Shown one piece after another: positions 1 through 64,000 of a DNA stretch of 64,000 nt. The stretch lies in the NCBI GenBank assembly GCA_963815215.1, contig CAWFFU010000003.1:352001-416000 (forward strand), in the 5' to 3' direction. The position numbers were made by a program, and so were the translations under genes. Under the pieces are notes generated by a model that made no database searches, had not been told where the DNA came from, and worked only from the letters and a program-made list of their open reading frames with translations. The DNA is from an uncultured Trueperaceae bacterium. Lineage in GTDB: Bacteria > Deinococcota > Deinococci > Deinococcales > Trueperaceae. Position 1 is the stretch's first letter. Every line of letters starts with the position of its first letter.

Positions 1-2886
1 ATCGGCGACAAGCGCATCTACCAGATGCCCGAGCTGCCGCTGCCCGAAGGGCGCACGTTGGCCGAGCAGTTGCGCATCGACTGCTACCGCGGGCTCATGC
101 ACCGATACCCGCAGGAGGTCGACGAGGCCCTGTTCCGCGCCTACCTCTCGCGGGCGCGCGTGGATGAGGCGGTCGACGGCCTGGACTTCGACGGCGTGCT
201 GCTGGCGCTCGCCGAGGAGGGCGAGCGCGGTCGCAGGACCCGGGCCCAGGACGAGGCGTACGACCGCTACGACTACCCGCACCTCGAGGCCTTCGCCGAG
301 GGCCGGGACGACCACGCCACGGCCGTGCTGCTGCGCGCCGAGTACGAGCTCGGGGTCATCATCGCCATGGGCTTCCCCGACTACTTCCTGATCGTCGCCG
401 ACTTCATCAACTGGGCCAAGGATCACGGCATCGCCGTAGGCCCCGGGCGCGGCTCCGGTGCCGGCTCGATCGTCGCGTACGCCCTGCGCATCACCAACAT
501 CGATCCCCTGGCGTTCGGGCTGTTGTTCGAGCGCTTCCTCAACCCCGAACGCATCTCCATGCCGGATTTCGACATCGACTTCTCCGACGTGCGTCGCGGC
601 GAGGTGATCGACTACGTGCGCGAGAAGTACGGCGACGACAAGGTGGCCCACATCGCCACCTTCGGGACGATGGCCTCGCGCGCTGCCATCAAGGACGCAG
701 CCCGCGTGATGGAGGCGCCCTTCGCCGACGCCGACCGCATCTCCAAGCTGGTGCCCGTGGTGTACGGGCGGAGCGTCTCCATCGAACGGGCCAAGGAGGA
801 GGTTCCGGAGTTCCGGGAGCTGTACCAGGCCGGCGCGCACGACTACGTGGACGTCGCGCAGACGCTCGAGGGGCTGACCCGGCACGCTTCGGTGCATGCC
901 GCCGGCGTGATCATCTCCAGGAGCCCGGTCCAGGAGCTCGCCCCGGTGTTCCGCGCCGGCGACGGCCCGGTGGTCTGCCAGTACGACATGGGATCGGTCG
1001 AGGACCTCGGCTTCATCAAGATGGACTTCCTCGGCCTGCGCACGCTGTCGTTCATCGAAGCAGCGGTGAAGATCGTGCGCGACGCGCACGGCGTCGAGCT
1101 CGACCCCGACACGTTCGACCAGGCGGATGCCGCCACCTTCGAGCTGCTGTCGCGCGGGGAGGCGGCGGGAGTGTTCCAGTTCGAGTCGCCGGGCATGGTC
1201 GACACCCTCAAGAAGCTCAAGCCACGGCGCATCCAGGACCTGATCGCGGTCGCGGCGCTCTATCGCCCCGGGCCGATGGAGAACATCCCCACTTACATCC
1301 GGCGCCATCACGGCATGGAGGCGATCGACTACAGCGACTTCCCGGCTTCGCAGGCCCTGCTCTCCCCCATCCTCGCCGAGACCTACGGCATCCCCGTCTA
1401 CCAGGAGCAGATCATGCAGATCGCCCAGGCCGTCGCCGGCTACTCGCTGGGCGAGGCGGACCTGCTGCGGCGGGCCATGGGCAAGAAGAAGGTCTCCGAG
1501 ATGGAGAAGCAGCGCAAGATCTTCGAGGCCGGCGCAGCCGGGAACGGCATCGGATCGCCGGAGGCGAACCGTATCTTCGATCTGCTGGAGAAGTTCGCCA
1601 ACTACGGCTTCAACAAGTCCCACTCGGCGGCCTACGGCGTGCTCTCCTACCAGACCGCCTACCTGAAAGCGCACTACCCGGTGGCCTTCGCCGCCGCGCT
1701 GCTCACGGTCGAGCGCGCCAACTCCGACAAAGTCGCACAGTACGTCGCCGACGCGCGCCATATGGGGATCGACGTGCTCCCGCCGGACGTCAACGAGTCC
1801 AACGCCGAGTTCACACCTGTGGGCGGACTGGTGCGCTTCGGGCTCTACGGCATCAAGAACCTCGGGGACAACGCCGTCGACCACATCCTGGACGAGCGCA
1901 GGCAGGGCGGCCCCTTCGGCGACCTGTTCGACTTCTGCCGCCGCGTGGACACCACGATGGTGAACAAACGCGCCGTGGAGCATCTGGTCAAGGCGGGGGC
2001 GTTCGACCAGCTGGGGGATCGCCACGTGCTGTTGAGGAACCTCGAGACCGCGCTCAAGTGGGGGGCTGCGCAGCGCGAGCAGGCGGAGCAGGGTCAGGCG
2101 AGTCTGTTCGGCGCCGAGGAGATCAAGCCGCCCACCCTCGACGAAGGCGAGCCCCTCTCGGAGCTCGAGCTGTTGCGCTTCGAGAAGGAGGCGCTGGGGC
2201 TCTATATCAGCGCCCATCCGATGAACTCCTACCCCGGCCTGGCCGAGTCCGCCAGCTGCGAGATCGACGGCATCGAGGGGTACTTCCAGGCGAACCCGCC
2301 GGATCGTCCCGGCGGGCGCGTGCGGGTGGTCCTGGCCGGGATCCTCCAGAACGTCGTCAAGCGCCCCACGCGCAAGGGCACCATGATGGCGCGCTTCGAG
2401 TTGGCCGACGAGTCCGGCGCGCGCGAGCTGGTGGCGTTCAGCCGCAGCTACGAGGCGATGGCCCAGATGCTGGCCGAGGACGCTCCCGCCGTGGTGGTGG
2501 CCGAGCTGTCGGAGGACGGCGAGGGCGTCCGGCTGGTGGCGGATCGTCTCATCCGTTGGGATGCGCGCGAAGGCGCACCCGAGGTCGCGGTGCTCCACTT
2601 CGACCTCGCCGAGGTCGGCCGCCACCACCTGCTCGAGCTGCGCTCGCTCCTGGACGAGTTCAGCGGGCGCACGCCGGTGCATCTCGAGGTGTTGGGACCA
2701 CAGGGAGTCGCCAGCTACGCCACCGCCGGCGTGCGCGTGGACGTCGGGCGGTTGCGAGAGTTGCAGAGCTCGTGCCCGTGGCTGCACACCTCGGTCACCT
2801 TGGATCGCCGTACGCTGCTCGAGAGCCGTCCTCAGAACGGCGGCTTCCGGCCGGCGCCCCCGCCCCCGCCCGAGGTGCCGTTCTGA
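1..2886 (+). CDS. dnaE: DNA polymerase III alpha subunit (5' part outside window)
   Basis: Frame open from base 1; motifs GPGRGSGAGS, NPERISMPDFDIDF, KMDFLGL, FANYGFNKSHSAAY; C-terminal OB fold and a terminal EVPF tau-binding-like motif. Confidence 0.98.
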   Translation: MGDKRIYQMPELPLPEGRTLAEQLRIDCYRGLMHRYPQEVDEALFRAYLSRARVDEAVDGLDFDGVLLALAEEGERGRRTRAQDEAYDRYDYPHLEAFAEGRDDHATAVLLRAEYELGVIIAMGFPDYFLIVADFINWAKDHGIAVGPGRGSGAGSIVAYALRITNIDPLAFGLLFERFLNPERISMPDFDIDFSDVRRGEVIDYVREKYGDDKVAHIATFGTMASRAAIKDAARVMEAPFADADRISKLVPVVYGRSVSIERAKEEVPEFRELYQAGAHDYVDVAQTLEGLTRHASVHAAGVIISRSPVQELAPVFRAGDGPVVCQYDMGSVEDLGFIKMDFLGLRTLSFIEAAVKIVRDAHGVELDPDTFDQADAATFELLSRGEAAGVFQFESPGMVDTLKKLKPRRIQDLIAVAALYRPGPMENIPTYIRRHHGMEAIDYSDFPASQALLSPILAETYGIPVYQEQIMQIAQAVAGYSLGEADLLRRAMGKKKVSEMEKQRKIFEAGAAGNGIGSPEANRIFDLLEKFANYGFNKSHSAAYGVLSYQTAYLKAHYPVAFAAALLTVERANSDKVAQYVADARHMGIDVLPPDVNESNAEFTPVGGLVRFGLYGIKNLGDNAVDHILDERRQGGPFGDLFDFCRRVDTTMVNKRAVEHLVKAGAFDQLGDRHVLLRNLETALKWGAAQREQAEQGQASLFGAEEIKPPTLDEGEPLSELELLRFEKEALGLYISAHPMNSYPGLAESASCEIDGIEGYFQANPPDRPGGRVRVVLAGILQNVVKRPTRKGTMMARFELADESGARELVAFSRSYEAMAQMLAEDAPAVVVAELSEDGEGVRLVADRLIRWDAREGAPEVAVLHFDLAEVGRHHLLELRSLLDEFSGRTPVHLEVLGPQGVASYATAGVRVDVGRLRELQSSCPWLHTSVTLDRRTLLESRPQNGGFRPAPPPPPEVPF

Positions 2887-2911
2887 GCGCCGGGTCGCGC
2901 CGAGACCGGGC

Positions 2912-4003
2912 TCAGACTCCGACGACGGGGCGTTGCGCGTCGACCTGGGTGGCCGCCATCTTGAACGCCTGAGCGCTGGTCGCCGCCGCCATGCCGGTTT
3001 CGTAGCTGATGGCGCCGCCGGCATAGAGCTCGGCCAGATGGTCGTCGAACAGCTGCATGCCGTCGAGTCTGGCATCCCTGAGCGCGTCGTAGAGCTCGCC
3101 GGTGCGCTCCTCGTCGCGCACCAGGTCCTTGATGCGCAAGGTGCCCTTGAGGATCTCCATGGCCGCCACGCGGCCACCGCCGTCGCGACGCGGCAGCAGG
3201 CGCTGCGACACGATCCCCACCAGCGATTCCGCGAACAGGATGCGCGCCGTCGAACGCTCGTGAGGCGGGAACAGCTCGATCATGCGGTTGATGGTGCGCA
3301 CCGAATCCTGGGTATGGAGCGTGCTGAACACCAGGTGTCCGGTCTGGGCCGCGCTCAGTGCTGCGGCCGCGGTGGCGTGGTCGCGGATCTCGCCGATCAT
3401 GATGATGTCGGGGTCCTGCCGCATGGCGGCGATCAGCGCCTCCGAGAACGACCGCGCGTCGACCCCGAGCTCGCGCTGGACCACGGCGGAGCGCTTGGAC
3501 TTGTGTAGATACTCGATGGGGTCCTCGACGGTGACGATCATCTTGGCGTGCACTCGATTGATCTCGTCGACGATGCGCGCCAGTGTGGTCGACTTGCCGC
3601 TGCCGGTGGCGCCGGTGACCAGCACCAGCCCCTTCTCCTGGTCGCGGAAGAACTCGATCGTCTCCTGTGACAGATTCACCACTTGCAGCGCAGCTTCCTC
3701 CGACGTGATGATGCGCAGCACGGCACTCACCGAGCCGCGCTGGCGGAACAGGTTGACGCGGAAGCGCGCCAGCCCCGGCACGCTGTAGGCGAGGTCTACC
3801 TGGTGGCGGCTCTTGAAGGCGGCACTCTGGCTCTCGTCGCACATCAGGTCGACCAAGGCCTCGGTGAAACGCGGCGGGATCGTCGCTTCACTGACCGGCG
3901 AGAGCTTGCCGTGGAGCCGGGCGAGCGCCGGCATCCCCACGTGGAGGTGGATGTCGGATGCACCGCGCTCGACCATCTGGTGCAGGAGTTCGTTGAAGTG
4001 CAT
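2912..4003 (-). CDS. pilT: Type IV pilus retraction ATPase, PilT/PilU family
   Basis: ASDIHL, RFRVNLFRQRG, Walker A GATGSGKST, EDPIEY, RQDPDIIMIGEIRD, TGHLVFSTLHT. Confidence 0.93.
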   Translation of the reverse strand: MHFNELLHQMVERGASDIHLHVGMPALARLHGKLSPVSEATIPPRFTEALVDLMCDESQSAAFKSRHQVDLAYSVPGLARFRVNLFRQRGSVSAVLRIITSEEAALQVVNLSQETIEFFRDQEKGLVLVTGATGSGKSTTLARIVDEINRVHAKMIVTVEDPIEYLHKSKRSAVVQRELGVDARSFSEALIAAMRQDPDIIMIGEIRDHATAAAALSAAQTGHLVFSTLHTQDSVRTINRMIELFPPHERSTARILFAESLVGIVSQRLLPRRDGGGRVAAMEILKGTLRIKDLVRDEERTGELYDALRDARLDGMQLFDDHLAELYAGGAISYETGMAAATSAQAFKMAATQVDAQRPVVGV

Positions 4004-4009
4004 GGGGCG

Positions 4010-4068
4010 AGGCTACCCTCAGGCTTCTCACGGCGCCCTTACGTGGTTCTTACAGCGCTCTTACAGCA
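4010..4068 (-). promoter_or_regulatory. Leaderless pilT promoter (-10 TAGCCT) with four 11-bp direct repeats upstream
   Basis: TAGCCT (4015-4010) lies 6 nt before ATG; repeat units at 4025, 4036, 4047 and 4058 (minus-strand core GTAAG/GTGAG). Confidence 0.6.
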
Positions 4069-4159
4069 TGGGGGCGCGTGCCGCACGGTGGTCTGACGCT
4101 GGGCGGTACGGCGGCGAGCGGGTAGACTTGGAACCTATGCAACGGTGGGAGAGCGCATC

Positions 4160-5251
4160 ATGACCGTCAGACAGGCTTCGTCGTTCGAGCGCACGGTGCG
4201 CGCGGGCGTGATCGGGACGGGTTGGGCCGACCGCGTCTTGATCCCCGCTTTCCAGGCCGGCGGCGTCGACGTGGTCGGCGTCGCGAGTCGGGACCGGCGC
4301 AGGGCGCGCGCCGTGGCGTCGCGGCACGGCATCGGAACCGCGACCGGATCGTGGCGGGACCTGCTCGAGCTCGAGCTGGACCTGGTTGCGGTGACGTCGC
4401 CGCCCGCCCTCCACCGCGAGCAGGCGGTTGCGGTGCTGGAAGCGGGTCGCCACCTGCTGTGCGAGAAGCCGCTGGCGCTCGATGCCGGCGAGGCCGAGGC
4501 CATCGCTGCAGCCGCGCGTGCCGCCCCCGGCGTACGGGCCCTGGTCGATCACGAGCTGCGCTTCACGCCGGCGCGCCGTAAGGCGAAGGAACTCATCGAC
4601 TCCGGGGCGATCGGCCGGGTCCTCACGGTGACCGCGCGCGTCGCCGGGGGGATGCGGGTCGACCCCACGCGGTCCTGGACCTGGTGGTCGGACGCCGCGC
4701 AGGGTGGTGGCATCTTGAGCGCGTTGGGAAGCCACGTCTTCGATTCGGTCCGCTGGCTGCTAGGCAGCGAGATCGACCTGCACGGAGCGACGCTCGGACG
4801 TGTCTACCCCACGCGGCTCGACGACGAGGGCGAACAGCGTCCGGTGACGTCCGACGACATCGCCTCGCTCACCTTCCGGACCGGCGAGGTCGTGGGCACG
4901 GTACTGCTCCACGGCGCGGCGCTCGACGATGCCATCGACCTGTTCACCGTGCGCGGCACCGAAGGCAGCCTGGTCATCGATCGCTCGTTGAAGCTCTACC
5001 TCGGCAAGCGCGGCGGACCCTTCAAGGAGTACCGGACCCAGCTCCCAGCCATCGTGCCCAACCGCTTCCGGGCGTCGGGCTTCGCGGCGGGCAGCGTGCT
5101 GTTCGCCGATGCGTTGCGTCGCGCGCTGATCGAGGGCGAGGACGACGCGCTCGCCGACGCCGCCACCATCGACGACGGACTGGCGGTGCAGCGCCTCATC
5201 GACGAGGCCCGACGGCTCGACGGCGGCGCCGATGCGCCGCGGGGCGGCTGA
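4160..5251 (+). CDS. Gfo/Idh/MocA family NAD(P)-dependent oxidoreductase
   Basis: VRAGVIGTG Rossmann start, HLLCEKPLA, GGGILSALGSH; ATG 4160 preferred over GTG 4145. Confidence 0.9.
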   Translation: MTVRQASSFERTVRAGVIGTGWADRVLIPAFQAGGVDVVGVASRDRRRARAVASRHGIGTATGSWRDLLELELDLVAVTSPPALHREQAVAVLEAGRHLLCEKPLALDAGEAEAIAAAARAAPGVRALVDHELRFTPARRKAKELIDSGAIGRVLTVTARVAGGMRVDPTRSWTWWSDAAQGGGILSALGSHVFDSVRWLLGSEIDLHGATLGRVYPTRLDDEGEQRPVTSDDIASLTFRTGEVVGTVLLHGAALDDAIDLFTVRGTEGSLVIDRSLKLYLGKRGGPFKEYRTQLPAIVPNRFRASGFAAGSVLFADALRRALIEGEDDALADAATIDDGLAVQRLIDEARRLDGGADAPRGG

Positions 5252-5266
5252 CGGGATGGTGGCGCG

Positions 5267-6319
5267 ATGACCCGGATCCTCGCGTTGGTGTTGATCATCC
5301 TGGTGCTGGTGTTCACGGGCTTCTGGCTGGCACGCCACAAACCGGCCGGGGCGCCCCAGGGAACCGCCCAGTCCTCGTCCCAGACGGCACCGCCGGCTGG
5401 CACCGCCGCGAAGGGCGGAGCTGGTGCGGGTGGCGCGACCGCAGCTCCCACCACCGCAGCTCCCACCACCGCAGCGCCAACGAACGGAGCTTCTACGGCC
5501 GGAACCTCCGCGTCGGGGGCCGCCACGACCGGAGCTCCTGCTGCCGCGACCGACGCCGTGACCCTTCCCGCCGGCTACAGCGCCGTTCCCTATCTGGGCG
5601 CCAAACGGCGGCTGGTGTTCGACAAGCCGCAGCAGGTACTCGAGCCGGGCATGGCGTACGCCGCCGTGCTCGTCACCAACAAGGGGCCCATCACCATCGA
5701 CCTGCTCAGGCAGGACGCGCCCAAGACCGTCGACAACTTCGTGTTCCTGGCACTGAACCGCTTCTATAACGGCGTGCCCTTCCACCGCGTGCTCGAGGGC
5801 TTCATGGCGCAGACCGGCGACCCCACCGGAACCGGCACCGGCGGCCCGGGCTACGCCATCCCCGACGAGATCTCCCCACGACTGCACTTCGATGAGCGCG
5901 GCGTGGTCGCCATGGCGAACGCGGGGCCCAACACCAACGGCTCGCAGTTCTTCATCACCTTCGCGCCGACGCCCTGGCTCGACGGCCACTACAGCATCTT
6001 CGGTCGGGTGACCGCGGGCAGCGATGTCCTGGCCAAGCTGCAACGCATCGACCCCCAGAATCCGGAGGCGGTCGCCGGGCTCGGAGACACGCTGGGTCAG
6101 CTGGCTTCCAAGGGGGTGACGCTGACCGGCCCCAGCTCCCGAACCGTCGGCGACGCGCTCACCCGGGCGCTCGGGGTCGCCCCAGTCAAAGGACAGTCGT
6201 TCACCGTGGAGGGCTACCGCGCCGTCGTCGGCAGCGCCTCCGGCAAGCCGGCGGTCGCCTTCTTCCCACGACCCGACACGCTCGAGCGTGTGGTGATCGC
6301 GGTCAAACCCACCTCCTAG
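5267..6319 (+). CDS. Membrane-anchored cyclophilin-type peptidyl-prolyl isomerase
   Basis: N-terminal TM helix, Ala/Thr/Gly linker, [35 protein letters not shown]. Confidence 0.93.
   Translation: MTRILALVLIILVLVFTGFWLARHKPAGAPQGTAQSSSQTAPPAGTAAKGGAGAGGATAAPTTAAPTTAAPTNGASTAGTSASGAATTGAPAAATDAVTLPAGYSAVPYLGAKRRLVFDKPQQVLEPGMAYAAVLVTNKGPITIDLLRQDAPKTVDNFVFLALNRFYNGVPFHRVLEGFMAQTGDPTGTGTGGPGYAIPDEISPRLHFDERGVVAMANAGPNTNGSQFFITFAPTPWLDGHYSIFGRVTAGSDVLAKLQRIDPQNPEAVAGLGDTLGQLASKGVTLTGPSSRTVGDALTRALGVAPVKGQSFTVEGYRAVVGSASGKPAVAFFPRPDTLERVVIAVKPTS
5438..5482 (+). repeat. 15-bp coding tandem repeat x3 (TAAPT)
   Basis: ACCGCAGCTCCCACC twice plus a degenerate third copy in the linker. Confidence 0.85.
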
Positions 6320-6370
6320 GCGGCGCGCCGACGGTGCGCTCGACCTGGAGGGCCCCTGAAAGGATTACGT

Positions 6371-6943
6371 ATGGAGAACCCGTCCCAGGCCCTGAACGGA
6401 TACGTTCCGCTCGAACCCCGCAGCACGGAGCGGATCACGCACTTCGCCGGCCCCGAGCCGGTCCTGTCCCCCGGCGCGGACTACCGCGCCCACATCGCCA
6501 CCAGCAAGGGTGCATTGGTGCTGGAGCTCTTCCAGGACGGCGCCCCCACCACCGTGAACAACTTCGTGTACCTGGCGTTGCACCGCTTCTACGACGGGGT
6601 CGTGTTCCACCGCGTGCTCGACGGCTTCATGGCGCAGACCGGGGACCCCACCGGCAGCGGCCGCGGCGGCCCCGGCTACACCTTCGACGACGAGTTCGGC
6701 CCCGGACTGAGCCATGACGGCAAAGGCGTGCTGTCGATGGCCAATGCCGGTCCCGGCACCAACGGCTCGCAGTTCTTCATCACCTTCGACGCCACGCCCT
6801 GGCTCGACGGCCGCCACGCCGTGTTCGGACGCGTGCTGGAGGGCGAGGAGGTCCTCGACGCCCTGACCCGGATCGACCCGGGACGTCCCGGCGGCGCCAA
6901 GCCCGACGTCATGGAGCACGTCACCATCTACGTGCGGGAGTGA
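6371..6943 (+). CDS. Cytoplasmic cyclophilin-type peptidyl-prolyl isomerase
   Basis: [45 protein letters not shown]. Confidence 0.95.
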
Positions 6944-6949
6944 CCCTGG

Positions 6950-6998
6950 GCACGCGCATGGGCCGCCGACGTGACGCGCCGGCGGCCCATGCGCGTGC
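6950..6998. terminator. Hairpin between convergent cyclophilin and thrS genes (likely bidirectional terminator)
   Basis: Perfect 19-bp inverted repeat GCACGCGCATGGGCCGCCG with an 11-nt loop; no U-tract. Confidence 0.7.
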
Positions 6999-8980
6999 TA
7001 GGCCGCGTCGCCTGCTAGCGGGGCCACCTCGGCTTGCCGCGAACGCACCGCCGCGTCCAGGTGTGCGATGAAGGCGTCGAGCGGGACCCCGTTACGGTTG
7101 CCCTCCTTGCGGCTGCGGAACGAGACCGCACCCGCTTCGGCTTCCTTGTCGCCCACGATGACGATGTAGGGGATCTTGAGCAGCTCCGCGTCGCGCACCT
7201 TGGCGTTCATGCGCTCGCCCCGGTCGTCGACCTCGGCGCGCAACCCGCCGTCGAGCAGGCGCTGCCGGATACGTTCGGCGTACTCGAGGTGACGATCCGC
7301 GATGGGCACCAGGCGCACGTGTTCCGGCGCCAGCCACAGCGGCAGGTCGCCGGCGAAATGCTCGATCATCACCCCCATGAAGCGCTCGGTGGAACCGGTC
7401 ACGGCGCGGTGGAGCACCACCGGCGTGTGCCTGTCGCCGTCCTCGCCGATGTAGCTGCACTCCAGCCGGGCTGGCTGGATGAAGTCGACCTGGATGGTGG
7501 AGAGCTGCCACTCGCGGCCCAGGGCGTCCTTGGCCATGAAGTCGGCCTTGGGGCCGTAGAACGCGGCCTCGCCGGTGGCCTCCTCGTAGGGCACGTTCTC
7601 GGCGTCGAGCGCACGGCGCAGGGCCGCGGTGGCCTTTACCCACTTCTCGTCGTCGTCGACGTACTTGCCCTCCTCACCGCGGAGGCTGAGCTGGACCCGG
7701 TAATCGGTCATGCGGTAGGTCGACAGCACCTCGCGGATCAGCCGTAGCGCCAGCGCGAACTCCTCCTGCACCTGTTCCTCCGTGCAGAAGATGTGGCAGT
7801 CGTCCTGGGTGAGGCTGCGCACGCGGGTCAGACCGGAGAGCTGGCCCGACTTCTCGTAACGGTACAGGGTGGCGAACTCCGCGTAGCGCAGCGGCAACTC
7901 GCGGTAGCTGTGGTGGCCGGCGTTGAACAGCGTCATGTGGCTGGGGCAGTTCATGGGCTTCAGCCGCATGCGGATCTCGTCGTCCTCCATGACGGGGTAC
8001 ATCACGTCGGCGTAGTTCTCGAGGTGCCCGGATCGGGCGTACAACGACTCGCGAACCATGTGCCCGGTCCATACATGCTGGTAGCCGTAGCGGGTCTGCA
8101 GCTCGCGCACGTAGCGCTCCATCTCGAAGCGTACGACTTCGCCGCGCGGGAAGAACATCGGTAGGCCGGCACCGATGTCCTCGCTGAAGGTGAACAGGCC
8201 GAGCTCACGTCCGAGCTTGCGGTGGTCGCGCTTCTTCGCCTCTTCGAGCAGCCACAGATGGTGCTTCAGCTCATCGGCGGTCTGGAACGCCACCCCGTAG
8301 ATGCGCTGCAGCATGGGGCGCCGCTCGTCGCCGCGCCAGTACGCTCCCGCCACGCTCATGAGCTTGAAGTGCGGGGCGATGGCGCCGGTGCGCGGCACGT
8401 GCGGGCCACGACACAGGTCGGTGAAGCCCTCCTCGCCCCCCTGTTCGTAGAAGGTGATGGGCTCGTCCTCGGGCAGATCCTCGATGAGCTCGACCTTGTA
8501 CGGATCGCCGCGCCGCCGGAAGCGCTCCAACGCCTCACTGCGCGGCAGCGCGTACTTGCGCAACCGCAGGTCGTCGGCGAGGATCCGGCGCATGATCGCC
8601 TCGATCGCCTCGAGGTCGTCCGGGGTGAGCGTGCGCGGCAGGTCGAAGTCGTAGTAGAAGCCGTCCTCGATCACCGGACCGACGCCCATTCGCACGGTGC
8701 CGGGCTCCGCGCCCTGTTGCGAGAAGTACTCGGTCACGGCCTGCGCCATGACGTGGGCCAGGGTGTGGCGCATCAGGTCGACGACCGCATCGTCCTTGCG
8801 GGTCAGGACGGCGACGTGGGCCTCATCGGGGACCTCGCTCATCAGGTCGGCGAGCCGGCCGTCGACCACGATGCCGAGCGCGGCCTTGGCCAACCCCGGG
8901 CCGATGGCCCGCGAAACGTCGGCGCCGGTGGCGTGCGCCGGCAGCTCCAAGCGCTTACCGTCGGGAAGAACAACATGCAT
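6998..8980 (-). CDS. thrS: Threonine--tRNA ligase
   Basis: TGS domain, HTLAH editing motif, DLCRGPH, LKPMNCP, QDDCHIF, AFYGPK, GSTERF; SD GAGGTG. Confidence 0.99.
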   Translation of the reverse strand: MHVVLPDGKRLELPAHATGADVSRAIGPGLAKAALGIVVDGRLADLMSEVPDEAHVAVLTRKDDAVVDLMRHTLAHVMAQAVTEYFSQQGAEPGTVRMGVGPVIEDGFYYDFDLPRTLTPDDLEAIEAIMRRILADDLRLRKYALPRSEALERFRRRGDPYKVELIEDLPEDEPITFYEQGGEEGFTDLCRGPHVPRTGAIAPHFKLMSVAGAYWRGDERRPMLQRIYGVAFQTADELKHHLWLLEEAKKRDHRKLGRELGLFTFSEDIGAGLPMFFPRGEVVRFEMERYVRELQTRYGYQHVWTGHMVRESLYARSGHLENYADVMYPVMEDDEIRMRLKPMNCPSHMTLFNAGHHSYRELPLRYAEFATLYRYEKSGQLSGLTRVRSLTQDDCHIFCTEEQVQEEFALALRLIREVLSTYRMTDYRVQLSLRGEEGKYVDDDEKWVKATAALRRALDAENVPYEEATGEAAFYGPKADFMAKDALGREWQLSTIQVDFIQPARLECSYIGEDGDRHTPVVLHRAVTGSTERFMGVMIEHFAGDLPLWLAPEHVRLVPIADRHLEYAERIRQRLLDGGLRAEVDDRGERMNAKVRDAELLKIPYIVIVGDKEAEAGAVSFRSRKEGNRNGVPLDAFIAHLDAAVRSRQAEVAPLAGDAA

Positions 8981-9031
8981 GCTGCACCTCAGAGATGTGG
9001 GTTGGGGATCTACAGGGCAAGGACCAGGGAG

Positions 9032-9121
9032 CTACGGGCATCCACCCGACGTTCGGCGCGTTCGGCGCGAGGTTGCGCAGGCACCGACGTGGGTCATCCG
9101 GGCAGGTCGCACGCTCGCCAT
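9032..9121 (-). CDS. Putative leaderless Thr-containing leader peptide of thrS (29 aa)
   Basis: TGTGCTACAGT, 5 nt, then ATG; MASVRPARMTHVGACATSRRTRRTSGGCP*; Thr at codons 10, 17, 21 and 24. Confidence 0.55.
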   Translation of the reverse strand: MASVRPARMTHVGACATSRRTRRTSGGCP

Positions 9122-9222
9122 GCGCCACTGTAGCACAGGCTCTTCGCCGCACTGCGCGTGACAGACGGGCTCGCGGCGACCCTAGCGGGGGCGCGAGCGG
9201 CGTGCGCGGTATCCTGGGCGCC

Positions 9223-10005
9223 ATGCACCTCGTCGCCGTCGTCAGCGCCGATGCGGACGTTCGCCATGCCCTGCGCACGTTCCGAGACGCCCAGGCCCGT
9301 TTCCTACTCCACCCGGTGCCCGCCGGCGGCATGAGCGAGCTCCTCAAAGCGCTCGCCCGCCTCGACTTCGCGGGCGCGCTGGTGCTCGACCCGAGCGCCC
9401 AGGCCGATGCGCTGCACTTCGCCGATCGCTGCTCCCTCGACGCCGAGGAGATCGGCGGCGCCGACACCGTCACCGTCACACCGGGCGGCGTGATCGCCGA
9501 GTACAACCTGGGGCGCGCCGTCGGAAGCCTGCTGGAGGCGGCACGCTGGGACGCCCGCGACGCAGACGTCGTGCTGCTCGGGGGCGGCGCCACGGCGCGC
9601 GGTGTGGCACGCGAACTGTCGAGCATGGGTGCGGCATCGCTTTCGGTGCTGGCGGAGAGCCCCGCCGACGCCGAGCACAGCCTGCCCGAGCTGGCCGCCG
9701 GCACCGCGGTGGTGGCCCGCGCGGCCCAGGACCCGCTGGTGCCCACTCTGCTGGAGCGCGCCGACCTGATGGTGCGCCTCGACGCTTCGGTGCGGGTGCC
9801 GGCGGCGCTGCTCGGCCCCCACCTGACGTTGCTGGACCTGCTGCCGGAGCCGGTGTCGGCGCTACGCAAGCGGGCCATGAGCGTCGGCGCGCTCACGTTC
9901 AACCGGCGCGACCTCGACGCCTACGCCATCGGCCTCGGCCTGACCCACATGCTGGGCGCCCCGGTCGGCGTGGAGCCGTTGCTCGAACTGTTCCACGCAC
10001 TCTGA
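9223..10005 (+). CDS. Shikimate dehydrogenase-like protein with degenerate active site
   Basis: AroE-like layout (IGGADTV, VVLLGGGATARGV); leaderless start after TATCCT 9210-9215. The ORF-track start at 8995 overlaps the thrS leader and is unlikely. Confidence 0.75.
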   Translation: MHLVAVVSADADVRHALRTFRDAQARFLLHPVPAGGMSELLKALARLDFAGALVLDPSAQADALHFADRCSLDAEEIGGADTVTVTPGGVIAEYNLGRAVGSLLEAARWDARDADVVLLGGGATARGVARELSSMGAASLSVLAESPADAEHSLPELAAGTAVVARAAQDPLVPTLLERADLMVRLDASVRVPAALLGPHLTLLDLLPEPVSALRKRAMSVGALTFNRRDLDAYAIGLGLTHMLGAPVGVEPLLELFHAL

Positions 10006-10055
10006 AGCCCGGTCTCATCAAGCCGCCGTTCCGACCTGCAAGACTCGCTGGGTCG

Positions 10056-11624
10056 GTGACCACTCTCCGTTCGCTCCTCCCTGCTGCTGTGGCGCTGCTC
10101 CTCGCTTTGTCGGGAGCGGCGTGGGCACAGTCGAGCACTCTCTATCGCCTGCCCGGAGCGTCGGTGCAGGTGGCGGACGGCGCCATCCGCTTGAGCTACG
10201 GCGGTACCGAGCTCACCTACGTCGAGGGTCTGGGGTGGCTCGGGGACGTCCGGGCCGATCCGCCCCAGGTCTCCCCCGCCGGCGTGCTGGTCGACGGCAC
10301 GGTGCTCGACGCCCTGGGCGTGTCGCTGCCGCGACTCGCCGACGTGCGCTTCGGGGGCGACGGAGACGTTCGTGTGGTCCTGGACGTGCGGGACCTGTCG
10401 CAGGGGGCCGTGAGCGGACTGGTGCGCGAGGGGGACGTGGCCAGCGGCAATCCGCTGACCCTGCACCTTCCCCCGCTGCTCCTGCCGGCCGCGTCACCCG
10501 ATCCGTACCACGGCGTCGAGGTGGCGGTGGATCCCGAGCCGGGCGGGGTGAAGGTCAGCGTCAGCGGCCCCGCATTCCACTACAAGGTGTTCCCCCTGGC
10601 CGATCCCACGCGCGTGGTGATCGACATCGTCCCGCAGAAGCAGGCGGCGCTACCCGAGATCCAGCGCACGCTCGCGCCCGGGGTGAGCTACCGGCGCTTC
10701 AATGCCCCGTCGTCGTCCGGAAGCAGCGTGGTGCACCTCATCTCGGTGGCCCCCGGCGACGCCGAGCTACGCGTGGTCGGGGCCAGTCGCGAGCCCAGGA
10801 CCCTGACGCAACTGACCTCGGGCGCCGTCGCAGGCATCAATGCTGGCTACTTCGATCCCAGCACCTTCGCCGCCGTCGGTCTGCTGCGTGTCGACTTCGG
10901 CGTGCTGTCGCTGCCCACGCGCAACCGCGCGGCAGTGGCGTTCGCTCCCGACGGCGCGACCATAGCGCGGCTACACGCGCATCTCAGCCTGCAGGTCGAC
11001 GGCCGCAGCGTCGACGTCGGGGAGTCCGGCAACGGCGAGGTCGGGGTGGCTACGGCGGCGGGCGCCCTGGTCGGAGATCCGCGCGTGGGCGTGATCACGG
11101 TGCAGCAGGGCGTGGTGCTCGGCAACCGGGTCGGGCCGCGGACCGTGCCCCCGTCCGGCTTCGCCCTGGTCTACCCGCCCGATCGCCGGCCCCTGGCGCG
11201 CATCGATGCCGGCGCTTCCGTGACGCTCGACATGCAGCTCCAGCCGGCCGCCTTCAATGCCGCGCCCTACGTGGTGGAGGCCGGCCCGCTACTGGTGAAG
11301 AACGGCCAGGCCGCCTTCGATCCCAGCGCCGAGGGGTTCCCGACCGGCCAACGCATCCTCGACGCCGTGACCCAGCAGTCGGCCATCGGCATCAAGCCCG
11401 ATGGCACGGTGCTGCTGGTCGTGGCCCAGTCGATGCGGGCGGCGGACCTGGTGCCGCTGTTCTTGCGCCTCGGGGCGCGCGATGCCATGCGGCTCGACAG
11501 CGGTTCGAGCGCCACCCTGGTCGCGGACGGCAAGCCGCTCAACCGGACCTTCGAGCGCAAGGTCGTGAGCGCCATCGTGGTGCGCGCCAAGCAGGCGGCG
11601 GTGGCGAGCCTCTCGAGCCCCTGA
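10056..11624 (+). CDS. Exported phosphodiester glycosidase (NAGPA-like) family protein
   Basis: Signal peptide; DPTRVVIDI (AMIN-like); AGINAGYF, EAGPLLVKNG, AMRLDSGSSATL. Confidence 0.85.
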   Translation: MTTLRSLLPAAVALLLALSGAAWAQSSTLYRLPGASVQVADGAIRLSYGGTELTYVEGLGWLGDVRADPPQVSPAGVLVDGTVLDALGVSLPRLADVRFGGDGDVRVVLDVRDLSQGAVSGLVREGDVASGNPLTLHLPPLLLPAASPDPYHGVEVAVDPEPGGVKVSVSGPAFHYKVFPLADPTRVVIDIVPQKQAALPEIQRTLAPGVSYRRFNAPSSSGSSVVHLISVAPGDAELRVVGASREPRTLTQLTSGAVAGINAGYFDPSTFAAVGLLRVDFGVLSLPTRNRAAVAFAPDGATIARLHAHLSLQVDGRSVDVGESGNGEVGVATAAGALVGDPRVGVITVQQGVVLGNRVGPRTVPPSGFALVYPPDRRPLARIDAGASVTLDMQLQPAAFNAAPYVVEAGPLLVKNGQAAFDPSAEGFPTGQRILDAVTQQSAIGIKPDGTVLLVVAQSMRAADLVPLFLRLGARDAMRLDSGSSATLVADGKPLNRTFERKVVSAIVVRAKQAAVASLSSP

Positions 11625-11683
11625 CGCCCGGCGGCGTCTGCCGCCACGCGGCGGGGCGCGGCGCGCTCGTATACTCGAAGCAC

Positions 11684-13147
11684 ATGAACCTCGCGACCGC
11701 CGGGTCGGGCCTCGAGCGTCGCGGCATCGTCCGCGTCGCGTTGGGGATCTGTATGGCGGCTGTACTCGCCGTCGTGCCGCAGGCCGCTGCGCAGACGGAT
11801 GGCGTGCGGGTCGAGCTCGGCCTCGGCGGCCACCTGGTGGTGGGCTCCTGGAACCCGTTGCAGGTCACGGTGCGTGACGCGGCTCCCAGCATGCTGCGGC
11901 TGCGCATCGACGAGGGTTCGTTGCTCGAGGGCCCGCGCATCGTGCGCTACAGCGCGTCCGTGCCCGGCGGCAGCGGCGTGACCGTGTTCCAGGACGACCT
12001 CTACCTGCCCGCTTTCCGCTCGTTGAGCTGGACACTGGCCAGCGGCCGCACCGTACTCGCCAGCGGCAGCCTGGGTCCCGGCGACGCCGACCCCCGTCCT
12101 CTACAGATCGTGCTCTCGGCCTCGCCGGGGAGCTGGCGCGGCGCCTTCGCCCCCGATGCCCGCATCGTCGACGTGGCTGCGTCCGACCTGCCGGCCCGCG
12201 CGGCCGCCTACGACGGGGTGCAGACCCTGCTCGTGGACGGCAGCGCTGCGGCGCCGCGCGCAGCGTCGCTCGCCGCCGCAGCGGCGGGGGGCGTCCAGGT
12301 GATGCTGGCCGGCGCGCTGCCCGCGAGCCAGGCGGGCCTCGCCAGGCTGGCAGGCGGCGGTACCGCCCGGCTCGGAGCGGGCGCGGTCGAGCGCGTCGCC
12401 GACGATCCCGCGGCCGTGCGAACGCGCCTCGCGGCGTGGCGGTCACTGGATCGATCGGCCCTGCTGCAGGCGCTGGCCGCCGAGCGGCTCGTCCAGCCAC
12501 CCGCAACGCCGGACCAGCCGCTGGTCCTGGCGCTGGCCGCCACCTATGCGCTGCTCGCCCTGCTAGCGTTGCGCTTCGGTGGCACGCCCGGCCTGGCAGC
12601 GGGCCTGGTGCTCGCGGTGGTGGTCTCGCTGGCCGGCTGGCGCCTGTTGCGGCCGCCGTCGCCGGAGCTGACGGCGTCGCGCACCGTTGTGCTGGGCGGC
12701 GGGGAGCTGGCGCTCGCGCTCCGGGTCGAGGAGCGGCTCACGTTGCCTTCGGGGGTGGCGAGCCTGCCGGGCGCCGGGCATCCGCTCTCCGGTCTGCCCT
12801 ACTCGGTCGATGACGGCGTCACCCACGTCGAGCTGCCTCGTTGGAATGCGGTCGCGGTCGCTGCGCGCCCGGTTCTGCGCCCGGCCGCGCTCCGTTTCGA
12901 GGACGGACGGTTGGCCAACAGCGGCGACGGTCCCCTGCGTGACGTCTACGTCCTCGGTCTGGGGCGCCAGCCCGACCTGGCGGCCGGGGCGTCGCGGCAC
13001 CCGGAGCCCGGCGAGGAGGGCGGCTTGCCTCCCGTGCTGACACGACTGTCGTCGCTCCTCCCCGCCGGCACGGCCCTGGCCCTGGCCCCTGAGGCGGTCT
13101 GGGTGGCGTTGCCCCCGTTGGACCCCGGAGCGGGAGGTCGACCGTGA
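11684..13147 (+). CDS. Exported/membrane hypothetical protein
   Basis: TATACT 11670-11675 lies 8 nt before ATG; signal peptide, GSWNPLQVTV, LPARAAAYDGVQTLLV, two TM helices; GTGA overlap with the next gene. Confidence 0.75.
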   Translation: MNLATAGSGLERRGIVRVALGICMAAVLAVVPQAAAQTDGVRVELGLGGHLVVGSWNPLQVTVRDAAPSMLRLRIDEGSLLEGPRIVRYSASVPGGSGVTVFQDDLYLPAFRSLSWTLASGRTVLASGSLGPGDADPRPLQIVLSASPGSWRGAFAPDARIVDVAASDLPARAAAYDGVQTLLVDGSAAAPRAASLAAAAAGGVQVMLAGALPASQAGLARLAGGGTARLGAGAVERVADDPAAVRTRLAAWRSLDRSALLQALAAERLVQPPATPDQPLVLALAATYALLALLALRFGGTPGLAAGLVLAVVVSLAGWRLLRPPSPELTASRTVVLGGGELALALRVEERLTLPSGVASLPGAGHPLSGLPYSVDDGVTHVELPRWNAVAVAARPVLRPAALRFEDGRLANSGDGPLRDVYVLGLGRQPDLAAGASRHPEPGEEGGLPPVLTRLSSLLPAGTALALAPEAVWVALPPLDPGAGGRP

Positions 13148-13791
13148 GCCGCGCCGGTTCCGGCCTCGGAGCACTCGGTCCGGTCGCGGACCGGCTCCGA
13201 AGCGCCGACATGCTGCAGGTGCTGGCGCTGTTCCTGGCCGCTCAGCTCTTCGTCATGGCGGTGCGCTGGCCCGGCGCGGGCGGCAGCAACGAGGCGTGGT
13301 TCGCTCTGGCCCAGGCCCGCATGGTGTTGCTGTCACTGGCCGCGCTCGGCTTCGGCGCTGCCGAGAGCGGCGGGAGCCCGCGCTCGAGGCGCGCCACCGC
13401 CGGCGCGTTGCTGATGTTCGTGGTCCTGTCCGCGCCCATCGACGTCGCCAGCTACGCCGCGAGCTACCCGGCGGTTCCGCTCTGGTGGTCGAGCCTCCTG
13501 CCGTTGCCGGAGACGCTCGCGTACTTCGGCGTCGGTCTGGCGCTGGGACGTGCGGCGACCTGGTCGCGGATCGGCGCCCTGCTCCCGCTGCTGGTCCCGG
13601 CGCTGCTGGTCGCCGGCATCTGGGCCGATGTGCGTCTGGGAGTCGACGTCTTCAACCCGTTGACGGCCGTCTTGCAGGTGTCGGTCGTCCATGCCGTGGC
13701 GATGATCTCGCTGGCCGCAGCGACGGCCGCCTGGCTGGCGCGGCGCAGTCCGCTCGAGCGGACGGACGAGGCTGGGGAGGAGGCGGCATGA
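13144..13791 (+). CDS. Polytopic membrane protein (about 6 TM, ABC-2 permease-like size)
   Basis: Hydrophobic helices; coupled on both sides (GTGA, ATGA). Confidence 0.75.
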   Translation: MSRAGSGLGALGPVADRLRSADMLQVLALFLAAQLFVMAVRWPGAGGSNEAWFALAQARMVLLSLAALGFGAAESGGSPRSRRATAGALLMFVVLSAPIDVASYAASYPAVPLWWSSLLPLPETLAYFGVGLALGRAATWSRIGALLPLLVPALLVAGIWADVRLGVDVFNPLTAVLQVSVVHAVAMISLAAATAAWLARRSPLERTDEAGEEAA

Positions 13792-15266
13792 TCCGTCCGA
13801 GCCGGCGCCAGCGCGCCAGCCGCCCCACCGCGGAGCATGCCTTCGCGCTGCACCTGCGCATCGCCGCGCGCAGTGCCTGGAGCACTCGCTTGCTGCGCGG
13901 CGCCGCGGCCGCCCTGCTGGCGTCGCTGATCGCGGCCGCCGCCGGCGCGTCGCCGTGGCTGCAGGGTGGCGGACTCTGCGGAGCCTTCGTCATCGCCGCC
14001 CTGGCCCCGGTTCGCGGCCATCGCGCGCGGGCCGTACGCTTCATCCGTGAGCGCGCCGGGCTGAGCTACGAGACCGCGCTCGAGCTCGACGCCGGGGCCC
14101 ACGATCCGTCGTTCGCCGACGCCGTCCGGGCCCGAGCCGTCGACAGCGTGCGCGACGTGCGCCTGCCCGATCTGCAGGCCTGGTGGCTGCCACTCTTGGC
14201 GGCGGCGCTGGCGCTGCTGCTGTTCCCGTTGGCGAGCCGCACGACGGTGTTCTCCGGAACCTCGAACGCCCCCGCCGCGACGGCGCAGCCGCCGGCGGCC
14301 ACGCCGAAGGGGCCGCAGTCTCGAAGCGTCTCCGCCCCGCCGGCGAGGGCACCGGAGCGCGCCCGGAACGGTGCCGGCGGCGCGTCGCAGGGCGCGGCCG
14401 CCGACGCGCCCACGGCTGCGGGAGCGGGCGGGCAGGGAAGCGACCAGCAGGTCCTATCGAACTACCTTCAGACGCTGCAGCAGCAGGCGCCGGCCGGTGC
14501 CGCACCGTCGGGCGATGCGGGCGCGGTCACCGACGGCGCGCCGACCGCGCCGTCCATGGCGCCGGGGGTGCCGACGCCCGGCGACACCCGCGGCGGGTCG
14601 GTCGGCAACGCCGGAACCGGCGCCCCATCCTCCGGCGCCCCATCCTCCGGCACGCAGGCCGGCGGGCCATCGTCGGGACAAGGGTCGAACGACGGAGCAT
14701 CCGGCTCTAGCGGCAGTGGTTCCGGCAACGAACCCTCGCAGGGAGCCGGCGGGGCCTCCCCGTCCTCGCCGTCCGCCCCGAGCCGCTCCGACGCGGCGCC
14801 ATCGGCGGGCACCGCAGCGACGGACGCCGCCGGCACGCAACCGCCCGGCGACAGCGTCGGCTCCGGGCAGAAGCCACAGCAAGGCGCTGCATCGGCGCCG
14901 CAACCCGGGGGAGGCAGCGCGGCGGGCGAGGCCGCCGGTCAACGGCAGGCCGCTGCGGCCGACGGCGGAACCCTGCCGGGCGCACGCAATGCCGAAGGGT
15001 CGGGCACCGGCGGCAACCAGCCGGGCTCTTCCGGCGCCGCCGGCCCCGCCGCCCAGGGAGCGGCACAACCGCCGCAGTTCCTCCCGGGCGACCTTCGTCC
15101 CGGCGCGCAGAGTGCCAGCGGCACGCTCCGACTCCCGGGCTCGAAGGATGTGACTCTGCCTCCCGGCACGTCGATGGACAGCTACCGGCGCGCGGCCGAG
15201 CAGGCGCTCACCGAGGGCGACGTACCGCTCGAGTACCAGGAGGTCATCCGCCGCTACTTCCGCTAG
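13788..15266 (+). CDS. Membrane protein with long Gly/Ser/Ala/Pro-rich region and C-terminal VPLEYQEVIRRYF motif
   Basis: SD GGAGGAGG and ATGA overlap at 13788; three N-terminal TM segments; low-complexity region including a 15-bp duplication at 14619-14648. Confidence 0.75.
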   Translation: MIRPSRRQRASRPTAEHAFALHLRIAARSAWSTRLLRGAAAALLASLIAAAAGASPWLQGGGLCGAFVIAALAPVRGHRARAVRFIRERAGLSYETALELDAGAHDPSFADAVRARAVDSVRDVRLPDLQAWWLPLLAAALALLLFPLASRTTVFSGTSNAPAATAQPPAATPKGPQSRSVSAPPARAPERARNGAGGASQGAAADAPTAAGAGGQGSDQQVLSNYLQTLQQQAPAGAAPSGDAGAVTDGAPTAPSMAPGVPTPGDTRGGSVGNAGTGAPSSGAPSSGTQAGGPSSGQGSNDGASGSSGSGSGNEPSQGAGGASPSSPSAPSRSDAAPSAGTAATDAAGTQPPGDSVGSGQKPQQGAASAPQPGGGSAAGEAAGQRQAAAADGGTLPGARNAEGSGTGGNQPGSSGAAGPAAQGAAQPPQFLPGDLRPGAQSASGTLRLPGSKDVTLPPGTSMDSYRRAAEQALTEGDVPLEYQEVIRRYFR

Positions 15267-15282
15267 GTGACGGCCGGCGCCG

Positions 15283-15897
15283 TCAGGAGCCGGAGGTCTG
15301 GCTCTGCAATGCGTGCCGGAGGGCTCCCACCACGGCCGGCGCGACATCGCCAACGCCCTCATCGCGCAGGGCGACGACGGCGGGGTCGGACTGGAGCGAG
15401 GGGAGTGCCTCGGCGGTGCTCTCGCGGCGACTGCGCTGCATCAGCGGGGCCTCGAAGCGGGCGACCACGGAATCGCTCGCTGTGTCGACCACGATCGCCT
15501 GGACCTGGACCGTGACGTCCACCGTGCGTGCGCTCCCGTCCTTGGATACCGTCACATCGCGCTTCATGTCGGGAGCTCCGATCAGTACGGAGTAGGCGGC
15601 GCCGTAGCTGCGGCCGATGCGGGCGGAGGCGGGCACCGCGCGATCGTAGAACAGATCGCTGTGCCCCTCCGCGAAGCGCATCGCCGCAGCGCTGACGAAG
15701 GCGAACGGGAGCGGTCCCTGCGCGCGCATCTCCGACACCAGCAGGGCGGCGCTCCCGCCGATCCTGCCCTGCGCGGGACCGTTGATCACGGCGACCAGAG
15801 GTTGCGCCCCGGGGGCGGCGGCGGGCGCGCAGGCGACGAGCATCAGGGCGAGCGTTACGAGCGCCATCGTCAGGTTGCGGATGCGGGATGTCCTCAC
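15283..15897 (-). CDS. Putative lipoprotein
   Basis: Basic N-terminus, hydrophobic core, lipobox LVAC. Confidence 0.75.
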   Translation of the reverse strand: MRTSRIRNLTMALVTLALMLVACAPAAAPGAQPLVAVINGPAQGRIGGSAALLVSEMRAQGPLPFAFVSAAAMRFAEGHSDLFYDRAVPASARIGRSYGAAYSVLIGAPDMKRDVTVSKDGSARTVDVTVQVQAIVVDTASDSVVARFEAPLMQRSRRESTAEALPSLQSDPAVVALRDEGVGDVAPAVVGALRHALQSQTSGS

Positions 15898-15961
15898 ACC
15901 CTACATGCTGCCACCCGCATCGCCGGCGATGCGTAGCCGCGGCGTCAGCGAGCGAGGATCG

Positions 15962-16585
15962 TCACCGCCCGGGCGGCCCCGACGCCCCGTCGTCGAGCTC
16001 GATCCGCGCTTCCCCGCGGGTGAGCTCCGCCAAACGGCGCCGGAGCCCGTCCGCGTCCGCCTCGGGCACTACCAGGGCCACGCGAACGCCCTGCGGCTCG
16101 AACGCCGGGTCCTCGCGGTGGACGCTGGGAAGCGCGTCGAGTTCGCGCAGAAGCGAGTCGACGAAGGCGAACGGGGCGCGGACGGAGATCCGGACGGTGG
16201 TCGGTACCTCGCGCTCGCCGGCTGCCTGTACCGCCCGGGCCACGGCGCCGCCGTAGGCGCGCGCCAGGCCCCCGGCGCCCAGCTTGCGCCCCCCGAAGTA
16301 GCGCACCACGACCGCCGCCACGTGATCGAGGTCGCGCTTGAGCAACACCTCCAGCATCGGCCGACCGGCCGTGCCGCCGGGCTCGCCGTCGTCGGAGAAA
16401 CGCTGCTCCCGGCCCACGCGGTATGCCCAGCAGTGGTGGCTGGCGTCGGGGTGGGCGGCGCGTTGCGCCTCCACCAGCGCCAGCGCCTTCGTCGTGTCGG
16501 TCACGGGCGCCACCGTGGCGATGAAGCGCGATCCCATCACCATGTCTTCGTGCTCGGCGGGTCGGAGCAGCGATCGGTAGCCCAC
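15962..16585 (-). CDS. yigZ: YigZ/IMPACT family protein
   Basis: SRFIA, ASHHCWAY, SDDGEPGGTAGRPML, VVVRYFGGRKLGAGGL; TAGACT 8 nt before GTG. Confidence 0.95.
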   Translation of the reverse strand: MGYRSLLRPAEHEDMVMGSRFIATVAPVTDTTKALALVEAQRAAHPDASHHCWAYRVGREQRFSDDGEPGGTAGRPMLEVLLKRDLDHVAAVVVRYFGGRKLGAGGLARAYGGAVARAVQAAGEREVPTTVRISVRAPFAFVDSLLRELDALPSVHREDPAFEPQGVRVALVVPEADADGLRRRLAELTRGEARIELDDGASGPPGR

Positions 16586-16638
16586 GGCCGATCAGTCTAC
16601 TCCCCGGAGCGACGCGGCCCCGTGCTACACTCTGCTCC

Positions 16639-16695
16639 ATGGTGACGCCGGTGATGAAGATCTACCTGCCGCGATGTCTGCGTCACACCGCCTGA
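16639..16695 (+). CDS. Putative leaderless Cys-containing leader peptide of cysS (18 aa)
   Basis: TGcTACACT, 7 nt, then ATG; MVTPVMKIYLPRCLRHTA*; TGT at 16675-16677. Confidence 0.55.
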   Translation: MVTPVMKIYLPRCLRHTA

Positions 16696-16763
16696 CCCTC
16701 GGTCCCAGCTACAGCCAGTGCCTTCGCGGGCGCGTTCCCGCCCGCTCTCATGCGAGGAGTGCC

Positions 16764-18182
16764 ATGGCGCTTGAGTTCTACAACAGCCTCAGCCGCAGCA
16801 AGGAAGTCTTCGAGCCGGTGGTCCCCGGCCGCGTCGGTATCTACATGTGCGGCCCTACCGTCTACTCCGAACCGCATCTGGGCCACGCGCGCGGGCCCAT
16901 CGTGTTCGACGTGCTGCGGCGCTGGCTCGAACACAGCGGCTACGTCGTGCGCTTCGTGTCCAACGTGACCGACGTCGGTCATCTATCCGACGTGGAGGAA
17001 GGCGAGGACAAGCTCCAGAAGCGCGCACAGCTCGAGCGGCTCGAGCCCATGGAGGTCGCGGAGAAGTACTTCTGGGCCTACTTCGACGCCATGGCGCGCC
17101 TGAACGTGCGGCGCCCCGACGTGGTCCCCCGGGCGTCGGGGCACATCATCGAGCAGATCGAGCTCACGCGCGTGCTGCTCGACCGGGGCTTCGCCTACCG
17201 CAAGGACGGTAACGTCTACTTCGACGTCTCCGCCTTCGAGCCCTACGGCGAGCTGTCGGGCCGCGATCCCGACGAGCTGATGGAGGGCACGCGGGTGGAG
17301 GTGCGCTCCGACAAGGACGACCCGCGCGACTTCGCGTTGTGGAAGAAGGCCGAGGAAGGGCACATCATGCGCTGGCCGAGCCCCTGGGGCGAGGGCTTCC
17401 CCGGTTGGCACATCGAGTGCTCGGTGATGAGCACCAAGTACCTCGGCGACGAGTTCGACATCCATGGCGGTGGGCTCGATCTGATCTTCCCCCACCACGA
17501 GTGCGAGCTCGCCCAGGCGCGCGCGGCCGGCAAGCCCTTCGCGCGGGTGTGGCTGCACTGGAACATGATCACGCTCGAGGGCGAGAAGATGGCCAAGTCG
17601 AAGAACCACTTCGTCACCCTCTCGAAGCTTTTCGAACGCTACGACCCGGTCGCCGTCCGCTTCCACCTGCTCCGCTCGCACTACCGCAGCGTCTCGGATT
17701 TCTCCGACGAGAGCCTCACGGCGTCGGCGCAGGGACTGAAGCGCCTGCGCGAGAGCTACCGGCAGGTGAGCGGAGGGGCCGAAGGCGAGCCCACGCCGGG
17801 GGCGTTCGACGGTCTGCGCGCGCGCTTCGCCGAGGCGATGGACGACGACATCAACACCCCCCAGGCGCTCGCCGTACTCTTCGACGGAGCGCGTGAGATC
17901 AACCGCCGCGTCGAGCAGGGTGCGAGCCCCGAGTACCGGGGCGCCGCGCGCGCGTTCTTCCACGACCTGCTCGACGGGGTGCTCGGTATCCCCGCGCAGG
18001 CCGAGGCGGCCGGTCAGACGCGCGACGCGATGGATGGACTGGTCGGTATGCTCCTGGACGAGCGGCAGCGGGCGCGCGCGCGCCGCGATTTCGACGCATC
18101 CGATGCGATGCGCGCGCGGCTCGAGGCGCTCGGCATCGAAGTCGAGGACACCCCCGAAGGGACCCGCTGGAAGCTGGCGTGA
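16764..18182 (+). CDS. cysS: Cysteine--tRNA ligase
   Basis: [46 protein letters not shown]. Confidence 0.99.
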
Positions 18183-18283
18183 GTCGCCGGCATGACGCCG
18201 GCAGGGACAGTCGCGGCCCATACCGGCTGGGCTCATGCCGCGCTTCTCGCGACCGGCGCGCCGCCGCCGTAGCAGCATGGCGT

Positions 18284-19453
18284 ATGTCCGACCCGGCGGT
18301 GCTGACGCTCGCCGCGCTCGAGGCCGAGGGCGTTGGCGCCGGGCGCCTGCTCCAGCTCCGTGACGCCTTCGGCACCGTTGCGGCAGGCCTCGAGGCGGCG
18401 GCGAAGGGGGCCGATCCTCCCGCCCGCTTCCCGCGCGCCCTGTTCCATCAGCTGTCCGCCCGTCTCGACCTCCGGGGCGCGTCCCGCCGGGTCCGGAGCC
18501 TGCGCGAGGCTGGCATCGAGGTGGTCGCCTGGGATGACCCGCGCTATCCTGCTCCCCTGTGGCTGGACGACGATGCGCCACCGGCGCTGCTGTACCTGCA
18601 GGGCACGCTGCCGCCGACGCTGTCGCGCTCCGCCGCGCGGGTGCGCGCCGCTGCCATCGTCGGCACGCGCCGCCCCACGGGGCGGGGCGTGGCACTGGCG
18701 AAGGAGCTGGCAGCCTCCCTGGCGGCGCTCGACGTTGCGGTGGTGTCCGGGCTGGCGCTGGGTATCGATGGCGCCGCGCATGAAGGCGCCCTGGACGGCG
18801 CGGGGCCGACCGTCGCGGTGCTCGGCGGGGGGCACCGCTACCTCCACCCGCCCAGTCACCGGCCGCTGGCTCGGCGCATCGTGCGATCGGGCGGCGCCGT
18901 GCTCAGCGAACACCCGCCCGAGGTGCGTCCCGACCGGCACACCTTCCCGGAGCGGAACCGGCTCATCAGCGGACTATCGCGGCTGGTCGTGGTGGTGGAG
19001 GCTGGGCTCCGCTCGGGCTCCAACAGCACCGTCGAGCATGCCTACCGGCAACACCGCGACGTCTTCGCCTGCCCCGGACGCCCCGGCGATCCCGCCGTTG
19101 CCGGCACGTTGCGCCTCATCCGGGACGGAGCGCTCCTGGTCACCGAGCTCGAGGACGTGCTCTGCCACTTCCGCGCCGAGCCCGGCGCTCCCGCACCGAG
19201 GCCCCGGCGAGCCGGCCCGGCTGCGCACGACCGCTTGCTCGGGGCGCTGTACGCCGTCGAGGAGGCCACCGTCGACGAGCTCGCCAAGGCCGTGCGATCA
19301 CCGGTCGGCCAGGTGCTGGCCGGCCTCACGGCCCTGGAGATGCGGGGCAGCGCGGTGCGGACGCTCGCCGGCCGCTACCGGCTGGCAGGCCCCGAGCGTG
19401 ATCGTCGGACGGCCGCGGCCCAGGCCCGCACGGCCGAACGGTCGCGGACGTGA
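18284..19453 (+). CDS. dprA: DNA-processing protein DprA
   Basis: AIVGTR, VVSGLALGIDGAAH, FPERNRLISGLS, VVVEAG, C-terminal winged helix; start could also be the coupled GTG at 18179. Confidence 0.95.
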   Translation: MSDPAVLTLAALEAEGVGAGRLLQLRDAFGTVAAGLEAAAKGADPPARFPRALFHQLSARLDLRGASRRVRSLREAGIEVVAWDDPRYPAPLWLDDDAPPALLYLQGTLPPTLSRSAARVRAAAIVGTRRPTGRGVALAKELAASLAALDVAVVSGLALGIDGAAHEGALDGAGPTVAVLGGGHRYLHPPSHRPLARRIVRSGGAVLSEHPPEVRPDRHTFPERNRLISGLSRLVVVVEAGLRSGSNSTVEHAYRQHRDVFACPGRPGDPAVAGTLRLIRDGALLVTELEDVLCHFRAEPGAPAPRPRRAGPAAHDRLLGALYAVEEATVDELAKAVRSPVGQVLAGLTALEMRGSAVRTLAGRYRLAGPERDRRTAAAQARTAERSRT

Positions 19454-19586
19454 AGGAAGCGCGGCGCGCGACGCGGCCGCACGCCCGACGAGCGCTCGCG
19501 GGCTAGGCTGAAGGGGTGAGCGCGTTCCTGCCCCCGACCCCCGCCTTGCGCCCCGCCCTGTGTCCTGCCCCGCGGCGCCTCGCGCC

Positions 19587-20837
19587 ATGAGCCGGACTCG
19601 GGACGCGGTCGCGCAGCGGCGCCTCAGGCGCGGCCCCACGTTGGCGCTGTTCGCCGTGTTGCTGTGGCTGCTGCCCGGCGCGGCCCTGGCGCAGGGGCTG
19701 ACCGTGTGGACCACCTACCAGGGCTCAGCGCTCGCTTGGCTGCGCAGCGAGGCGACCACGTACCAGCAGGCGTTCGGCAAGCCGGTCGAGGTCATCACGC
19801 GCAAGCTCGGTGAGATCAAGCAGGGAGCCATGACCGAAGCCGCCAAGGGCGCCGCGGCCGACGTGTTCGTGGGCATCCCCCAGGACCAGTTCTCCGCCCT
19901 CGCCGACGGCGGCGTGCTGGCCGACGTGGGGAGCTTCGCCACGGCCCACTACCTGTCTCAGCTCAGCGACCAGGCGCAGCGCGCCTTCCGTTACCGCGGG
20001 GTGCTGTACGGACTGCCTCTGTCCGTGCAGGGGCCCGCGCTCATCGTCAACACCGACCTGGTGCCGCGAGCCCCGGCGAGCTACCCCGAGATGGTGTCGA
20101 TCGCCGAGAAGCTGACAGGTGGAGGCCGCTACGGGTTCGCCTTCGATGCGGGCAATTTCTACTACAGCTACGCCTGGCTCCGCACGTTCGGAGGCGCGGT
20201 GTTCGGGCGCACCGCGGGCGGAGCCATCGAGCCCGGTCGCACCGAGCTCGCCAGCCCGGGTGCGGTGGCGGGGGCCCGCGCCTTGAAGGCGCTGCGCTTC
20301 GACCACGGGCTGATCCCAGACGGGCAGGACTACGCGTCCTTGCGCAAGCTGTTCCTGGACGGACGGCTCGCCATGACCTTCGACGGACCGTGGGCGATCC
20401 CGGCGATGCGGGCCGCGGGCATCCCCATCGCCGTCCTGCCGATGCCGCCCCTGGCGGACGGGACCCCGTTCAGGGGCTTCATGAACGTCGACGGCGTGTT
20501 ACTGAACCGCTACAGCGAGGATCCGGTGGCGGCCGCGAACCTGGCCAAGTGGCTCACGACCACCGACGCCCAGGCGGCGCTGGCACGCCGGGCAGGGCTG
20601 GTTCCGGCGTCGAACGCCGCGCTCGGCAAGGTGCGCGACGACGCGGTCGTCGCCGGCTTCGGCGCCGCCCTGGCGAACGCCCAGGCGATCCCCAACGTCC
20701 CCGAGATGGGGGCCGTGTGGGGGCCGATGGACCGGGCGCTCGGCACGATCCTCGCCTCCAAGGACAGCGACGTAGCTGCCGCGCTCCGGGCGGCGGCGCG
20801 ATCGATCACCGGCTCGACCCCATCGGCGAGCCCGTGA
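19587..20837 (+). CDS. Maltose/maltodextrin-type extracellular solute-binding protein (no adjacent permease)
   Basis: Signal peptide; YRGVLYGLP, MTFDGPWA, IPNVPEMGAVW as in the MalE family. Confidence 0.88.
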   Translation: MSRTRDAVAQRRLRRGPTLALFAVLLWLLPGAALAQGLTVWTTYQGSALAWLRSEATTYQQAFGKPVEVITRKLGEIKQGAMTEAAKGAAADVFVGIPQDQFSALADGGVLADVGSFATAHYLSQLSDQAQRAFRYRGVLYGLPLSVQGPALIVNTDLVPRAPASYPEMVSIAEKLTGGGRYGFAFDAGNFYYSYAWLRTFGGAVFGRTAGGAIEPGRTELASPGAVAGARALKALRFDHGLIPDGQDYASLRKLFLDGRLAMTFDGPWAIPAMRAAGIPIAVLPMPPLADGTPFRGFMNVDGVLLNRYSEDPVAAANLAKWLTTTDAQAALARRAGLVPASNAALGKVRDDAVVAGFGAALANAQAIPNVPEMGAVWGPMDRALGTILASKDSDVAAALRAAARSITGSTPSASP

Positions 20838-20894
20838 ATCCCGTCACAGGCGGGTCTTTCGGCCCCTGCAAGGGGTCCGGGGCCGTGGTAGGCT
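20833..20894 (+). promoter_or_regulatory. CRP-like site and leaderless promoter of the speD-like-glpK-glpD unit
   Basis: CGTGA-N6-TCACA at 20833-20848; TGgTAGGCT (-10 at 20889-20894) 7 nt before GTG 20902. Confidence 0.55.
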
Positions 20895-20901
20895 GGGCAG
20901 G

Positions 20902-21357
20902 GTGAACGGCTACGACAATCTCGGATACGGAACCCACCTGATCCTCGACGGATTCCGCGCCGATGCCGCGCGGCTCACCGACGACGCGGCGATCGCGGCG
21001 GCCCTCGAGGCCGTGCTCGGTCTGATGGGCGAGACGGGCGCCGCCGGGGTACTACTCCGCCATGATCGGGACGGCGCCGCCGGGGCCAGCGCGGCGATCG
21101 TCGGCGCGGAAGCGCACGCCTGCCTGCACGCCTTCCCGGCGCTGCGCAAACTCTCGCTCGACGCGTTCTCCGCGCGCTCGCTGCCGAGTCAGGCCGTCAC
21201 CGAGGCGTTTCTCCAACGCTTCGCGGTGGGGCGCTACGAGTCGCGCGTCCACGGTCGGGGGCGCTTGCTACCCCCCGGGCATGAGGGAATCGAGCGTGCG
21301 CTGGACGGCGATCGCGACTACGCCCGCTTGAGGTTGCGGGACCTGCTGGGAGCCTGA
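20902..21357 (+). CDS. S-adenosylmethionine decarboxylase-like protein lacking the self-cleavage serine
   Basis: GTHLILD start; GASAAIVGAEAHACLHAFP..LSLDAFS aligns by eye with the class 1B motif GVS..IAESHISIHTWPE..VDVFTC. Confidence 0.75.
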   Translation: MNGYDNLGYGTHLILDGFRADAARLTDDAAIAAALEAVLGLMGETGAAGVLLRHDRDGAAGASAAIVGAEAHACLHAFPALRKLSLDAFSARSLPSQAVTEAFLQRFAVGRYESRVHGRGRLLPPGHEGIERALDGDRDYARLRLRDLLGA

Positions 21358-21454
21358 AGCGGTTCGAGGGATCATGCCAGCGGAGCGGTCGTGCGCCGGG
21401 GCGGCGTCGGCGACCGCGGGCGGGGGCCGAGGCGTTCCGCCGTGGAGGTGAAGG

Positions 21455-22945
21455 GTGCCCGATTTCGTTGTTGCGCTGGACCAGGGAACGACCAGCTCGC
21501 GCGCGATCCTGTTCGATCGCGCCGGCTCCATCCGCGCGCTCGCGCAGCGCGAGTTCGAACAGCTCTACCCTCGGCCGGGTTGGGTCGAGCACGACCCCAC
21601 CGAGATCTGGTCGTCGCAGGCGGCGGTCGTGGGCGAGGTGCTGGCGAGGGCCGGCATCCGCGCCAAGGACGTGGCCGCAGCCGGGATCACCAACCAGCGG
21701 GAGACTACCGTCGTGTGGGACCGGAAGACCCTGGAACCGGTGCACAACGCCATCGTCTGGCAGGACCGCCGCACCGCCGGTCTGATCGATGCGCTGCGCG
21801 TCGAAGGCTTCGAGTCGGAGGTCCAGTCGAGGACCGGTCTGGTGCTGGATGCCTACTTCTCGGGCAGCAAGCTGGCCTGGCTGCTGGACAATGTGGATGG
21901 GTTGCGGGCCCGGGCCGAACGAGGCGAGGTCGCCTTCGGCACGATCGACAGCTGGCTCGCCGCGCGCCTGAGCGGTGGTGAGCTGCATGTCACCGATATC
22001 TCCAACGCCAGCCGCACCATGCTCTACAACATCCACGAGCGAGACTGGGACGACGTCCTGCTCGAGCGCCTGCGCATCCCCCGCGCCATGATGCCGCAGG
22101 TGCGGTCCTGCTCCGAGATCTACGGCACCATCCGCGAAGGCGGCCTCGCCGGCGCGCCGCTCGCCGGTATGGCCGGGGATCAGCAGGCCGCCACCTTCGG
22201 GCAGACCTGCTTCGAGGCGGGGCAGGTCAAGAACACCTATGGAACCGGTTGCTTCCTCGTGCTCAACACCGGTCCCGTGCCGACGCGCTCGGCCAACCGC
22301 CTGCTGACCACCGTCGCCTGGGACGTGGGCGGCGAGGTCGACTTCGCCCTGGAGGGGAGCATCTTCATGGCCGGAGCGGTGGTGCAGTGGCTGCGCGACG
22401 GGCTGGGTCTCATCCGCTCGGCGGAGGAGGTCGAGGGACTGGCCGGGAGCGTTCCCGACAACGGTGGCGTCTACCTGGTTCCCGCGTTCGCGGGGCTGGG
22501 GGCGCCGCACTGGGATGCCTACGCCCGCGGCACGGTGGTGGGGCTGACGCGTGGAAGCAGCGCCGGGCATCTTGCCCGGGCCGCCTTGGAGGCGATCGCC
22601 TTCCAGGTCGCCGACGTCGTCGAGGCCATGCAGGCCGACAGCGGCTCGCCGATCGGCGAGCTTCGCGTCGACGGCGGCGCCGCCCGCAACGACCTGTTGA
22701 TGCAGCTCCAGGCCGATATCCTCGGCGTTCCGGTGGTGCGCCCGACGATCACGGAGACGACGGCGCTGGGCGCGGCCAACCTGGCCGGACTGGCCGTCGG
22801 CTTCTGGACGGGCAAGGAGGAGCTGGCGAGCCACTGGAAGGTGGACCGCCGCTTCGAGCCCGCCATGGCGGACGCCCGACGCGAAGCGTTGATGCACGAC
22901 TGGAGGCGCGCCTTGGAGCGCGCCGGAAGGTGGGTGGAAGCATGA
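21455..22945 (+). CDS. glpK: Glycerol kinase
   Basis: [52 protein letters not shown]. Confidence 0.99.
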
Positions 22946-24579
22946 GGCCGGCATGGCCCGATCGCGAAGAACAGCTGGCCCGAATGCGGGCCGATGATGG
23001 CGCCTTCGACCTGCTCGTGATCGGCGGAGGCGCCACCGGCACGGGGGTAGCGCTCGACGCCGCCACGCGCGGCCTGCGTGTCGCGCTGGTCGAGCGCGGA
23101 GACTTCTCCGGCGGTACCAGCAGCCGCAGCACCAAGCTCATCCACGGCGGCGTGCGCTACCTGGAGAAGGCGGTCAAGCACTTCGACCGCTCGCAGTTCA
23201 ACCTCGTGCGCGACGCTCTGCACGAGCGGGCGGTGCTGCTGCGTATCGCTCCGCACCTCAGCAACCCCTTGCCGATCGTCACGCCGCTGTACAACTGGCT
23301 GGAGGTCCCCTACTACCTCACCGGCCTGAAACTCTACGACTGGCTGGCGGGCCGCTCCAACCTGCAGCCGAGCCGCTTCGTCGATGCCAAGGAGGCGCTC
23401 CAGCGCTTCCCCATGCTCAAACAGCAGGGGTTGCGCGGGGGCGTTCTGTACTACGACGGCCAGTTCGACGACGCGCGCATGAACCTCGCCATCGGGCTCA
23501 CGGCGGCGCGCGAGGGCGCCGTCATCGCCAACCACGTCGCCGTGGAATCCCTCATGCAGCAGGGAGGCCGAGTGAGCGGAGCCGAGGTCGTCGACCGGCT
23601 CACGGGCGAACGTTTCGAGGTGCCGGCACGCGCCGTCGTCAACGCCACCGGACCGTTCACGGATGCCGTGCGGCGCATGGAGGATTCCGATGCCCGGCCG
23701 ATGGTGACCGCCAGCTCCGGCATCCACATCGTCTTGGACCAGCGCTTCTCCCCACCGGCCACCGGCCTGCTCATCCCGCAGACCGAGGACGGGCGTGTGC
23801 TGTTCCTGTTGCCCTGGCTCGGGCACACGCTGGTCGGCACCACCGACGACGAAGCAGCCATCGAGGAAGAGCCCCGGGTACACGAGGAGGAGATCGCCTA
23901 CGTGCTCCGGCACGTGGATCGCTACTTCGATGTACCCGTGACGCGTGCCGACGTGAAGGCCGCGTGGTCGGGGTTGAGACCGTTGGTCTCCGATCCCGAG
24001 GCCGCGGATACCGCCGGATTGTCGCGTGACCACATCGTCAACGTCGGCCCTGCCGGACTGATCACCATCGCGGGCGGGAAGTGGACGACCTACCGCCGCA
24101 TGGCGGTCGACGCCGTCAATGAGGCGGTGCGTGTCGGTTCGCTGTCGCCGAGTGCGCCGAGCAGCACGGCGACGCTCACGCTGGTCGGTGGCGAAGGCTT
24201 CAGCGCCCAGGGCGCGGGAGCGCTGCAGGAGCGCTTCTCGCTCGACGCCGACGTCGCCAGCTACCTCAATCGCGCCTACGGTAGCTTCGCCCCCGAGGTC
24301 GCGGGCCTGGCCCGCGACGGCCACGGCGACCGCTTGGTCGACGGCCACCCTTACCTCGAGGCCGAAGTCGTGTATGCCGCGCGCCACGAGTACGCCCGCA
24401 GCACGAGCGATGTGTTGTGGCGCCGGTTGCGTCTCGGCGTGCTCGACGAGACGGCGGCCGCGGCCGCGCTGGAGCGCGTGTCCGAAGTGCTCGCAGGCGA
24501 GCTAGGCTGGGACGGGGAACGTCGTGCGAGCGACCTCAGCGGCGCGCGCGCGCTCATCGGCGCCGCAGCCGTGCCCTGA
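22942..24579 (+). CDS. glpD: FAD-dependent glycerol-3-phosphate dehydrogenase
   Basis: [37 protein letters not shown] overlap with glpK. Confidence 0.97.
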
Positions 24580-24608
24580 CCCGTCGGCTCCACTTCGCTT
24601 GGGAGGCA

Positions 24609-24637
24609 TCGGTGGCCGCGCGACGCGCGGCCACCGA
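24609..24637. terminator. Hairpin between convergent glpD and acyl-CoA synthetase genes
   Basis: Perfect 14-bp inverted repeat TCGGTGGCCGCGCG-A-CGCGCGGCCACCGA. Confidence 0.65.
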
Positions 24638-24644
24638 GCTTCGT

Positions 24645-26342
24645 CTAGGCCTCGTTCTTCAGCTCCGGGAAGTCCTCTTCCCAGTATTCCGCCTCCGCCC
24701 GCGGCCCGCCGCTGTGGGCGTGCTCGTCGCGGCGCAGCTCGACCCGGCGGATCTTCCCGGAGATGGTCTTGGGCAACGAGCCGAACTGGAGGCGTCGCAC
24801 GCGCAGGTACGGCGCCATCCGGCGCCGGATGAACCGGAAGATGTCGAGGGCGGTCTCGCGGTCGGCCAGACGACCGACGGAAAGCGTCACGAACGCCTTG
24901 GGCACCGACAAGCGCACGGCGTCGGGGCTGGGCACCACCGCCGCCTCCTGGACCGAAGGGTGCTCGATCAGGATGCTCTCGAGCTCGAAAGGGCTGATGC
25001 GGTAGTCCGAGCTCTTGAACACGTCGTCGGCCCGTCCCACGTACCAGTAGTAGCCGTCGTCGTCGACCGAGGCGACGTCCCCGGTGCGGTAGAAGCCTCC
25101 CTGGGTGGCGGCTGCGGTTCGTTCGTCATCGTCGATGTAGCCGTCCATCAGGGCCAGCGGGCGGGGGTCGAGATTCAGTGAGATCTCCCCTTCGGGCACG
25201 CCTACCTGCCCATCGGGACCCAGGAGCGTCACCCGGTAACCGGGGAGCGGCCTTCCCATCGAGCCCGGCTTGACCGGCTGCCCCGGCGTGTTGCCCACCT
25301 GAGCCGTCGTCTCCGTCTGGCCGTAGCCGTCGCGAAGCGTGATCCCCCAGGCCTTCCGCACCGACTCGATGATCTCCGGGTTCATCGGCTCGCCGGCCCC
25401 CACCAGCTCGCGTAGCTTCACCGGGTAGGAGGCGAGATCCTCGCGGAACAGCAGGCGCCACACGGTGGGCGGCGCGCACAGCGAGCTCACCTCGTGCCGG
25501 ACCATCGCCTCCAGCGCGCGCCCGGCGTCGAAGCGCTGGTAGTCGTACACGAACACCGTCGCGCCGGCGTTCCAGGGGGAGAAGAAGTTGCTCCAGGCGT
25601 GCTTGGCCCAACCCGGCGAGCTGATGTTCCAGTGCACGTCCCCCTCCAGGTGACCGATCCAGTACATGGTCGACAGGTGGCCGACCGGATAGCTCTGGTG
25701 GGTGTGGAGCACCAGCTTCGGCTTGGAGGTGGTGCCGGAGGTGAAGTACAGCAGCATAGGATCGCCGGCACGGGTCTCCCCTTCGGGCGCGAACGCCGCG
25801 CTTCCCGACAGCGCCTCGTCGTACGACACCCAGCCCGGGCGCGGGCCGCCAACCACCATGCGCGTGAACTCGCCTCGGACCGCGTCCACCTTGTCGGCGC
25901 CGGCCTCGTCGGTGATGACGTGGCGCACGCGCCCCCGCCCGATCCGATCGCGCAGGTCCTCCGCTGTCAGCAGTGTGGTGGCAGGGATCAGGACGGTGCC
26001 GAGCTTGATCGAGGCCAGCATCACCACCCACAGCGGCGCCACATTGGGGAGCATCACCAGCACGCGGTCGCCGCGACGAGCCCCCAACCCCTGCAGGGTC
26101 CGGGCGAGCTGCGAGGACCGCTCGGAGAGCTCCGCGAAGGACAACCGGGTGTCGTTTCCCTCGTCGTCCACGACGTGCAGGCCGGTGCGATCGTTGCCCT
26201 TGGCGAAGACATCGAACCAGTCCAACGCCCAGTTGAAGCGGTCGAGCACGGGCCAGGCGAAGCCGTTGTAGGCGGCGTCGTAGTCCTCGCGCTCGCGGAG
26301 CAGGAAGTCGCGAGCCTGCAAGAAGGTATCGGTGGCTGTCAA
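24645..26342 (-). CDS. AMP-forming short/medium-chain acyl-CoA synthetase
   Basis: YFTSGTTSKPK, DGYGQTET, YRTGD, GRADDVFKS, LPKTISGKIRR; TTG start 7 nt after SD AAAGGAG. Confidence 0.93.
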   Translation of the reverse strand: MTATDTFLQARDFLLREREDYDAAYNGFAWPVLDRFNWALDWFDVFAKGNDRTGLHVVDDEGNDTRLSFAELSERSSQLARTLQGLGARRGDRVLVMLPNVAPLWVVMLASIKLGTVLIPATTLLTAEDLRDRIGRGRVRHVITDEAGADKVDAVRGEFTRMVVGGPRPGWVSYDEALSGSAAFAPEGETRAGDPMLLYFTSGTTSKPKLVLHTHQSYPVGHLSTMYWIGHLEGDVHWNISSPGWAKHAWSNFFSPWNAGATVFVYDYQRFDAGRALEAMVRHEVSSLCAPPTVWRLLFREDLASYPVKLRELVGAGEPMNPEIIESVRKAWGITLRDGYGQTETTAQVGNTPGQPVKPGSMGRPLPGYRVTLLGPDGQVGVPEGEISLNLDPRPLALMDGYIDDDERTAAATQGGFYRTGDVASVDDDGYYWYVGRADDVFKSSDYRISPFELESILIEHPSVQEAAVVPSPDAVRLSVPKAFVTLSVGRLADRETALDIFRFIRRRMAPYLRVRRLQFGSLPKTISGKIRRVELRRDEHAHSGGPRAEAEYWEEDFPELKNEA

Positions 26343-26409
26343 GGAGACGCTCCTTTCCGGGTCGGAGCCGGTGCCGCGCAGATCCGCACCGACCCTCGGC
26401 GGCGATGCG

Positions 26410-26502
26410 CTACGCGTCGCCGGTGACGCGGAAGCCACTACGTCCGGACGAGCCCCCGCGACCTGTGAGTGAGCGGAGCGGCGTTCGAGCAGCACGCTCC
26501 AT
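26410..26502 (-). CDS. Putative leaderless upstream ORF of the acyl-CoA synthetase gene (30 aa)
   Basis: TACCAT (26514-26509), 6 nt, then ATG; MERAARTPLRSLTGRGGSSGRSGFRVTGDA*. Confidence 0.4.
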   Translation of the reverse strand: MERAARTPLRSLTGRGGSSGRSGFRVTGDA

Positions 26503-26600
26503 GCGCGCATGGTACGCCCGTTGGATGAGCCCCGTCCCCGGACGCGCCGTGCGCGCCCTGAAGCGGGGGCCGCGAGGCTCCTGTACACTTCGGAGACCGT

Positions 26601-26687
26601 GCCGGGATGGCGGAATCGGTAGACGCAGCAGACTTAAAATCTGCAGCCCGCCAGGGCATGCGGGTTCGAGTCCCGCTCCCGGCACCA
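26601..26687 (+). tRNA. tRNA-Leu (anticodon TAA)
   Basis: GCCGGGA/TCCCGGC acceptor stem, GCAGA-CTTAAAA-TCTGC anticodon arm, long variable arm, GGTTCGAGTCC, encoded CCA; TACACT at 26584. Confidence 0.97.
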
Positions 26688-26699
26688 GTTCAGGACGGT

Positions 26700-26862
26700 A
26701 CGTACGGCAGGTCGTTCGACTCACTCCGAACGACCTCACCATCTGCTCCTCAGCGGGCAACGTCTCGTTTGGCCCATAGACCCTTCCAGAAGCTGTTGTC
26801 GGACGATCTGGCTGGCCAGACATGCGAGCGGAACACGAATCGCGCTCGAGCCGTCGCCTCAT
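26700..26862 (-). pseudogene. GntR-family regulator N-terminal wHTH remnant
   Basis: With two frameshifts it reads MRRRLERDS/VPLACLASQIVRQQLLEG/VYGPNETLPAEEQMVRSFGVSRTTCR and is cut off just before the tRNA 3' end. Confidence 0.7.
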
Positions 26863-26984
26863 GGTATGCCCATGATCTATCCCTTCTCTGGTCGTCGAGG
26901 TGCCCGTCGTGGGTTCATCGCCGATCGGGACCCCGGCGGGTGATTCGCCCTGCCCGGCGGGCGGTAGGCCCAAGGCCAGCGACC

Positions 26985-27451
26985 ATGATCGGGCATTCAT
27001 CGGGCGCGTCGTCGGGGTTCTATTCCTCGGCGCTTTCCTCCTCTGCGGCACGGGTTCGCTACTCGTGATGTCCATCGAGGCGGCCCTCCTCGCCGTCGGG
27101 ATCGCCGGCGTCCCGCTCGTCGTGCTGGCCGCCGCGGCCGGTGACACCGGTCTGGCACGGATTCTCGTCGAAGGGAACGGGCAGGCTCTTCAAGTCGCCA
27201 TGGTTGGACTCGGCATCGGGAGCGTCCCCTTCTTCTGGGCGCTCGGACGGGAGCGGCTCATCCCCCGCTTCCTCGCCGCCTGGGGGGCGCTCGGCTACGC
27301 GATCTTCGCCACCGGCGCCGTTCTCGAGATCCTCAACGTTCCGGTCGGCGTATGGCTCGCCGCGCCTGCCGGCCTGTTCGAGGTCGCCTTCGCCGCGTAC
27401 CTCCTCGTCAGGAGCATGCCGCTCGACCGGAACCTGGTGCTCGGGCCATGA
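26985..27451 (+). pseudogene. DUF4386-like membrane protein, probably degraded
   Basis: GRVVGVLFL...LIPRFLAAWGALGY...PAGLFEV resembles DUF4386; nearest ATG (26985) is out of frame and the product looks internally shortened. Confidence 0.55.
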
Positions 27452-27921
27452 ACGTCGACGATGACGGCGGTTAGCAGTTCCGGTTCTTCACGCCATGACC
27501 CTACGGGTCGACGCCGACTGGAGGTATCGAGACGCCAGCCTCCGTCGTTCAGTCCACGCAGTCGTCCGCAGAGACGATGCACCGCGGCTGACCGCAGGTC
27601 GGGGAGCAGTATCGGTCCAGCTCTCGATCGGCCTGGTAACGAGGTACCTCACGGAAGCCGACCTGCTAGACGCACCCAAGTGAGGATGGGTGCGCATCGG
27701 TCCGAGGGGCCCGGGCGCCCTGCCGGAAAGTGGGTGTCCCCCCGACCGCGGGAATCTGGGTGTCCCTAGCGGGTCCTCGATCTGCAGGCGCTTGTTGTGC
27801 TGCGTGACGGTGGGTAGAGTCACGGTCGCGCCTCCCAATCATGAGAGGTTTGTGAAGCTTTGTATGGAAGGGGCCTGGGGCAAGGGGCAATCTTGCAGAG
27901 ATTACGCTCGGAGGGGGCGGT

Positions 27922-28248
27922 ATGGAGAACTTCAACCCGTTCAAGTTCGAGGGACGCATCGGCCGGCTCCAGCTCTTCGGTTTCGGCGTCATCTGGGGCG
28001 TCATCCTGTTCATTCTCATGCTCATGTTCGGCGGCAGCAGCTCCGGCATCTTCGTGTACTTCGTCATCTGGGTCGTGTACGCCATCGCTACCGTCAGCTA
28101 CGGCATCCGGCGTCTGCACGACTTCGACAAGAGCGGTTGGTGGTACCTGCTCGGCTTCGTTCCGCTCGCGAACTTCGTGCTCGCTGTGATCCTCCTGTTC
28201 GCGCCAGGCACCCAAGGGGCGAATACCTACGGCGTCCGCGTCCGATAA
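27922..28248 (+). CDS. DUF805 (YhaH/YhaI-like) inner membrane protein
   Basis: FEGRIGR, IRRLHDFDKSGWW, PGTQGANTYG; SD GGAGG; hairpin at 28270-28300 downstream. Confidence 0.92.
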   Translation: MENFNPFKFEGRIGRLQLFGFGVIWGVILFILMLMFGGSSSGIFVYFVIWVVYAIATVSYGIRRLHDFDKSGWWYLLGFVPLANFVLAVILLFAPGTQGANTYGVRVR

Positions 28249-28552
28249 GCGCTCGCCTATCGGACCGAGACGGACGCCCTGACATACGCAGGGTGTCCGT
28301 GCCTCGTTCAGCGGCGTCGGCGCGACCAGCTTCTCCACGAAGTCTCCCCCCCAGCTCCTCCTCCGGACCTACGTCGGCACACGACTCAGCCGTGTTCCGA
28401 ATCGTCGGCTACTCCTTGGACCGTCCCGTCCACCAAGGTCCTGCGGGCGCAACCCGGCACCTTGCGAAGCGGACGCCCGAGCGGAGCGGGCCGATCGACG
28501 ACCGCGGAGGATAAGAAGTCTGTAAGACCCCTACTGGTACACCATAGTCACC

Positions 28553-28816
28553 GTGATGCGTGCGTCGTCGCTCCCCTCCGAACCTCACCGGAACAAATCC
28601 CTCTGCCCCGCCTGCGGCGCCGACAGCGTCCGCATCCTGACGTCGATCGAGGTCTCCGTGGACGTGGTGATCGATGCGTCCGCCGACGAGTTGCAGGTGA
28701 TCGACGAGGCGCTCGGGGACGCCGCCTGGGACGAGGCGACGGCCGCCGCCTGCCGGCGTTGCGACTGGCACGGGACCGTCGGCGATCTGCACGACCACCT
28801 GCTCGCCGGCACCTGA
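28553..28816 (+). CDS. Small acidic putative zinc-ribbon protein
   Basis: CPAC and CRRC pairs about 45 aa apart; host-like codon usage. Confidence 0.65.
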   Translation: MMRASSLPSEPHRNKSLCPACGADSVRILTSIEVSVDVVIDASADELQVIDEALGDAAWDEATAAACRRCDWHGTVGDLHDHLLAGT

Positions 28817-28860
28817 GAGAGTCCCCTTCCCGAGAAGCCGCACGAGCGTCGCGTGGCATG

Positions 28861-28899
28861 GAACAGGGCGCACGTTCTGAGTGAACGTGCGCCCTGTTC
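28861..28899. terminator. Hairpin downstream of tRNA-Met and of the convergent small gene
   Basis: Perfect 17-bp inverted repeat GAACAGGGCGCACGTTC with a 5-nt loop. Confidence 0.75.
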
Positions 28900-28905
28900 A
28901 GGCTC

Positions 28906-28982
28906 TGGTAGCGATGCGGGGACTCGAACCCCGGACCTCACGATTATGAGTCGTGCGCTCTAACCAGCTGAGCTACATCGCC
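28906..28982 (-). tRNA. tRNA-Met (CAT), probably elongator
   Basis: GGCGATGTAGCTCAG...CACGA-CTCATAA-TCGTG...GGTTCGAGTCC...CATCGCTACCA; lacks initiator features, and Ile2 is not fully excluded; TATACT at 29021-29016. Confidence 0.95.
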
Positions 28983-29082
28983 GCGATGCCCGCGACCCCA
29001 CGGGCCCGAGGGAGAAGTATAGCGAACGTGTCCGCCGCCGACAAGGCGCGGGAGGGAGCGCGGGCGCGCGTCCGAGATCCCG

Positions 29083-29985
29083 TCACGGCGCGTCCGGCCG
29101 CGCGACCCGAATCCGCAATCCGATGCCATCGGGATCGGTGAGGTCCAAGACGCGTTCGCCGGCCGGCACGGTGAGGTCGTGGCCCGCCGCGGCCAGTCGC
29201 CGCCCGGCCGCCGTGAGCGCGGCCTCGTCGGGCACCACCACCTCGAAACGGCGGAGTCCGGTGGAGGGGTCCGGCTCCGGGTCGGACCGGCGCACGCCCC
29301 AGGTGTTGAGGCCGAGGTGGTGGTGGTAGCCGCCTGCTGCCAGGAAGCAGGCGCCCGGGAAGGTGTCGTTGGTCCGGCGGAATCCCAGGACGTCGCCGTA
29401 GAACGCCGCGGAGCGCGCCAGATCGCCGACCTGCAGGTGGACGTGGCCGACGGTCGTGCCGTCCGGCGCGCCGTCCCAGGTCTGCGCTGCGGCGGCAGCG
29501 AGGTCGCGTGCGTCGAGCGGCTCGGTGGTCATGGCGATGCGTCCCTGGCGCATCTGCCATGCGTCGCGCGGTCTGTCCCGGTAGACCTCGACGCCGTTCC
29601 CTTCGGGGTCGGCCAGGTAGATGGCCTCGCTCACGGCGTGATCGGCCGCTCCCTGCAGGGTGACGCCCGTCTCGACCGCGTGGAGCATCCACGCCCCCAG
29701 GGCGGGACGGTCGGGAACGAGCAGGGCCAGGTGGTAGAGCCCGGGAGCGCCCGGCGCCGCACGGCTCCCGGCGGCCTGGTCGAGCCGTACCAGCGTGCTG
29801 CTGGTCGTACCCAGCTCCGACCAGCCTGGCCCGCGGCGCCGGGACTCGAGGCCGAGGGCGTTCCGGTAGAACTCGTCGACGGCGTCGAGATCGGCCACGG
29901 CCAGCGTCACCGCGCCCAGGGCCGTGGCGGCCGGGAGGTCCGTCATGGCGGTACCGTCTTCGACGGTGGTGTCATCCTGGCGCAT
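29083..29985 (-). CDS. VOC family protein (CatE-like ring-cleaving dioxygenase)
   Basis: GLYHLALL, DHAVSEAIYLADPEGNGVEVYRD, GHVHLQV, GGYHHHLGLNTW; SD GAGGAGG. Confidence 0.92.
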   Translation of the reverse strand: MRQDDTTVEDGTAMTDLPAATALGAVTLAVADLDAVDEFYRNALGLESRRRGPGWSELGTTSSTLVRLDQAAGSRAAPGAPGLYHLALLVPDRPALGAWMLHAVETGVTLQGAADHAVSEAIYLADPEGNGVEVYRDRPRDAWQMRQGRIAMTTEPLDARDLAAAAAQTWDGAPDGTTVGHVHLQVGDLARSAAFYGDVLGFRRTNDTFPGACFLAAGGYHHHLGLNTWGVRRSDPEPDPSTGLRRFEVVVPDEAALTAAGRRLAAAGHDLTVPAGERVLDLTDPDGIGLRIRVARPDAP

Positions 29986-30191
29986 GCTGCCCCTCCTCGG
30001 ACGTCGAGCGGCGCGCCTCGGGTGCGCGGCCGGTTGCGTTGCGGGCCCGTCCAGACTGAAGCCTACGGGCGGGGGACCGGTTGCCAGGCAAGCTGAGCGA
30101 CGCCGGTCACGGGCGCGCGCGTGGCGGCCCGGGGCCGCGGAGTGGCGTGTTCGACGTTGATGGATGACGGACGACTGCTAGAGTGTGGCCC

Positions 30192-30692
30192 ATGCTCGAG
30201 CCCTCCCTCGACCTCTACGGCGAGACGTACGAGAAGGTCGATGCCATCCTCGCGGAGCTGCTGACCAGGAGCCATGCCCGCTACGCGATGATCATCGATC
30301 GCAAGGGCTTCGTGCTGATGCACCGGCGCGCCTTGTGGGCGCCCAAGCCTCCATCGCTCGACTCGTTGGCGACGCTGATCGCGTCGAACTACTCGGCCAA
30401 CACCGCGATCGCCAACCTGTTCGGCGAGAGCGCGTTCAAGGAGACGGTGCAGCAGGGGGCGGAGGTCGGCACCTACCTAGAGGAGCTCGGTGACAAGGCC
30501 CTGCTGGTGGCGGTGTTCGACTCGTCGGCGGCGTTGGGCCGCGTCAAGCTCTTCACCAAGAAATCGGTCGAGGAGATCCGTGTGGTTCTCCGCGACTCCA
30601 AGGACGAGGCTCCCAAGGTCGAGTTCGACCAGGAGTGGTCGAGCTCTACCGAGGCCCTGCTAGACGGGCTGTTCGGATCGGGCAAGCCATGA
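30192..30692 (+). CDS. mglB: MglB roadblock/LC7 GTPase-activating protein
   Basis: [35 protein letters not shown]; directly upstream of mglA; TAGAGT 7 nt before ATG. Confidence 0.92.
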
Positions 30693-31279
30693 GCACCATC
30701 AACTTCTCGGCACGCGAGATCAACTTCAAGATCGTCTACTACGGCCCCGGTCTGTCGGGCAAGACCACCAACCTGAAGCAGATCTACGAGCAGGTGCCCT
30801 CGGAGTCGAAGGGCGAGATGGTGTCGCTGGCCACCGAAGATGAACGCACCCTCTTCTTCGATTTCCTGCCGCTCGACCTGGGCAAGGTCAACGGCTTCAG
30901 GACGCGCTTCCACCTCTACACCGTGCCGGGCCAGGTGTTCTACAACTCCTCGCGCAAGCTGATCCTGCGTGGCGTCGACGGCATCGTGTTCGTCGCGGAC
31001 TCCGCGCCCAACCGGCTGCGCGCCAACGCCGAGAGCCTGCGCAACCTGCGCGAGAACCTGCAGGAGTACAACCTGCGGCTCGCCGAGATCCCGCACGTCA
31101 TCCAGATCAACAAGCGGGACCTGCCCGACGCCCTTCCCTCCGACATGATCCAGCAGGTGCTGGACCCGGGGAAGCAGGTGGAGGCCTTCGAGGCGGTGGC
31201 CTCGGAGTTCCAGGGCGTGTTCGAGCCGCTTCGCGCGGTGTCGAAGCTGGTCCTGGAGAAGCTCGCCCAGAAGACCTGA
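30689..31279 (+). CDS. mglA: MglA small Ras-like GTPase
   Basis: [48 protein letters not shown]. Confidence 0.97.
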
Positions 31280-31370
31280 AGCTCCGCCGGCCGGCTCGGC
31301 CGGAAACGTGTCGTGAACCCCGCCGGAAGCGGGATTCGGCGGACTGAACGCTGTGCTATCGTCGGGTCGA

Positions 31371-32429
31371 ATGAAGCGGACCCCCCTCTACGACACGCAT
31401 GTCGCCCTCGGAGCCCGGATGGTGGAGTTCGCCGGGTGGAGCATGCCGGTGCATTACCCGACCGGAATCCACCAGGAGCACATCGCCGTCCGCTCGGACG
31501 TGGGCCTGTTCGACGTCAGTCACATGGGCGAGATCCGAGTGCTCGGTGACGACGCCACCGCCTTCCTCCAGTTCGCGACACTGAACGACCCCGGTCGCCT
31601 GAAGCTCGGACGCGGTCAGTACACCATGCTGCCCAACGACCGCGGCGGCCTCATCGACGACCTCTACCTCTACCGTGACAAGGAGCAGGAGTACCTCGTC
31701 GTCGCCAACGCCTCCAACGTCGAGGTGGTGCTCGCGCACCTCCACGAGGTCGCCCGCGACTACGACGTCCATGTCGTCGACGAGTCGCCGACCTGGTCGC
31801 TGCTGGCGCTGCAGGGCCCGGGCAGCGCGCTGTTGCTCGGGAACGTCGTCGACGTGGACCTCACCGAGTTGCGCAAGAACGCCACGGTGCTCGCCAGCAT
31901 CTCCGGGTGCCCGGTGCGCCTCAGCCGCACCGGCTACACCGGGGAGGACGGCTTCGAGCTGTTCTGTCACCCCACCGACGCCTCCATCGTGTGGGACGTT
32001 CTGAGTGATGCGGGCGCCGTCCCCTGCGGGCTCGGCGCGCGCGACACGCTGCGCCTCGAGGCGGGCTACCCGCTCTACGGCCACGAGTTCGACGAGAGCA
32101 CCAACCCGCTGTGCAGCGACTTCTCGTGGGTGGTCAAGGACAAGCCCTTCTTCGGACGGGAGGCGATGTGGGACCGTCCCTGTCCGCGGCGTCTGGTCGG
32201 GCTGAGGCTCCTGGACCGCGGCATCCCGCGCCAGGGGTACCGCGTGCTGCGCGACGGGGTCGACATCGGCACCATCAGCTCGGGCACGTTGTCACCGCTG
32301 ACGCGAGAGAGCATCGCGTTCGCCTGGGTGGACGCGGACGCGGCCCGGGAGGGCACGGCGATCGAAGTCGAGATCCGGGGACAGACGGTGGCGGCCACGG
32401 TCGTCAAGCCGCCCTTCTTCGGGCAATGA
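31371..32429 (+). CDS. gcvT: Glycine cleavage system T protein
   Basis: [41 protein letters not shown]; TGTGcTATCGT 8 nt before ATG. Confidence 0.98.
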
Positions 32430-32484
32430 TGCTGCGGAATTTCGGTACGCCCGATGCTGGTCGGGCACTGGCAGAGGAGTGAAC

Positions 32485-32874
32485 ATGCAGACCCCAGAGA
32501 ACCTCCGGTACACCGCCTCCCATGAATGGGTCTCCGAGCCCGACGACGGCGTGGTCACGGTCGGCATCACCGACTACGCTCAGGATCAGCTGGGCGATGT
32601 CGTATACGTCGAGCTGCCCGACGTCGGCGCCGAGCTCGCGTCCGGCGATCCCGTTGCCGTCGTCGAGTCGGTGAAGACCGCGTCGGACATCTACGCTCCA
32701 GTGTCGGGCGTGGTGCAGGCCGTGAACGAGGCGCTCCACGACGCTCCCGAAGCGATCAACGACGGCCCCTACGAGGGCGGCTGGCTGTTCAGGCTACGGC
32801 TGCACGACGCCGCGGAGCTGGGATCGTTGCTCGACGCTGCCGGGTACCAACGGGCGGTCGAGAAGGAGGGCTGA
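32485..32874 (+). CDS. gcvH: Glycine cleavage system H protein
   Basis: [23 protein letters not shown], lipoyl motif VESVKTASD; an in-frame GTG at 32479 is an alternative start. Confidence 0.98.
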
Positions 32875-32876
32875 TC

Positions 32877-34220
32877 TTGCCCTACCTCCCTCACACCGAG
32901 GAGGACGTGCGGCGCGCGCTCGATACCATCGGCGTCGACAGCATCGATGCGCTGTTCGACGAGCTTCCCGCCGCACTGCGCAATCCCGACATCGATATCC
33001 CGGCGGCCATGGACGAAACGGCGCTGCTCGCTCACTTGCAGGGTCTGGCCGCGCAGGACCGGGTGCAGGGACCGAACTTCCTCGGCGGCGGTATGCAGCG
33101 GCACTTCATCCCCTCGGTCACGCCGCACCTTGCGCTACAGAGCGAGTTCGTGACGGCGTACACGCCGTACCAGCCGGAGGTCGCCCAGGGCATCCTGCAA
33201 GCGACCTTCGAGTACCAGACCATGATGAGCGAGCTCACCGGGCTCGACGTCTCCAACGCCAGCATGTACGACGGGGCCACCGCAACGGCGGAAGCGGCGC
33301 TGCTGGCGGTCCGGCAGACCCGGCGCGAACGGGTGTTGGTCAGCCGCGGCGTGCACCCCGAAACGCGTGCCGTGCTCGGCACCTACCTCGAGGCGCTGGA
33401 CATCCGCATCGACACGCTCGACCTGGAGATGATGTCGACGCCGGTCCCCTCGGTCGAAGCAGACGTCGCCTGCGTGATCGTGCAGCAACCCAACTTCCTG
33501 GGGTCGCTCGAGGCCATGGAGGCGCTCACGAACGCAGCGCACGCTTCAGGGGCGCTGCTCGTCGCGGTCGTCGACCCGTTCAGCCTCGCGCTGGTGAAGC
33601 CGCCCGGTGCATACGGGGCGGACGTCGCGGTCGGTGACGGACAGACGCTCGGGAACCCGACCGCCTTCGGCGGGCCGAGCTTCGGCTTCATGGTGGTCGA
33701 GAGCGGGTTGTTGCGCCAGCTCCCCGGTCGCCTGGTCGGTCAGACGGTGGATGTCGACGGCCGGCGCGCCTTCGTGCTCACCCTGCAGGCCCGAGAGCAA
33801 CACATCCGCCGCAGCAAGGCCAAGTCCAACATCTGTTCGAACCACCAGCTCACCGCGCTCATGGCGACGGTGAACCTGGCGGCCCTCGGCCCCCAGGGCC
33901 TGCGGGAGGCGGCGGAGGCGTCGGTGCGGCAGGCCCACCGTCTGGCCGATCGTCTGCTGGCCGCGGGCGCCCGCATCGAGCGCAGCGTGCCGTTCTTCAA
34001 CGAGTTCACACTGCGCACGCGTAGGCCCGGCCACGAGGTGCGCTCGGCGCTGGCCGGGCGCGGTGTTCACGCCGGCGTACCCGTGGGGAGCGAGTACGGA
34101 CTCGGGAATGCGGTGGTGCTGGCGGCGACGGAGCTGGTGCGCGAACGCGACGTCGATGCCCTGCTCAGCGCCCTGGAGGACGTGGGGGAGCTGGCTGGAC
34201 ACGGAGTGAGCCATGACTGA
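32877..34220 (+). CDS. gcvPA: Glycine dehydrogenase subunit 1
   Basis: TTG start after GGAGG; TAYTPYQPEVAQG, NASMYDG, LQAREQHIRRSKAKSNIC. Confidence 0.97.
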   Translation: MPYLPHTEEDVRRALDTIGVDSIDALFDELPAALRNPDIDIPAAMDETALLAHLQGLAAQDRVQGPNFLGGGMQRHFIPSVTPHLALQSEFVTAYTPYQPEVAQGILQATFEYQTMMSELTGLDVSNASMYDGATATAEAALLAVRQTRRERVLVSRGVHPETRAVLGTYLEALDIRIDTLDLEMMSTPVPSVEADVACVIVQQPNFLGSLEAMEALTNAAHASGALLVAVVDPFSLALVKPPGAYGADVAVGDGQTLGNPTAFGGPSFGFMVVESGLLRQLPGRLVGQTVDVDGRRAFVLTLQAREQHIRRSKAKSNICSNHQLTALMATVNLAALGPQGLREAAEASVRQAHRLADRLLAAGARIERSVPFFNEFTLRTRRPGHEVRSALAGRGVHAGVPVGSEYGLGNAVVLAATELVRERDVDALLSALEDVGELAGHGVSHD

Positions 34221-35685
34221 CGCGCCCGTGAAGGACTTCCCGCTCCTGTTCGAACGTTCCAGGCCCGGCCGGCGCGCCGCCCGCCCACCGTTCGTCGACG
34301 GCCCCGCCGTGGCCTCGCTCCTCGGCGAGGATCAACTCCGGGAAGCGCCGCCGCGTCTGCCGGAGGTCTCCGAGCTCGATCTGGTGCGCCACTTCACGCA
34401 GCTCGCGCATCGCCAGTTCAGCATCGACGGGAACGTCTATCCTCTCGGGAGCTGCACCATGAAGTACAACCCCAAGGTGCACGAGGAAGCGGCGCGGTTG
34501 TTCCAGGACCTTCATCCGAACCAGGCGCCGGAGACCGCGCAGGGCACGCTTCGACTGCTATTCGAGCTGCAACGCGATCTGGGGGCATTGACCGGCATGG
34601 ACGCGGTCAGTCTGCAGCCCGCAGCCGGCGCGCACGGCGAGCTCACCGGCATCCTGATGATCCGCGCCTACCACCGCGCGCGCGGCGAGGGGGAGCGCCG
34701 CAGCGTTGTGCTGGTGCCGGACGGAGCCCACGGGACCAACCCAGCCACCGCGGCCATGGCGGGCTACCGCGTGGTCGAGGTCGCCAGCGACGCTCGCGGC
34801 GAGGTCGACCTCGACGCCTTCACGGCGGCGCTGGGCCCCGAGGTGGCTGCGGTCATGTTGACCAATCCGAACACGGTCGGCGTGTTCGAGACGCGCATCC
34901 TCGAGATCGCTCGACGCGCGCACGAGGCGGGCGCCCAGCTCTACTACGACGGCGCCAACCTGAACGCCATCGTGGGCCGCGTCCGTCCCGGCGACATGGG
35001 GTTCGATGTCGTCCACCTGAACCTGCACAAGACCTTCACCACGCCTCACGGCGGTGGCGGCCCCGGCACCGGACCGGTCGGCGTCAAGGCCCATCTGGCC
35101 GAGTTCCTACCGGTGCCGTTGGTGGTCGAGGGGAGCGACGGCTTCCGCTTGTCCGACGACGTGCCCTCCTCCATCGGACGGATGCGTTCGTTCGTCGGCA
35201 ACGTCGGCAATCTCATACGAGCCTACGCTTACATCCGAACGCTCGGCCTGGAGGGCCTGCGGCGGGTGAGCGGTCACGCGGTCCTCAACGCCAACTACCT
35301 ACGTGTGCGGATGCAGCAGGCCGGCTATTCGATCCCCTACGACCGACACAACATGCACGAGTTCGTGGCGCAGCCGCCGGAGGGGGTGCACACGCTCGAC
35401 GTGGCGAAGGCCTTGCTCGACTACGGCATGCACCCGATGACCGTCTACTTCCCGCTCATCGTCAAGGAAGCCATGATGGTCGAGCCCACCGAGACGGAAT
35501 CGCTGGAGACGCTCGACGCTTACGCCGACGCGCTGGGCGAGATCCTGCGGCGCGCCGCGGAGGATGACGGGTACCTGGCAGGCGCTCCCTACCACACCCC
35601 CGTCCGCCGGCTCGACGAGGTCCGGGCGGCGCGCCAGCCCGTGCTCCGGCACGCCTTCGAAGAAGGGCCGGGATCCGCGGAGTAG
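34213..35685 (+). CDS. gcvPB: Glycine dehydrogenase subunit 2
   Basis: YPLGSCTMKYNP, AHGTNPA, HLNLHKTF (PLP Lys), PHGGGGPG. Confidence 0.98.
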   Translation: MTDAPVKDFPLLFERSRPGRRAARPPFVDGPAVASLLGEDQLREAPPRLPEVSELDLVRHFTQLAHRQFSIDGNVYPLGSCTMKYNPKVHEEAARLFQDLHPNQAPETAQGTLRLLFELQRDLGALTGMDAVSLQPAAGAHGELTGILMIRAYHRARGEGERRSVVLVPDGAHGTNPATAAMAGYRVVEVASDARGEVDLDAFTAALGPEVAAVMLTNPNTVGVFETRILEIARRAHEAGAQLYYDGANLNAIVGRVRPGDMGFDVVHLNLHKTFTTPHGGGGPGTGPVGVKAHLAEFLPVPLVVEGSDGFRLSDDVPSSIGRMRSFVGNVGNLIRAYAYIRTLGLEGLRRVSGHAVLNANYLRVRMQQAGYSIPYDRHNMHEFVAQPPEGVHTLDVAKALLDYGMHPMTVYFPLIVKEAMMVEPTETESLETLDAYADALGEILRRAAEDDGYLAGAPYHTPVRRLDEVRAARQPVLRHAFEEGPGSAE

Positions 35686-35714
35686 CGGCACCTCCGGTCG
35701 ACACCGGGACGACG

Positions 35715-35746
35715 AACGGGGCGGCACCGATCGGTGCCGCCCCGTT
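35715..35746. terminator. Perfect 32-bp palindrome between convergent gcvPB and Fe-S carrier genes
   Basis: AACGGGGCGGCACCGA/TCGGTGCCGCCCCGTT. Confidence 0.7.
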
Positions 35747-35772
35747 GAGGGTGCTGGGTTCGTGGGACGCCT

Positions 35773-36186
35773 TCAGCTGCCGCAGCCGGGCGCGCCTTCG
35801 GAATCCGGGGCGGAGCCGCTGTCGGTCCTGAAGCTGTGCCCGCAGCCGCACGAGCTGGTCGCGTTGGGGTTGTTGACTTGGAAGCCCCCACCCATCAAGT
35901 TCTCGACGAAGTCGACCTGCGAACCTACCAGCAGGGGCCAGCTGCGGGGGTCGATCACCAGGCGTACGCCCTCGGATTGGAAGACGCGATCACCCTCGAC
36001 GCGGCGATCATCGACCGCCATGCCGTACTGGTAGCCGCTGCATCCGCCGGACTTCACGAACACGCGGAGGGCCGCTTCGGGACGGTCGCTCTGCTCGAGC
36101 AACGCAGCCGCCTTCACGGCTGCGGCGGGGCTGACGGTCATGCCCGGCTCGCCGGTAGTGGGCTCCGGTTGTGCCACTGCCTCCAT
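35773..36186 (-). CDS. A-type Fe-S cluster carrier (HesB/IscA/ErpA family)
   Basis: GGCSG, NPNATSSCGCGHSF. Confidence 0.95.
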   Translation of the reverse strand: MEAVAQPEPTTGEPGMTVSPAAAVKAAALLEQSDRPEAALRVFVKSGGCSGYQYGMAVDDRRVEGDRVFQSEGVRLVIDPRSWPLLVGSQVDFVENLMGGGFQVNNPNATSSCGCGHSFRTDSGSAPDSEGAPGCGS

Positions 36187-36360
36187 GGTGTGCTCCCATC
36201 GCGGGCTGCCGGCCCGTTGCGGTCGTTATAGCACGCCGCCGGGACCCGTCCCCTGCTTCCAGGCGACCGGCAGCTGACGGGGGCCGCGGCGAGGGTGGCG
36301 CCGGTTGGCAGCGCGGGCGCTGGCTGGTATACTCCGTACTCGCTCTTGGCATCGGCTCAT

Positions 36361-36436
36361 GGGCGTATAGCTCAGTTGGCAGAGCGGCGGTCTCCAAAAC
36401 CGTAGGTCGGGGGTTCAAGTCCTCCTGCGCCCGCCA
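36361..36436 (+). tRNA. tRNA-Trp (CCA)
   Basis: GGGCGTA/TGCGCCC acceptor, GCGGT-CTCCAAA-ACCGT anticodon arm, GGTTCAAGTCC, encoded CCA; TGgTATACT at 36325-36333. Confidence 0.97.
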
Positions 36437-36444
36437 TGGTCGCA

Positions 36445-36474
36445 CCGTGCGTCCCGCTTCGGCGGGGCGCACGG
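36445..36474 (+). terminator. 13-bp hairpin with cUUCGg loop after tRNA-Trp
   Basis: CCGTGCGTCCCGC-TTCG-GCGGGGCGCACGG with one G-U pair. Confidence 0.65.
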
Positions 36475-36550
36475 CTGCACGAGGCGCCGGTTCGATGTGC
36501 GTGACGCCGGCACGACAGTGCCGGAATGTCTGAACTGAGACAATTGCGAT

Positions 36551-36988
36551 GTGCAAATACTTCAGACCGGACCTACGCGACGCTTCCTCTACGCCTTCTG
36601 GGCCGTGAGGCAGCGCATGTTCCGGCATACGGGCCCCGTGCTGAAGGACCGGCATGGGCTCGAGATGGGTGATTTCTTCCTGCTGGACCGGATCGCGTCC
36701 AGCGACCTCTCCCCCACCGAGATCGCCGCCGCCCTCGAGATGCCGCCCGGCGCTATCTCCAGACGCCTGGACGTGCTCGAGAAGCAGCGCCTGATCCGGC
36801 GCCGCCTCGACCCGCACGACGCGCGCCGCCGCGTGCTCAGCTTGACGAAGTCCGGCATCGAGCGCCTCGAGCAGGCCGGCGCGACCATGGCGGCGGAGAC
36901 CGAAGCCTTCCTCGGCATCCTCGACGCCGGAACCCTCGATACCTTCCTCGAAACCCTAGAGACCCTCGCAAAGGATCGCAGCGCATGA
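36551..36988 (+). CDS. MarR family transcriptional regulator
   Basis: wHTH (SPTEIAAALEMPPGAISRRLDVLE), DPHDARRRVLSLT; TTGC-N5-GCAA overlaps the start and may be an operator. Confidence 0.93.
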   Translation: MQILQTGPTRRFLYAFWAVRQRMFRHTGPVLKDRHGLEMGDFFLLDRIASSDLSPTEIAAALEMPPGAISRRLDVLEKQRLIRRRLDPHDARRRVLSLTKSGIERLEQAGATMAAETEAFLGILDAGTLDTFLETLETLAKDRSA

Positions 36989-38793
36989 CCGTGACTTCCG
37001 CCCGTGACCGCACCCTCATCCTGGTCGGCATCCTGCTGGCCCTGTTCCTGGGCGCCCTCGACCAGACCATCGTCGCGACCGCGCTGCCCCGCATCGTCGA
37101 GGACCTCAACGGCATCAAGCGCTACGCCTGGGTGGCGACCGCCTACCTGCTGGCCTCGACCGCGCTGGTGCCCATCTACGGCAAACTGGCCGACACCGTG
37201 TCCCGAAAGTCGATCGAGATCTTCTCGGTGTCGACCTTCCTACTCGGGTCGTTCCTGTCCGGCCTCGCCGGTGAGTTCGGGACCTTGCCTCTGCTGGGCG
37301 ACGGCATGAGCCAGCTCATCATCATGCGCGGCCTGCAGGGGATCGGCGGTGCCGGTCTGTTCTCGATGGCGTTCATCATCATCGCCGACCTCTTCCCTCC
37401 CAACGTCCGTGGGCGCTACCAGGGCCTGGTCGGCGCGACGTTCGGCATCGCCAGCGTGATCGGGCCCTGGTTGGGTGGCCTGCTCACCGACTACGCGGGC
37501 GGCATCATCCCAGGCGTCGAGGGCTGGCGTTGGGTGTTCTACGTCAACGTGCCGACGGGAGCCGTGGCGCTGTGGTTCTTGCTGAGCCGCATGCCGCCGC
37601 TCAAGCCGACGGCCGAGCACAAGCCGATGGACCTCCCGGGCGCCGCCCTGTTGGTGCTGGGTCTGGTTCCGATCGTGCTGGCGTTGCAGCTCGACAAGAC
37701 CAGCTATCCCTGGGGTGGCGCGGTCACGCTGGGACTCCTGATCGGTGGCACGGCCATGCTGGTGGGGTTCGTGTGGCGCTCGCTGCTCTCGACCAACCCT
37801 ATCCTGGACCTGTCGTTGTTCCGCAACCGCGTGTTCTCCACTTCCAATCTGGCGCTGTTCTTCCTCGGCGCCGCCTTCCTCTCGCTCATCATCTTCCTGC
37901 CGCTGTTCATGGTGAACGTGGTGGGCGTATCGGCCACCCGCGCAGGGATCAGCCTCATCCCGTTGTCGCTGGGACTGGTGTTCGGGGCGGTCGTCAGTGG
38001 ACAGCTGGTGTCGGCCTTCGGCCGCTACCGACTGCTGATGCTCATCGGTGCCGCCATCCTGTTCGTGGGCATCTACTTGCTCTCGCGCATGGGCCCCGAC
38101 GTGCCCTACTGGCGCGTCACCGTCTACATGGTGATCGCCGGCCTGGGTGTGGGTCCGTCGATGCCGCTTTACACGCTGGCGATCCAGAACGCCGTCGACG
38201 TGCGGCGCGTCGGGCAGGCGACAAGCGCGTCGCAGTTCTTCCGCCAGATCGGCGGGACCGTCGGCGCGGCGGTGATGGGGACGGTGTTGGCGACCAGCCT
38301 CACGGCCTCCTTCAGCGCCATGCAGGCCCCGGCGGGGATGGACGCATCCTCCTTCGGCGCCGGTAGCCAGGTGAGTGCCGAAGGTCTCGATCAGGTCCAA
38401 GCGGGCGTCGCCTCGGCCTTCGATCGGCAGTACCAGTCCATCGCCGCTGCGGTGCGCTCCGGCGACGCAGCGAAGGTCCAGCAGGTCGTGGCCGCGAGCC
38501 CCATGCCGGCGGCGGCCAAGGCGATGGTGACGTTGGGAGCCAAGCAGGCGATGCGCAGTCAGCAGGCCGAGACAGCCTTCCTGACACAACTCCACGACCA
38601 GTTCCAGCAACAGGCGAAGGCGGTGGCAGCCGACATCACCGCCAGCATCAGGAAGGCGTTCGCCACGGCGGTGACGCGCGTCTACCGCAGCCTGGTGGTG
38701 GTCGTGGTGCTCGGATTCCTGGTGACGCTCTTCATCCCGGTGCTGACGCTTCGCAGCAGCAACGACCATGCGGCGGTGCCCACGCTCGACTGA
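36985..38793 (+). CDS. DHA2 (EmrB/QacA, 14-TM) MFS efflux transporter
   Basis: [37 protein letters not shown]; long loop before the last TM. Confidence 0.95.
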
Positions 38794-38878
38794 GCCAAGG
38801 CGCGAACTCCGTGCAGGACAGCGTTGGAGCATGGGCCAAGCGTCGTTGATCGGCGCAGGTGCGTGCTACAGTGGTCTC

Positions 38879-40249
38879 GTGAGGACAGCCTCCCGGCCGG
38901 TCCGGCTCGCGGTCGCCCTGGCAACACTCTTCGCGCTGATGGTGGGCGGGGGCGTGGCCCGGGCGCAGGGCGGCGGCAACAGTGTCTGGCTCGTGCCCAT
39001 AGAGGGCGAAATCACCCCGGCCACGGCGCAGTTCGTCAAGGCCAGGATCGCACGGGCCAACCGCGAGCAGCCGCTCGCGCTGCTCTTCTACCTCGATACG
39101 CCTGGCGGCCGGATCACGGCCATGCAGTCGATCGTCGACGCGGTTCTCAACGATGCCCAGGTTCCCACCCTGGCTGTGGCGCAGAACGCGTTCAGTGCCG
39201 GCGCCTTGATCGCCATGAGCGCCGAGAAGCTCGCGATGCTGCCCGGCTCGTCGATCGGCGCTGCCCTACCCATCATCTCTACGCCGACCGGCGCCAAGCC
39301 CGTGGCCGAGAAGTACAACTCCGCCATGCGGGGCTCGTTCCGCAGCGTTGCCGAGGCCAGGGGGCGCAACGCCCTGGTCGCCGAGGGGATGGTCGACCCA
39401 TCGGTCTCCATCCCGGGCATCGCCACCGACAAGGAGCTCGTCACGCTCACGGCCCAGGAGGCGGTGGCCAACAACATCGCCAACATCCAGGCGAGCAGCG
39501 TGCGTGACGCCCTGCAACAGTGGGGCTACGGTGGCGCGGCCATCACGCGCATGGGGCCGAACCTGAGCGAGCGCCTGGCGGGCGTCCTGACCACGCCCAT
39601 CGCCGCTGCCGCACTGTTGGTGGTCGGTATCGGCGGCCTGCTCATCGAGATCTTCACGCCCGGCTTCGGGGTCTTCGGAGGGTTGGGCCTGGTGGCGCTG
39701 GTGCTGCTGGCCACCGGCGCCTTCGTCGCCACCCCGGCCGGCCCACTGGACATCATCCTGATCGTCGCCGGCGTCTTGCTGCTCGCCGCCGAGGTGCTGG
39801 TGATCCCCGGCTTCGGGGTGGCAGGCGTGCTCGGGATCGCCGCAATAGTGTTCGCTATCGTGCGGATCTTCCAGGGCTCCGCCGCGACCGTGCTGGGCTA
39901 CAGCGCGCTGTTCGGCGGCGTGCTGGTGGCGGCCCTGTTATGGGTCCTGCCGCACAGCAGGATCGCCGCCGCGTTCCGGCTCACGGCCCGCATCACCAAC
40001 CCTCCCTCGCCGTCGACCGTGGGTCCCCTCGGCAGCGCCGACCGCGCCTACCTGGCCGGACGTCAGGGTGTCGCGGTGTCCGACCTGCGGCCGGCGGGGG
40101 TGGCGCGCTTCGGCACGGAGCGCGTCGACGTGGTGAGCGAGGGCGATTACATCCCTGTCGGGAGCAGACTGACCGTGTTGCACGTCGAGGGCATGCGTGT
40201 CACGGTCCGCACCGTCGAACCCGAAACGGGCGACGTGCAGGAAGCATGA
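38879..40249 (+). CDS. nfeD: NfeD-family membrane serine protease (long form)
   Basis: [15 protein letters not shown] (catalytic Ser), EKYNS (Lys), C-terminal OB DLRPAG..VDVVSEG; TACAGT 6 nt before GTG. Confidence 0.92.
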
Positions 40250-40301
40250 CCCGGGACGGCGACGTGGCCGATCCCGTTCGTTCCCCCACCTTGGAGGTGT
40301 C

Positions 40302-41282
40302 ATGAGCTACACCCTGCTGATCATCGCGGGCGCCATCGTCCTCTTCTTCCTGGTCCTGTTCTCGGTCGTTCCGATCGGGCTGTGGATATCGGCGATCGCG
40401 GCCGGTGTCCAGGTCGGACTCCCGAGCCTGGTGGCCATGAAGCTGCGAAGGGTGCCACCCAACCGGATCATCCTGCCGCTCATCAAGGCGGACAAGGCGG
40501 GCATCGAGGTGGAGCAGAACCAACTCGAGGCGCACTTCCTGGCGGGCGGCAACGTGGACCGGGTCGTCGACGCCCTCATCGCCGCCGACAAAGCCCGCAT
40601 CCATCTGCCGTTCGACCGGGCGGCTGCCATCGACCTGGCCGGCCGTGACGTGTTGGACGCCGTCAAAGTGTCGGTCAATCCACGCGTGATCCAGACCCCC
40701 AACGTCAGCGCCGTCGCCAAGGACGGCATCGAGCTCATCGCCACGGCGCGCATCACGGTTCGGGCGAACCTCGAGCGCCTGGTCGGCGGCGCTGGCGAGG
40801 AGACCATCATCGCTCGCGTCGGCGAGGGCATCGTCTCCTCCATCGGCTCGACCAAGAGCTTCAAGGACACCCTGGAGAACCCCGACACTATCTCGAAAGC
40901 GGTGCTGGCCAAGGGCCTCGACTCCGGGACTGCGTTCGAGATCCTATCGATCGACATCGCCGACGTGAACGTAGGGCGCAACATCGGCGCCCAGCTCCAG
41001 ACCGACCAGGCGGAGGCCGACAAGCGGGTCGCGCAGGCCAAGGCCGAGGAGCGGCGCGCCATGGCCGTGGCGGCCGAGCAAGAGAACCGCGCGCAGGTGT
41101 CCGCCATGCGTGCCAAAGTCGTCGAGGCCGAGGCCGAGGTGCCCCGGGCCATCGCCGAAGCCTTCCAGAAGGGCAACCTGGGCGTGATGGACTACTACAA
41201 CCTCCAGAACATCCAGTCCGACACGAGCATGCGTGGGAACATCGGGCGCGCTGCCGGCATGGAGGGCGACGAGGAGCCGTGA
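40302..41282 (+). CDS. floA: Flotillin-like protein FloA (YqfA)
   Basis: [51 protein letters not shown]. Confidence 0.96.
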
Positions 41283-42051
41283 GCTTCGACACCCTACTGA
41301 CCTTGGTGTTCGTGGTGGTGTTCATCGTGCTGCCGCTGGTGTCGCGGGTGCTGCGCGAGCGCAACCGACCACCGACGGCGCAACGCGGAGGCACGCCCCC
41401 TCGTGCGCCGGAGGGCACCGTGCTCGACGGGACGCCGCCTGCCGCGGACGGCGAGCTTCCGGCGTGGCTTGCCGAGGCGCAGCGCCGGGTGCGCGAGGCG
41501 CGCGAACGCGCGACGGCCGAGGCCTCCACGCAGAGCGGACGCTCCCGGTCGCTGGTGCCGGACGATCCCTTCGAGACGGTGGCGCCCGCCGACCGGCCGC
41601 ACCCCCTGGTGCCTGAAGACGCCAACCGCGGCAAGCCGCAAGTGCGTCCCGTGGGGCGCTCGCTGGTACCGCAGGACCCGTTCGAGGACGATCTCGCCGG
41701 GGCCGGCGGCGCGCAACGCGGCGCCGCCGGGCTGGGACGCGAGGGCGTTCCGCCGATGATGCCGTCCGCTGGGACGCGCCCCGAGTCGGCCGTGGCGGCG
41801 GAGCGGCGCGCCAGAGCCGAAGCGAGCGATCGGCCGCCCTCCAAGCAGGAGCGTCAGCGGCGGCCCGGACCGCGCGTCGAGCCGACGTCGGCCGGGGCGC
41901 CCGCCTACCGGCGACGACGCGGCTGGCACGACGGCGCTAGACTGGGGGGTGTGGGGCAGCTTCGCTTCGATCGCGAGGCCATCGTGAGCGGCCTGATCTG
42001 GCACGAGATCCTGGACGAGCCGGCGTGGAAGCGCCGTCGCGGGAGGGTACC

Positions 42052-42073
<22 letters not shown>
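41279..42073 (+). CDS. YqfB-like membrane-anchored protein
   Basis: N-terminal TM, disordered middle, C-terminal [11 protein letters not shown] motif; position directly after floA. Confidence 0.75.
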
Positions 42074-42973
<900 letters not shown>

Positions 42974-42990
<17 letters not shown>

Positions 42991-44938
42991 CCGCCCCCGC
43001 CGACGCGACCCTCGCCTGTGGCTGCTCTTCGCGGTCTCGGTGGTGGCCCTCACGGCACTGCTGTTCAGCGTCTACGGCAACCGCCGCGCCTCGGCGTTGC
43101 GCGCTGGCGAGGTGAGCCCGCAGACGTTCGTGGCGCCCGTGGACACTCAGGTCATCGACCGCATCGCCACCGAACGCGAACGGCAGGCGGCACGGGCGCA
43201 GATCGGCACCGTGTACACGAGCGATCCCGAGCTCCAGAACCTCGTCACCAGCGCCGTCACGTCGTCGAGCCTGCCGCCCGACGTGGTCGACTACGTCGTC
43301 AACGCCTACGGTGATCCCAACGGCGTGAAGGACACGCAGATCCCCGCGCTGATTGACCAGGCGGTGCAGAAAGCACCTGCCGACCGCCAGCGCGAGGTGC
43401 GACTGCTCTTGCAGCGCTACCTCGTGGCCACGTCGGTGCCCGACTCCAAGCTCACCGAGGCGGCCCGCGACGCGGCGGCAGCGGCCGTCCAGCCGGTCAT
43501 GCAGTCGCTCCGTGCCGGCCAGGTGATCGTGCGCGAGGGGCAGACGCTGACCGAGGACAATCTGCGGGTGCTGGAAGCGTTGGGCCTGTACAGCGCCCGT
43601 ACGGCGCAGCTCAAAGGCACCTTCTGGATCCTGTTGGGTTCGCTGTTGCTGGCGTTGCTGCTGAGCGCTCCCGTGCTCTACGCCCGGCGCAGCCTGGCCC
43701 CCGGCCTGTCGGTGTCGCAGCTCACCTTCCTGGTGGTGCTCACGCTGGCGGTGGTGGCGGTCCAGCGGCTGGCGTTGCTGGCGTCGGGCAACTTCCTGTT
43801 CGGCCTGCTGGTCCCCCTGGTGGTGGCGGTGCTGATCTCCGAGGCCGCCGGGCTGATGTGGGCCGTGTGGATGGCGCTGGCCGTGGGACTGCTGGCACCG
43901 CTGGCGCCGATGTTCGCGCTGGGCACCACGTTGATCGGTTCGGTGGTGGCCTGCGTGCTGGTGCTCACGGTGCGCAGCCGCGTGGCGCTGCTGCTGGCGG
44001 GTGCCTTGGGCGGCCTCGCCAGTGGTGCCACACTGGTCGTGCTGGTGTTGCTCGGGGGCGGCATGACCGCGGGCGGCGCGGCGCTGGGAGCGCTGTTCTT
44101 GCTGGGCGCCGGGGTGCTCGCCGGGATCACCGCCCTGGGGCTGCTGCCACTGGCCGAGAGCGGATTCGGGTTCTTGACAGACTACCGGTTGCTCGAGCTC
44201 TCCAGCCCTACCAGCCCGCTGCTTCAGCGCCTGCTCATCGAGGCGCCAGGCACCTACCAGCACAGCCTGATCATCAGTAACCTGGTCGAGCAGGCGGTGC
44301 AGCACATCGGCGGCAATGCCCTGCTGGCACGGGTGGGCGCGCTGTACCACGACGTCGGGAAGATGCGCCGACCCCACTTCTTCGTCGAGAACCAGTTCAG
44401 CGGCGAGAACCCGCACGATCACGTGAGTCCTCACCTGAGTTATCTCATCATCACGAGCCATGTTCGCGACGGGCTGGAGTTGCTGCGCGAGTTCAAGTTG
44501 CCCCGCGAGCTGGCGCCCTACGTCGCGGAGCATCACGGCACCACCGTGCTGAGCTACTTCTACAAGCGTGCGCTCGAGGACGCATCGAACATCGACGAGC
44601 TGAACTTCCGCTATCCCGGACCGAAGCCGCACACCAAGGAGACGGCCGTCCTGATGCTGGCGGACACCGTCGAGTCGGCGTCGCGCACGCTGACCGAGCC
44701 GACCCAGTCGAGCATCCGCGCCATGATCGATCGGCTGTTCGACCAGCGGCTGCAGGACGAGCAGCTCTCGGAGAGTCTCCTGAACTTCCACGATATGGAG
44801 ATCATCGCCAACACCTTCGAGCGCATGCTCACAGCGATCCTCCACCGTCGTATCAGCTATCCTTCCCCGGAGGAGGTCAGATCGCTTCGCCGTGGCAGTG
44901 GAGATCCTCGACGAGACGCAGCGCTACCGACCGCTTGA
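42974..44938 (+). CDS. 7TM HD-domain phosphohydrolase (PgpH-like, probable c-di-AMP phosphodiesterase)
   Basis: Extracellular domain, multiple TMs, [35 protein letters not shown]. Confidence 0.92.
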
Positions 44939-45350
44939 ACGCCTGGAGCGCGCCCTGAGCGCGCTGATGGCGGAGCTCGGATCGGAGGGACAGGACCTGA
45001 CCGTGGTCCTGATCGGTGACGTGGCCATGCACGAGCGCAACGCGCGCGATCGCGGTGTCGATGCGCCCACGGACGTGCTGTCCTACCCGACCGCCGAGCC
45101 GGACGACGTGGGGTTCCCCTCGATCGGCCATCTCGGCGATATCTTCATCAGCCTCGACACGGCCGCGCGCCAGGCGCACGAGCGTGGCATCGCGCTGGAA
45201 CGCGAGGTGATGGTGCTGGCCGCGCACGGTCTCACCCACCTTCGCGGCCTCGATCACACCAGCGAGGCCGCGTGGGAGCCGTTCCGAGCCGCCGAGCGCC
45301 GCATCCTGACGTTGGCCGGCGCCGAACCGGTGCCCGAGGACGGCCCGTGA
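44892..45350 (+). CDS. ybeY: rRNA maturation RNase YbeY
   Basis: PTDVLSY, LGDIFIS, HGLTHLRGLDH. Confidence 0.96.
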   Translation: MAVEILDETQRYRPLERLERALSALMAELGSEGQDLTVVLIGDVAMHERNARDRGVDAPTDVLSYPTAEPDDVGFPSIGHLGDIFISLDTAARQAHERGIALEREVMVLAAHGLTHLRGLDHTSEAAWEPFRAAERRILTLAGAEPVPEDGP

Positions 45351-45718
45351 GGCGCGCGAGCTCCAGCCTTCCGATCGCTTTCTGGCACGCCGGACGCGGC
45401 GTATGGTTCGCGCTCCGGCGCGAGGCGAACTTACGCGTCGAGCTGATCCTCGGGCTGTCGGCGTTGGCGTTGGCGTGGTGGCTGGGGGCGCCCTTGGTAC
45501 CCGTGCTGCTGGCCGCCGGCCTGGTGCTCTCGGCGGAGCTCTTCAACAGCGCCCTGGAGAGCGTGGTCGACCTCGCCTCGCCCGACTTCGCCGAGCTGGC
45601 GCGGGCGGCCAAGGACATGGCGGCCGGCGGGGTGTTGATCGCGGCGACCTGCGCGCTGCTGGTGGGACTGGCGGTGCTGGGACCGCCACTGCTGGTCCGG
45701 TTGGGGATGCTGCATTGA
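45347..45718 (+). CDS. dgkA: Diacylglycerol/undecaprenol kinase
   Basis: EANLR, ELFNSALESVVDL, AKDMAAGGVL; GTGA overlap. Confidence 0.93.
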   Translation: MRRASSSLPIAFWHAGRGVWFALRREANLRVELILGLSALALAWWLGAPLVPVLLAAGLVLSAELFNSALESVVDLASPDFAELARAAKDMAAGGVLIAATCALLVGLAVLGPPLLVRLGMLH

Positions 45719-46122
45719 GCACCCCGCCGGAGGATCTGCTGGCTGCGGCCCGACAGGCGCACGCCAACGCGTACGCCCCCTACTCGGGCTTCCACGTCGG
45801 TGCGGCGCTGCGCTCCGATGACGGTGTGATCGTCGCCGGGTCCAACGTGGAGAACGCCAGTCTGGGCCTGTCGCGCTGCGCCGAGCAGTCCGCGGTCCAG
45901 GCGCTGGCGACCCGCGGCGGCCGCCACTTCCGGGAGCTGGTGGTGTACACCGAGGCCGAGCCGCCCGCCAGCCCCTGCGGGGCGTGCCGCCAGGTGCTGT
46001 TCGAGTTCGCGCCGGACGCGACGGTGTATCTGGTGAATGGCGCCGGCGCCGTAGTGGTGACTACGGTGGACGATCTCCTGCCCCTCGGGTTCCGCTTGAG
46101 AGCCGGTGACGGCGCCGCTTAG
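45715..46122 (+). CDS. cdd: Cytidine deaminase (tetrameric type)
   Basis: AYAPYSGFHVGAA, NVENAS, CAE, PCGACRQ; TTGA overlap. Confidence 0.97.
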   Translation: MSTPPEDLLAAARQAHANAYAPYSGFHVGAALRSDDGVIVAGSNVENASLGLSRCAEQSAVQALATRGGRHFRELVVYTEAEPPASPCGACRQVLFEFAPDATVYLVNGAGAVVVTTVDDLLPLGFRLRAGDGAA

Positions 46123-46156
46123 GCTTCTCACCCCCTCGGTGGTATCCTCCCCCCTG

Positions 46157-48292
46157 ATGATCAGGTCCCTACGCTTCCTCCTGCCGCTCGTCGTGGTGTT
46201 CGCGGCTGCGGCCTACGCGCAGTCGGCGCCCACTCGCGTGGTGGTGATGCCCTTCGCCGCCGACACCGCCGCGTCCACCTACCAGCTGGGGTTGCCGACC
46301 GCGCTCCAGCGTTCGCTCAACGAGATCCCCAACATCTACGTTCCGGCCGTCGGCGACGTCGCACTGGTGATGCAGAAGGCGCGGCAGGCGAGCAAGGACC
46401 CGTTGGCGACGGTGCGCTCGCTGTTCGGCGCCGACGCCATCGTGCAAGGCACGGTGAGCGGAAGCGGTGCCACCGTGACGGTCACCATGACGCTGGACCA
46501 GGGTGGCAAGCAGCAGACCGTCACCGCCCAGACCACCGACGGACGCCCGGTCACGCTGGCGCGAGCGGCCGCCAAGGCGCTGGCGCAGGCCCTGCGCCCC
46601 GATCTCGGTGCCACCGTGCTCGGCCGGATCGATGCGGCGGCGGCGCAGACTCCGTCGCTCCCAAGCCTTGCCCCGGTGGCGTTGGCGGCCTCGCGCCTTC
46701 CCGGCACCAAGCCCGACGACCTCAAGACGGCCATGCAGCTCGACCCCGACTCGGCTTGGGTCAAGGTCGAGTACGCCCGTCTGCTGGCCCTCGGAGGGGA
46801 CGCCAAGGGTGGCGTTCCGATCGCCCAGCAGGCGGTGGCGGCGCAGCCCGACGACGTCGAAGCCCAGGTCGTGCTGGGAGTGGTCCTGCAGGCCGACAAC
46901 CAGAACCAGCAGGCGGCGGCGGCATTCCAGAAGGCGCTCGCCCTCAACCCCGCCAATGCCGTGGCCTTGACCGGTCTGGCACGGATGGAGAGCGACAAGA
47001 CCAAGGCCACCCAGGACCTGCAGGCGGCCATCCAAGCCTACCCCCGCATGGTCGATGCCTACCTACAGCTCGCCAGCCTGCAGAGCAGCCCTCAGCGCTC
47101 GCTGCAGACGCTTCGCAACGCCGAGACCTCGCTGCCGGAGTCGCTGGCGCTCCAGCGCGCGGTGGTCCAGCAGGTGCTGGCGATGGGCGACGACAAGGGC
47201 GCGCTCGCCTACCTGCAGCAGGCCGTGCAGGACCCGATGGCGTCCTCCGCGGGGCTGTACGCCCTGGCGAGGCTGCTGCCCGCCGACGTCACGCCTGGCG
47301 CGCTGAGCCTGGTGCGTGATGGAGAGAAGGTCTACCCGAACGCCGTGCTGCTCAAGGCGGCCGAGGGCGAGCTGCTGGTCCGGCAAGGCGACTACGCCGG
47401 TGCCGAAGGGGTCCTAGCGCCGCTCCATAGCGCCAACCCCAAGGACGGCGGCATCGCCAACCTGCTGAGTGTGGCGCAGGCGCGTCAGGGCAAGATGGAT
47501 GCGGCGCGACAGACCTTCGAGAGCGTGAACGGCACGGGCCCCAGCGCCGAGGGCGATCTGGCCGCGATCTACCTCGCCGCGGGCCGGGCGGAAGCGGCCC
47601 TGAAGGTCCTCGACCCCCTCGTCAACGGTAGCGGCGCCAAGCCGACGGCGCAGATCCTGGCGTACTACGGCCTGGCCCTCGGCCGCATCGGCAAGCTCGA
47701 CCAAGCCCAGGCCGAGCTCGAGAAGGCGCTCAAGGCGCAACCGAAGCTGGCGATCGCCGAGCGCGGACTGAGCTTCCTGAAGCAGCAGCGACAGCTCACC
47801 GGTGGTGCACAGGTCGCGTTCAGCGCGGAGGCGGGTGCAGCGTTCCAGCAGGGCATCTACGCTCTCGAGGTGCAGGACTACCCGACGGCCGTGCAGGCCT
47901 TCCAGCGGGCACGCAAGCTCGATGACAACGGCCTTGCTGCCTTCTTCGAAGGGTACGCCCAGCAGCTCACCGGCAACCCGCGCTCCGCGGTCGATAGCTA
48001 CCAGGTGGCGCTGAAGGCCTTCCCGGAGAGCGACATCGTGCTCAACGACCTCGGGTACGCTCACCTGCAGCTCGGCCGCTTCGACCTCGCACTCGAGCAG
48101 CTCGGCAAGGCATTGAAGGCCAATCCCGACAACGCCCAGGCGCACCTGAACATGGGACTCACGTACTACGGGCTGGGCCGCTACAAGGACGCCATCGGCG
48201 AGTTCGACCAGGCGGTCAAGCTCGATCCCAACCTCAAGTCGACCGTGGCCCAGGTGCGTCAGCAGGCGCAGCAGAAGGCCGGGGCGCAGTAA
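46157..48292 (+). CDS. Exported tetratricopeptide-repeat protein
   Basis: Signal peptide, TolB_N-like VVVMPF start, many TPRs; TATCCT 8 nt before ATG. Confidence 0.9.
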   Translation: MIRSLRFLLPLVVVFAAAAYAQSAPTRVVVMPFAADTAASTYQLGLPTALQRSLNEIPNIYVPAVGDVALVMQKARQASKDPLATVRSLFGADAIVQGTVSGSGATVTVTMTLDQGGKQQTVTAQTTDGRPVTLARAAAKALAQALRPDLGATVLGRIDAAAAQTPSLPSLAPVALAASRLPGTKPDDLKTAMQLDPDSAWVKVEYARLLALGGDAKGGVPIAQQAVAAQPDDVEAQVVLGVVLQADNQNQQAAAAFQKALALNPANAVALTGLARMESDKTKATQDLQAAIQAYPRMVDAYLQLASLQSSPQRSLQTLRNAETSLPESLALQRAVVQQVLAMGDDKGALAYLQQAVQDPMASSAGLYALARLLPADVTPGALSLVRDGEKVYPNAVLLKAAEGELLVRQGDYAGAEGVLAPLHSANPKDGGIANLLSVAQARQGKMDAARQTFESVNGTGPSAEGDLAAIYLAAGRAEAALKVLDPLVNGSGAKPTAQILAYYGLALGRIGKLDQAQAELEKALKAQPKLAIAERGLSFLKQQRQLTGGAQVAFSAEAGAAFQQGIYALEVQDYPTAVQAFQRARKLDDNGLAAFFEGYAQQLTGNPRSAVDSYQVALKAFPESDIVLNDLGYAHLQLGRFDLALEQLGKALKANPDNAQAHLNMGLTYYGLGRYKDAIGEFDQAVKLDPNLKSTVAQVRQQAQQKAGAQ

Positions 48293-48320
48293 CCTCGCCC
48301 TCTTGCGCTAGCATGACGCC

Positions 48321-49391
48321 ATGAGCATTAGGGCCAGCGTGCGCGCCCTGGCGCGTTACCACTTCACGCCGAGGACCTCATCGGTGAAGCTGGACCAGAA
48401 CGAGGGTCCCTCCGATCTTCCGGAGATGGTGCGCGAGTTGGCGCTCGAGCGGCTGCGAAGCGCGGCCTGGCACCGCTACCCGGAACTGCATCCGAGGGCG
48501 CTGGAGGAAGCCATCGGCGCCCGCCACGACTGGGATCCCGACGGCGTGGTCGTCAGCAACGGCTCCAACGTGCTCCTCCAGGCGCTGGTCATCGTTGCCG
48601 GCATCGGGCAGAGCGTGCTCACGGTGACGCCGACGTTCGCGGTCTACGGTATGCAGGCCCGCCTGCTGGCGGCGGAGCTGATCGAGGTGCCGCTCGAGGG
48701 CGCCGGCTTCGCCCTCCCCGTCGACGGCCTGCGGGGTGCCATGGCCGGGCGCCGCGGGATCGCCTTCCTTCCGAATCCTGCGGCGCCGACCGGCAACGTG
48801 CACCCGCTACAGGAGCTGACGGCGGTGCTCGAGGCCGGAGGCGACGACTGGCTGGTCGTGCTCGACGAGGCGTACGGTGAGTTCGCTGGCACCGACCATC
48901 GCGACCTGGTCGCCGCTCACCCGCACGCGATCTCGCTCCGCACCTTCAGCAAGGCCTTCGGCCTGGCGGGCGTGAGGATCGGATACGCCCTGATGAGCCC
49001 GGATCTGGCGGCGGACGTGCGCAAGGGCCTGCTGCCGTTCTCGCTCTCCTCGCTCCAGGCCGCGGTGGCCATGGCGGCGCTGCAGCACCCGGAGTACGTC
49101 GAGGAACGCGTCAGGCAGGCTAGAGGCGAGCGCGAGCGGCTGCTCGCCGGGCTGGCGTCGCTTCCGGAGGTGGAACCGATGCCGTCGAGAACGAACTTCG
49201 TGCTGTTCCGCGTACCCGACGCGGAGGCCGTGTACCGGGGGCTCCTGGAGCATGACATCGCGGTCCGGCGCCAGGACCATCTGGCGGGGCTCGAGGGTTG
49301 CCTGCGCGTGACGGCGGGCGCGCCAGCCGAGACCGACGCCTTCCTCGAGACACTGCAGGTCGTGCTGCGGGCGGAGGTCGTCGGTGGCTAG
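48321..49391 (+). CDS. hisC: Histidinol-phosphate aminotransferase
   Basis: KLDQNE, RYP, DEAY, RTFSKAFGLAGVRIG; TAGCAT 6 nt before ATG. Confidence 0.96.
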   Translation: MSIRASVRALARYHFTPRTSSVKLDQNEGPSDLPEMVRELALERLRSAAWHRYPELHPRALEEAIGARHDWDPDGVVVSNGSNVLLQALVIVAGIGQSVLTVTPTFAVYGMQARLLAAELIEVPLEGAGFALPVDGLRGAMAGRRGIAFLPNPAAPTGNVHPLQELTAVLEAGGDDWLVVLDEAYGEFAGTDHRDLVAAHPHAISLRTFSKAFGLAGVRIGYALMSPDLAADVRKGLLPFSLSSLQAAVAMAALQHPEYVEERVRQARGERERLLAGLASLPEVEPMPSRTNFVLFRVPDAEAVYRGLLEHDIAVRRQDHLAGLEGCLRVTAGAPAETDAFLETLQVVLRAEVVGG

Positions 49392-49965
49392 GCGTGCGGA
49401 CGTCGAGCGCGTGACCGGCGAGACCACGGTGCGCGTGGCAGTCGACCTCGACGGCGGCGCCGCGGGACGGGCCGACACCGGTCACGGGTTCTTCGATCAC
49501 ATGCTGGATCAGCTCATCCGGCACGGCCGGCTGACCCTCGAGGTGTCCGCCCAGGGCGATCTGCACGTCGACGTGCATCACCTGGTGGAGGACTGCGGCA
49601 TCACCCTGGGGCAGGCGGTGGCGCAGGCCCTGGCCGACCGCGCGGGCATCGAGCGCTACGCCGATGCCTTCGTGCCCATGGACGAGACGCTGGCGCAAGT
49701 GGTGCTCGACCTATCGGGTCGGCCCACGCTGATCTTCGAGCCCGCCGGTTTCGTTGGCGATGCAGGCGGTTTCAATGCCTACCACCTACGGGAGTTCCTG
49801 CGCGGTTTCGTCAACCACGCCGGTGCCACCGTGCACGTGCGCGTTCTCGCCGGCGAGGAGACCCACCACGTGGTGGAGGCCGTGATGAAGGCCTTCGCCC
49901 GGGCGCTCTTCGCGGCCACCCGCGTGACGCACGACGGCGTGCCGTCGACGAAGGGGACGCTCTGA
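49384..49965 (+). CDS. hisB: Imidazoleglycerol-phosphate dehydratase
   Basis: FFDHML, DVHHLVED, PMDE, HHVVEAVMKA. Confidence 0.98.
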   Translation: MARRADVERVTGETTVRVAVDLDGGAAGRADTGHGFFDHMLDQLIRHGRLTLEVSAQGDLHVDVHHLVEDCGITLGQAVAQALADRAGIERYADAFVPMDETLAQVVLDLSGRPTLIFEPAGFVGDAGGFNAYHLREFLRGFVNHAGATVHVRVLAGEETHHVVEAVMKAFARALFAATRVTHDGVPSTKGTL

Positions 49966-49969
49966 GCAT

Positions 49970-50599
49970 ATGCGAACCGTGTTGATCGACTACGGAGCCG
50001 GCAACCTCCATAGCGTCGAACGCGCCCTGCAGCGCACGGGTCTGGCCGTGGAACGGCACCACGATCCGCTCCTGGCGGCCGGAGCGGACGTGTTGGTGCT
50101 CCCCGGTCAGGGGCATTTCGGACAGGTGATGACGGCCTTCCGCACCTCAGGCTTCGAGCCGCTGGTGCGCGAGCACGTGCGCGCCGGTCGCCCCTTCCTC
50201 GGCATCTGCGTGGGGCTGCAGCTGCTGCTCGACGCCTCCGAGGAGGCACCCGATGTGCCGGGGCTGGGCCTGCTCGCGGGCACGGCCCGCCGCTTCCCGG
50301 CCGACGGCGTGAGCGTTCCGCACATGGGGTGGAACCAGATCCGGCGGCACCGTGAGCCGGCGCTGCTCCAGGGCATCGCCGACGACGCCTTCGTCTACTT
50401 CGCGCACTCGTACTACGTCAGCTTCGAACAACTCGATGTTCCCGGCGCCTTCACCCGCTACGGCCCCGTCGACTTCAAGAGTGCCATCTCGCACGGTGCG
50501 CTCCACGCCACGCAGTTCCACCCGGAGAAGAGCCAGGCGGTGGGACTCACGGTCCTGGCGAACTTCGCGCGCCTGGCCCATGCAACGGTGGAGGCCTAG
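49970..50599 (+). CDS. hisH: Imidazole glycerol phosphate synthase subunit HisH
   Basis: IDYGAGNL, LGICVG, VPHMGWN, QFHPEKS. Confidence 0.98.
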   Translation: MRTVLIDYGAGNLHSVERALQRTGLAVERHHDPLLAAGADVLVLPGQGHFGQVMTAFRTSGFEPLVREHVRAGRPFLGICVGLQLLLDASEEAPDVPGLGLLAGTARRFPADGVSVPHMGWNQIRRHREPALLQGIADDAFVYFAHSYYVSFEQLDVPGAFTRYGPVDFKSAISHGALHATQFHPEKSQAVGLTVLANFARLAHATVEA

Positions 50600-50600
50600 C

Positions 50601-51338
50601 GTGCGGCGCGCGCGCGGGTACCGCGCGGCGCCGGCTACACGCTGGGCGGCGCTGCCGGCGCTGTTGCTGCTGGCCCTGGCGCTGGCGTCGGCCTCGGCGC
50701 AGGGCGGCGCCTGGACCGTCCAGACGGTGGCGCTGCGCGATCTTCGCCAGGCCGACGTCGTGGTCGCCCAGCTCCGCAACCTCGGGTTCGACGCCTACGA
50801 CGAGTTCGGCATGAACGACGGCAAGCAGTTCGTGCGCGTGCGCGTCGGTTGTTACACCGACAGAGCTGCGGCACAGGCGGCTGCGACCGCCCTCGCCAAG
50901 CACGTGACGGAACAGGCGGTCCCGACGGAGCTGTCGGCGGGCGCCAAACCGGCCCGCTGCATCCGGGAGGACATCGGCTTCCTGAAGCCTGCGGCCTGGA
51001 AGCGCATCGAAGCTACCAACGGGCTCCCGACCTTCCGTGTCCGGATCGCCGATCGTAGCGCCGACGTGGTGTTCGACGGTTCGGGCTGGCGGGTGGTGCA
51101 GGACGGCGCCGCTTCCCCGGTGACCGCCGCCGTCACCGGCAGCGCAGCGTTCGTCGTGGCGCACCCGGGTGGGGTGGCGTGGGTGGCCGAAGAGGTGCCG
51201 AGCGGGACGCGTCTTCTCTGCCCCGGCACATTGATCGGACACGCCGGTGAGTCCGCCATCGTCGAACGTACCGGCGAGGTCGTGGCGTGCAGCTTCGCGC
51301 CCCGCCCGAGCCGCCTCGCTGCCGGCAAGAGCCCATGA
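50601..51338 (+). CDS. Exported SPOR-domain protein
   Basis: Signal peptide; WTVQTVAL...LRNLGFDAY...VRVRVGCYTDRAAA. Confidence 0.8.
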   Translation: MRRARGYRAAPATRWAALPALLLLALALASASAQGGAWTVQTVALRDLRQADVVVAQLRNLGFDAYDEFGMNDGKQFVRVRVGCYTDRAAAQAAATALAKHVTEQAVPTELSAGAKPARCIREDIGFLKPAAWKRIEATNGLPTFRVRIADRSADVVFDGSGWRVVQDGAASPVTAAVTGSAAFVVAHPGGVAWVAEEVPSGTRLLCPGTLIGHAGESAIVERTGEVVACSFAPRPSRLAAGKSP

Positions 51339-52186
51339 GCGGACGGCTCGTCGTCCTCACTGGGCTCAGCGGATCGGGCAAGACAACGGCGCTGCACGCA
51401 CTGGAGGACATCGGCTTCTACACCGTCGACAATCTGCTCCCGGCGCTGTGGGAGGGCCTGGTCGACGCCGCCGGCAGTGGCGAGAACGCCATCGCCATCG
51501 GTGTCGACATCCGCACCCGTGCCTTCCTGGCCGCCGCACCCGCCGCCCTGGCGGCGTTGCGCGCACGCGGGCTGGCGGTGACGGTGGTGTTCCTCGATGC
51601 CAGCGATCCGACGCTGGTACGTCGATACAACTTCACGCGCCGTACGCACCCCCTGGCCGAGGGAACGCTCACAGCCGACCTGACGCAGGAGCGGCGCGCC
51701 CTGGAGGGCATTCGCGCGCTGGCCGACGTTGTCATCGACACCACCGCCACCAGCGCCCGCGAGCTGACGCAGGACTTGTGGGATCGCTTCGGCCAGGAGG
51801 GGGACTTCCTGTTGCGGGTTCTCTCCTTCGGCTACAAGCGGGGTGTCCCCACCGATGTGGACAGCGTGCTGGACGTTCGCGCGCTCCCCAACCCGTACTA
51901 CGATCCGACGCTCAAGCCTCTGCCCGGCACGTCGCCGGAGGTCCAGTCGTTCGTGTTCACGCCGAGCTCCTTCGAGCTCTACACCCGGTTGCGCGAGCTG
52001 GTGCGGGCGCTGGCGGCCGGCGCGCGTACCGAGGGGCGGTCGAGCTACAGCGTCGCCATCGGATGCACCGGCGGGCAACACCGCTCCGTGGCCGTAGCGG
52101 AGCGGCTCACCCACGATCTGGCCGATGCCTTCCGCACCCGGGCGCAGCATCGTGACCTGGAGGAAGCCTTGCGGGAGAACGCGTGA
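51335..52186 (+). CDS. rapZ: RapZ/YvcJ nucleotide-binding protein
   Basis: TGLSGSGKT, VDNL, TRRTHPL, SFGYKRG, DVRALPNPYY, GCTGGQHRSV. Confidence 0.97.
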   Translation: MSGRLVVLTGLSGSGKTTALHALEDIGFYTVDNLLPALWEGLVDAAGSGENAIAIGVDIRTRAFLAAAPAALAALRARGLAVTVVFLDASDPTLVRRYNFTRRTHPLAEGTLTADLTQERRALEGIRALADVVIDTTATSARELTQDLWDRFGQEGDFLLRVLSFGYKRGVPTDVDSVLDVRALPNPYYDPTLKPLPGTSPEVQSFVFTPSSFELYTRLRELVRALAAGARTEGRSSYSVAIGCTGGQHRSVAVAERLTHDLADAFRTRAQHRDLEEALRENA

Positions 52187-53523
52187 GGGGTCTTCGCGAC
52201 CGCTTCGACACCGTGTTGACGTGGCGCTTCTGGCTGACGCCGGGCATGGGCGTCAAGCGCCACGTGGTGCTGGCGGTGGCGGGAGCGCTGCTGTTGGTGC
52301 TCGGTGTGATCGGCGGGGTGTTGTGGGCCTTGAACGGGCGACGCCGCGAGCTCTCGAGCCCGATCGAGCACGTACTGGTGAGCGGCGCGTGGCGCGCCGC
52401 CGGCATCTATGTGGCATTGGCGCTGGTGTTGCTGGGTGTGTTGATCGCGGTGATCGCGGTGGGACGCCTCAACCGCTCGCTGCTGTCGAATTGGATGCCC
52501 AGCCCGAGCCAGGCCGCCGTGTTGCTCCACCGCCGGCTCTCGTTGGCGAGGGGACCACGCATCGTTGCGCTGGGCGGCGGCACCGGCCTCAGCAACCTGC
52601 TTCGTGGGCTGCGCGGCCATACCTCCAACGTCACCGCGGTGGTCACCGTCAGCGATGATGGAGGTTCCTCGGGGAGGCTGCGCGAGGCGTTCGACATGCC
52701 GCCTCCGGGCGATCTCACCGATTGCCTGGCCGCGCTCAGCGACAACGAGCTGGAGGTCGGCCGTCTGCTGCAGTATCGCTTCTCGCGAGGCGAGGAACTC
52801 AAGGGGCACACCTTCGGGAACCTCTTCATCACGACGCTCACGGAGGTGGAGGGCGACTTCGGACAGGCGATCCGGGTCCTCAACCGTCTGCTGAACCTGG
52901 CGGGCGCGGTCTACCCGGTCACCGGGATGCCGTTGACGCTGCTGGTGACGAAGGCCGACGGGAAGGTCATCCGGGGCGAGAGCCGCACGCGGGAGTGCGC
53001 GGGGCCGGCGCGTTCGCTGGCACTCGAGCCGGAGGCGCCTGAGGCCATACCGGAGGTGATCGAGGCGCTACGGCGGGCGGATCTGGTGGTCCTCGGCCCG
53101 GGCAGTCTCTTCACCAGCACGCTCCCCCCCATCCTGGTGCCTACCGTCGGCGATGCCCTTCGGAGCAGCGCCGCGAGGATCGTCTACGTGTGCAACATCA
53201 TGACCGAGGCCGGCGAGACCGACGCCTTCGATGCGTACGCGCACGTCGACACGCTGGCGCGCCACCTGGGTCGCCTGCCCGATGTCGTCGTCCTCAACAG
53301 CACGCCGGTCGATGAGGAGCGCATCCGGGCCTACCGCGCTGAAGGGGCGGCCGTCGTCGAACCGGCCTCGGAGCGGTTCGGCGAGATCGGGGTCGAGGTG
53401 CTCCACCTCCCGCTGCTGGGCAGCGGCCCCGTTGCTCAGCACGACAGTGAACGTCTGGCGGCCTGGCTCGTCGAGCACGCCCGCAGCCACGCGGTTGCGC
53501 GAAAGGCAGGTCCGCGATCATGA
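52183..53523 (+). CDS. yvcK: YvcK/GlmR family protein with two N-terminal TM helices
   Basis: LTPGMGVKR, LGGGTGLS, VSDDGGSSGRLR, GHTFGN, GPGSLFTS. Confidence 0.96.
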   Translation: MRGLRDRFDTVLTWRFWLTPGMGVKRHVVLAVAGALLLVLGVIGGVLWALNGRRRELSSPIEHVLVSGAWRAAGIYVALALVLLGVLIAVIAVGRLNRSLLSNWMPSPSQAAVLLHRRLSLARGPRIVALGGGTGLSNLLRGLRGHTSNVTAVVTVSDDGGSSGRLREAFDMPPPGDLTDCLAALSDNELEVGRLLQYRFSRGEELKGHTFGNLFITTLTEVEGDFGQAIRVLNRLLNLAGAVYPVTGMPLTLLVTKADGKVIRGESRTRECAGPARSLALEPEAPEAIPEVIEALRRADLVVLGPGSLFTSTLPPILVPTVGDALRSSAARIVYVCNIMTEAGETDAFDAYAHVDTLARHLGRLPDVVVLNSTPVDEERIRAYRAEGAAVVEPASERFGEIGVEVLHLPLLGSGPVAQHDSERLAAWLVEHARSHAVARKAGPRS

Positions 53524-54611
53524 TCCACCTCCTCGTCCTCGCATTGGCCGCGCTGCATCTGCAGGACCCTGCCGGTGACGCGGTCGGAGACGGCACCCTG
53601 GTGCCGCCCACCGCGCCGATCTACGCCAATACGGCCGCTTTCGATCTACAGTCGGTGACGCTCACGAGCGATCCCAAGCTGACGGTGCGGCTGGAGCTGG
53701 GTTCGTTGAGCAACGCGGGCAAGCTCGCCAACGGCTTCTCCGGCCCGATCATCGAGGTCTACCTCGACACCGCTCCGGGCGGCGCGCAGCAGCTTCTCCC
53801 CGGTTCCGCCATGGCGATGCCGCCCAAGCACGGCTGGGAGGTCGCCCTTCGCGCCACCGGCGACGAGGCCTACGCGGTCGAGGCCCAGGCCCACGGCTCG
53901 CCGGCCAGCTGGCCGCGCGAGCCCGTGACCGTCCAGGTCCAAGGCAACACCATCACCTTGCACACGACCCTCGTGCGCCCCGACCGGGCCGATCTCTACG
54001 CCCTGACGGGCGTCTACGATCCGTTCACGCAGGACGGCTGGCGACCGCTCAGCCGGACGGTATCGCCCTGGGCGTTCTCCAGCCCGACCCAGCCGGTGCC
54101 GGTGGTCGACCTGCTGGCGTACAACCAGAGCGCGCAACGCCGGGAGATCGACAGCGGGGTGCTCTCGCCGTATCGCTCCCCGTTCCAGGGGATCGGCTGG
54201 CTGGTGCTGATGGTGGTGGGCCTGATCACGGCAGGCGCGGGACTGGTGGTGCGGCGTCGGGTTCGGGCGCCGACGCCCGTCGACGCGGCGGTCGGCGGTA
54301 GCCCCGTCCCTGCCCAGGACGCCGCTCGCGCCGACGCGAGTGCGGCAGCAACGGACGACGCCCCGGTGGACGACGCCCCGGTGGAGGACGCCCCGCTGGA
54401 GGACGGCGCCATGGAGGACGATCCGGCGAAGGGCGGCGCAACGCAGAGCGTCGTCACGGGGGCCAGCGCCGGTGTGCCGTTCACGGTCGCGACCTTGGAC
54501 GAGGCGCCGGACGACGCGATGGATGATGCGGTCGACGATGCGATAGACGAACGGGCGGACGACACCGCGGAGCGGGGCGACAGCGAGGGGCCCGGCCAGC
54601 GCCGCCGCTGA
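53520..54611 (+). CDS. Glucodextranase DOMON-like domain membrane protein with acidic tail
   Basis: DPAGDAVGDG..PTAP, NGFS..IEVYLD; TM followed by RRR; Asp/Glu repeats. Confidence 0.8.
   Translation: MIHLLVLALAALHLQDPAGDAVGDGTLVPPTAPIYANTAAFDLQSVTLTSDPKLTVRLELGSLSNAGKLANGFSGPIIEVYLDTAPGGAQQLLPGSAMAMPPKHGWEVALRATGDEAYAVEAQAHGSPASWPREPVTVQVQGNTITLHTTLVRPDRADLYALTGVYDPFTQDGWRPLSRTVSPWAFSSPTQPVPVVDLLAYNQSAQRREIDSGVLSPYRSPFQGIGWLVLMVVGLITAGAGLVVRRRVRAPTPVDAAVGGSPVPAQDAARADASAAATDDAPVDDAPVEDAPLEDGAMEDDPAKGGATQSVVTGASAGVPFTVATLDEAPDDAMDDAVDDAIDERADDTAERGDSEGPGQRRR
54354..54428 (+). repeat. 15-bp coding tandem repeat x5 (DDAPV-type)
   Basis: GACGACGCCCCGGTG twice, then degenerate EDAPL, EDGAM, EDDPA. 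Confidence 0.8.
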
Positions 54612-54734
54612 GCGCTTCGGGCGCACCGGGCCGATCCCCACCTGAACATTCGGGGAGGCTCGTGGCGCTCGTCGTGACCGTCATCGTGACGCGGGCGTGA
54701 AGACTCCCCGGGGACGTTCGCGCTATACCGGGGC

Positions 54735-56279
54735 ATGGAACAGGGCACCGATCCTCTCACGATGCAGCCGGCCGTGTCCCCGGTCCGGCAGCGGCTCGCG
54801 GTCGGCGCCGGTGCGGCGCTGCTCTCCGGCGCGGCCATGGTGGCGAGTCGCCTCCTGGTCTCCGCGCCCACCCCGATCGACTCGCTATTCGACCTGACCG
54901 GCCATCTTCTGGGGGTGCCGGCGGTCTTCAACGTCATTCACAGCCTCCCCTACGGGCTCGACCACTACGCCAAGTACGCCCTGTTCGGGACGATGGCCCT
55001 GGCCTACGTGATCCTGTGGACCGCCGTGGCGTTGCAGTTGACGCGCCTGGCGCGCGCCTGGCGTCTGGTCGTGCCGGTGCTGGCCACGCCCGCCCTGATG
55101 GGACTGGTCCTGCTACCGCTGGAGGGGCTCGGCGCGTTCGGCCTCGATCCCAACAATTACGTCTACCGACCCTGGCCCACCCAGCTGTGGGCGGCAGCGT
55201 TCGGCGCCGTCTACGGTGCGGTGCTGCTGGTCGCGCGTGGGGGCGGAGCCGTCGGAGAGAGGGTCCACGATGCCAGCCGGCGCGCGGCGCTCGGTCGTAG
55301 TGCCCGTGGGTTGCTGGTGCTGGCGGTGGGGCTGGGCACGGCGCGCCTGGCGCTCGGTGCCCTGGCTCGGGCGGCGGCGCAACTCGAGGGACTGTTGGCG
55401 CGGATCCGGGGGCTCGGTCCGGTCGTCACCCCGGTGGGCGATCACTACGTGGTGTCGAAGAACTTCTCCGATCCCAGAGTCGACGGCTCGCGCTGGCAGC
55501 TCAAGCTGCACGGTCTGGTGGAGCATCCGCTCGAGCTGACCCTCTCCGATCTCGAGGCACTGCCGTCGGTAACGCGCAGCACGACCCTGATCTGCATCTC
55601 CAACGAGGTCGGCGGGCACCTCGTCGGGAACAGCCTATGGACCGGTGTGCCCATGGCCGACCTTCTGGAGATGGCCGGCCTGAAACCGGGGGCGACCCAC
55701 CTGATCCTGCGCGCCGCGGACAACTACTCCGATTCGTTCCCGCTCGACGTCGCCCGCCGCGACGGCACCATGGTGGCCTACCGGCAGGACGGCGAGCCGC
55801 TGGTGCGCGGCCACGGCTTCCCGGCGCGCGTGCTGGCGCCCGGTATCTACGGCATGAAGAGCGTCAAGTGGCTCGTGGACATCGAGGCCGTCGACCACGA
55901 CTACACGGGCTACTGGGAGCAGCGAGGTTGGAGTCCGACGGCGGTGGTACATACCATGAGCCGCATCGACACCCCAACGGCTACGGTGCTGGGGGGCGAC
56001 GCCGCCATCGGAGGCATCGCCTTCGCGGGCCTGAGGGGGATCCGCACCGTCGAGGTGTCGACGGACGGCGGCAAGGGCTGGCAGGAGGCGACCCTGCGGC
56101 CGGCCGACAACGCCTTCTCGTGGACGCTGTGGGGGTTCGAGTGGCAAACCGATCCGGGGCAGTACGACGTGCTGGTGCGTGCCGTGGATGGGACCGGCGC
56201 CGTGCAGACCGCCGAACGGAGCCAGCCGCTGCCTGATGGAGCGACCGGGTACCACAAGCTCAAGGTGAGGGTAGGGTGA
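54735..56279 (+). CDS. Membrane-bound molybdopterin oxidoreductase (sulfite oxidase family)
   Basis: TLICISN (Mo-ligand Cys), GNSLWTGV, HGFPARVLAPGIYGMKSVKW, GYWEQRGW, dimerisation domain. Confidence 0.93.
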   Translation: MEQGTDPLTMQPAVSPVRQRLAVGAGAALLSGAAMVASRLLVSAPTPIDSLFDLTGHLLGVPAVFNVIHSLPYGLDHYAKYALFGTMALAYVILWTAVALQLTRLARAWRLVVPVLATPALMGLVLLPLEGLGAFGLDPNNYVYRPWPTQLWAAAFGAVYGAVLLVARGGGAVGERVHDASRRAALGRSARGLLVLAVGLGTARLALGALARAAAQLEGLLARIRGLGPVVTPVGDHYVVSKNFSDPRVDGSRWQLKLHGLVEHPLELTLSDLEALPSVTRSTTLICISNEVGGHLVGNSLWTGVPMADLLEMAGLKPGATHLILRAADNYSDSFPLDVARRDGTMVAYRQDGEPLVRGHGFPARVLAPGIYGMKSVKWLVDIEAVDHDYTGYWEQRGWSPTAVVHTMSRIDTPTATVLGGDAAIGGIAFAGLRGIRTVEVSTDGGKGWQEATLRPADNAFSWTLWGFEWQTDPGQYDVLVRAVDGTGAVQTAERSQPLPDGATGYHKLKVRVG

Positions 56280-56298
56280 TGGTCCGCCGCCCCGTTCG

Positions 56299-57615
56299 TC
56301 AGCGGCCGTACGTCCCGGTGACGAACAGTTCGGGCTCGGGTGCACGGCTCATGCCGTCGCCCGAGCGCGTCACGCGTGCGCCCAGACGCGCCAACCGACC
56401 CGCGACATCCTCGTAGCCACGGTCGATGAACCCCACGCCGCTGATCTCGGAGCGACCTCGTGCGGCCACGGCCGCCACGATGAGGGCGCCGCCCGCCCGG
56501 ATGTCGGCCGCATGCATGGTGGCCCCCGCCAGCGGGCCCCCTTCGATGCGGAGCACGCGGTCGTCGAGCTGCATGCGGGCGCCCGTCTTGGCGAGCGCTT
56601 CAACGTGCGTGAATCGGTAGGGGTAGATGTCGTCGCGTACTGTGCTGCTGCCGTCCACGGTGGCCAGGAAGGCGCCGAAAGGTGCCTGCAGATCGGTCGG
56701 CAATCCGGGGAACGGCCCGGCGACGATGTCGGTCGGTACGAGGGTGCCTGAAGCGTCGATCCCCACCCAGTCCGGGCCGGCCTCGATCGCAACCCCGGTG
56801 CGGGACAGCGCCTCCAGCGTGGCGTCCAGGTGGTCCGGCAGGACGTTGTGCAGGCGCGCGCGGCCGCGGCTCGCGGCGGTCGCCAGCAGGTAGGTGCCGG
56901 CTTCGATGCGGTCCGGGATGGGCCGGTAGCGTACGCCGTGGAGGCGCTCAGCGCCGTGCACGCGGAGTACGGATGTACCCGCTCCCTCGACGGTCGCTCC
57001 CATGGCGGTAAGCATGCGCGCCAGATCGGGGACCTCGGGCTCGAGCGCCGCGTTCTCGATGGTCACTTCGCGGCCCGAGAGCGCCGCAGCCAGGAGCACA
57101 TTCTGGGTGCCGCCGACGGTCGAGACCTCGAAGCTCACGTGGCCCTGGAGCGGACCCTCGCGGCGCGCCACGAAGTCACCCTCGTCCTCGTCGACATGGA
57201 CGCCCAGGTCCCTGAACGCCTGGATGTGGCGGTCCACCGGTCGCGGACCGAAGGCGCAACCGCCCGGCATGGAGATCCGGGCCTCGCCGCAGCGGGCGAG
57301 CAGGGCCCCCATGGCCACGAAGCTGGCGCGCATCTTGCTGACGAGGCGGTAGGGCGCATGACAGGTGGTGATGGTCCGGGCGTGGACGTGCAGGTCCCTG
57401 CCCTCCCAGTGCGTCTCGGCGCCCACGTGGCGGAGGATCTCCTCCGTGACGAGCACGTCGCTGAGGCGCGGTACGTCCTCCAGCACCACCGGCTCGTCGG
57501 TGAGGAGCGCGGCGAGCATCAGGTACAGCGCGGAGTTCTTGGCACTGAACACGCGGAGTTCTCCCGCCAGGGGTTTCCCGCCGTGGATGATCAGGAGGTC
57601 GTTGTCGTCGGTCAT
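56299..57615 (-). CDS. murA: UDP-N-acetylglucosamine 1-carboxyvinyltransferase
   Basis: AKNSAL, MRAS, PGGCAFGPRPVD, EPEV, PDRIEAGT, PTDLQ, DRGYE; SD GAGG. Confidence 0.97.
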   Translation of the reverse strand: MTDDNDLLIIHGGKPLAGELRVFSAKNSALYLMLAALLTDEPVVLEDVPRLSDVLVTEEILRHVGAETHWEGRDLHVHARTITTCHAPYRLVSKMRASFVAMGALLARCGEARISMPGGCAFGPRPVDRHIQAFRDLGVHVDEDEGDFVARREGPLQGHVSFEVSTVGGTQNVLLAAALSGREVTIENAALEPEVPDLARMLTAMGATVEGAGTSVLRVHGAERLHGVRYRPIPDRIEAGTYLLATAASRGRARLHNVLPDHLDATLEALSRTGVAIEAGPDWVGIDASGTLVPTDIVAGPFPGLPTDLQAPFGAFLATVDGSSTVRDDIYPYRFTHVEALAKTGARMQLDDRVLRIEGGPLAGATMHAADIRAGGALIVAAVAARGRSEISGVGFIDRGYEDVAGRLARLGARVTRSGDGMSRAPEPELFVTGTYGR

Positions 57616-57648
57616 CCCTGTTCCTCGCCCGGCGTGCCTTCCGGTCCG

Positions 57649-57748
57649 TGTGAGAATTGCCACATCATGTGCAAGTTACACATGCGCTGCACAGGTAGTC
57701 TAGGCCGGTACCGCAACATTGTCAAGAAAATACATCAGATGCTATAGT
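57649..57748. promoter_or_regulatory. Back-to-back sigma70 promoters sharing one -35 element, plus two palindromic sites
   Basis: Minus: TTGACA(57725-57720)-17nt-TAGACT(57702-57697). Plus: TTGTCA(57719-57724)-18nt-TATAGT(57743-57748) with TG extension. Palindromes at 57649-57664 and 57666-57684. Confidence 0.75.
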
Positions 57749-57783
57749 TGCTTGCCACGAGCATTCGCATGGAGAGGAGCGCC

Positions 57784-57993
57784 GTGCCCAAGCGGGAGAA
57801 AAGCAAGCGATTGCAGGTCGTCATCACCGAGGCCCAGGATTCGCTGCTCACCAAGACGGCCTATCAGCTCTCCAATCCGGAGCGCCTCGTCTCCAAGTCG
57901 GAGGTGGTGCGGCTCGGAATCGAGATGCTGAACCGCGCCGTCGAGGAGGGCCGGCTCGATCCCGAGCTGCTCAAGACGCTCGAAGAGCACTGA
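57784..57993 (+). CDS. Small ribbon-helix-helix-like transcriptional regulator
   Basis: KRLQVVIT beta strand, helix, VSKSEVVRLGI helix; SD GAGGAG before GTG. Confidence 0.8.
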   Translation: MPKREKSKRLQVVITEAQDSLLTKTAYQLSNPERLVSKSEVVRLGIEMLNRAVEEGRLDPELLKTLEEH

Positions 57994-58008
57994 GCGCGGC
58001 GCGCTCCG

Positions 58009-59862
58009 ATGTTCCATACCGGCGACCTCGTCGACAATCGCTACGACATCCTGGGTGTCCTCGGGGCCGGGGGGATGGCCCAGGTGTTCCAGGCACGTGA
58101 CCGACACCTGGAACGGGCGGTGGCACTCAAGGTGCTGCGCCCCCACCTCACCGACACCGACAGCGAACGGTTCCGCCGCGAGATCCGTGCGCTGGCGCGG
58201 CTGAATCATCCCGGCATCGTCAGCATCTACGACCTGGGGCTGGGCGAGCACGTGTATTTCGCGATGGAGCTCATCGAGGGTGGACCCGTCACCGACCTGG
58301 GTCCGCTCGAGGCGGACACGGAATCCCTCGAGAGGCTGTTCCGCGCCGCCATCACCGTCGCCGAGGCGCTCGGGTACGTGCACCGGCTGGGGATGGTGCA
58401 CCGCGACCTGACGCCCCGCAACATCCTGCTCACCCAGGAGGGGCATCCCAAGGTGATGGACTTCGGCCTGGTCCAGCTCACCGAGACCTCCCGCGAGCTG
58501 ACGCGGACCGGATTCACGCTCGGCACCCCGCAGTACATGGCTCCGGAGCAGGCCACCGGCGATGCGACCGGCGCGGCCACCGACCTCTACGCCTTCGGGG
58601 CGGTGCTCTACCGAACCGTGACCGGCGTCGCGCCATTCGACGCCGACAACGATCAGGCCGTGCTCTATCAGCACGTGTACGGCTCTCCCACCCCGGCCGC
58701 CGAGCTCAACGTCCAGGTCCCGGAGCCGCTGTCGCGCCTCATCTCAGGGCTGCTCCAGAAGGACCCCGACCGGCGGCCGCTCTCCGGGTTCGCGGTTGCC
58801 GACGCGCTGCGGGCGGTCCTGGACAGCCTGCGGGAACGTGCCACCCACGTGGCGCTCGGCGGACCCGGGCGCAAAGGGGTCTACCCGCGCGGACCGGCGT
58901 CCGCGGACCGGCTCACGCGCCAGTGGGTGCGGAAGCTCGAGGAGGGGCCCCAGTGGCCCGCCGGCATGGCGGCTGCGGGTGGCTTCGTGCTGGTGGGGCA
59001 GCGCAGCGATGCGCTGGCCGTGCTGCGGCCGGCCGACGGCGGGGTGCAGACGACCTTCGAGCTCCGGGACGAGGTCAGTCAGCCGCCCGCGTTCGCGAGC
59101 GATCGCATCGTCGTGGTCAGCCGGGACGGGGCCGTGCACGCGATCGCCTGGCCCCGCGGCGAGACGCTGTGGCGACGCGACGACGCCGACGTCGTGGGCG
59201 TGCTCCCGCTGGGCGACGTGCTGCTCGTCACCGATCGGAACGTCGGCGCAGCCGCCTGGGACCTCGACGGGACCGAGCGCTGGAGCTACGACGCCGGCGC
59301 GGCCGCCGCGACGCCGCCCACCGTGCACCGCGGCCTGCTGCTGTTCGCGACGGAGGACGGCTGGCTGCATGCGGTCAAGGCCGACGATGGGTCTCCGAGC
59401 TTCAAGGTGGAGGTGGGGCCGGTCGTCGCCACCCTGTCCGCCGCCGACGGGGTGCTGCTGATCCCCGAGCGCAGTGGAGCGCTGCACGCGTTCGACCTGG
59501 CCCGCCACGACACGCTGTGGACCTTCGACCTAGAGGGCGAGCTGTGGGCGACGCCGCTGATCTGGAACCAGCGGGTCTTCACGGTCTCCTGGGGGCGCAA
59601 GTTGCACTGCCTGTCATTGAGGACGGGCGACGACCTGTGGGTGCGCGACCTGCCCGCGGCCGTCACGGCCGCGCCCAGCCTGGCCTCGGGCACGCTGTAC
59701 CTGGGAACCGAGGGAGGCGAGCTGCTGTGCTTCGACGCCCGCAGTGGCCAGCTCCTGTTCCGCGACCGGGTGGGGAGCGGCGCCGTCCAGGCGAGCCCCC
59801 TGCCGGTGGCTGACAGTGTGGTGGTGGCGGCGCTCGACGGCACCGTGGCCGCCTACCGCTGA
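58009..59862 (+). CDS. Hanks-type Ser/Thr kinase with PQQ-like beta-propeller (RqkA-like)
   Basis: LGAGGMAQV, VALK, HRDLTPRNIL, DFG, GTPQYMAPE; C-terminal Trp-docking repeats; no TM helix seen. Confidence 0.92.
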   Translation: MFHTGDLVDNRYDILGVLGAGGMAQVFQARDRHLERAVALKVLRPHLTDTDSERFRREIRALARLNHPGIVSIYDLGLGEHVYFAMELIEGGPVTDLGPLEADTESLERLFRAAITVAEALGYVHRLGMVHRDLTPRNILLTQEGHPKVMDFGLVQLTETSRELTRTGFTLGTPQYMAPEQATGDATGAATDLYAFGAVLYRTVTGVAPFDADNDQAVLYQHVYGSPTPAAELNVQVPEPLSRLISGLLQKDPDRRPLSGFAVADALRAVLDSLRERATHVALGGPGRKGVYPRGPASADRLTRQWVRKLEEGPQWPAGMAAAGGFVLVGQRSDALAVLRPADGGVQTTFELRDEVSQPPAFASDRIVVVSRDGAVHAIAWPRGETLWRRDDADVVGVLPLGDVLLVTDRNVGAAAWDLDGTERWSYDAGAAAATPPTVHRGLLLFATEDGWLHAVKADDGSPSFKVEVGPVVATLSAADGVLLIPERSGALHAFDLARHDTLWTFDLEGELWATPLIWNQRVFTVSWGRKLHCLSLRTGDDLWVRDLPAAVTAAPSLASGTLYLGTEGGELLCFDARSGQLLFRDRVGSGAVQASPLPVADSVVVAALDGTVAAYR

Positions 59863-59871
59863 ACGGCGGCC

Positions 59872-64000
<4,129 letters not shown>

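Follow-up and report, generated by a model that had tools for sequence, protein, structure and literature searches.

A short open reading frame (ORF) in the leader of an mRNA can serve as a sensor in several ways. In E. coli pheM-pheST, thrL-thrABC and trpL, the leader holds a short ORF with cognate codons, and the speed of the ribosome acts as the sensor. Classical attenuators of this kind combine a leader ORF led by a Shine-Dalgarno (SD) sequence, runs of cognate codons, overlapping terminator and antiterminator hairpins, and a U-tailed terminator. A second arrangement is described for tnaC, speFL and cruR, where an unstructured C-rich stretch adjoins the short ORF, there is no intrinsic terminator, and the ribosome arrests at or beside the stop codon, masking the Rut site (PMC12360218). 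Third, polycysteine leaderless short ORFs in mycobacteria control the next gene through their cognate codons; the reported mechanism is a duplex that sequesters the ribosome binding site (RBS) and is opened by stalled ribosomes, and these ORFs are the only experimentally tested leaderless case that was found in the literature (Canestrari et al., 10.1101/834739). Leaderless short ORFs also occur in front of thrS itself. Streptomyces lividans has a leaderless thrL before thrS that encodes 18 amino acids, two of them Thr; it has one hairpin and no U-rich terminator, and its mode of termination is called unclear in the report that describes it (Droste et al. 2021, PMC8079986).

The closest described system is that of Deinococcus deserti. 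In this species, the mapped transcription start site (TSS) of Deide_06409, a gene for a 33-amino-acid leader peptide (MKPLAHHSGLVMRGVWPRRMPYLPGLVTRTLRA), coincides with the A of the ATG and lies 186 nt 5' of thrS; 8 of the 14 leader peptides listed precede aminoacyl-tRNA synthetase (aaRS) genes, and the leaderless leader peptide of cysS contains Cys (de Groot et al. 2014, PMC4007540). The function of these leader peptides is a prediction only, as it is here, and no functional study of Deinococcus-type leaderless leader peptides was found in the literature. In the RD19-NI library, the leader ORF (102 nt) drew 20,537 sense reads and thrS (1,950 nt) drew 755 (PMC4007540). This imbalance could reflect a 5' bias of those libraries and is not taken as proof of attenuation.

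How does the locus described here compare? It lies in a 64,000-nucleotide stretch of DNA from an uncultured Trueperaceae bacterium, the whole of which is referred to as the window. Positions 8981-9137 are the promoter and the 141-nt leader of thrS, whose product has the Pfam domains TGS, tRNA_SAD, tRNA-synt_2b and HGTP_anticodon. The original prediction listed a −10 element, an ATG, a 29-codon ORF, four Thr codons, a duplication, a C-rich tract and an SD, and each of these was found where it had been placed (Table 1). The view of the region as a thrS leader with a leaderless peptide also has a parallel in D. deserti, where mapped TSSs underlie the annotation (PMC4007540). Because the same layout was proposed earlier in that species, the thrS leader here is a further example of the kind put forward there as a threonine sensor. 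Ribosome-mediated attenuation is the most likely way in which the leader works. For the whole explanation, in which the leaderless short ORF is a ribosome-mediated attenuator of thrS and the spacer that follows it is a candidate Rho entry site, the probability is put at roughly 0.45.

Table 1. Features of the thrS promoter, leader and gene, with positions in the window.
Feature	Position	Strand	Details
thrS, threonine--tRNA ligase, 660 aa	6998..8980	minus	controlled gene; TIGR00418, E 3.5e-200
Shine-Dalgarno GAGGTG of thrS	8990..8985	minus	4 nt 5' of the thrS ATG at 8980
C-rich, G-poor spacer, 41 nt	9031..8991	minus	19 C, 5 G, 15 YC dimers; contains CCCAACCC at 9006..8999
29-codon short ORF	9121..9032	minus	translation MASVRPARMTHVGACATSRRTRRTSGGCP, then stop TAG at 9034..9032
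Thr codons of the short ORF	ACC 9094-9092, ACC 9073-9071, ACG 9061-9059, ACG 9052-9050	minus	
Conserved block CGCGCCGAACGTCG	9047..9060	minus	codons Arg-Arg(CGA)-Thr(ACG)-Ser; 13/14 columns invariant in window, L001 and L002
Short-ORF ATG	9121..9119	minus	5 nt 3' of the −10; predicted transcript 5' end (leaderless)
Extended −10 TGTGCTACAGT, TGTGcTACAGT (TGn + TACAGT)	9137..9127	minus	from sequence and conservation
Conserved 14-nt block GCCCGTCTGTCACG	9157..9170	minus	24 nt 5' of the −10 hexamer; invariant in window, L001 and L002

The likeness to D. deserti extends to the phylum, to the downstream gene, which is an SD-led thrS in both, to the size of the short ORF (33 codons there versus 29 here) and to the long leader (186 versus 141 nt). 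The set of leader peptides in D. deserti includes one for cysS, as does the window. Near the C-terminus of the peptide, Thr is flanked by Arg: ...VTRTLRA in D. deserti, ...TRRTSGGCP here, and ...RRTSG and ...RRTSR in the two close relatives L001 and L002. There are also differences. The ATG of the D. deserti ORF was measured to be the first base of the transcript, whereas the leaderless start here is predicted from a −10 that lies 5 nt upstream, and the two sequences, compared at the peptide level, have no similarity past T-R-(R)-T. The thrL of S. lividans resembles the present ORF in being short, leaderless and placed before thrS, but it comes from the Actinobacteria, has two neighbouring Thr codons (ETT) halfway along the peptide, and is unrelated in sequence. 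Compared with classical attenuators, the ORF here is leaderless, its Thr codons are scattered, and no alternative hairpins or terminator were found.

The relatives come from a genome scan that yielded 80 loci, only four of which are Deinococcota (L001, L002, L004 and L010); the other loci are from Chloroflexota, Firmicutes and others. The ThrRS proteins of L001 and L002 are 87-89% identical to that of the window. At the fourfold-degenerate sites of thrS, 133 of 290 are invariant across the three genomes, and neutral sites in L001 and L002 are close to saturation. Judging from the alignment, the −10/AUG, the CGA-ACG-UCG block and the C-rich spacer are under selection, and GAGGT of the thrS SD is unchanged in both relatives. 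In L004 (ThrRS 73% identity), the most that can be made out is a leaderless ORF of 16 codons that lacks Thr codons, and there is no C-rich tract; nothing comparable to the leaderless ORF layout was seen upstream of thrS in L010, so two of the four Deinococcota relatives have the layout in common.

Where does transcription of thrS begin? When the window, L001 and L002 are aligned, the −10 and the ATG fall within 20 successive columns that do not vary, and both the ATG and the 5 nt before it (GGCGC) are invariant in all three. No TANNNT other than the −10 hexamer TACAGT (9132..9127) is conserved on the thrS strand within the 242-bp spacer that separates thrS from a divergent gene, and a scan of positions 8800-9400 for two-hexamer sigma-70 promoters gave no sites. 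TGNTANNNT marks promoters in this genome: of its 13 copies in the window, five sit 6-8 nt 5' of the start codons of long ORFs, one lies just 5' of tRNA-Trp, and two are those of the thrS and cysS leaders. A −10 adjoining the AUG is this phylum's way to leaderless mRNAs (PMC4007540, PMC12340547). Since the extended −10 lies 5 nt 5' of the ATG, exactly as had been claimed (9137..9119, minus strand), the thrS transcript probably begins at or beside the AUG of the short ORF. By chance, an ATG is expected 5-8 nt past a −10 in ~3%-4% of cases. The 5-nt gap itself counts against a leaderless reading: in the 10 genes of the window recognised as leaderless, the gap is always 6-9 nt, and an RNA starting at the G of the ATG would lose its start codon. 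For D. radiodurans, a gap of about 6-7 bp is reported, with aberrant expression once it was shortened (PMC12340547). The conserved block GCCCGTCTGTCACG was considered as a −35 element and rejected, since it is too distant from either of the divergent promoters.

A second case in the same window is cysS, which has the same layout as the thrS leader: TGCTACACT, 7 nt, and then an ATG that opens an ORF of 18 codons, one of them for Cys. At each of the window's two aaRS genes, a −10 is thus found ahead of an ATG. This arrangement bears on an alternative in which thrS has an ordinary promoter and a 139-141-nt 5' UTR, the short ORF is incidental or is swept up in pervasive leaderless translation and senses no threonine, and the role of the conserved blocks is in promoter escape, in RNA stability or in binding some other factor. 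Against such an account stand the repetition of the layout at both genes, an ATG and 5-nt spacer that stay invariant in three genomes near neutral saturation, and the thrS and cysS leader peptides annotated in D. deserti (PMC4007540). It gains from the 5-nt gap, which is outside the range of the other leaderless genes, and from the 173 extra transcripts of D. deserti that begin with a 5'-AUG or GUG, most of which have no assigned role (PMC4007540).

The same alternative can be weighed against the codons of the short ORF. Translation bears out the four Thr codons and the CGC-CGA-ACG duplication claimed for the 29-amino-acid ORF. The CGCCGAACG unit forms an exact 9-nt tandem repeat at 9050-9067 that is specific to the window and is overlapped by the conserved block CGCGCCGAACGTCG. 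From the aligned ATG, the short ORFs extend for 29 codons in the window, 26 in L001 and 24 in L002; their ends nearly coincide, and the one 6-nt indel among them preserves the frame. Length was rejected as evidence of coding because an open frame of 24 or more codons follows 73% of the window's 1286 ATGs, a figure that favors an incidental ORF. In the window, the short ORF stops 51 nt 5' of thrS and is in frame with it, a relation that was likewise rejected as meaningful since it is not conserved (the leaders are 141, 135 and 130 nt long in the window, L001 and L002, respectively).

Does the ORF contain more Thr codons than expected? The peptide does contain residues cognate to thrS, but with 4 Thr codons of 29 the enrichment in the window is not significant against dinucleotide shuffles (P = 0.11), and L001 has only 1 of 26 (P = 0.85), in line with an ORF that senses nothing. 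L002 has 7 of 24 (P = 0.0004), and its AC dinucleotides fall 7/0/0 into the three frames (P = 0.0004; 4/1/1 in the window), an in-frame enrichment that speaks against such an ORF. The D. deserti leader peptide has 2 Thr of 33, near the 4.7% Thr of the window's genes. Thr enrichment across thrS leader ORFs is therefore uneven, and the idea of a conserved, Thr-rich upstream ORF before thrS holds in part: the ORF is present in L001 and L002, with a Thr excess in L002, but there is no such excess in L001 and no leaderless ORF with Thr codons in L004 or L010. One Thr codon is conserved in both L001 and L002. It lies in the CGCGCCGAACGTCG block, where the wobble positions are invariant too, including that of the rare CGA codon. 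The ORF has three CGA codons and CGA makes up 5% of Arg codons in genes, so its codon use is unlike that of genes. Invariant wobble positions would suit a constraint at the nucleotide level equally well as codon sensing and thus lend themselves to the ordinary-promoter account, as does the lack of a conserved alternative structure among the three leaders. Taking both sides together, an ordinary promoter with an inert ORF is regarded as somewhat unlikely.

The stretch between the short ORF and the SD is the second element of the proposed attenuator. The original prediction's count of 19 C and 5 G for the 41 nt after the stop codon was borne out by a recount. Such tracts are rare: on both strands of the window, only 32 of 127,920 41-nt segments reach at least 19 C with at most 5 G, and these fall in 11 regions. 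C and G number 19 and 5 of 41 nt in the window, 24 and 5 of 44 in L001, and 28 and 7 of 45 in L002; the sequence itself differs, with CCCAACCC (CCCA-CCC) invariant in all three. The spacer is predicted to be more unpaired than the ORF (0.52-0.62 versus 0.30-0.36 in the three genomes; window mean 0.59), and in each genome a C-rich, G-poor, Rut-like stretch that is predicted to be unstructured adjoins the stop codon of the short ORF. Rho loading sites are typically C-rich, G-poor RNA, and 41-45 nt is short for a full Rut site. Judged by its composition, the spacer is a plausible candidate for a Rho entry site. In this respect the locus is similar to tnaC, speFL and cruR, but the candidate sensing codons here are 3-9 codons short of the stop, which would leave the tract open, whereas arrest in those systems is at or next to the stop codon (PMC12360218). 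The last Thr codon is 6 codons 5' of the stop, and by geometry a ribosome at Thr24 would reach only about the stop codon. A ribosome stalled there would leave the C-rich tract uncovered, which makes it hard to see how a Rho switch would operate.

The spacer may have a different function. It could be a constitutive single-stranded standby site or translation enhancer for the 30S subunit at a weakly structured thrS RBS, with the short ORF not acting as a sensor. Standby sites are usually A/U-rich rather than C-rich, and the make-up of this tract is unlike theirs. The predicted single-strandedness of the spacer would suit a standby site, and so would the folding of the thrS start region in two genomes: a local hairpin is modelled between the SD and AUG and codons 2-6 of thrS (−9.5 kcal/mol in the window and −9.8 in L001; SD unpaired ~0.1), and unstructured 5' tails have been described as standby sites (PMC5934652). 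L002 keeps the tract yet lacks the hairpin (−1.4 kcal/mol), and a standby site leaves the conserved ATG and CGA-ACG-TCG block unexplained. This function is considered unlikely.

Could a stalled ribosome act on the SD instead? A translational attenuator of the mycobacterial type would hide the thrS SD in a duplex that a ribosome stalled at Thr codons opens, as demonstrated for the polycysteine leaderless ORFs of M. smegmatis (10.1101/834739). The original prediction had noted that the SD can pair with CATCT and with ACCTC, and had proposed that stalling frees it. Pairing is indeed possible in the window, where ACCUC, which overlaps Thr17, and CAUCU give −5.4 and −2.5 kcal/mol, respectively, as bare duplexes, but neither relative has either motif. 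Placing a ribosome at the Thr codons in the folding model shifts the unpaired probability of the SD from 0.10 to 0.01-0.25 in the window and from 0.07 to 0.01 in L001, and leaves it unchanged at 0.29-0.31 in L002, so that there is no consistent rise in accessibility. Moreover, the SD is held by the local hairpin with thrS codons and not by the short ORF. Neither the folding model nor conservation thus supports a release of the SD by stalling, the mycobacterial mechanism is unsupported for the thrS leader, and an attenuator of this type was rejected as distinctly improbable.

Structure in the leader gives little sign of the other known types of control. The folding z-scores of the window, L001 and L002 leaders against shuffles are −0.33, −1.26 and −0.03 (single-sequence folds). 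RNAalifold on the three leaders gave an unfavorable covariation term (+1.79), with compensatory change in 2 of 31 pairs, and no mutually exclusive antiterminator and terminator hairpins are supported in them. No intrinsic terminator-like sites were found in 8800-9400. E. coli thrS is under translational autorepression, and ThrRS could similarly bind a tRNA-Thr-like operator here. In the window, the stop codon of the ORF falls in a small hairpin whose loop is CCGUA (CGU then A), and the conserved block contains CGU. The hairpin is missing in L001 and L002, by inspection there is no anticodon-arm-like 7-nt loop with U-NGU-A beside the SD, and the structure signal is not above shuffles. Because the candidate hairpin is not conserved, the operator is rejected as very improbable.

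T-boxes control thrS in Firmicutes, and a divergent T-box riboswitch would be a further possibility. No Rfam families, T-box included, were found in the thrS leader, no T-box matched at E ≤ 10 in 8700-9500 or at the gathering score in the window, and none was found at E ≤ 1 upstream of thrS in L001, L002, L004 or L010. As a positive control, the same search gave two matches before thrS of Bacillus inaquosorum (L048). The 141-nt leader is also shorter than the 219-position RF00230 model. A T-box has a negligible chance of being present, and these searches agree with the earlier claim that the leader has neither a T-box nor a U-tailed terminator. Weak Rfam matches to mir-639, AS1726 and FMN (E 3.8-10) were discarded; they are at 9186-9428, beyond the leader and within or next to the divergent gene, and score far below the gathering scores.

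How might the favored attenuator work? A ribosome would translate the 29-codon leaderless ORF from the 5' AUG of the transcript. Its pace over the conserved Arg-Thr-Ser codons, CGA-ACG-UCG, late in the ORF would be set by charged tRNA-Thr, and that pace would decide what share of transcription or translation continues into thrS past the single-stranded, C-rich, 41-nt spacer, most plausibly an entry site for Rho. What the analysis establishes is the sequence features, their conservation in L001 and L002, the parallel at cysS and the lack of a T-box, of an intrinsic terminator and of a switch that sequesters the SD; the TSS, the translation of the short ORF, its responsiveness to threonine and any involvement of Rho are inferred. 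A broader generalization is doubtful, namely that thrS, cysS and probably further aaRS genes in this part of the Deinococcota have a distinct attenuator that replaces T-boxes, in which a single conserved cluster of slow codons (rare CGA, then cognate ACG) towards the end of a leaderless ORF would couple tRNA charging to Rho-dependent termination on a C-rich tract, with neither a terminator hairpin nor an RBS switch.

What does the thrS leader mean for the biology of these bacteria? First, the Deinococcota do without T-boxes at these genes. Leaderless leader peptides, a candidate means of fitting synthetase levels to tRNA charging, were listed for a single species in 2014, apparently with no functional test since; the locus described here shows the thrS leader layout outside the genus Deinococcus. 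Second, it makes a route by SD sequestration unlikely. Third, if the short ORF proves to be inert, the locus would caution against taking cognate codons in GC-rich leaders for sensors. Finally, it provides a concrete, mutable design for asking whether Rho and a leaderless ribosome together form a sensor.

As judged from sequence, the region ahead of the threonyl-tRNA synthetase gene thrS is its promoter and leader, of the leaderless leader-peptide kind already known from Deinococcus. The thrS assignment is secure (TIGR00418, E 3.5e-200), with TGS, tRNA_SAD, class II core and anticodon-binding domains found. Re-reading bore out the features described by the original prediction, namely an extended −10, an ATG, a short ORF with four Thr codons (ACC, ACC, ACG, ACG), a C-rich tract and a Shine-Dalgarno (SD) sequence. 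The ORF also contains an exact 9-nt tandem repeat (unit CGCCGAACG, 9050-9067). The prediction was likewise right that there is no T-box or U-tailed terminator: a scan of 8800-9400 returned no terminator-like sites, and Rfam searches gave no match in the leader at E ≤ 10. Nor was there a T-box match anywhere in the window, which argues against T-box control of thrS, a reading given little weight.

Features of the thrS and cysS leaders, and leaderless-type starts in the window
Feature	Position	Strand	Basis or remark
Invariant 14-nt block GCCCGTCTGTCACG	9157-9170	−	window, L001, L002; 24 nt upstream of thrS −10 hexamer
Extended −10 TGTGCTACAGT	9137..9127	−	sequence
GGCGC, 5 nt between −10 and short-ORF ATG		−	sequence
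Short-ORF ATG	9121..9119	−	sequence
Short ORF, peptide MASVRPARMTHVGACATSRRTRRTSGGCP, then stop	9121..9032	−	translation
C-rich tract 3′ of ORF stop	9031..8991	−	base count: 19 C, 5 G in 41 nt
thrS SD GAGGTG, then CAGC, then thrS ATG at 8980	8990..8985	−	sequence
cysS leader, extended −10 TGCTACACT at 16623	16623-16766	+	same layout as thrS
Leaderless-type starts with TGNTANNNT 6-8 nt before	20902, 30192 (MglB), 31371 (GcvT), 38879, 46157		TANNNT 6-9 nt before, no SD
Other leaderless-type starts	4003(−), 9223, 16585(−), 48321, 57663(−)		TANNNT 6-9 nt before, no SD

What is the evidence for the promoter? First, the two strands of the window together hold 13 copies of TGNTANNNT, five of them 6-8 nt ahead of a long ORF's start codon. 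Others include the thrS site, one just before tRNA-Trp and one before cysS. Another belongs to a strong extended −10, TGCTATAGT, ~250 nt ahead of a PknB-like Ser/Thr kinase gene; this would imply a long leader, and the region (57740-57994, +) has no Rfam match at gathering score. Second, at least 10 genes in the window are of leaderless type, among them pilT, yigZ, mglB, gcvT, hisC and murA, and their TANNNT is often TGNTANNNT. The ten recognized, which include TANNNT sites without TG and whose starts fit family-supported frames, have −10-to-start gaps of 6, 6, 6, 7, 7, 7, 8, 8, 8 and 9 nt. Third, these starts agree with the phylum, in which leaderless expression is known to be widespread: 60% of D. 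deserti mRNAs are reported to be leaderless and to have TAnnnT immediately upstream (PMC4007540), and in D. radiodurans the motif is described ~6-7 bp before the ORF, functioning as a −10 (PMC12340547). Because of this motif placement across the window, the match to the phylum, and the conservation of TACAGT alone among the spacer's two TANNNT sites on the strand of thrS, TACAGT is well supported as the thrS promoter. Its 5-nt gap to the ATG is seen in none of the ten leaderless genes; if transcription started two bases later, at G, the transcript would lack a 5′ AUG.

The leader lies in a 242-bp divergent spacer (8981..9222), since the gene on the opposite strand (9210-10005, +) has its ATG at 9223. 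That gene resembles shikimate dehydrogenase only weakly, below threshold (best E 1.9e-13, at 50 bits vs a cutoff of 252), and has no Pfam match. It appears to be leaderless: a −10-like hexamer lies 7 nt before the ATG in all four high-GC genomes (TATCCT in the window; TATACT at the matching place in L001, L002 and L004). Among the 80 thrS loci returned from the genome collection, the closest are in two Deinococcota MAGs (L001, 89% identity; L002, 88%; both over the best segment), followed by a Trueperaceae MAG (L004, 73%) and a low-GC Deinococcales MAG (L010, 67%); the remaining 76 are from Chloroflexota, Firmicutes and others. In four Chloroflexota loci examined, a tRNA-Val(GAC) gene lies upstream of thrS (L003, 2096-2170; L008, 2083-2157; L011, 2098-2172; L005, 269-343), at ~330 nt in three; these ThrRS match the query only from residue 61-70 and apparently lack the TGS region at the N terminus.

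At fourfold degenerate sites of thrS, 133 of 290 are invariant among the window, L001 and L002 (pairwise identity 61-63%); neutral sites are therefore close to saturation. By comparison of these three genomes, several features of the leader are under selection. The spacer alignment has 20 consecutive invariant columns, CTGTGCTACAGTGGCGCATG, then S-CGAGC. The GCCCGTCTGTCACG block is also ~45 nt away from the divergent gene's −10, too far to be the −35 of either promoter, and may be a regulator binding site. CGCG-Y-CGAACGTCG is invariant at 13 of 14 columns, and CCCA-W-CCC in the post-ORF spacer, GAGGT and the opening codons of thrS are invariant too. Codons 2-5 of thrS (8966-8977, −) are CAT GTT GTT CTT, all T-ending in a genome with GC3 of ~88%, and are identical in L001 and L002 (2504-2515 in both), which points to selection acting on RNA near the start codon. 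In each of the three genomes, the conserved ATG opens an ORF (MASVRPARMTHVGACATSRRTRRTSGGCP in the window, MASLRPARPDRPAGRAPSRLARRTSG in L001 and MPSRRTSATRRTCTLTRSTRRTSR in L002), and a 6-nt indel in L002 preserves the frame. Beyond their first codons, the peptides have only R-R-T-S, close to the C terminus, in common. The layout is common to two of the four Deinococcota relatives. L004 has a possible TGtAACAAT, 7 nt, then an ATG; the 16-codon ORF from this ATG overlaps the start of thrS and contains no Thr codon, and a C-rich tract is absent. Nothing comparable lies upstream of thrS in L010, which has neither a short Thr ORF nor an Rfam match; a ~15-nt direct repeat, GTGGTTGTAGCAAAT, lies there in two tandem copies ~190 nt from thrS (~2285-2315).

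Does the short ORF sense threonine? Its length is uninformative at 70% G+C, because 73% of the 1286 ATGs in the window open at least 24 codons. The predicted Thr enrichment stands in L002, with 7 of 24 codons in frame and none in either other frame (P = 0.0004), but not in the window (4 of 29, vs one in each other frame; P = 0.11; Thr share in window genes, 4.7%), L001 (1 of 26; P = 0.85) or the Thr-free ORF of L004. Only one Thr codon is common to the window, L001 and L002. The block that holds it is invariant at its wobble positions too and includes CGA, just 5% of Arg codons in genes; nucleotide-level constraint and a deliberately slow codon pair would fit this equally well. That the short ORF of the thrS leader does not sense threonine is considered somewhat unlikely.

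How might the leader act? The proposal that stalling frees the SD fared poorly. With a ribosome footprint placed on each Thr codon, the stop codon or the whole ORF, modeled SD accessibility went from 0.10 to 0.01-0.25 in the window, from 0.07 to 0.01-0.05 in L001 and from 0.29 to 0.28-0.31 in L002, with no consistent rise. Neither L001 nor L002 contains the proposed anti-SD motifs (ACCTC and CATCT), and the predicted energy of the CAUCU hairpin is only −2.3 kcal/mol. The SD is predicted to pair locally with thrS codons 2-6 in the window (−9.5 kcal/mol) and L001 (−9.8), and not in L002 (−1.4). An SD switch thus carries small weight, as does a ThrRS operator. Compared with dinucleotide shuffles, none of the three leaders folds better (z = −0.33, −1.26 and −0.03), and the consensus fold has an unfavorable covariation term, with compensatory change in only 2 of 31 pairs.

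What is conserved downstream of the ORF is a C-rich, G-poor tract predicted to be more single-stranded than the ORF. Its sequence differs and its composition is kept (C/G 19/5 of 41, 24/5 of 44 and 28/7 of 45 in the window, L001 and L002). Tracts this extreme are rare, at 32 of 127,920 41-nt windows, in 11 regions. Another, among the few outside long genes, lies at 28323-28372 (+), between ORFs 27856-28248 and 28526-28816, with up to 22 C and 5 G per 41 nt. Rho entry sites are usually single-stranded, C-rich and G-poor. The tract could instead be a standby site, a fair rival given small weight. Our tentative preference (probability roughly 0.45) is ribosome-mediated attenuation, in which the C-rich tract, probably through Rho, would be the effector. 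The geometry differs from that of tnaC and speFL, in which the arrested ribosome is described as covering the Rut site (PMC12360218); here, the final Thr codon precedes the stop by 6 codons in the window and by 3 in L001 and L002.

There are precedents for leaderless leader peptides. In D. deserti, 14 putative ones are reported, with the ATG at the transcription start or one base after, and eight precede aminoacyl-tRNA synthetase (aaRS) genes (PMC4007540). The thrS peptide there has 33 aa (MKPLAHHSGLVMRGVWPRRMPYLPGLVTRTLRA), with a start site 186 nt before thrS; its two Thr codons, with a single Arg codon between them, are four and six codons from the stop. The cysS peptide is MTALCCPSTR (PMC4007540). 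In S. lividans, a leaderless thrL (MKRVRPFLETTPGFVPAR) precedes thrS, with one hairpin and no U-rich stretch described (Droste et al. 2021, PMC8079986). The single tested leaderless case found is the mycobacterial polycysteine attenuator, reported to work by unmasking the RBS (10.1101/834739); full-text literature searches gave no functional test of the Deinococcus leader peptides. The window holds a second case, at cysS (TIGR00435). Here, ATG 16639, 7 nt after the −10, opens an 18-codon ORF (MVTPVMKIYLPRCLRHTA, then stop) with one Cys codon, not significant alone; ~65 nt with a GC hairpin, GAGGAG and the cysS ATG (16764) follow. This leader also folds no better than shuffles (z = +1.42). By expectation, ~3-4% of −10s would have an ATG 5-8 nt downstream; each of the window's two aaRS genes has such an ATG. 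The same two genes carry leader peptides in D. deserti (PMC4007540). Since its predicted layout matches the Deinococcus leaderless leader peptides, the thrS leader adds a member to this kind.

Follow-up and report, generated by a model that had tools for sequence, protein, structure and literature searches.

Leaderless short ORFs with CGA-cognate codon pairs as probable amino-acid sensors upstream of thrS and cysS in a Trueperaceae-like bacterium

The thrS and cysS leaders

The window analysed here, a stretch of 64,000 nt from an uncultured Trueperaceae bacterium, carries the synthetase genes thrS and cysS, each preceded by a short open reading frame (sORF) lying just downstream of a predicted extended -10 element. 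The features of the thrS locus are:

6998..8980 (-): thrS, threonyl-tRNA synthetase, 660 aa (Pfam TGS, tRNA_SAD, tRNA-synt_2b, HGTP_anticodon)
8981..9031 (-): spacer of 51 nt, C-rich and G-poor, ending in the SD GAGGTG at 8990-8985
9032..9121 (-): leader ORF, 29 codons plus TAG (9034-9032), peptide MASVRPARMTHVGACATSRRTRRTSGGCP
9050..9064 (-): proposed sensor, two in-frame CGA-ACG (Arg-Thr) pairs, 9064-9059 and 9055-9050
9127..9135 (-): predicted extended -10, TGcTACAGT, followed after 5 nt by the ATG at 9121

Those of the cysS locus are:

16623..16631 (+): predicted extended -10, TGcTACACT, followed after 7 nt by the ATG at 16639
16639..16695 (+): leader ORF, 18 codons plus TGA, peptide MVTPVMKIYLPRCLRHTA
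16672..16677 (+): proposed sensor, one CGA-TGT (Arg-Cys) codon pair
16726..16745 (+): GC-rich hairpin, arms GCGGGCG / CGCCCGC, followed by UCUC, 8 nt upstream of the SD
16764..18182 (+): cysS, cysteinyl-tRNA synthetase, 472 aa (Pfam tRNA-synt_1e, DALR_2, CysS_C), SD GAGGAG at 16754-16759

The original prediction had described this anatomy at both genes (a TG-extended -10, an immediate ATG, an ORF of 18-29 codons, a spacer of 51-68 nt and an SD), and had placed the cognate codon right after a CGA codon, twice at thrS and also at cysS; our analysis confirms both points. The two thrS copies of CGA-ACG form a 9-nt direct duplication. The TGnTAnnnT element recurs among relatives, lying 4-9 nt 5' of the sORF start in all 15 listed thrS leaders and, in the 22 cysS leaders with CGA-TGT, 5' of the ATG of the sORF. 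A strict sigma-70 scan of the thrS leader returned no -35/-10 pair. The cysS start at ATG 16764 was chosen by alignment to relatives. A longer cysS ORF of 502 aa, from ATG 16674, was rejected: it begins within CGATGT, and its frame is closed in most relatives (open frame 495 versus 533 aa).

Excluding its last 12 nt, the thrS spacer is 46% C and 13% G, and its (C-G)/(C+G) skew is 0.57, where the genome background lies at 0.01 +/- 0.19; a skew of at least 0.4 is found in 2.4% of the upstream windows of the genome, and the excess of C over G at thrS is conserved. This spacer contains no stable hairpin, and none next to the SD (the best reaches -6.3 kcal/mol), and the terminator scan found no terminator-like site or hairpin in the thrS leader. 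The 68-nt cysS spacer holds the GC-rich hairpin (-13.5 kcal/mol), which is also found in leaders of the same genus with its arms changed on both sides (e.g., L037 and L038), and for which the terminator scan found no U tract. In an equilibrium model most cysS leaders form it with a probability of 0.9-1.0 wherever, with few exceptions, the ribosome is placed, and equilibrium folding predicted no antiterminator in them. Folds of the single sequences were no stabler than those of shuffles (z = 0.84 and -0.33).

Conservation and codon specificity of the sensor

A leaderless-type sORF with the CGA-cognate pair was found, among related genomes across the order, upstream of thrS at 23/37 loci, cysS at 22/38, metG at 12/29 and trpE at 17/30. 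As a shuffled control for the cognate enrichment, 100 dinucleotide shuffles gave a mean of 0.13 loci for thrS and 0.12 for cysS with a maximum of 1, and at most one locus in any of the four sets; since the related genomes are not independent samples, these contrasts are not to be read as p-values. The recurrence is no accident, and the proposal in the original prediction of lineage-wide amino-acid-sensing uORFs is supported, metG and trpE sharing a design that is conserved in five families of the order. In a control set of ThrRS loci not labelled Deinococcales, Deinococci or Trueperaceae (76 of 80 kept), a CGA-Thr leader was found in 0/76.

The gene thrS itself had matches in 40/41 genomes searched. 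Of the usable thrS loci, 15/29 keep the frame and CGA-ACN together with an in-frame stop close by, and eight further loci bring the count to 23/37; the stop lies two codons past the sensor in nine of the 15 leaders. In a smaller cysS set, 22/30 loci have a leaderless-type sORF with an in-frame CGA-TGT. Around the dicodon, the leader sequence is fully diverged among relatives. Three unrelated thrS leader peptides all contain CGA-ACN: that of the family of the window genome, ending in ...RRTSG, that of family f2 (MKP..HSGLVMRG..VTRTLSA) and that of family f5 (VMSFFWTARTTRTPCGV). The cognate codon right after CGA is the best-conserved and most interesting feature of these leaders.

The choice of codon is narrow. 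Fifteen distinct thrS leaders chosen for CGA-ACN encode the Thr by ACG in 14 cases and by ACT in one; among distinct cysS leaders, found by a search that also allowed TGC, the Cys codon is TGT in 21/21, in a genome that uses TGC 6.4 times as often as TGT. Sensor codons are often rare or wobble-read, as are TGT for Cys and ACG or ACT for Thr. At three metG loci, and at none of thrS, cysS or trpE, the cognate codon is preceded only by an Arg codon other than CGA. CGA makes up about 6.6% of the Arg codons of the genome; AGA is rarer still, yet is unused in sensors. In the motif-selected trpE set, the Arg codon before Trp is CGA in 14/14 distinct leaders, an Arg that follows Trp is encoded by CGC, CGG or CGT in 11 of 12 cases, and the Gly before CGA varies (GGG, GGC, GGA or GGT); read from the sequence, this codon pattern is a signature of translation. 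CGA is not universal: in the same genome the pheS leader has GCC-TTT and the leuS leader CGG-CTA, and CGA is absent from the cysS leaders with Cys runs in families f2 and f5, as it is from leaders with Trp or Thr runs in other families.

Other leaders of the same genome

The metG and trpE genes of this genome are also preceded by the CGA-cognate design, and pheS, leuS and leuC have leader ORFs directly followed by canonical intrinsic terminators. In 12/12 metG leaders a hairpin with a U tract lies 6-23 nt past the stop, and folding of the free RNA forms an antiterminator from uORF nucleotides ~8-31. As modelled, metG of the window genome has a clear intrinsic terminator with an antiterminator, and the modelled switch matches the sensor position in only about four of the 12 leaders.

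The original prediction had further suggested that such uORFs serve instead of T-boxes. This is only in part correct: the thrS and cysS leaders matched no Rfam family, including the T-box (RF00230), but there are T-box traces at ileS (a sub-threshold match of 34.8 bits) and, probably, at valS, whose leader contains the string GGTGGTACCGCG, the T-box core. The remark there on the many simply leaderless genes agrees with about eight further synthetase genes for which TANNNT lies 4-9 nt 5' of the gene's own start.

A model for amino-acid sensing, its alternatives and its precedents

From the observed anatomy, conservation and codon specificity of the thrS and cysS leaders we infer a transcription start, ribosome stalling, a direction of regulation and an output step. 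The two elements are likely to be ribosome-mediated attenuators built on leaderless leader peptides. Transcription from the extended -10 promoter would start at or beside the A of the ATG, as suggested by the promoter geometry and by the starts mapped in Deinococcus deserti, and a 70S ribosome would translate the short ORF. A shortage of charged tRNA-Thr (thrS) or tRNA-Cys (cysS) would make the ribosome pause with the lone cognate codon empty in its A site and CGA in its P site, and the pause would raise expression of the downstream SD-led synthetase.

CGA would be part of the sensor, probably decoded through I:A wobble by tRNA-Arg(ACG), with inosine in place of the anticodon A. The genome contains a tRNA-Arg(ACG) gene and a TadA-like deaminase (145 bits, the cut-off being 150); a tRNA-Arg(UCG) was called only once, with an aberrant T arm, and failed the Rfam tRNA model. 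The wobble would slow or weaken decoding there, so that one codon may suffice where classical leaders need runs. To our knowledge, it is in yeast and not in bacteria that I:A wobble has been demonstrated to act in the P site. In Salmonella, a single CGA in the his leader is reported to cause strong stalling (Chevance et al., 2014; PMC4046918), and yeast CGA inhibitory pairs are described as stalling with an empty A site, the mRNA adopting a conformation incompatible with decoding (Tesina et al., bioRxiv 10.1101/755652). These reports share with the proposed sensor a slow, inosine-read CGA and, in yeast, impaired decoding of the next codon with an empty A site; they differ in concerning general translation effects or engineered reporters.

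The output that we favour is transcription termination, which may occur at the U-tract-poor hairpin in cysS and through Rho, whose gene is present in the genome, on the C-rich spacer in thrS. An alternative leaves the sensing unchanged and alters only the output: the ribosome stalled at the sensor would open a duplex hiding the synthetase's ribosome-binding site. The architecture is that of the mycobacterial polycysteine sORFs, in which a leaderless sORF comes before an SD-led gene and for which this mechanism has been shown (Canestrari et al., bioRxiv 10.1101/834739), and thrS and cysS have no U-tract terminator. We nevertheless consider it unlikely, since in equilibrium folding a stalled ribosome gave no consistent unmasking of the SD in 13 thrS or 22 cysS leaders, the modelled probability of an unpaired SD with the ribosome at the sensor moving from 0.15 to 0.18 in L001 and from 0.37 to 0.36 in L031.

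Improbable, in our view, is a constitutive role, in which translated and conserved sORFs, for example, load 70S ribosomes for reinitiation at the synthetase start or exclude Rho from the 5' region, the cognate codons being merely incidental. Unstructured spacers would suit scanning or reinitiation, a role argued for many leader genes (Korolev et al., 2016; PMC4833913), and neither gene gave a modelled stall-dependent structural switch. However, the cognate match holds at four genes (Thr, Cys, Met, Trp), each for a low-frequency amino acid, and persists while the rest of the peptide diverges, and spacers of 51-68 nt far exceed the 10-16 nt peak given by Korolev et al. (PMC4833913). A little less probable still is that CGA-N acts as RNA, as a protein-binding operator (for instance in synthetase autoregulation through a tRNA mimic, known from E. 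coli thrS) or as one strand of an SD-masking helix. RNAalifold joins the thrS sensor block to the SD block in eight sequences, and CGAUGU lies within a small hairpin loop in some cysS leaders. Yet that helix has three internal mismatches, and both its strands are invariant and thus offer no evidence of covariation; the thrS SD has no stable hairpin beside it; and conservation is limited to the six bases of the two codons, with flanks that vary (ACGUC, ACGCG, ACGUG, ACGCC), so that the match to the anti-SD does not hold generally. Moreover, in-frame starts and stops are conserved, and the second codon differs from one downstream gene to the next in exact accord with the genetic code. That both ORFs arose by chance as open frames in intergenic DNA of high GC content is hardly credible: high-GC genomes are rich in spurious ORFs, and this one holds 674 TANNNT-N4-9-ATG/GTG short frames, but conservation across the order lies far above shuffles, the control loci outside the lineage gave none, and there is published precedent in D. 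deserti.

That precedent also bears on novelty. For D. deserti, de Groot et al. (2014; PMC4007540, Table S9) list 14 leaderless leader peptides before synthetase or biosynthesis genes, including thrS and cysS, with dRNA-seq starts on the A of the ATG of these two; the claim in the original prediction of an undescribed system accordingly fails. The authors propose attenuation, which they did not test experimentally. In their leaders as in ours, a -10 box lies a short way upstream and the main gene is SD-led, and the family f2 thrS leaders closely resemble the Deide_06409 peptide. The window genome, in contrast, is Trueperaceae-like and not Deinococcus proper; its thrS peptide is not alignable to that of D. 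deserti except for Arg-Thr near the end, and its cysS leader has one Cys after CGA where D. deserti has two with no Arg before them. The D. deserti paper calls its peptides 'rich in specific residues', and its main text is silent on CGA, rare codons and codon pairs.

Other known systems share parts of this design. The mycobacterial 'Cys ribulon' likewise combines a leaderless sORF, cysteine sensing by ribosome pausing and an SD-led gene; it controls operons of cysteine metabolism and has a poly-Cys tract and a duplex experimentally shown to sequester the SD (bioRxiv 10.1101/834739), whereas the window has a single Cys codon before a synthetase gene and no modelled SD unmasking. The T-box performs the same task, more synthetase when the cognate tRNA is uncharged, by RNA-tRNA pairing, whereas sensing in the thrS and cysS leaders would be by the ribosome. 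Classical attenuators include E. coli trpL, hisL and thrL, and pheM-pheST for a synthetase gene. Like these, our leaders are short ORFs with codons cognate to the regulated gene, and metG, pheS, leuS and leuC have an intrinsic terminator right after the ORF; thrS and cysS differ in lacking a canonical one. Classical leaders are SD-led with runs of 2-7 regulatory codons, whereas those described here are leaderless, with one sensor codon and CGA.

Our literature search found no natural bacterial leader peptide reported to use CGA within an amino-acid sensor. Leaderless amino-acid-sensing leader peptides are already predicted in Deinococcus; what appears to be undescribed so far is that a single, and often rare, sensor codon almost invariably has CGA before it. 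Judged by sequence comparison, the sORFs upstream of thrS and cysS are very probably leaderless amino-acid-sensing leader ORFs that occur throughout this lineage.

Leader ORFs of thrS and cysS and their conservation in the order

The genome that holds the window (G000; 3.3 Mb, 70% GC) has its closest named ThrRS relatives among MAGs labelled Deinococcales, Deinococci or Trueperaceae. All the elements that the original prediction had listed at thrS and cysS are found in the window, at the coordinates that follow.

Elements of the thrS and cysS genes and leaders in the window
6998-8980, minus strand: thrS
9135-9127, minus strand: -10 box TGcTACAGT of the thrS leader, 5 nt before the ATG at 9121
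9121 (ATG) to 9034-9032 (TAG), minus strand: thrS leader ORF, 29 codons
9064-9059 and 9055-9050, minus strand: two in-frame CGA-ACG sensors of thrS, the pair being a 9-nt duplication
51 nt between leader stop and gene, minus strand: thrS spacer, with the Shine-Dalgarno (SD) sequence GAGGTG
16623-16631, plus strand: -10 box TGcTACACT of the cysS leader, 7 nt before the ATG at 16639
16639 (ATG) to 16693-16695 (TGA), plus strand: cysS leader ORF, 18 codons
16672-16677, plus strand: CGA-TGT sensor of cysS
68 nt after the leader stop, plus strand: cysS spacer, with the SD sequence GAGGAG
16764, plus strand: real start of cysS

At both genes TGnTAnnnT stands 5-7 nt 5' of the ATG of the short leader ORF (sORF), a promoter geometry that is kept in relatives, and for the window leaders we infer from sequence a transcription start, translation of the sORF and a response to starvation. 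No Rfam family matched the thrS or cysS leader, nor did a strict sigma-70 promoter scan or a scan for hairpin-plus-T-run terminators return a match there. The sensor hexamer CGATGT holds an ATG in the cysS frame, from which a 502-aa ORF can be read (window 16674-18182); this ATG was rejected as an alternative start, the longer frame being closed in most relatives (495 vs 533 aa), and annotators should be wary of the spurious 502-aa cysS gene call that it makes. As to the surroundings, two plus-strand ORFs without Pfam match lie between thrS and cysS (10121-13147, 1008 aa; 13296-15266, 656 aa), and a 207-aa gene of the UPF0029/IMPACT family (15962-16585, minus strand) is divergent from the cysS leader.

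ThrRS and CysRS loci were taken from 40 related genomes. Nine of these share the genus, 15 belong to the same family but to different genera, and 16 are spread over four further families of the order. A stretch of 300 nt directly 5' of each gene was read for leaderless-type sORFs, that is, TANNNT followed after 4-9 nt by ATG or GTG. Such an sORF with in-frame CGA-ACN is present in 15 of 29 usable thrS loci, and one with in-frame CGA-TGY in 22 of 30 cysS loci; these are counts and not probabilities, because related genomes are not independent. In the same numbers of loci (15/29 and 22/30) the frame, start and stop of the leader ORF are kept, on the same strand and upstream of the gene. With eight more loci per gene from two other families of the order (f2 and f5), the CGA-cognate sORF is found in 23/37 thrS and 22/38 cysS loci. 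The design recurs in the relatives at metG (12/29) and trpE (17/30). When the same regions were shuffled 100 times with dinucleotides preserved, the mean number of loci with the feature was 0.13 for thrS and 0.12 for cysS, with a maximum of one locus, and 0.03 and 0.01 for metG and trpE, the feature being far more frequent at all four genes than in the shuffles. In a control set of 80 ThrRS loci, mostly from Bacillota and Chloroflexota and with no named Deinococcus, the CGA-Thr feature occurs in two, both from Deinococcales or Deinococci MAGs, and is absent from all 76 loci that carry no Deinococcales, Deinococci or Trueperaceae label. Outside the two sensor codons the leaders are beyond alignment; CGA-ACN is common to three unrelated thrS leader peptides, those of the window's own family, f2 and f5.

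These order-wide counts, together with the recurrence at metG and trpE, make it well supported that the thrS and cysS sORFs are leaderless amino-acid-sensing leader ORFs, and likewise that the system is lineage-wide. The original prediction had put the system forward as a candidate for an undescribed one, a view that has to be given up: de Groot et al. 2014 (PMC4007540) mapped the transcription starts of D. deserti, listed 14 leader peptides (tyrS, thrS, trpS2, trpE, metG, aspS2, leuC, leuS, asd, cysS, ilvB, leuA, DAHP synthase and pheS), put forward transcription attenuation as the mechanism and reported T-boxes for valS and glyS, and the system is thus already published for that species as a prediction. 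By eye against Table S9 of that paper, the thrS and cysS leaders of f2 closely resemble the Deide_06409 and Deide_16409 peptides, whereas the window's own peptides have no more in common with the D. deserti thrS and cysS leaders than Arg-Thr at the end or the Cys codon. Our findings confirm the 2014 prediction and widen it to take in Trueperaceae and three more families of the order.

Other leader ORFs and probable T-boxes in the same genome

A whole-genome scan, in which gene calls were crude (longest ORFs filtered on GC3) and downstream genes were named by NCBIfam, returned 273 leaderless-type sORFs near gene starts, 44 of them starting with ATG and holding an in-frame CGA. The CGA-cognate design is found at two further genes of G000: (i) metG, with the sORF MNRRMTGCRPGSD and CGA-ATG, and (ii) trpE, with the sORF MSVLHSWTGTLGRWRHSLA and CGA-TGG, each closed by a stop codon. 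The cognate codons in the leaders match the gene that follows (Thr for thrS, Cys for cysS, Met for metG, Trp for trpE), and are one or two in number and not in a run. Among 22 synthetase-type genes located by Pfam and read upstream, CGA-cognate leaders precede three (thrS, cysS and metG), and about eight of the 22 are themselves leaderless.

The CGA is not universal. Leaderless-type sORFs at pheS (locus L080) and leuS (L063) have just one cognate codon, a rare one (TTT, and CTA after CGG, respectively), and are followed by canonical hairpin-plus-U-tract terminators, and that of leuC (L084) is likewise followed by such a terminator; none of the three has CGA before the cognate codon, nor do those leaders of other families that carry runs of Cys, Trp or Thr codons. 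Several candidates were set aside as CGA-cognate cases: in leuC the CGA precedes Ile and Gly, not Leu; at argG and ileS the pairs CGA-TGC and CGA-AGG are non-cognate, the ileS sORF heading a T-box-like leader; and a poly-Cys sORF on contig C3 near 330.6 kb precedes a tyrosine recombinase and is probably due to chance. The argG sORF (L082, contig C11:279340-280973) comprises 13 codons of leaderless type, MLRCRNGIRCATP and a stop, lies upstream of the gene and holds three Arg codons, one of them the CGA before TGC; it may be an arginine-related leader or a product of chance. A further leaderless-type sORF of 33 codons, on the minus strand of contig C12 (oriented 21572-21674), carries the aromatic cluster ..GYGYVWYRT.. 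118 nt before a 339-aa gene and is similar to the DAHP-synthase leader published for D. deserti.

The original prediction had also suggested such sORFs in place of T-boxes, which is only partly right. At the two window genes the Rfam T-box covariance model had no match at E up to 10 (window 8900-9300 and 16540-16840). The whole-genome T-box scan gave a single, sub-threshold match of 34.8 bits before ileS (L148, C3:217398-217498), at the head of whose leader stands the seven-codon sORF MRGRRRL. The valS leader (L061, C3) contains the string GGTGGTACCGCG, which we take to be a T-box core; it is not among the matches of the genome-wide Rfam T-box search. Because of the ileS match and the valS string, leader ORFs and T-boxes appear to coexist in G000.

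Output step of the leaders

A ribosome starting on the 5' AUG would be expected to pause, CGA occupying its P site, when cognate aminoacyl-tRNA runs short. How such a pause might be converted into expression is clearest at metG (L064/L088, C4:105637-107997, minus strand), where a leaderless leader ORF of 13 codons is followed by a textbook terminator consisting of a GGGCGCCGUC/GACGGCGCCC hairpin and the tract UUCUUUCUU. A GC hairpin with a U tract stands 6-23 nt past the stop in all 12 metG leaders. Without a ribosome on the RNA, sORF nucleotides ~8-31 take part in a fold that displaces the terminator, and the antiterminator strand begins just past a ribosome held at CGA/AUG, if structure is permitted from 13 nt beyond the first base of the P site. 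This footprint is a simplification and the folding models are at equilibrium; under them the expected switch near the sensor appears in only about 4 of the 12 leaders. The metG leaders keep their length of 13 codons and their Pro-Gly codons, apparently because CCCUGG forms one antiterminator strand.

The window leaders resemble ribosome-mediated leader-peptide attenuators in having a conserved upstream ORF on the same strand with cognate codons, here one or two and not a run. As to the terminator/antiterminator pair of such attenuators, metG has the terminator in 12/12 leaders and the antiterminator in free RNA, the cysS hairpin lacks a U tract, and thrS has no hairpin. The cysS hairpin is a conserved GC hairpin (16726-16745, -13.5 kcal/mol) 8 nt before the SD, with both arms changed in the leaders L037 and L038; the folding model gave no competing fold or antiterminator for it. 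In the 51-nt thrS spacer no stable hairpin was found, the best reaching -6.3 kcal/mol and same-genus relatives having none better. The spacer is instead C-rich and G-poor (skew 0.57, the range over 11 short-spacer leaders being 0.44-0.83 and the background 0.01 +/- 0.19), and the genome encodes Rho, with a Rho_RNA_bind match at C3:218517-218732. Since this C-rich, G-poor and hairpin-free spacer is conserved and Rho is encoded, Rho-dependent attenuation is a reasonable predicted reading of thrS, akin to tnaC-type attenuation in the C-rich, G-poor, unstructured RNA past the leader stop and in the presence of the Rho gene. Control by an E. coli-type thrS operator, in which a mimic of the tRNA-Thr anticodon arm is bound by ThrRS, would call for stable stem-loops by the SD, with a loop resembling an anticodon, and these are absent at the window thrS.

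Mycobacterial poly-Cys leaderless sORFs are reported to work by unmasking a ribosome-binding site (10.1101/834739). Those sORFs have consecutive Cys codons, whereas the window cysS leader has a single one; Cys runs do occur in f2, f5 and some leaders of the own family. The mycobacterial duplex that hides the ribosome-binding site is opened by the stalled ribosome, whereas in our equilibrium model the window-type leaders show no consistent gain in SD accessibility with a stalled ribosome. Folded singly, the leaders were no more stable than their shuffles, and RNAalifold of same-genus leaders gave weak consensus energies (-7 and -11 kcal/mol). A sensor-to-SD helix that RNAalifold drew at thrS was discarded, having three mismatches, no covariation and no general occurrence in more distant leaders. 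Translational output by SD unmasking of the mycobacterial kind is not supported by the equilibrium model.

The thrS leaders of f2 (L230-L233) have an arrangement of their own. The early, conserved HSGLV codons CCGGUCUGG are exactly complementary to CCAGACCGG, ~130 nt downstream and just before the U tract, which suggests, as read from the sequence, a long-range helix that may form part of the terminator. The stop codon of the sORF lies within a second hairpin.

CGA and the choice of sensor codon

The new element is the conserved CGA with a single sensor codon, found in four unrelated leader families. CGA stands directly before the cognate codon in 74 loci over thrS, cysS, metG and trpE, and another Arg codon is the sole one before the cognate codon in only three loci, all metG and all CGG. 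The trpE leaders (L081/L118, C11:149858-151669, minus strand) give evidence of translation and of selection at the codon level: the leader peptide M.VLHSWTGALGRWR.. is kept at the amino-acid level across the family, with ..SWTGALGRWR.. conserved and CGA-TGG invariant. The Gly preceding Arg is written GGG, GGC, GGA or GGT, Leu is written CTC, CTA, CTG or TTA, and where Arg follows Trp its codon is CGC, CGG or CGT in 11 of 12 cases, whereas the Arg before Trp is CGA in 14 of 14 distinct leaders, a set selected for the motif; no trpE locus has only a non-CGA Arg codon before Trp. In other families of the order the trpE leaders carry a WWW run instead. The sensor codon itself is biased as well: it is TGT in 21 of 21 cysS leaders, in a search that allowed TGC and a genome that prefers TGC 6.4 to 1, and ACG in 14 of 15 thrS leaders of the own family; the f2 thrS leaders have ACG-CGA-ACT.

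CGA makes up 5.7 per 1000 codons and ~6.6% of Arg codons (crude set of 2,431 ORF calls). Rarity alone does not account for its use, because AGA is rarer (0.98 per 1000 codons) yet unused in the sensors. A dedicated reader was considered in the form of an ARAGORN call for tRNA-Arg(UCG) (L149, C3:573539-573617; 79 nt, 78.5% GC); the Rfam tRNA model has no match there and the T arm is poor or aberrant, so that the call is probably false. Since this call fails and the genome encodes tRNA-Arg(ACG) together with a TadA-like deaminase, CGA is most likely read by inosine. The I:A wobble would then leave the sensor position unusually sensitive to how concentrated the incoming ternary complex is.

A single CGA in the Salmonella his leader is reported to cause strong stalling (PMC4046918), and ribosomes stalled on CGA-containing inhibitory pairs in yeast are described as having an empty A site and an mRNA conformation incompatible with decoding (10.1101/755652). 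The main text of the D. deserti study (PMC4007540) mentions neither CGA nor rare codons or codon pairs, and a literature search over papers open without subscription found none in which CGA belongs to the sensor of a natural leader peptide.

We tentatively propose, giving it somewhat less than an even chance, that CGA-X is a general sensitising device, in which an inosine-read CGA in the P site, with its purine-purine wobble, would cause the next aminoacyl-tRNA to be poorly accepted, so that a single sensor codon may report the charging of one tRNA. If true, this would account for the working of one-codon leader peptides and single-codon attenuators, would represent a natural bacterial use of the yeast inhibitory codon-pair effect, and could be tested directly by one synonymous change, CGA to CGC. 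It would also provide a search pattern for leader peptides without amino-acid runs and a compact part for amino-acid-responsive switches.
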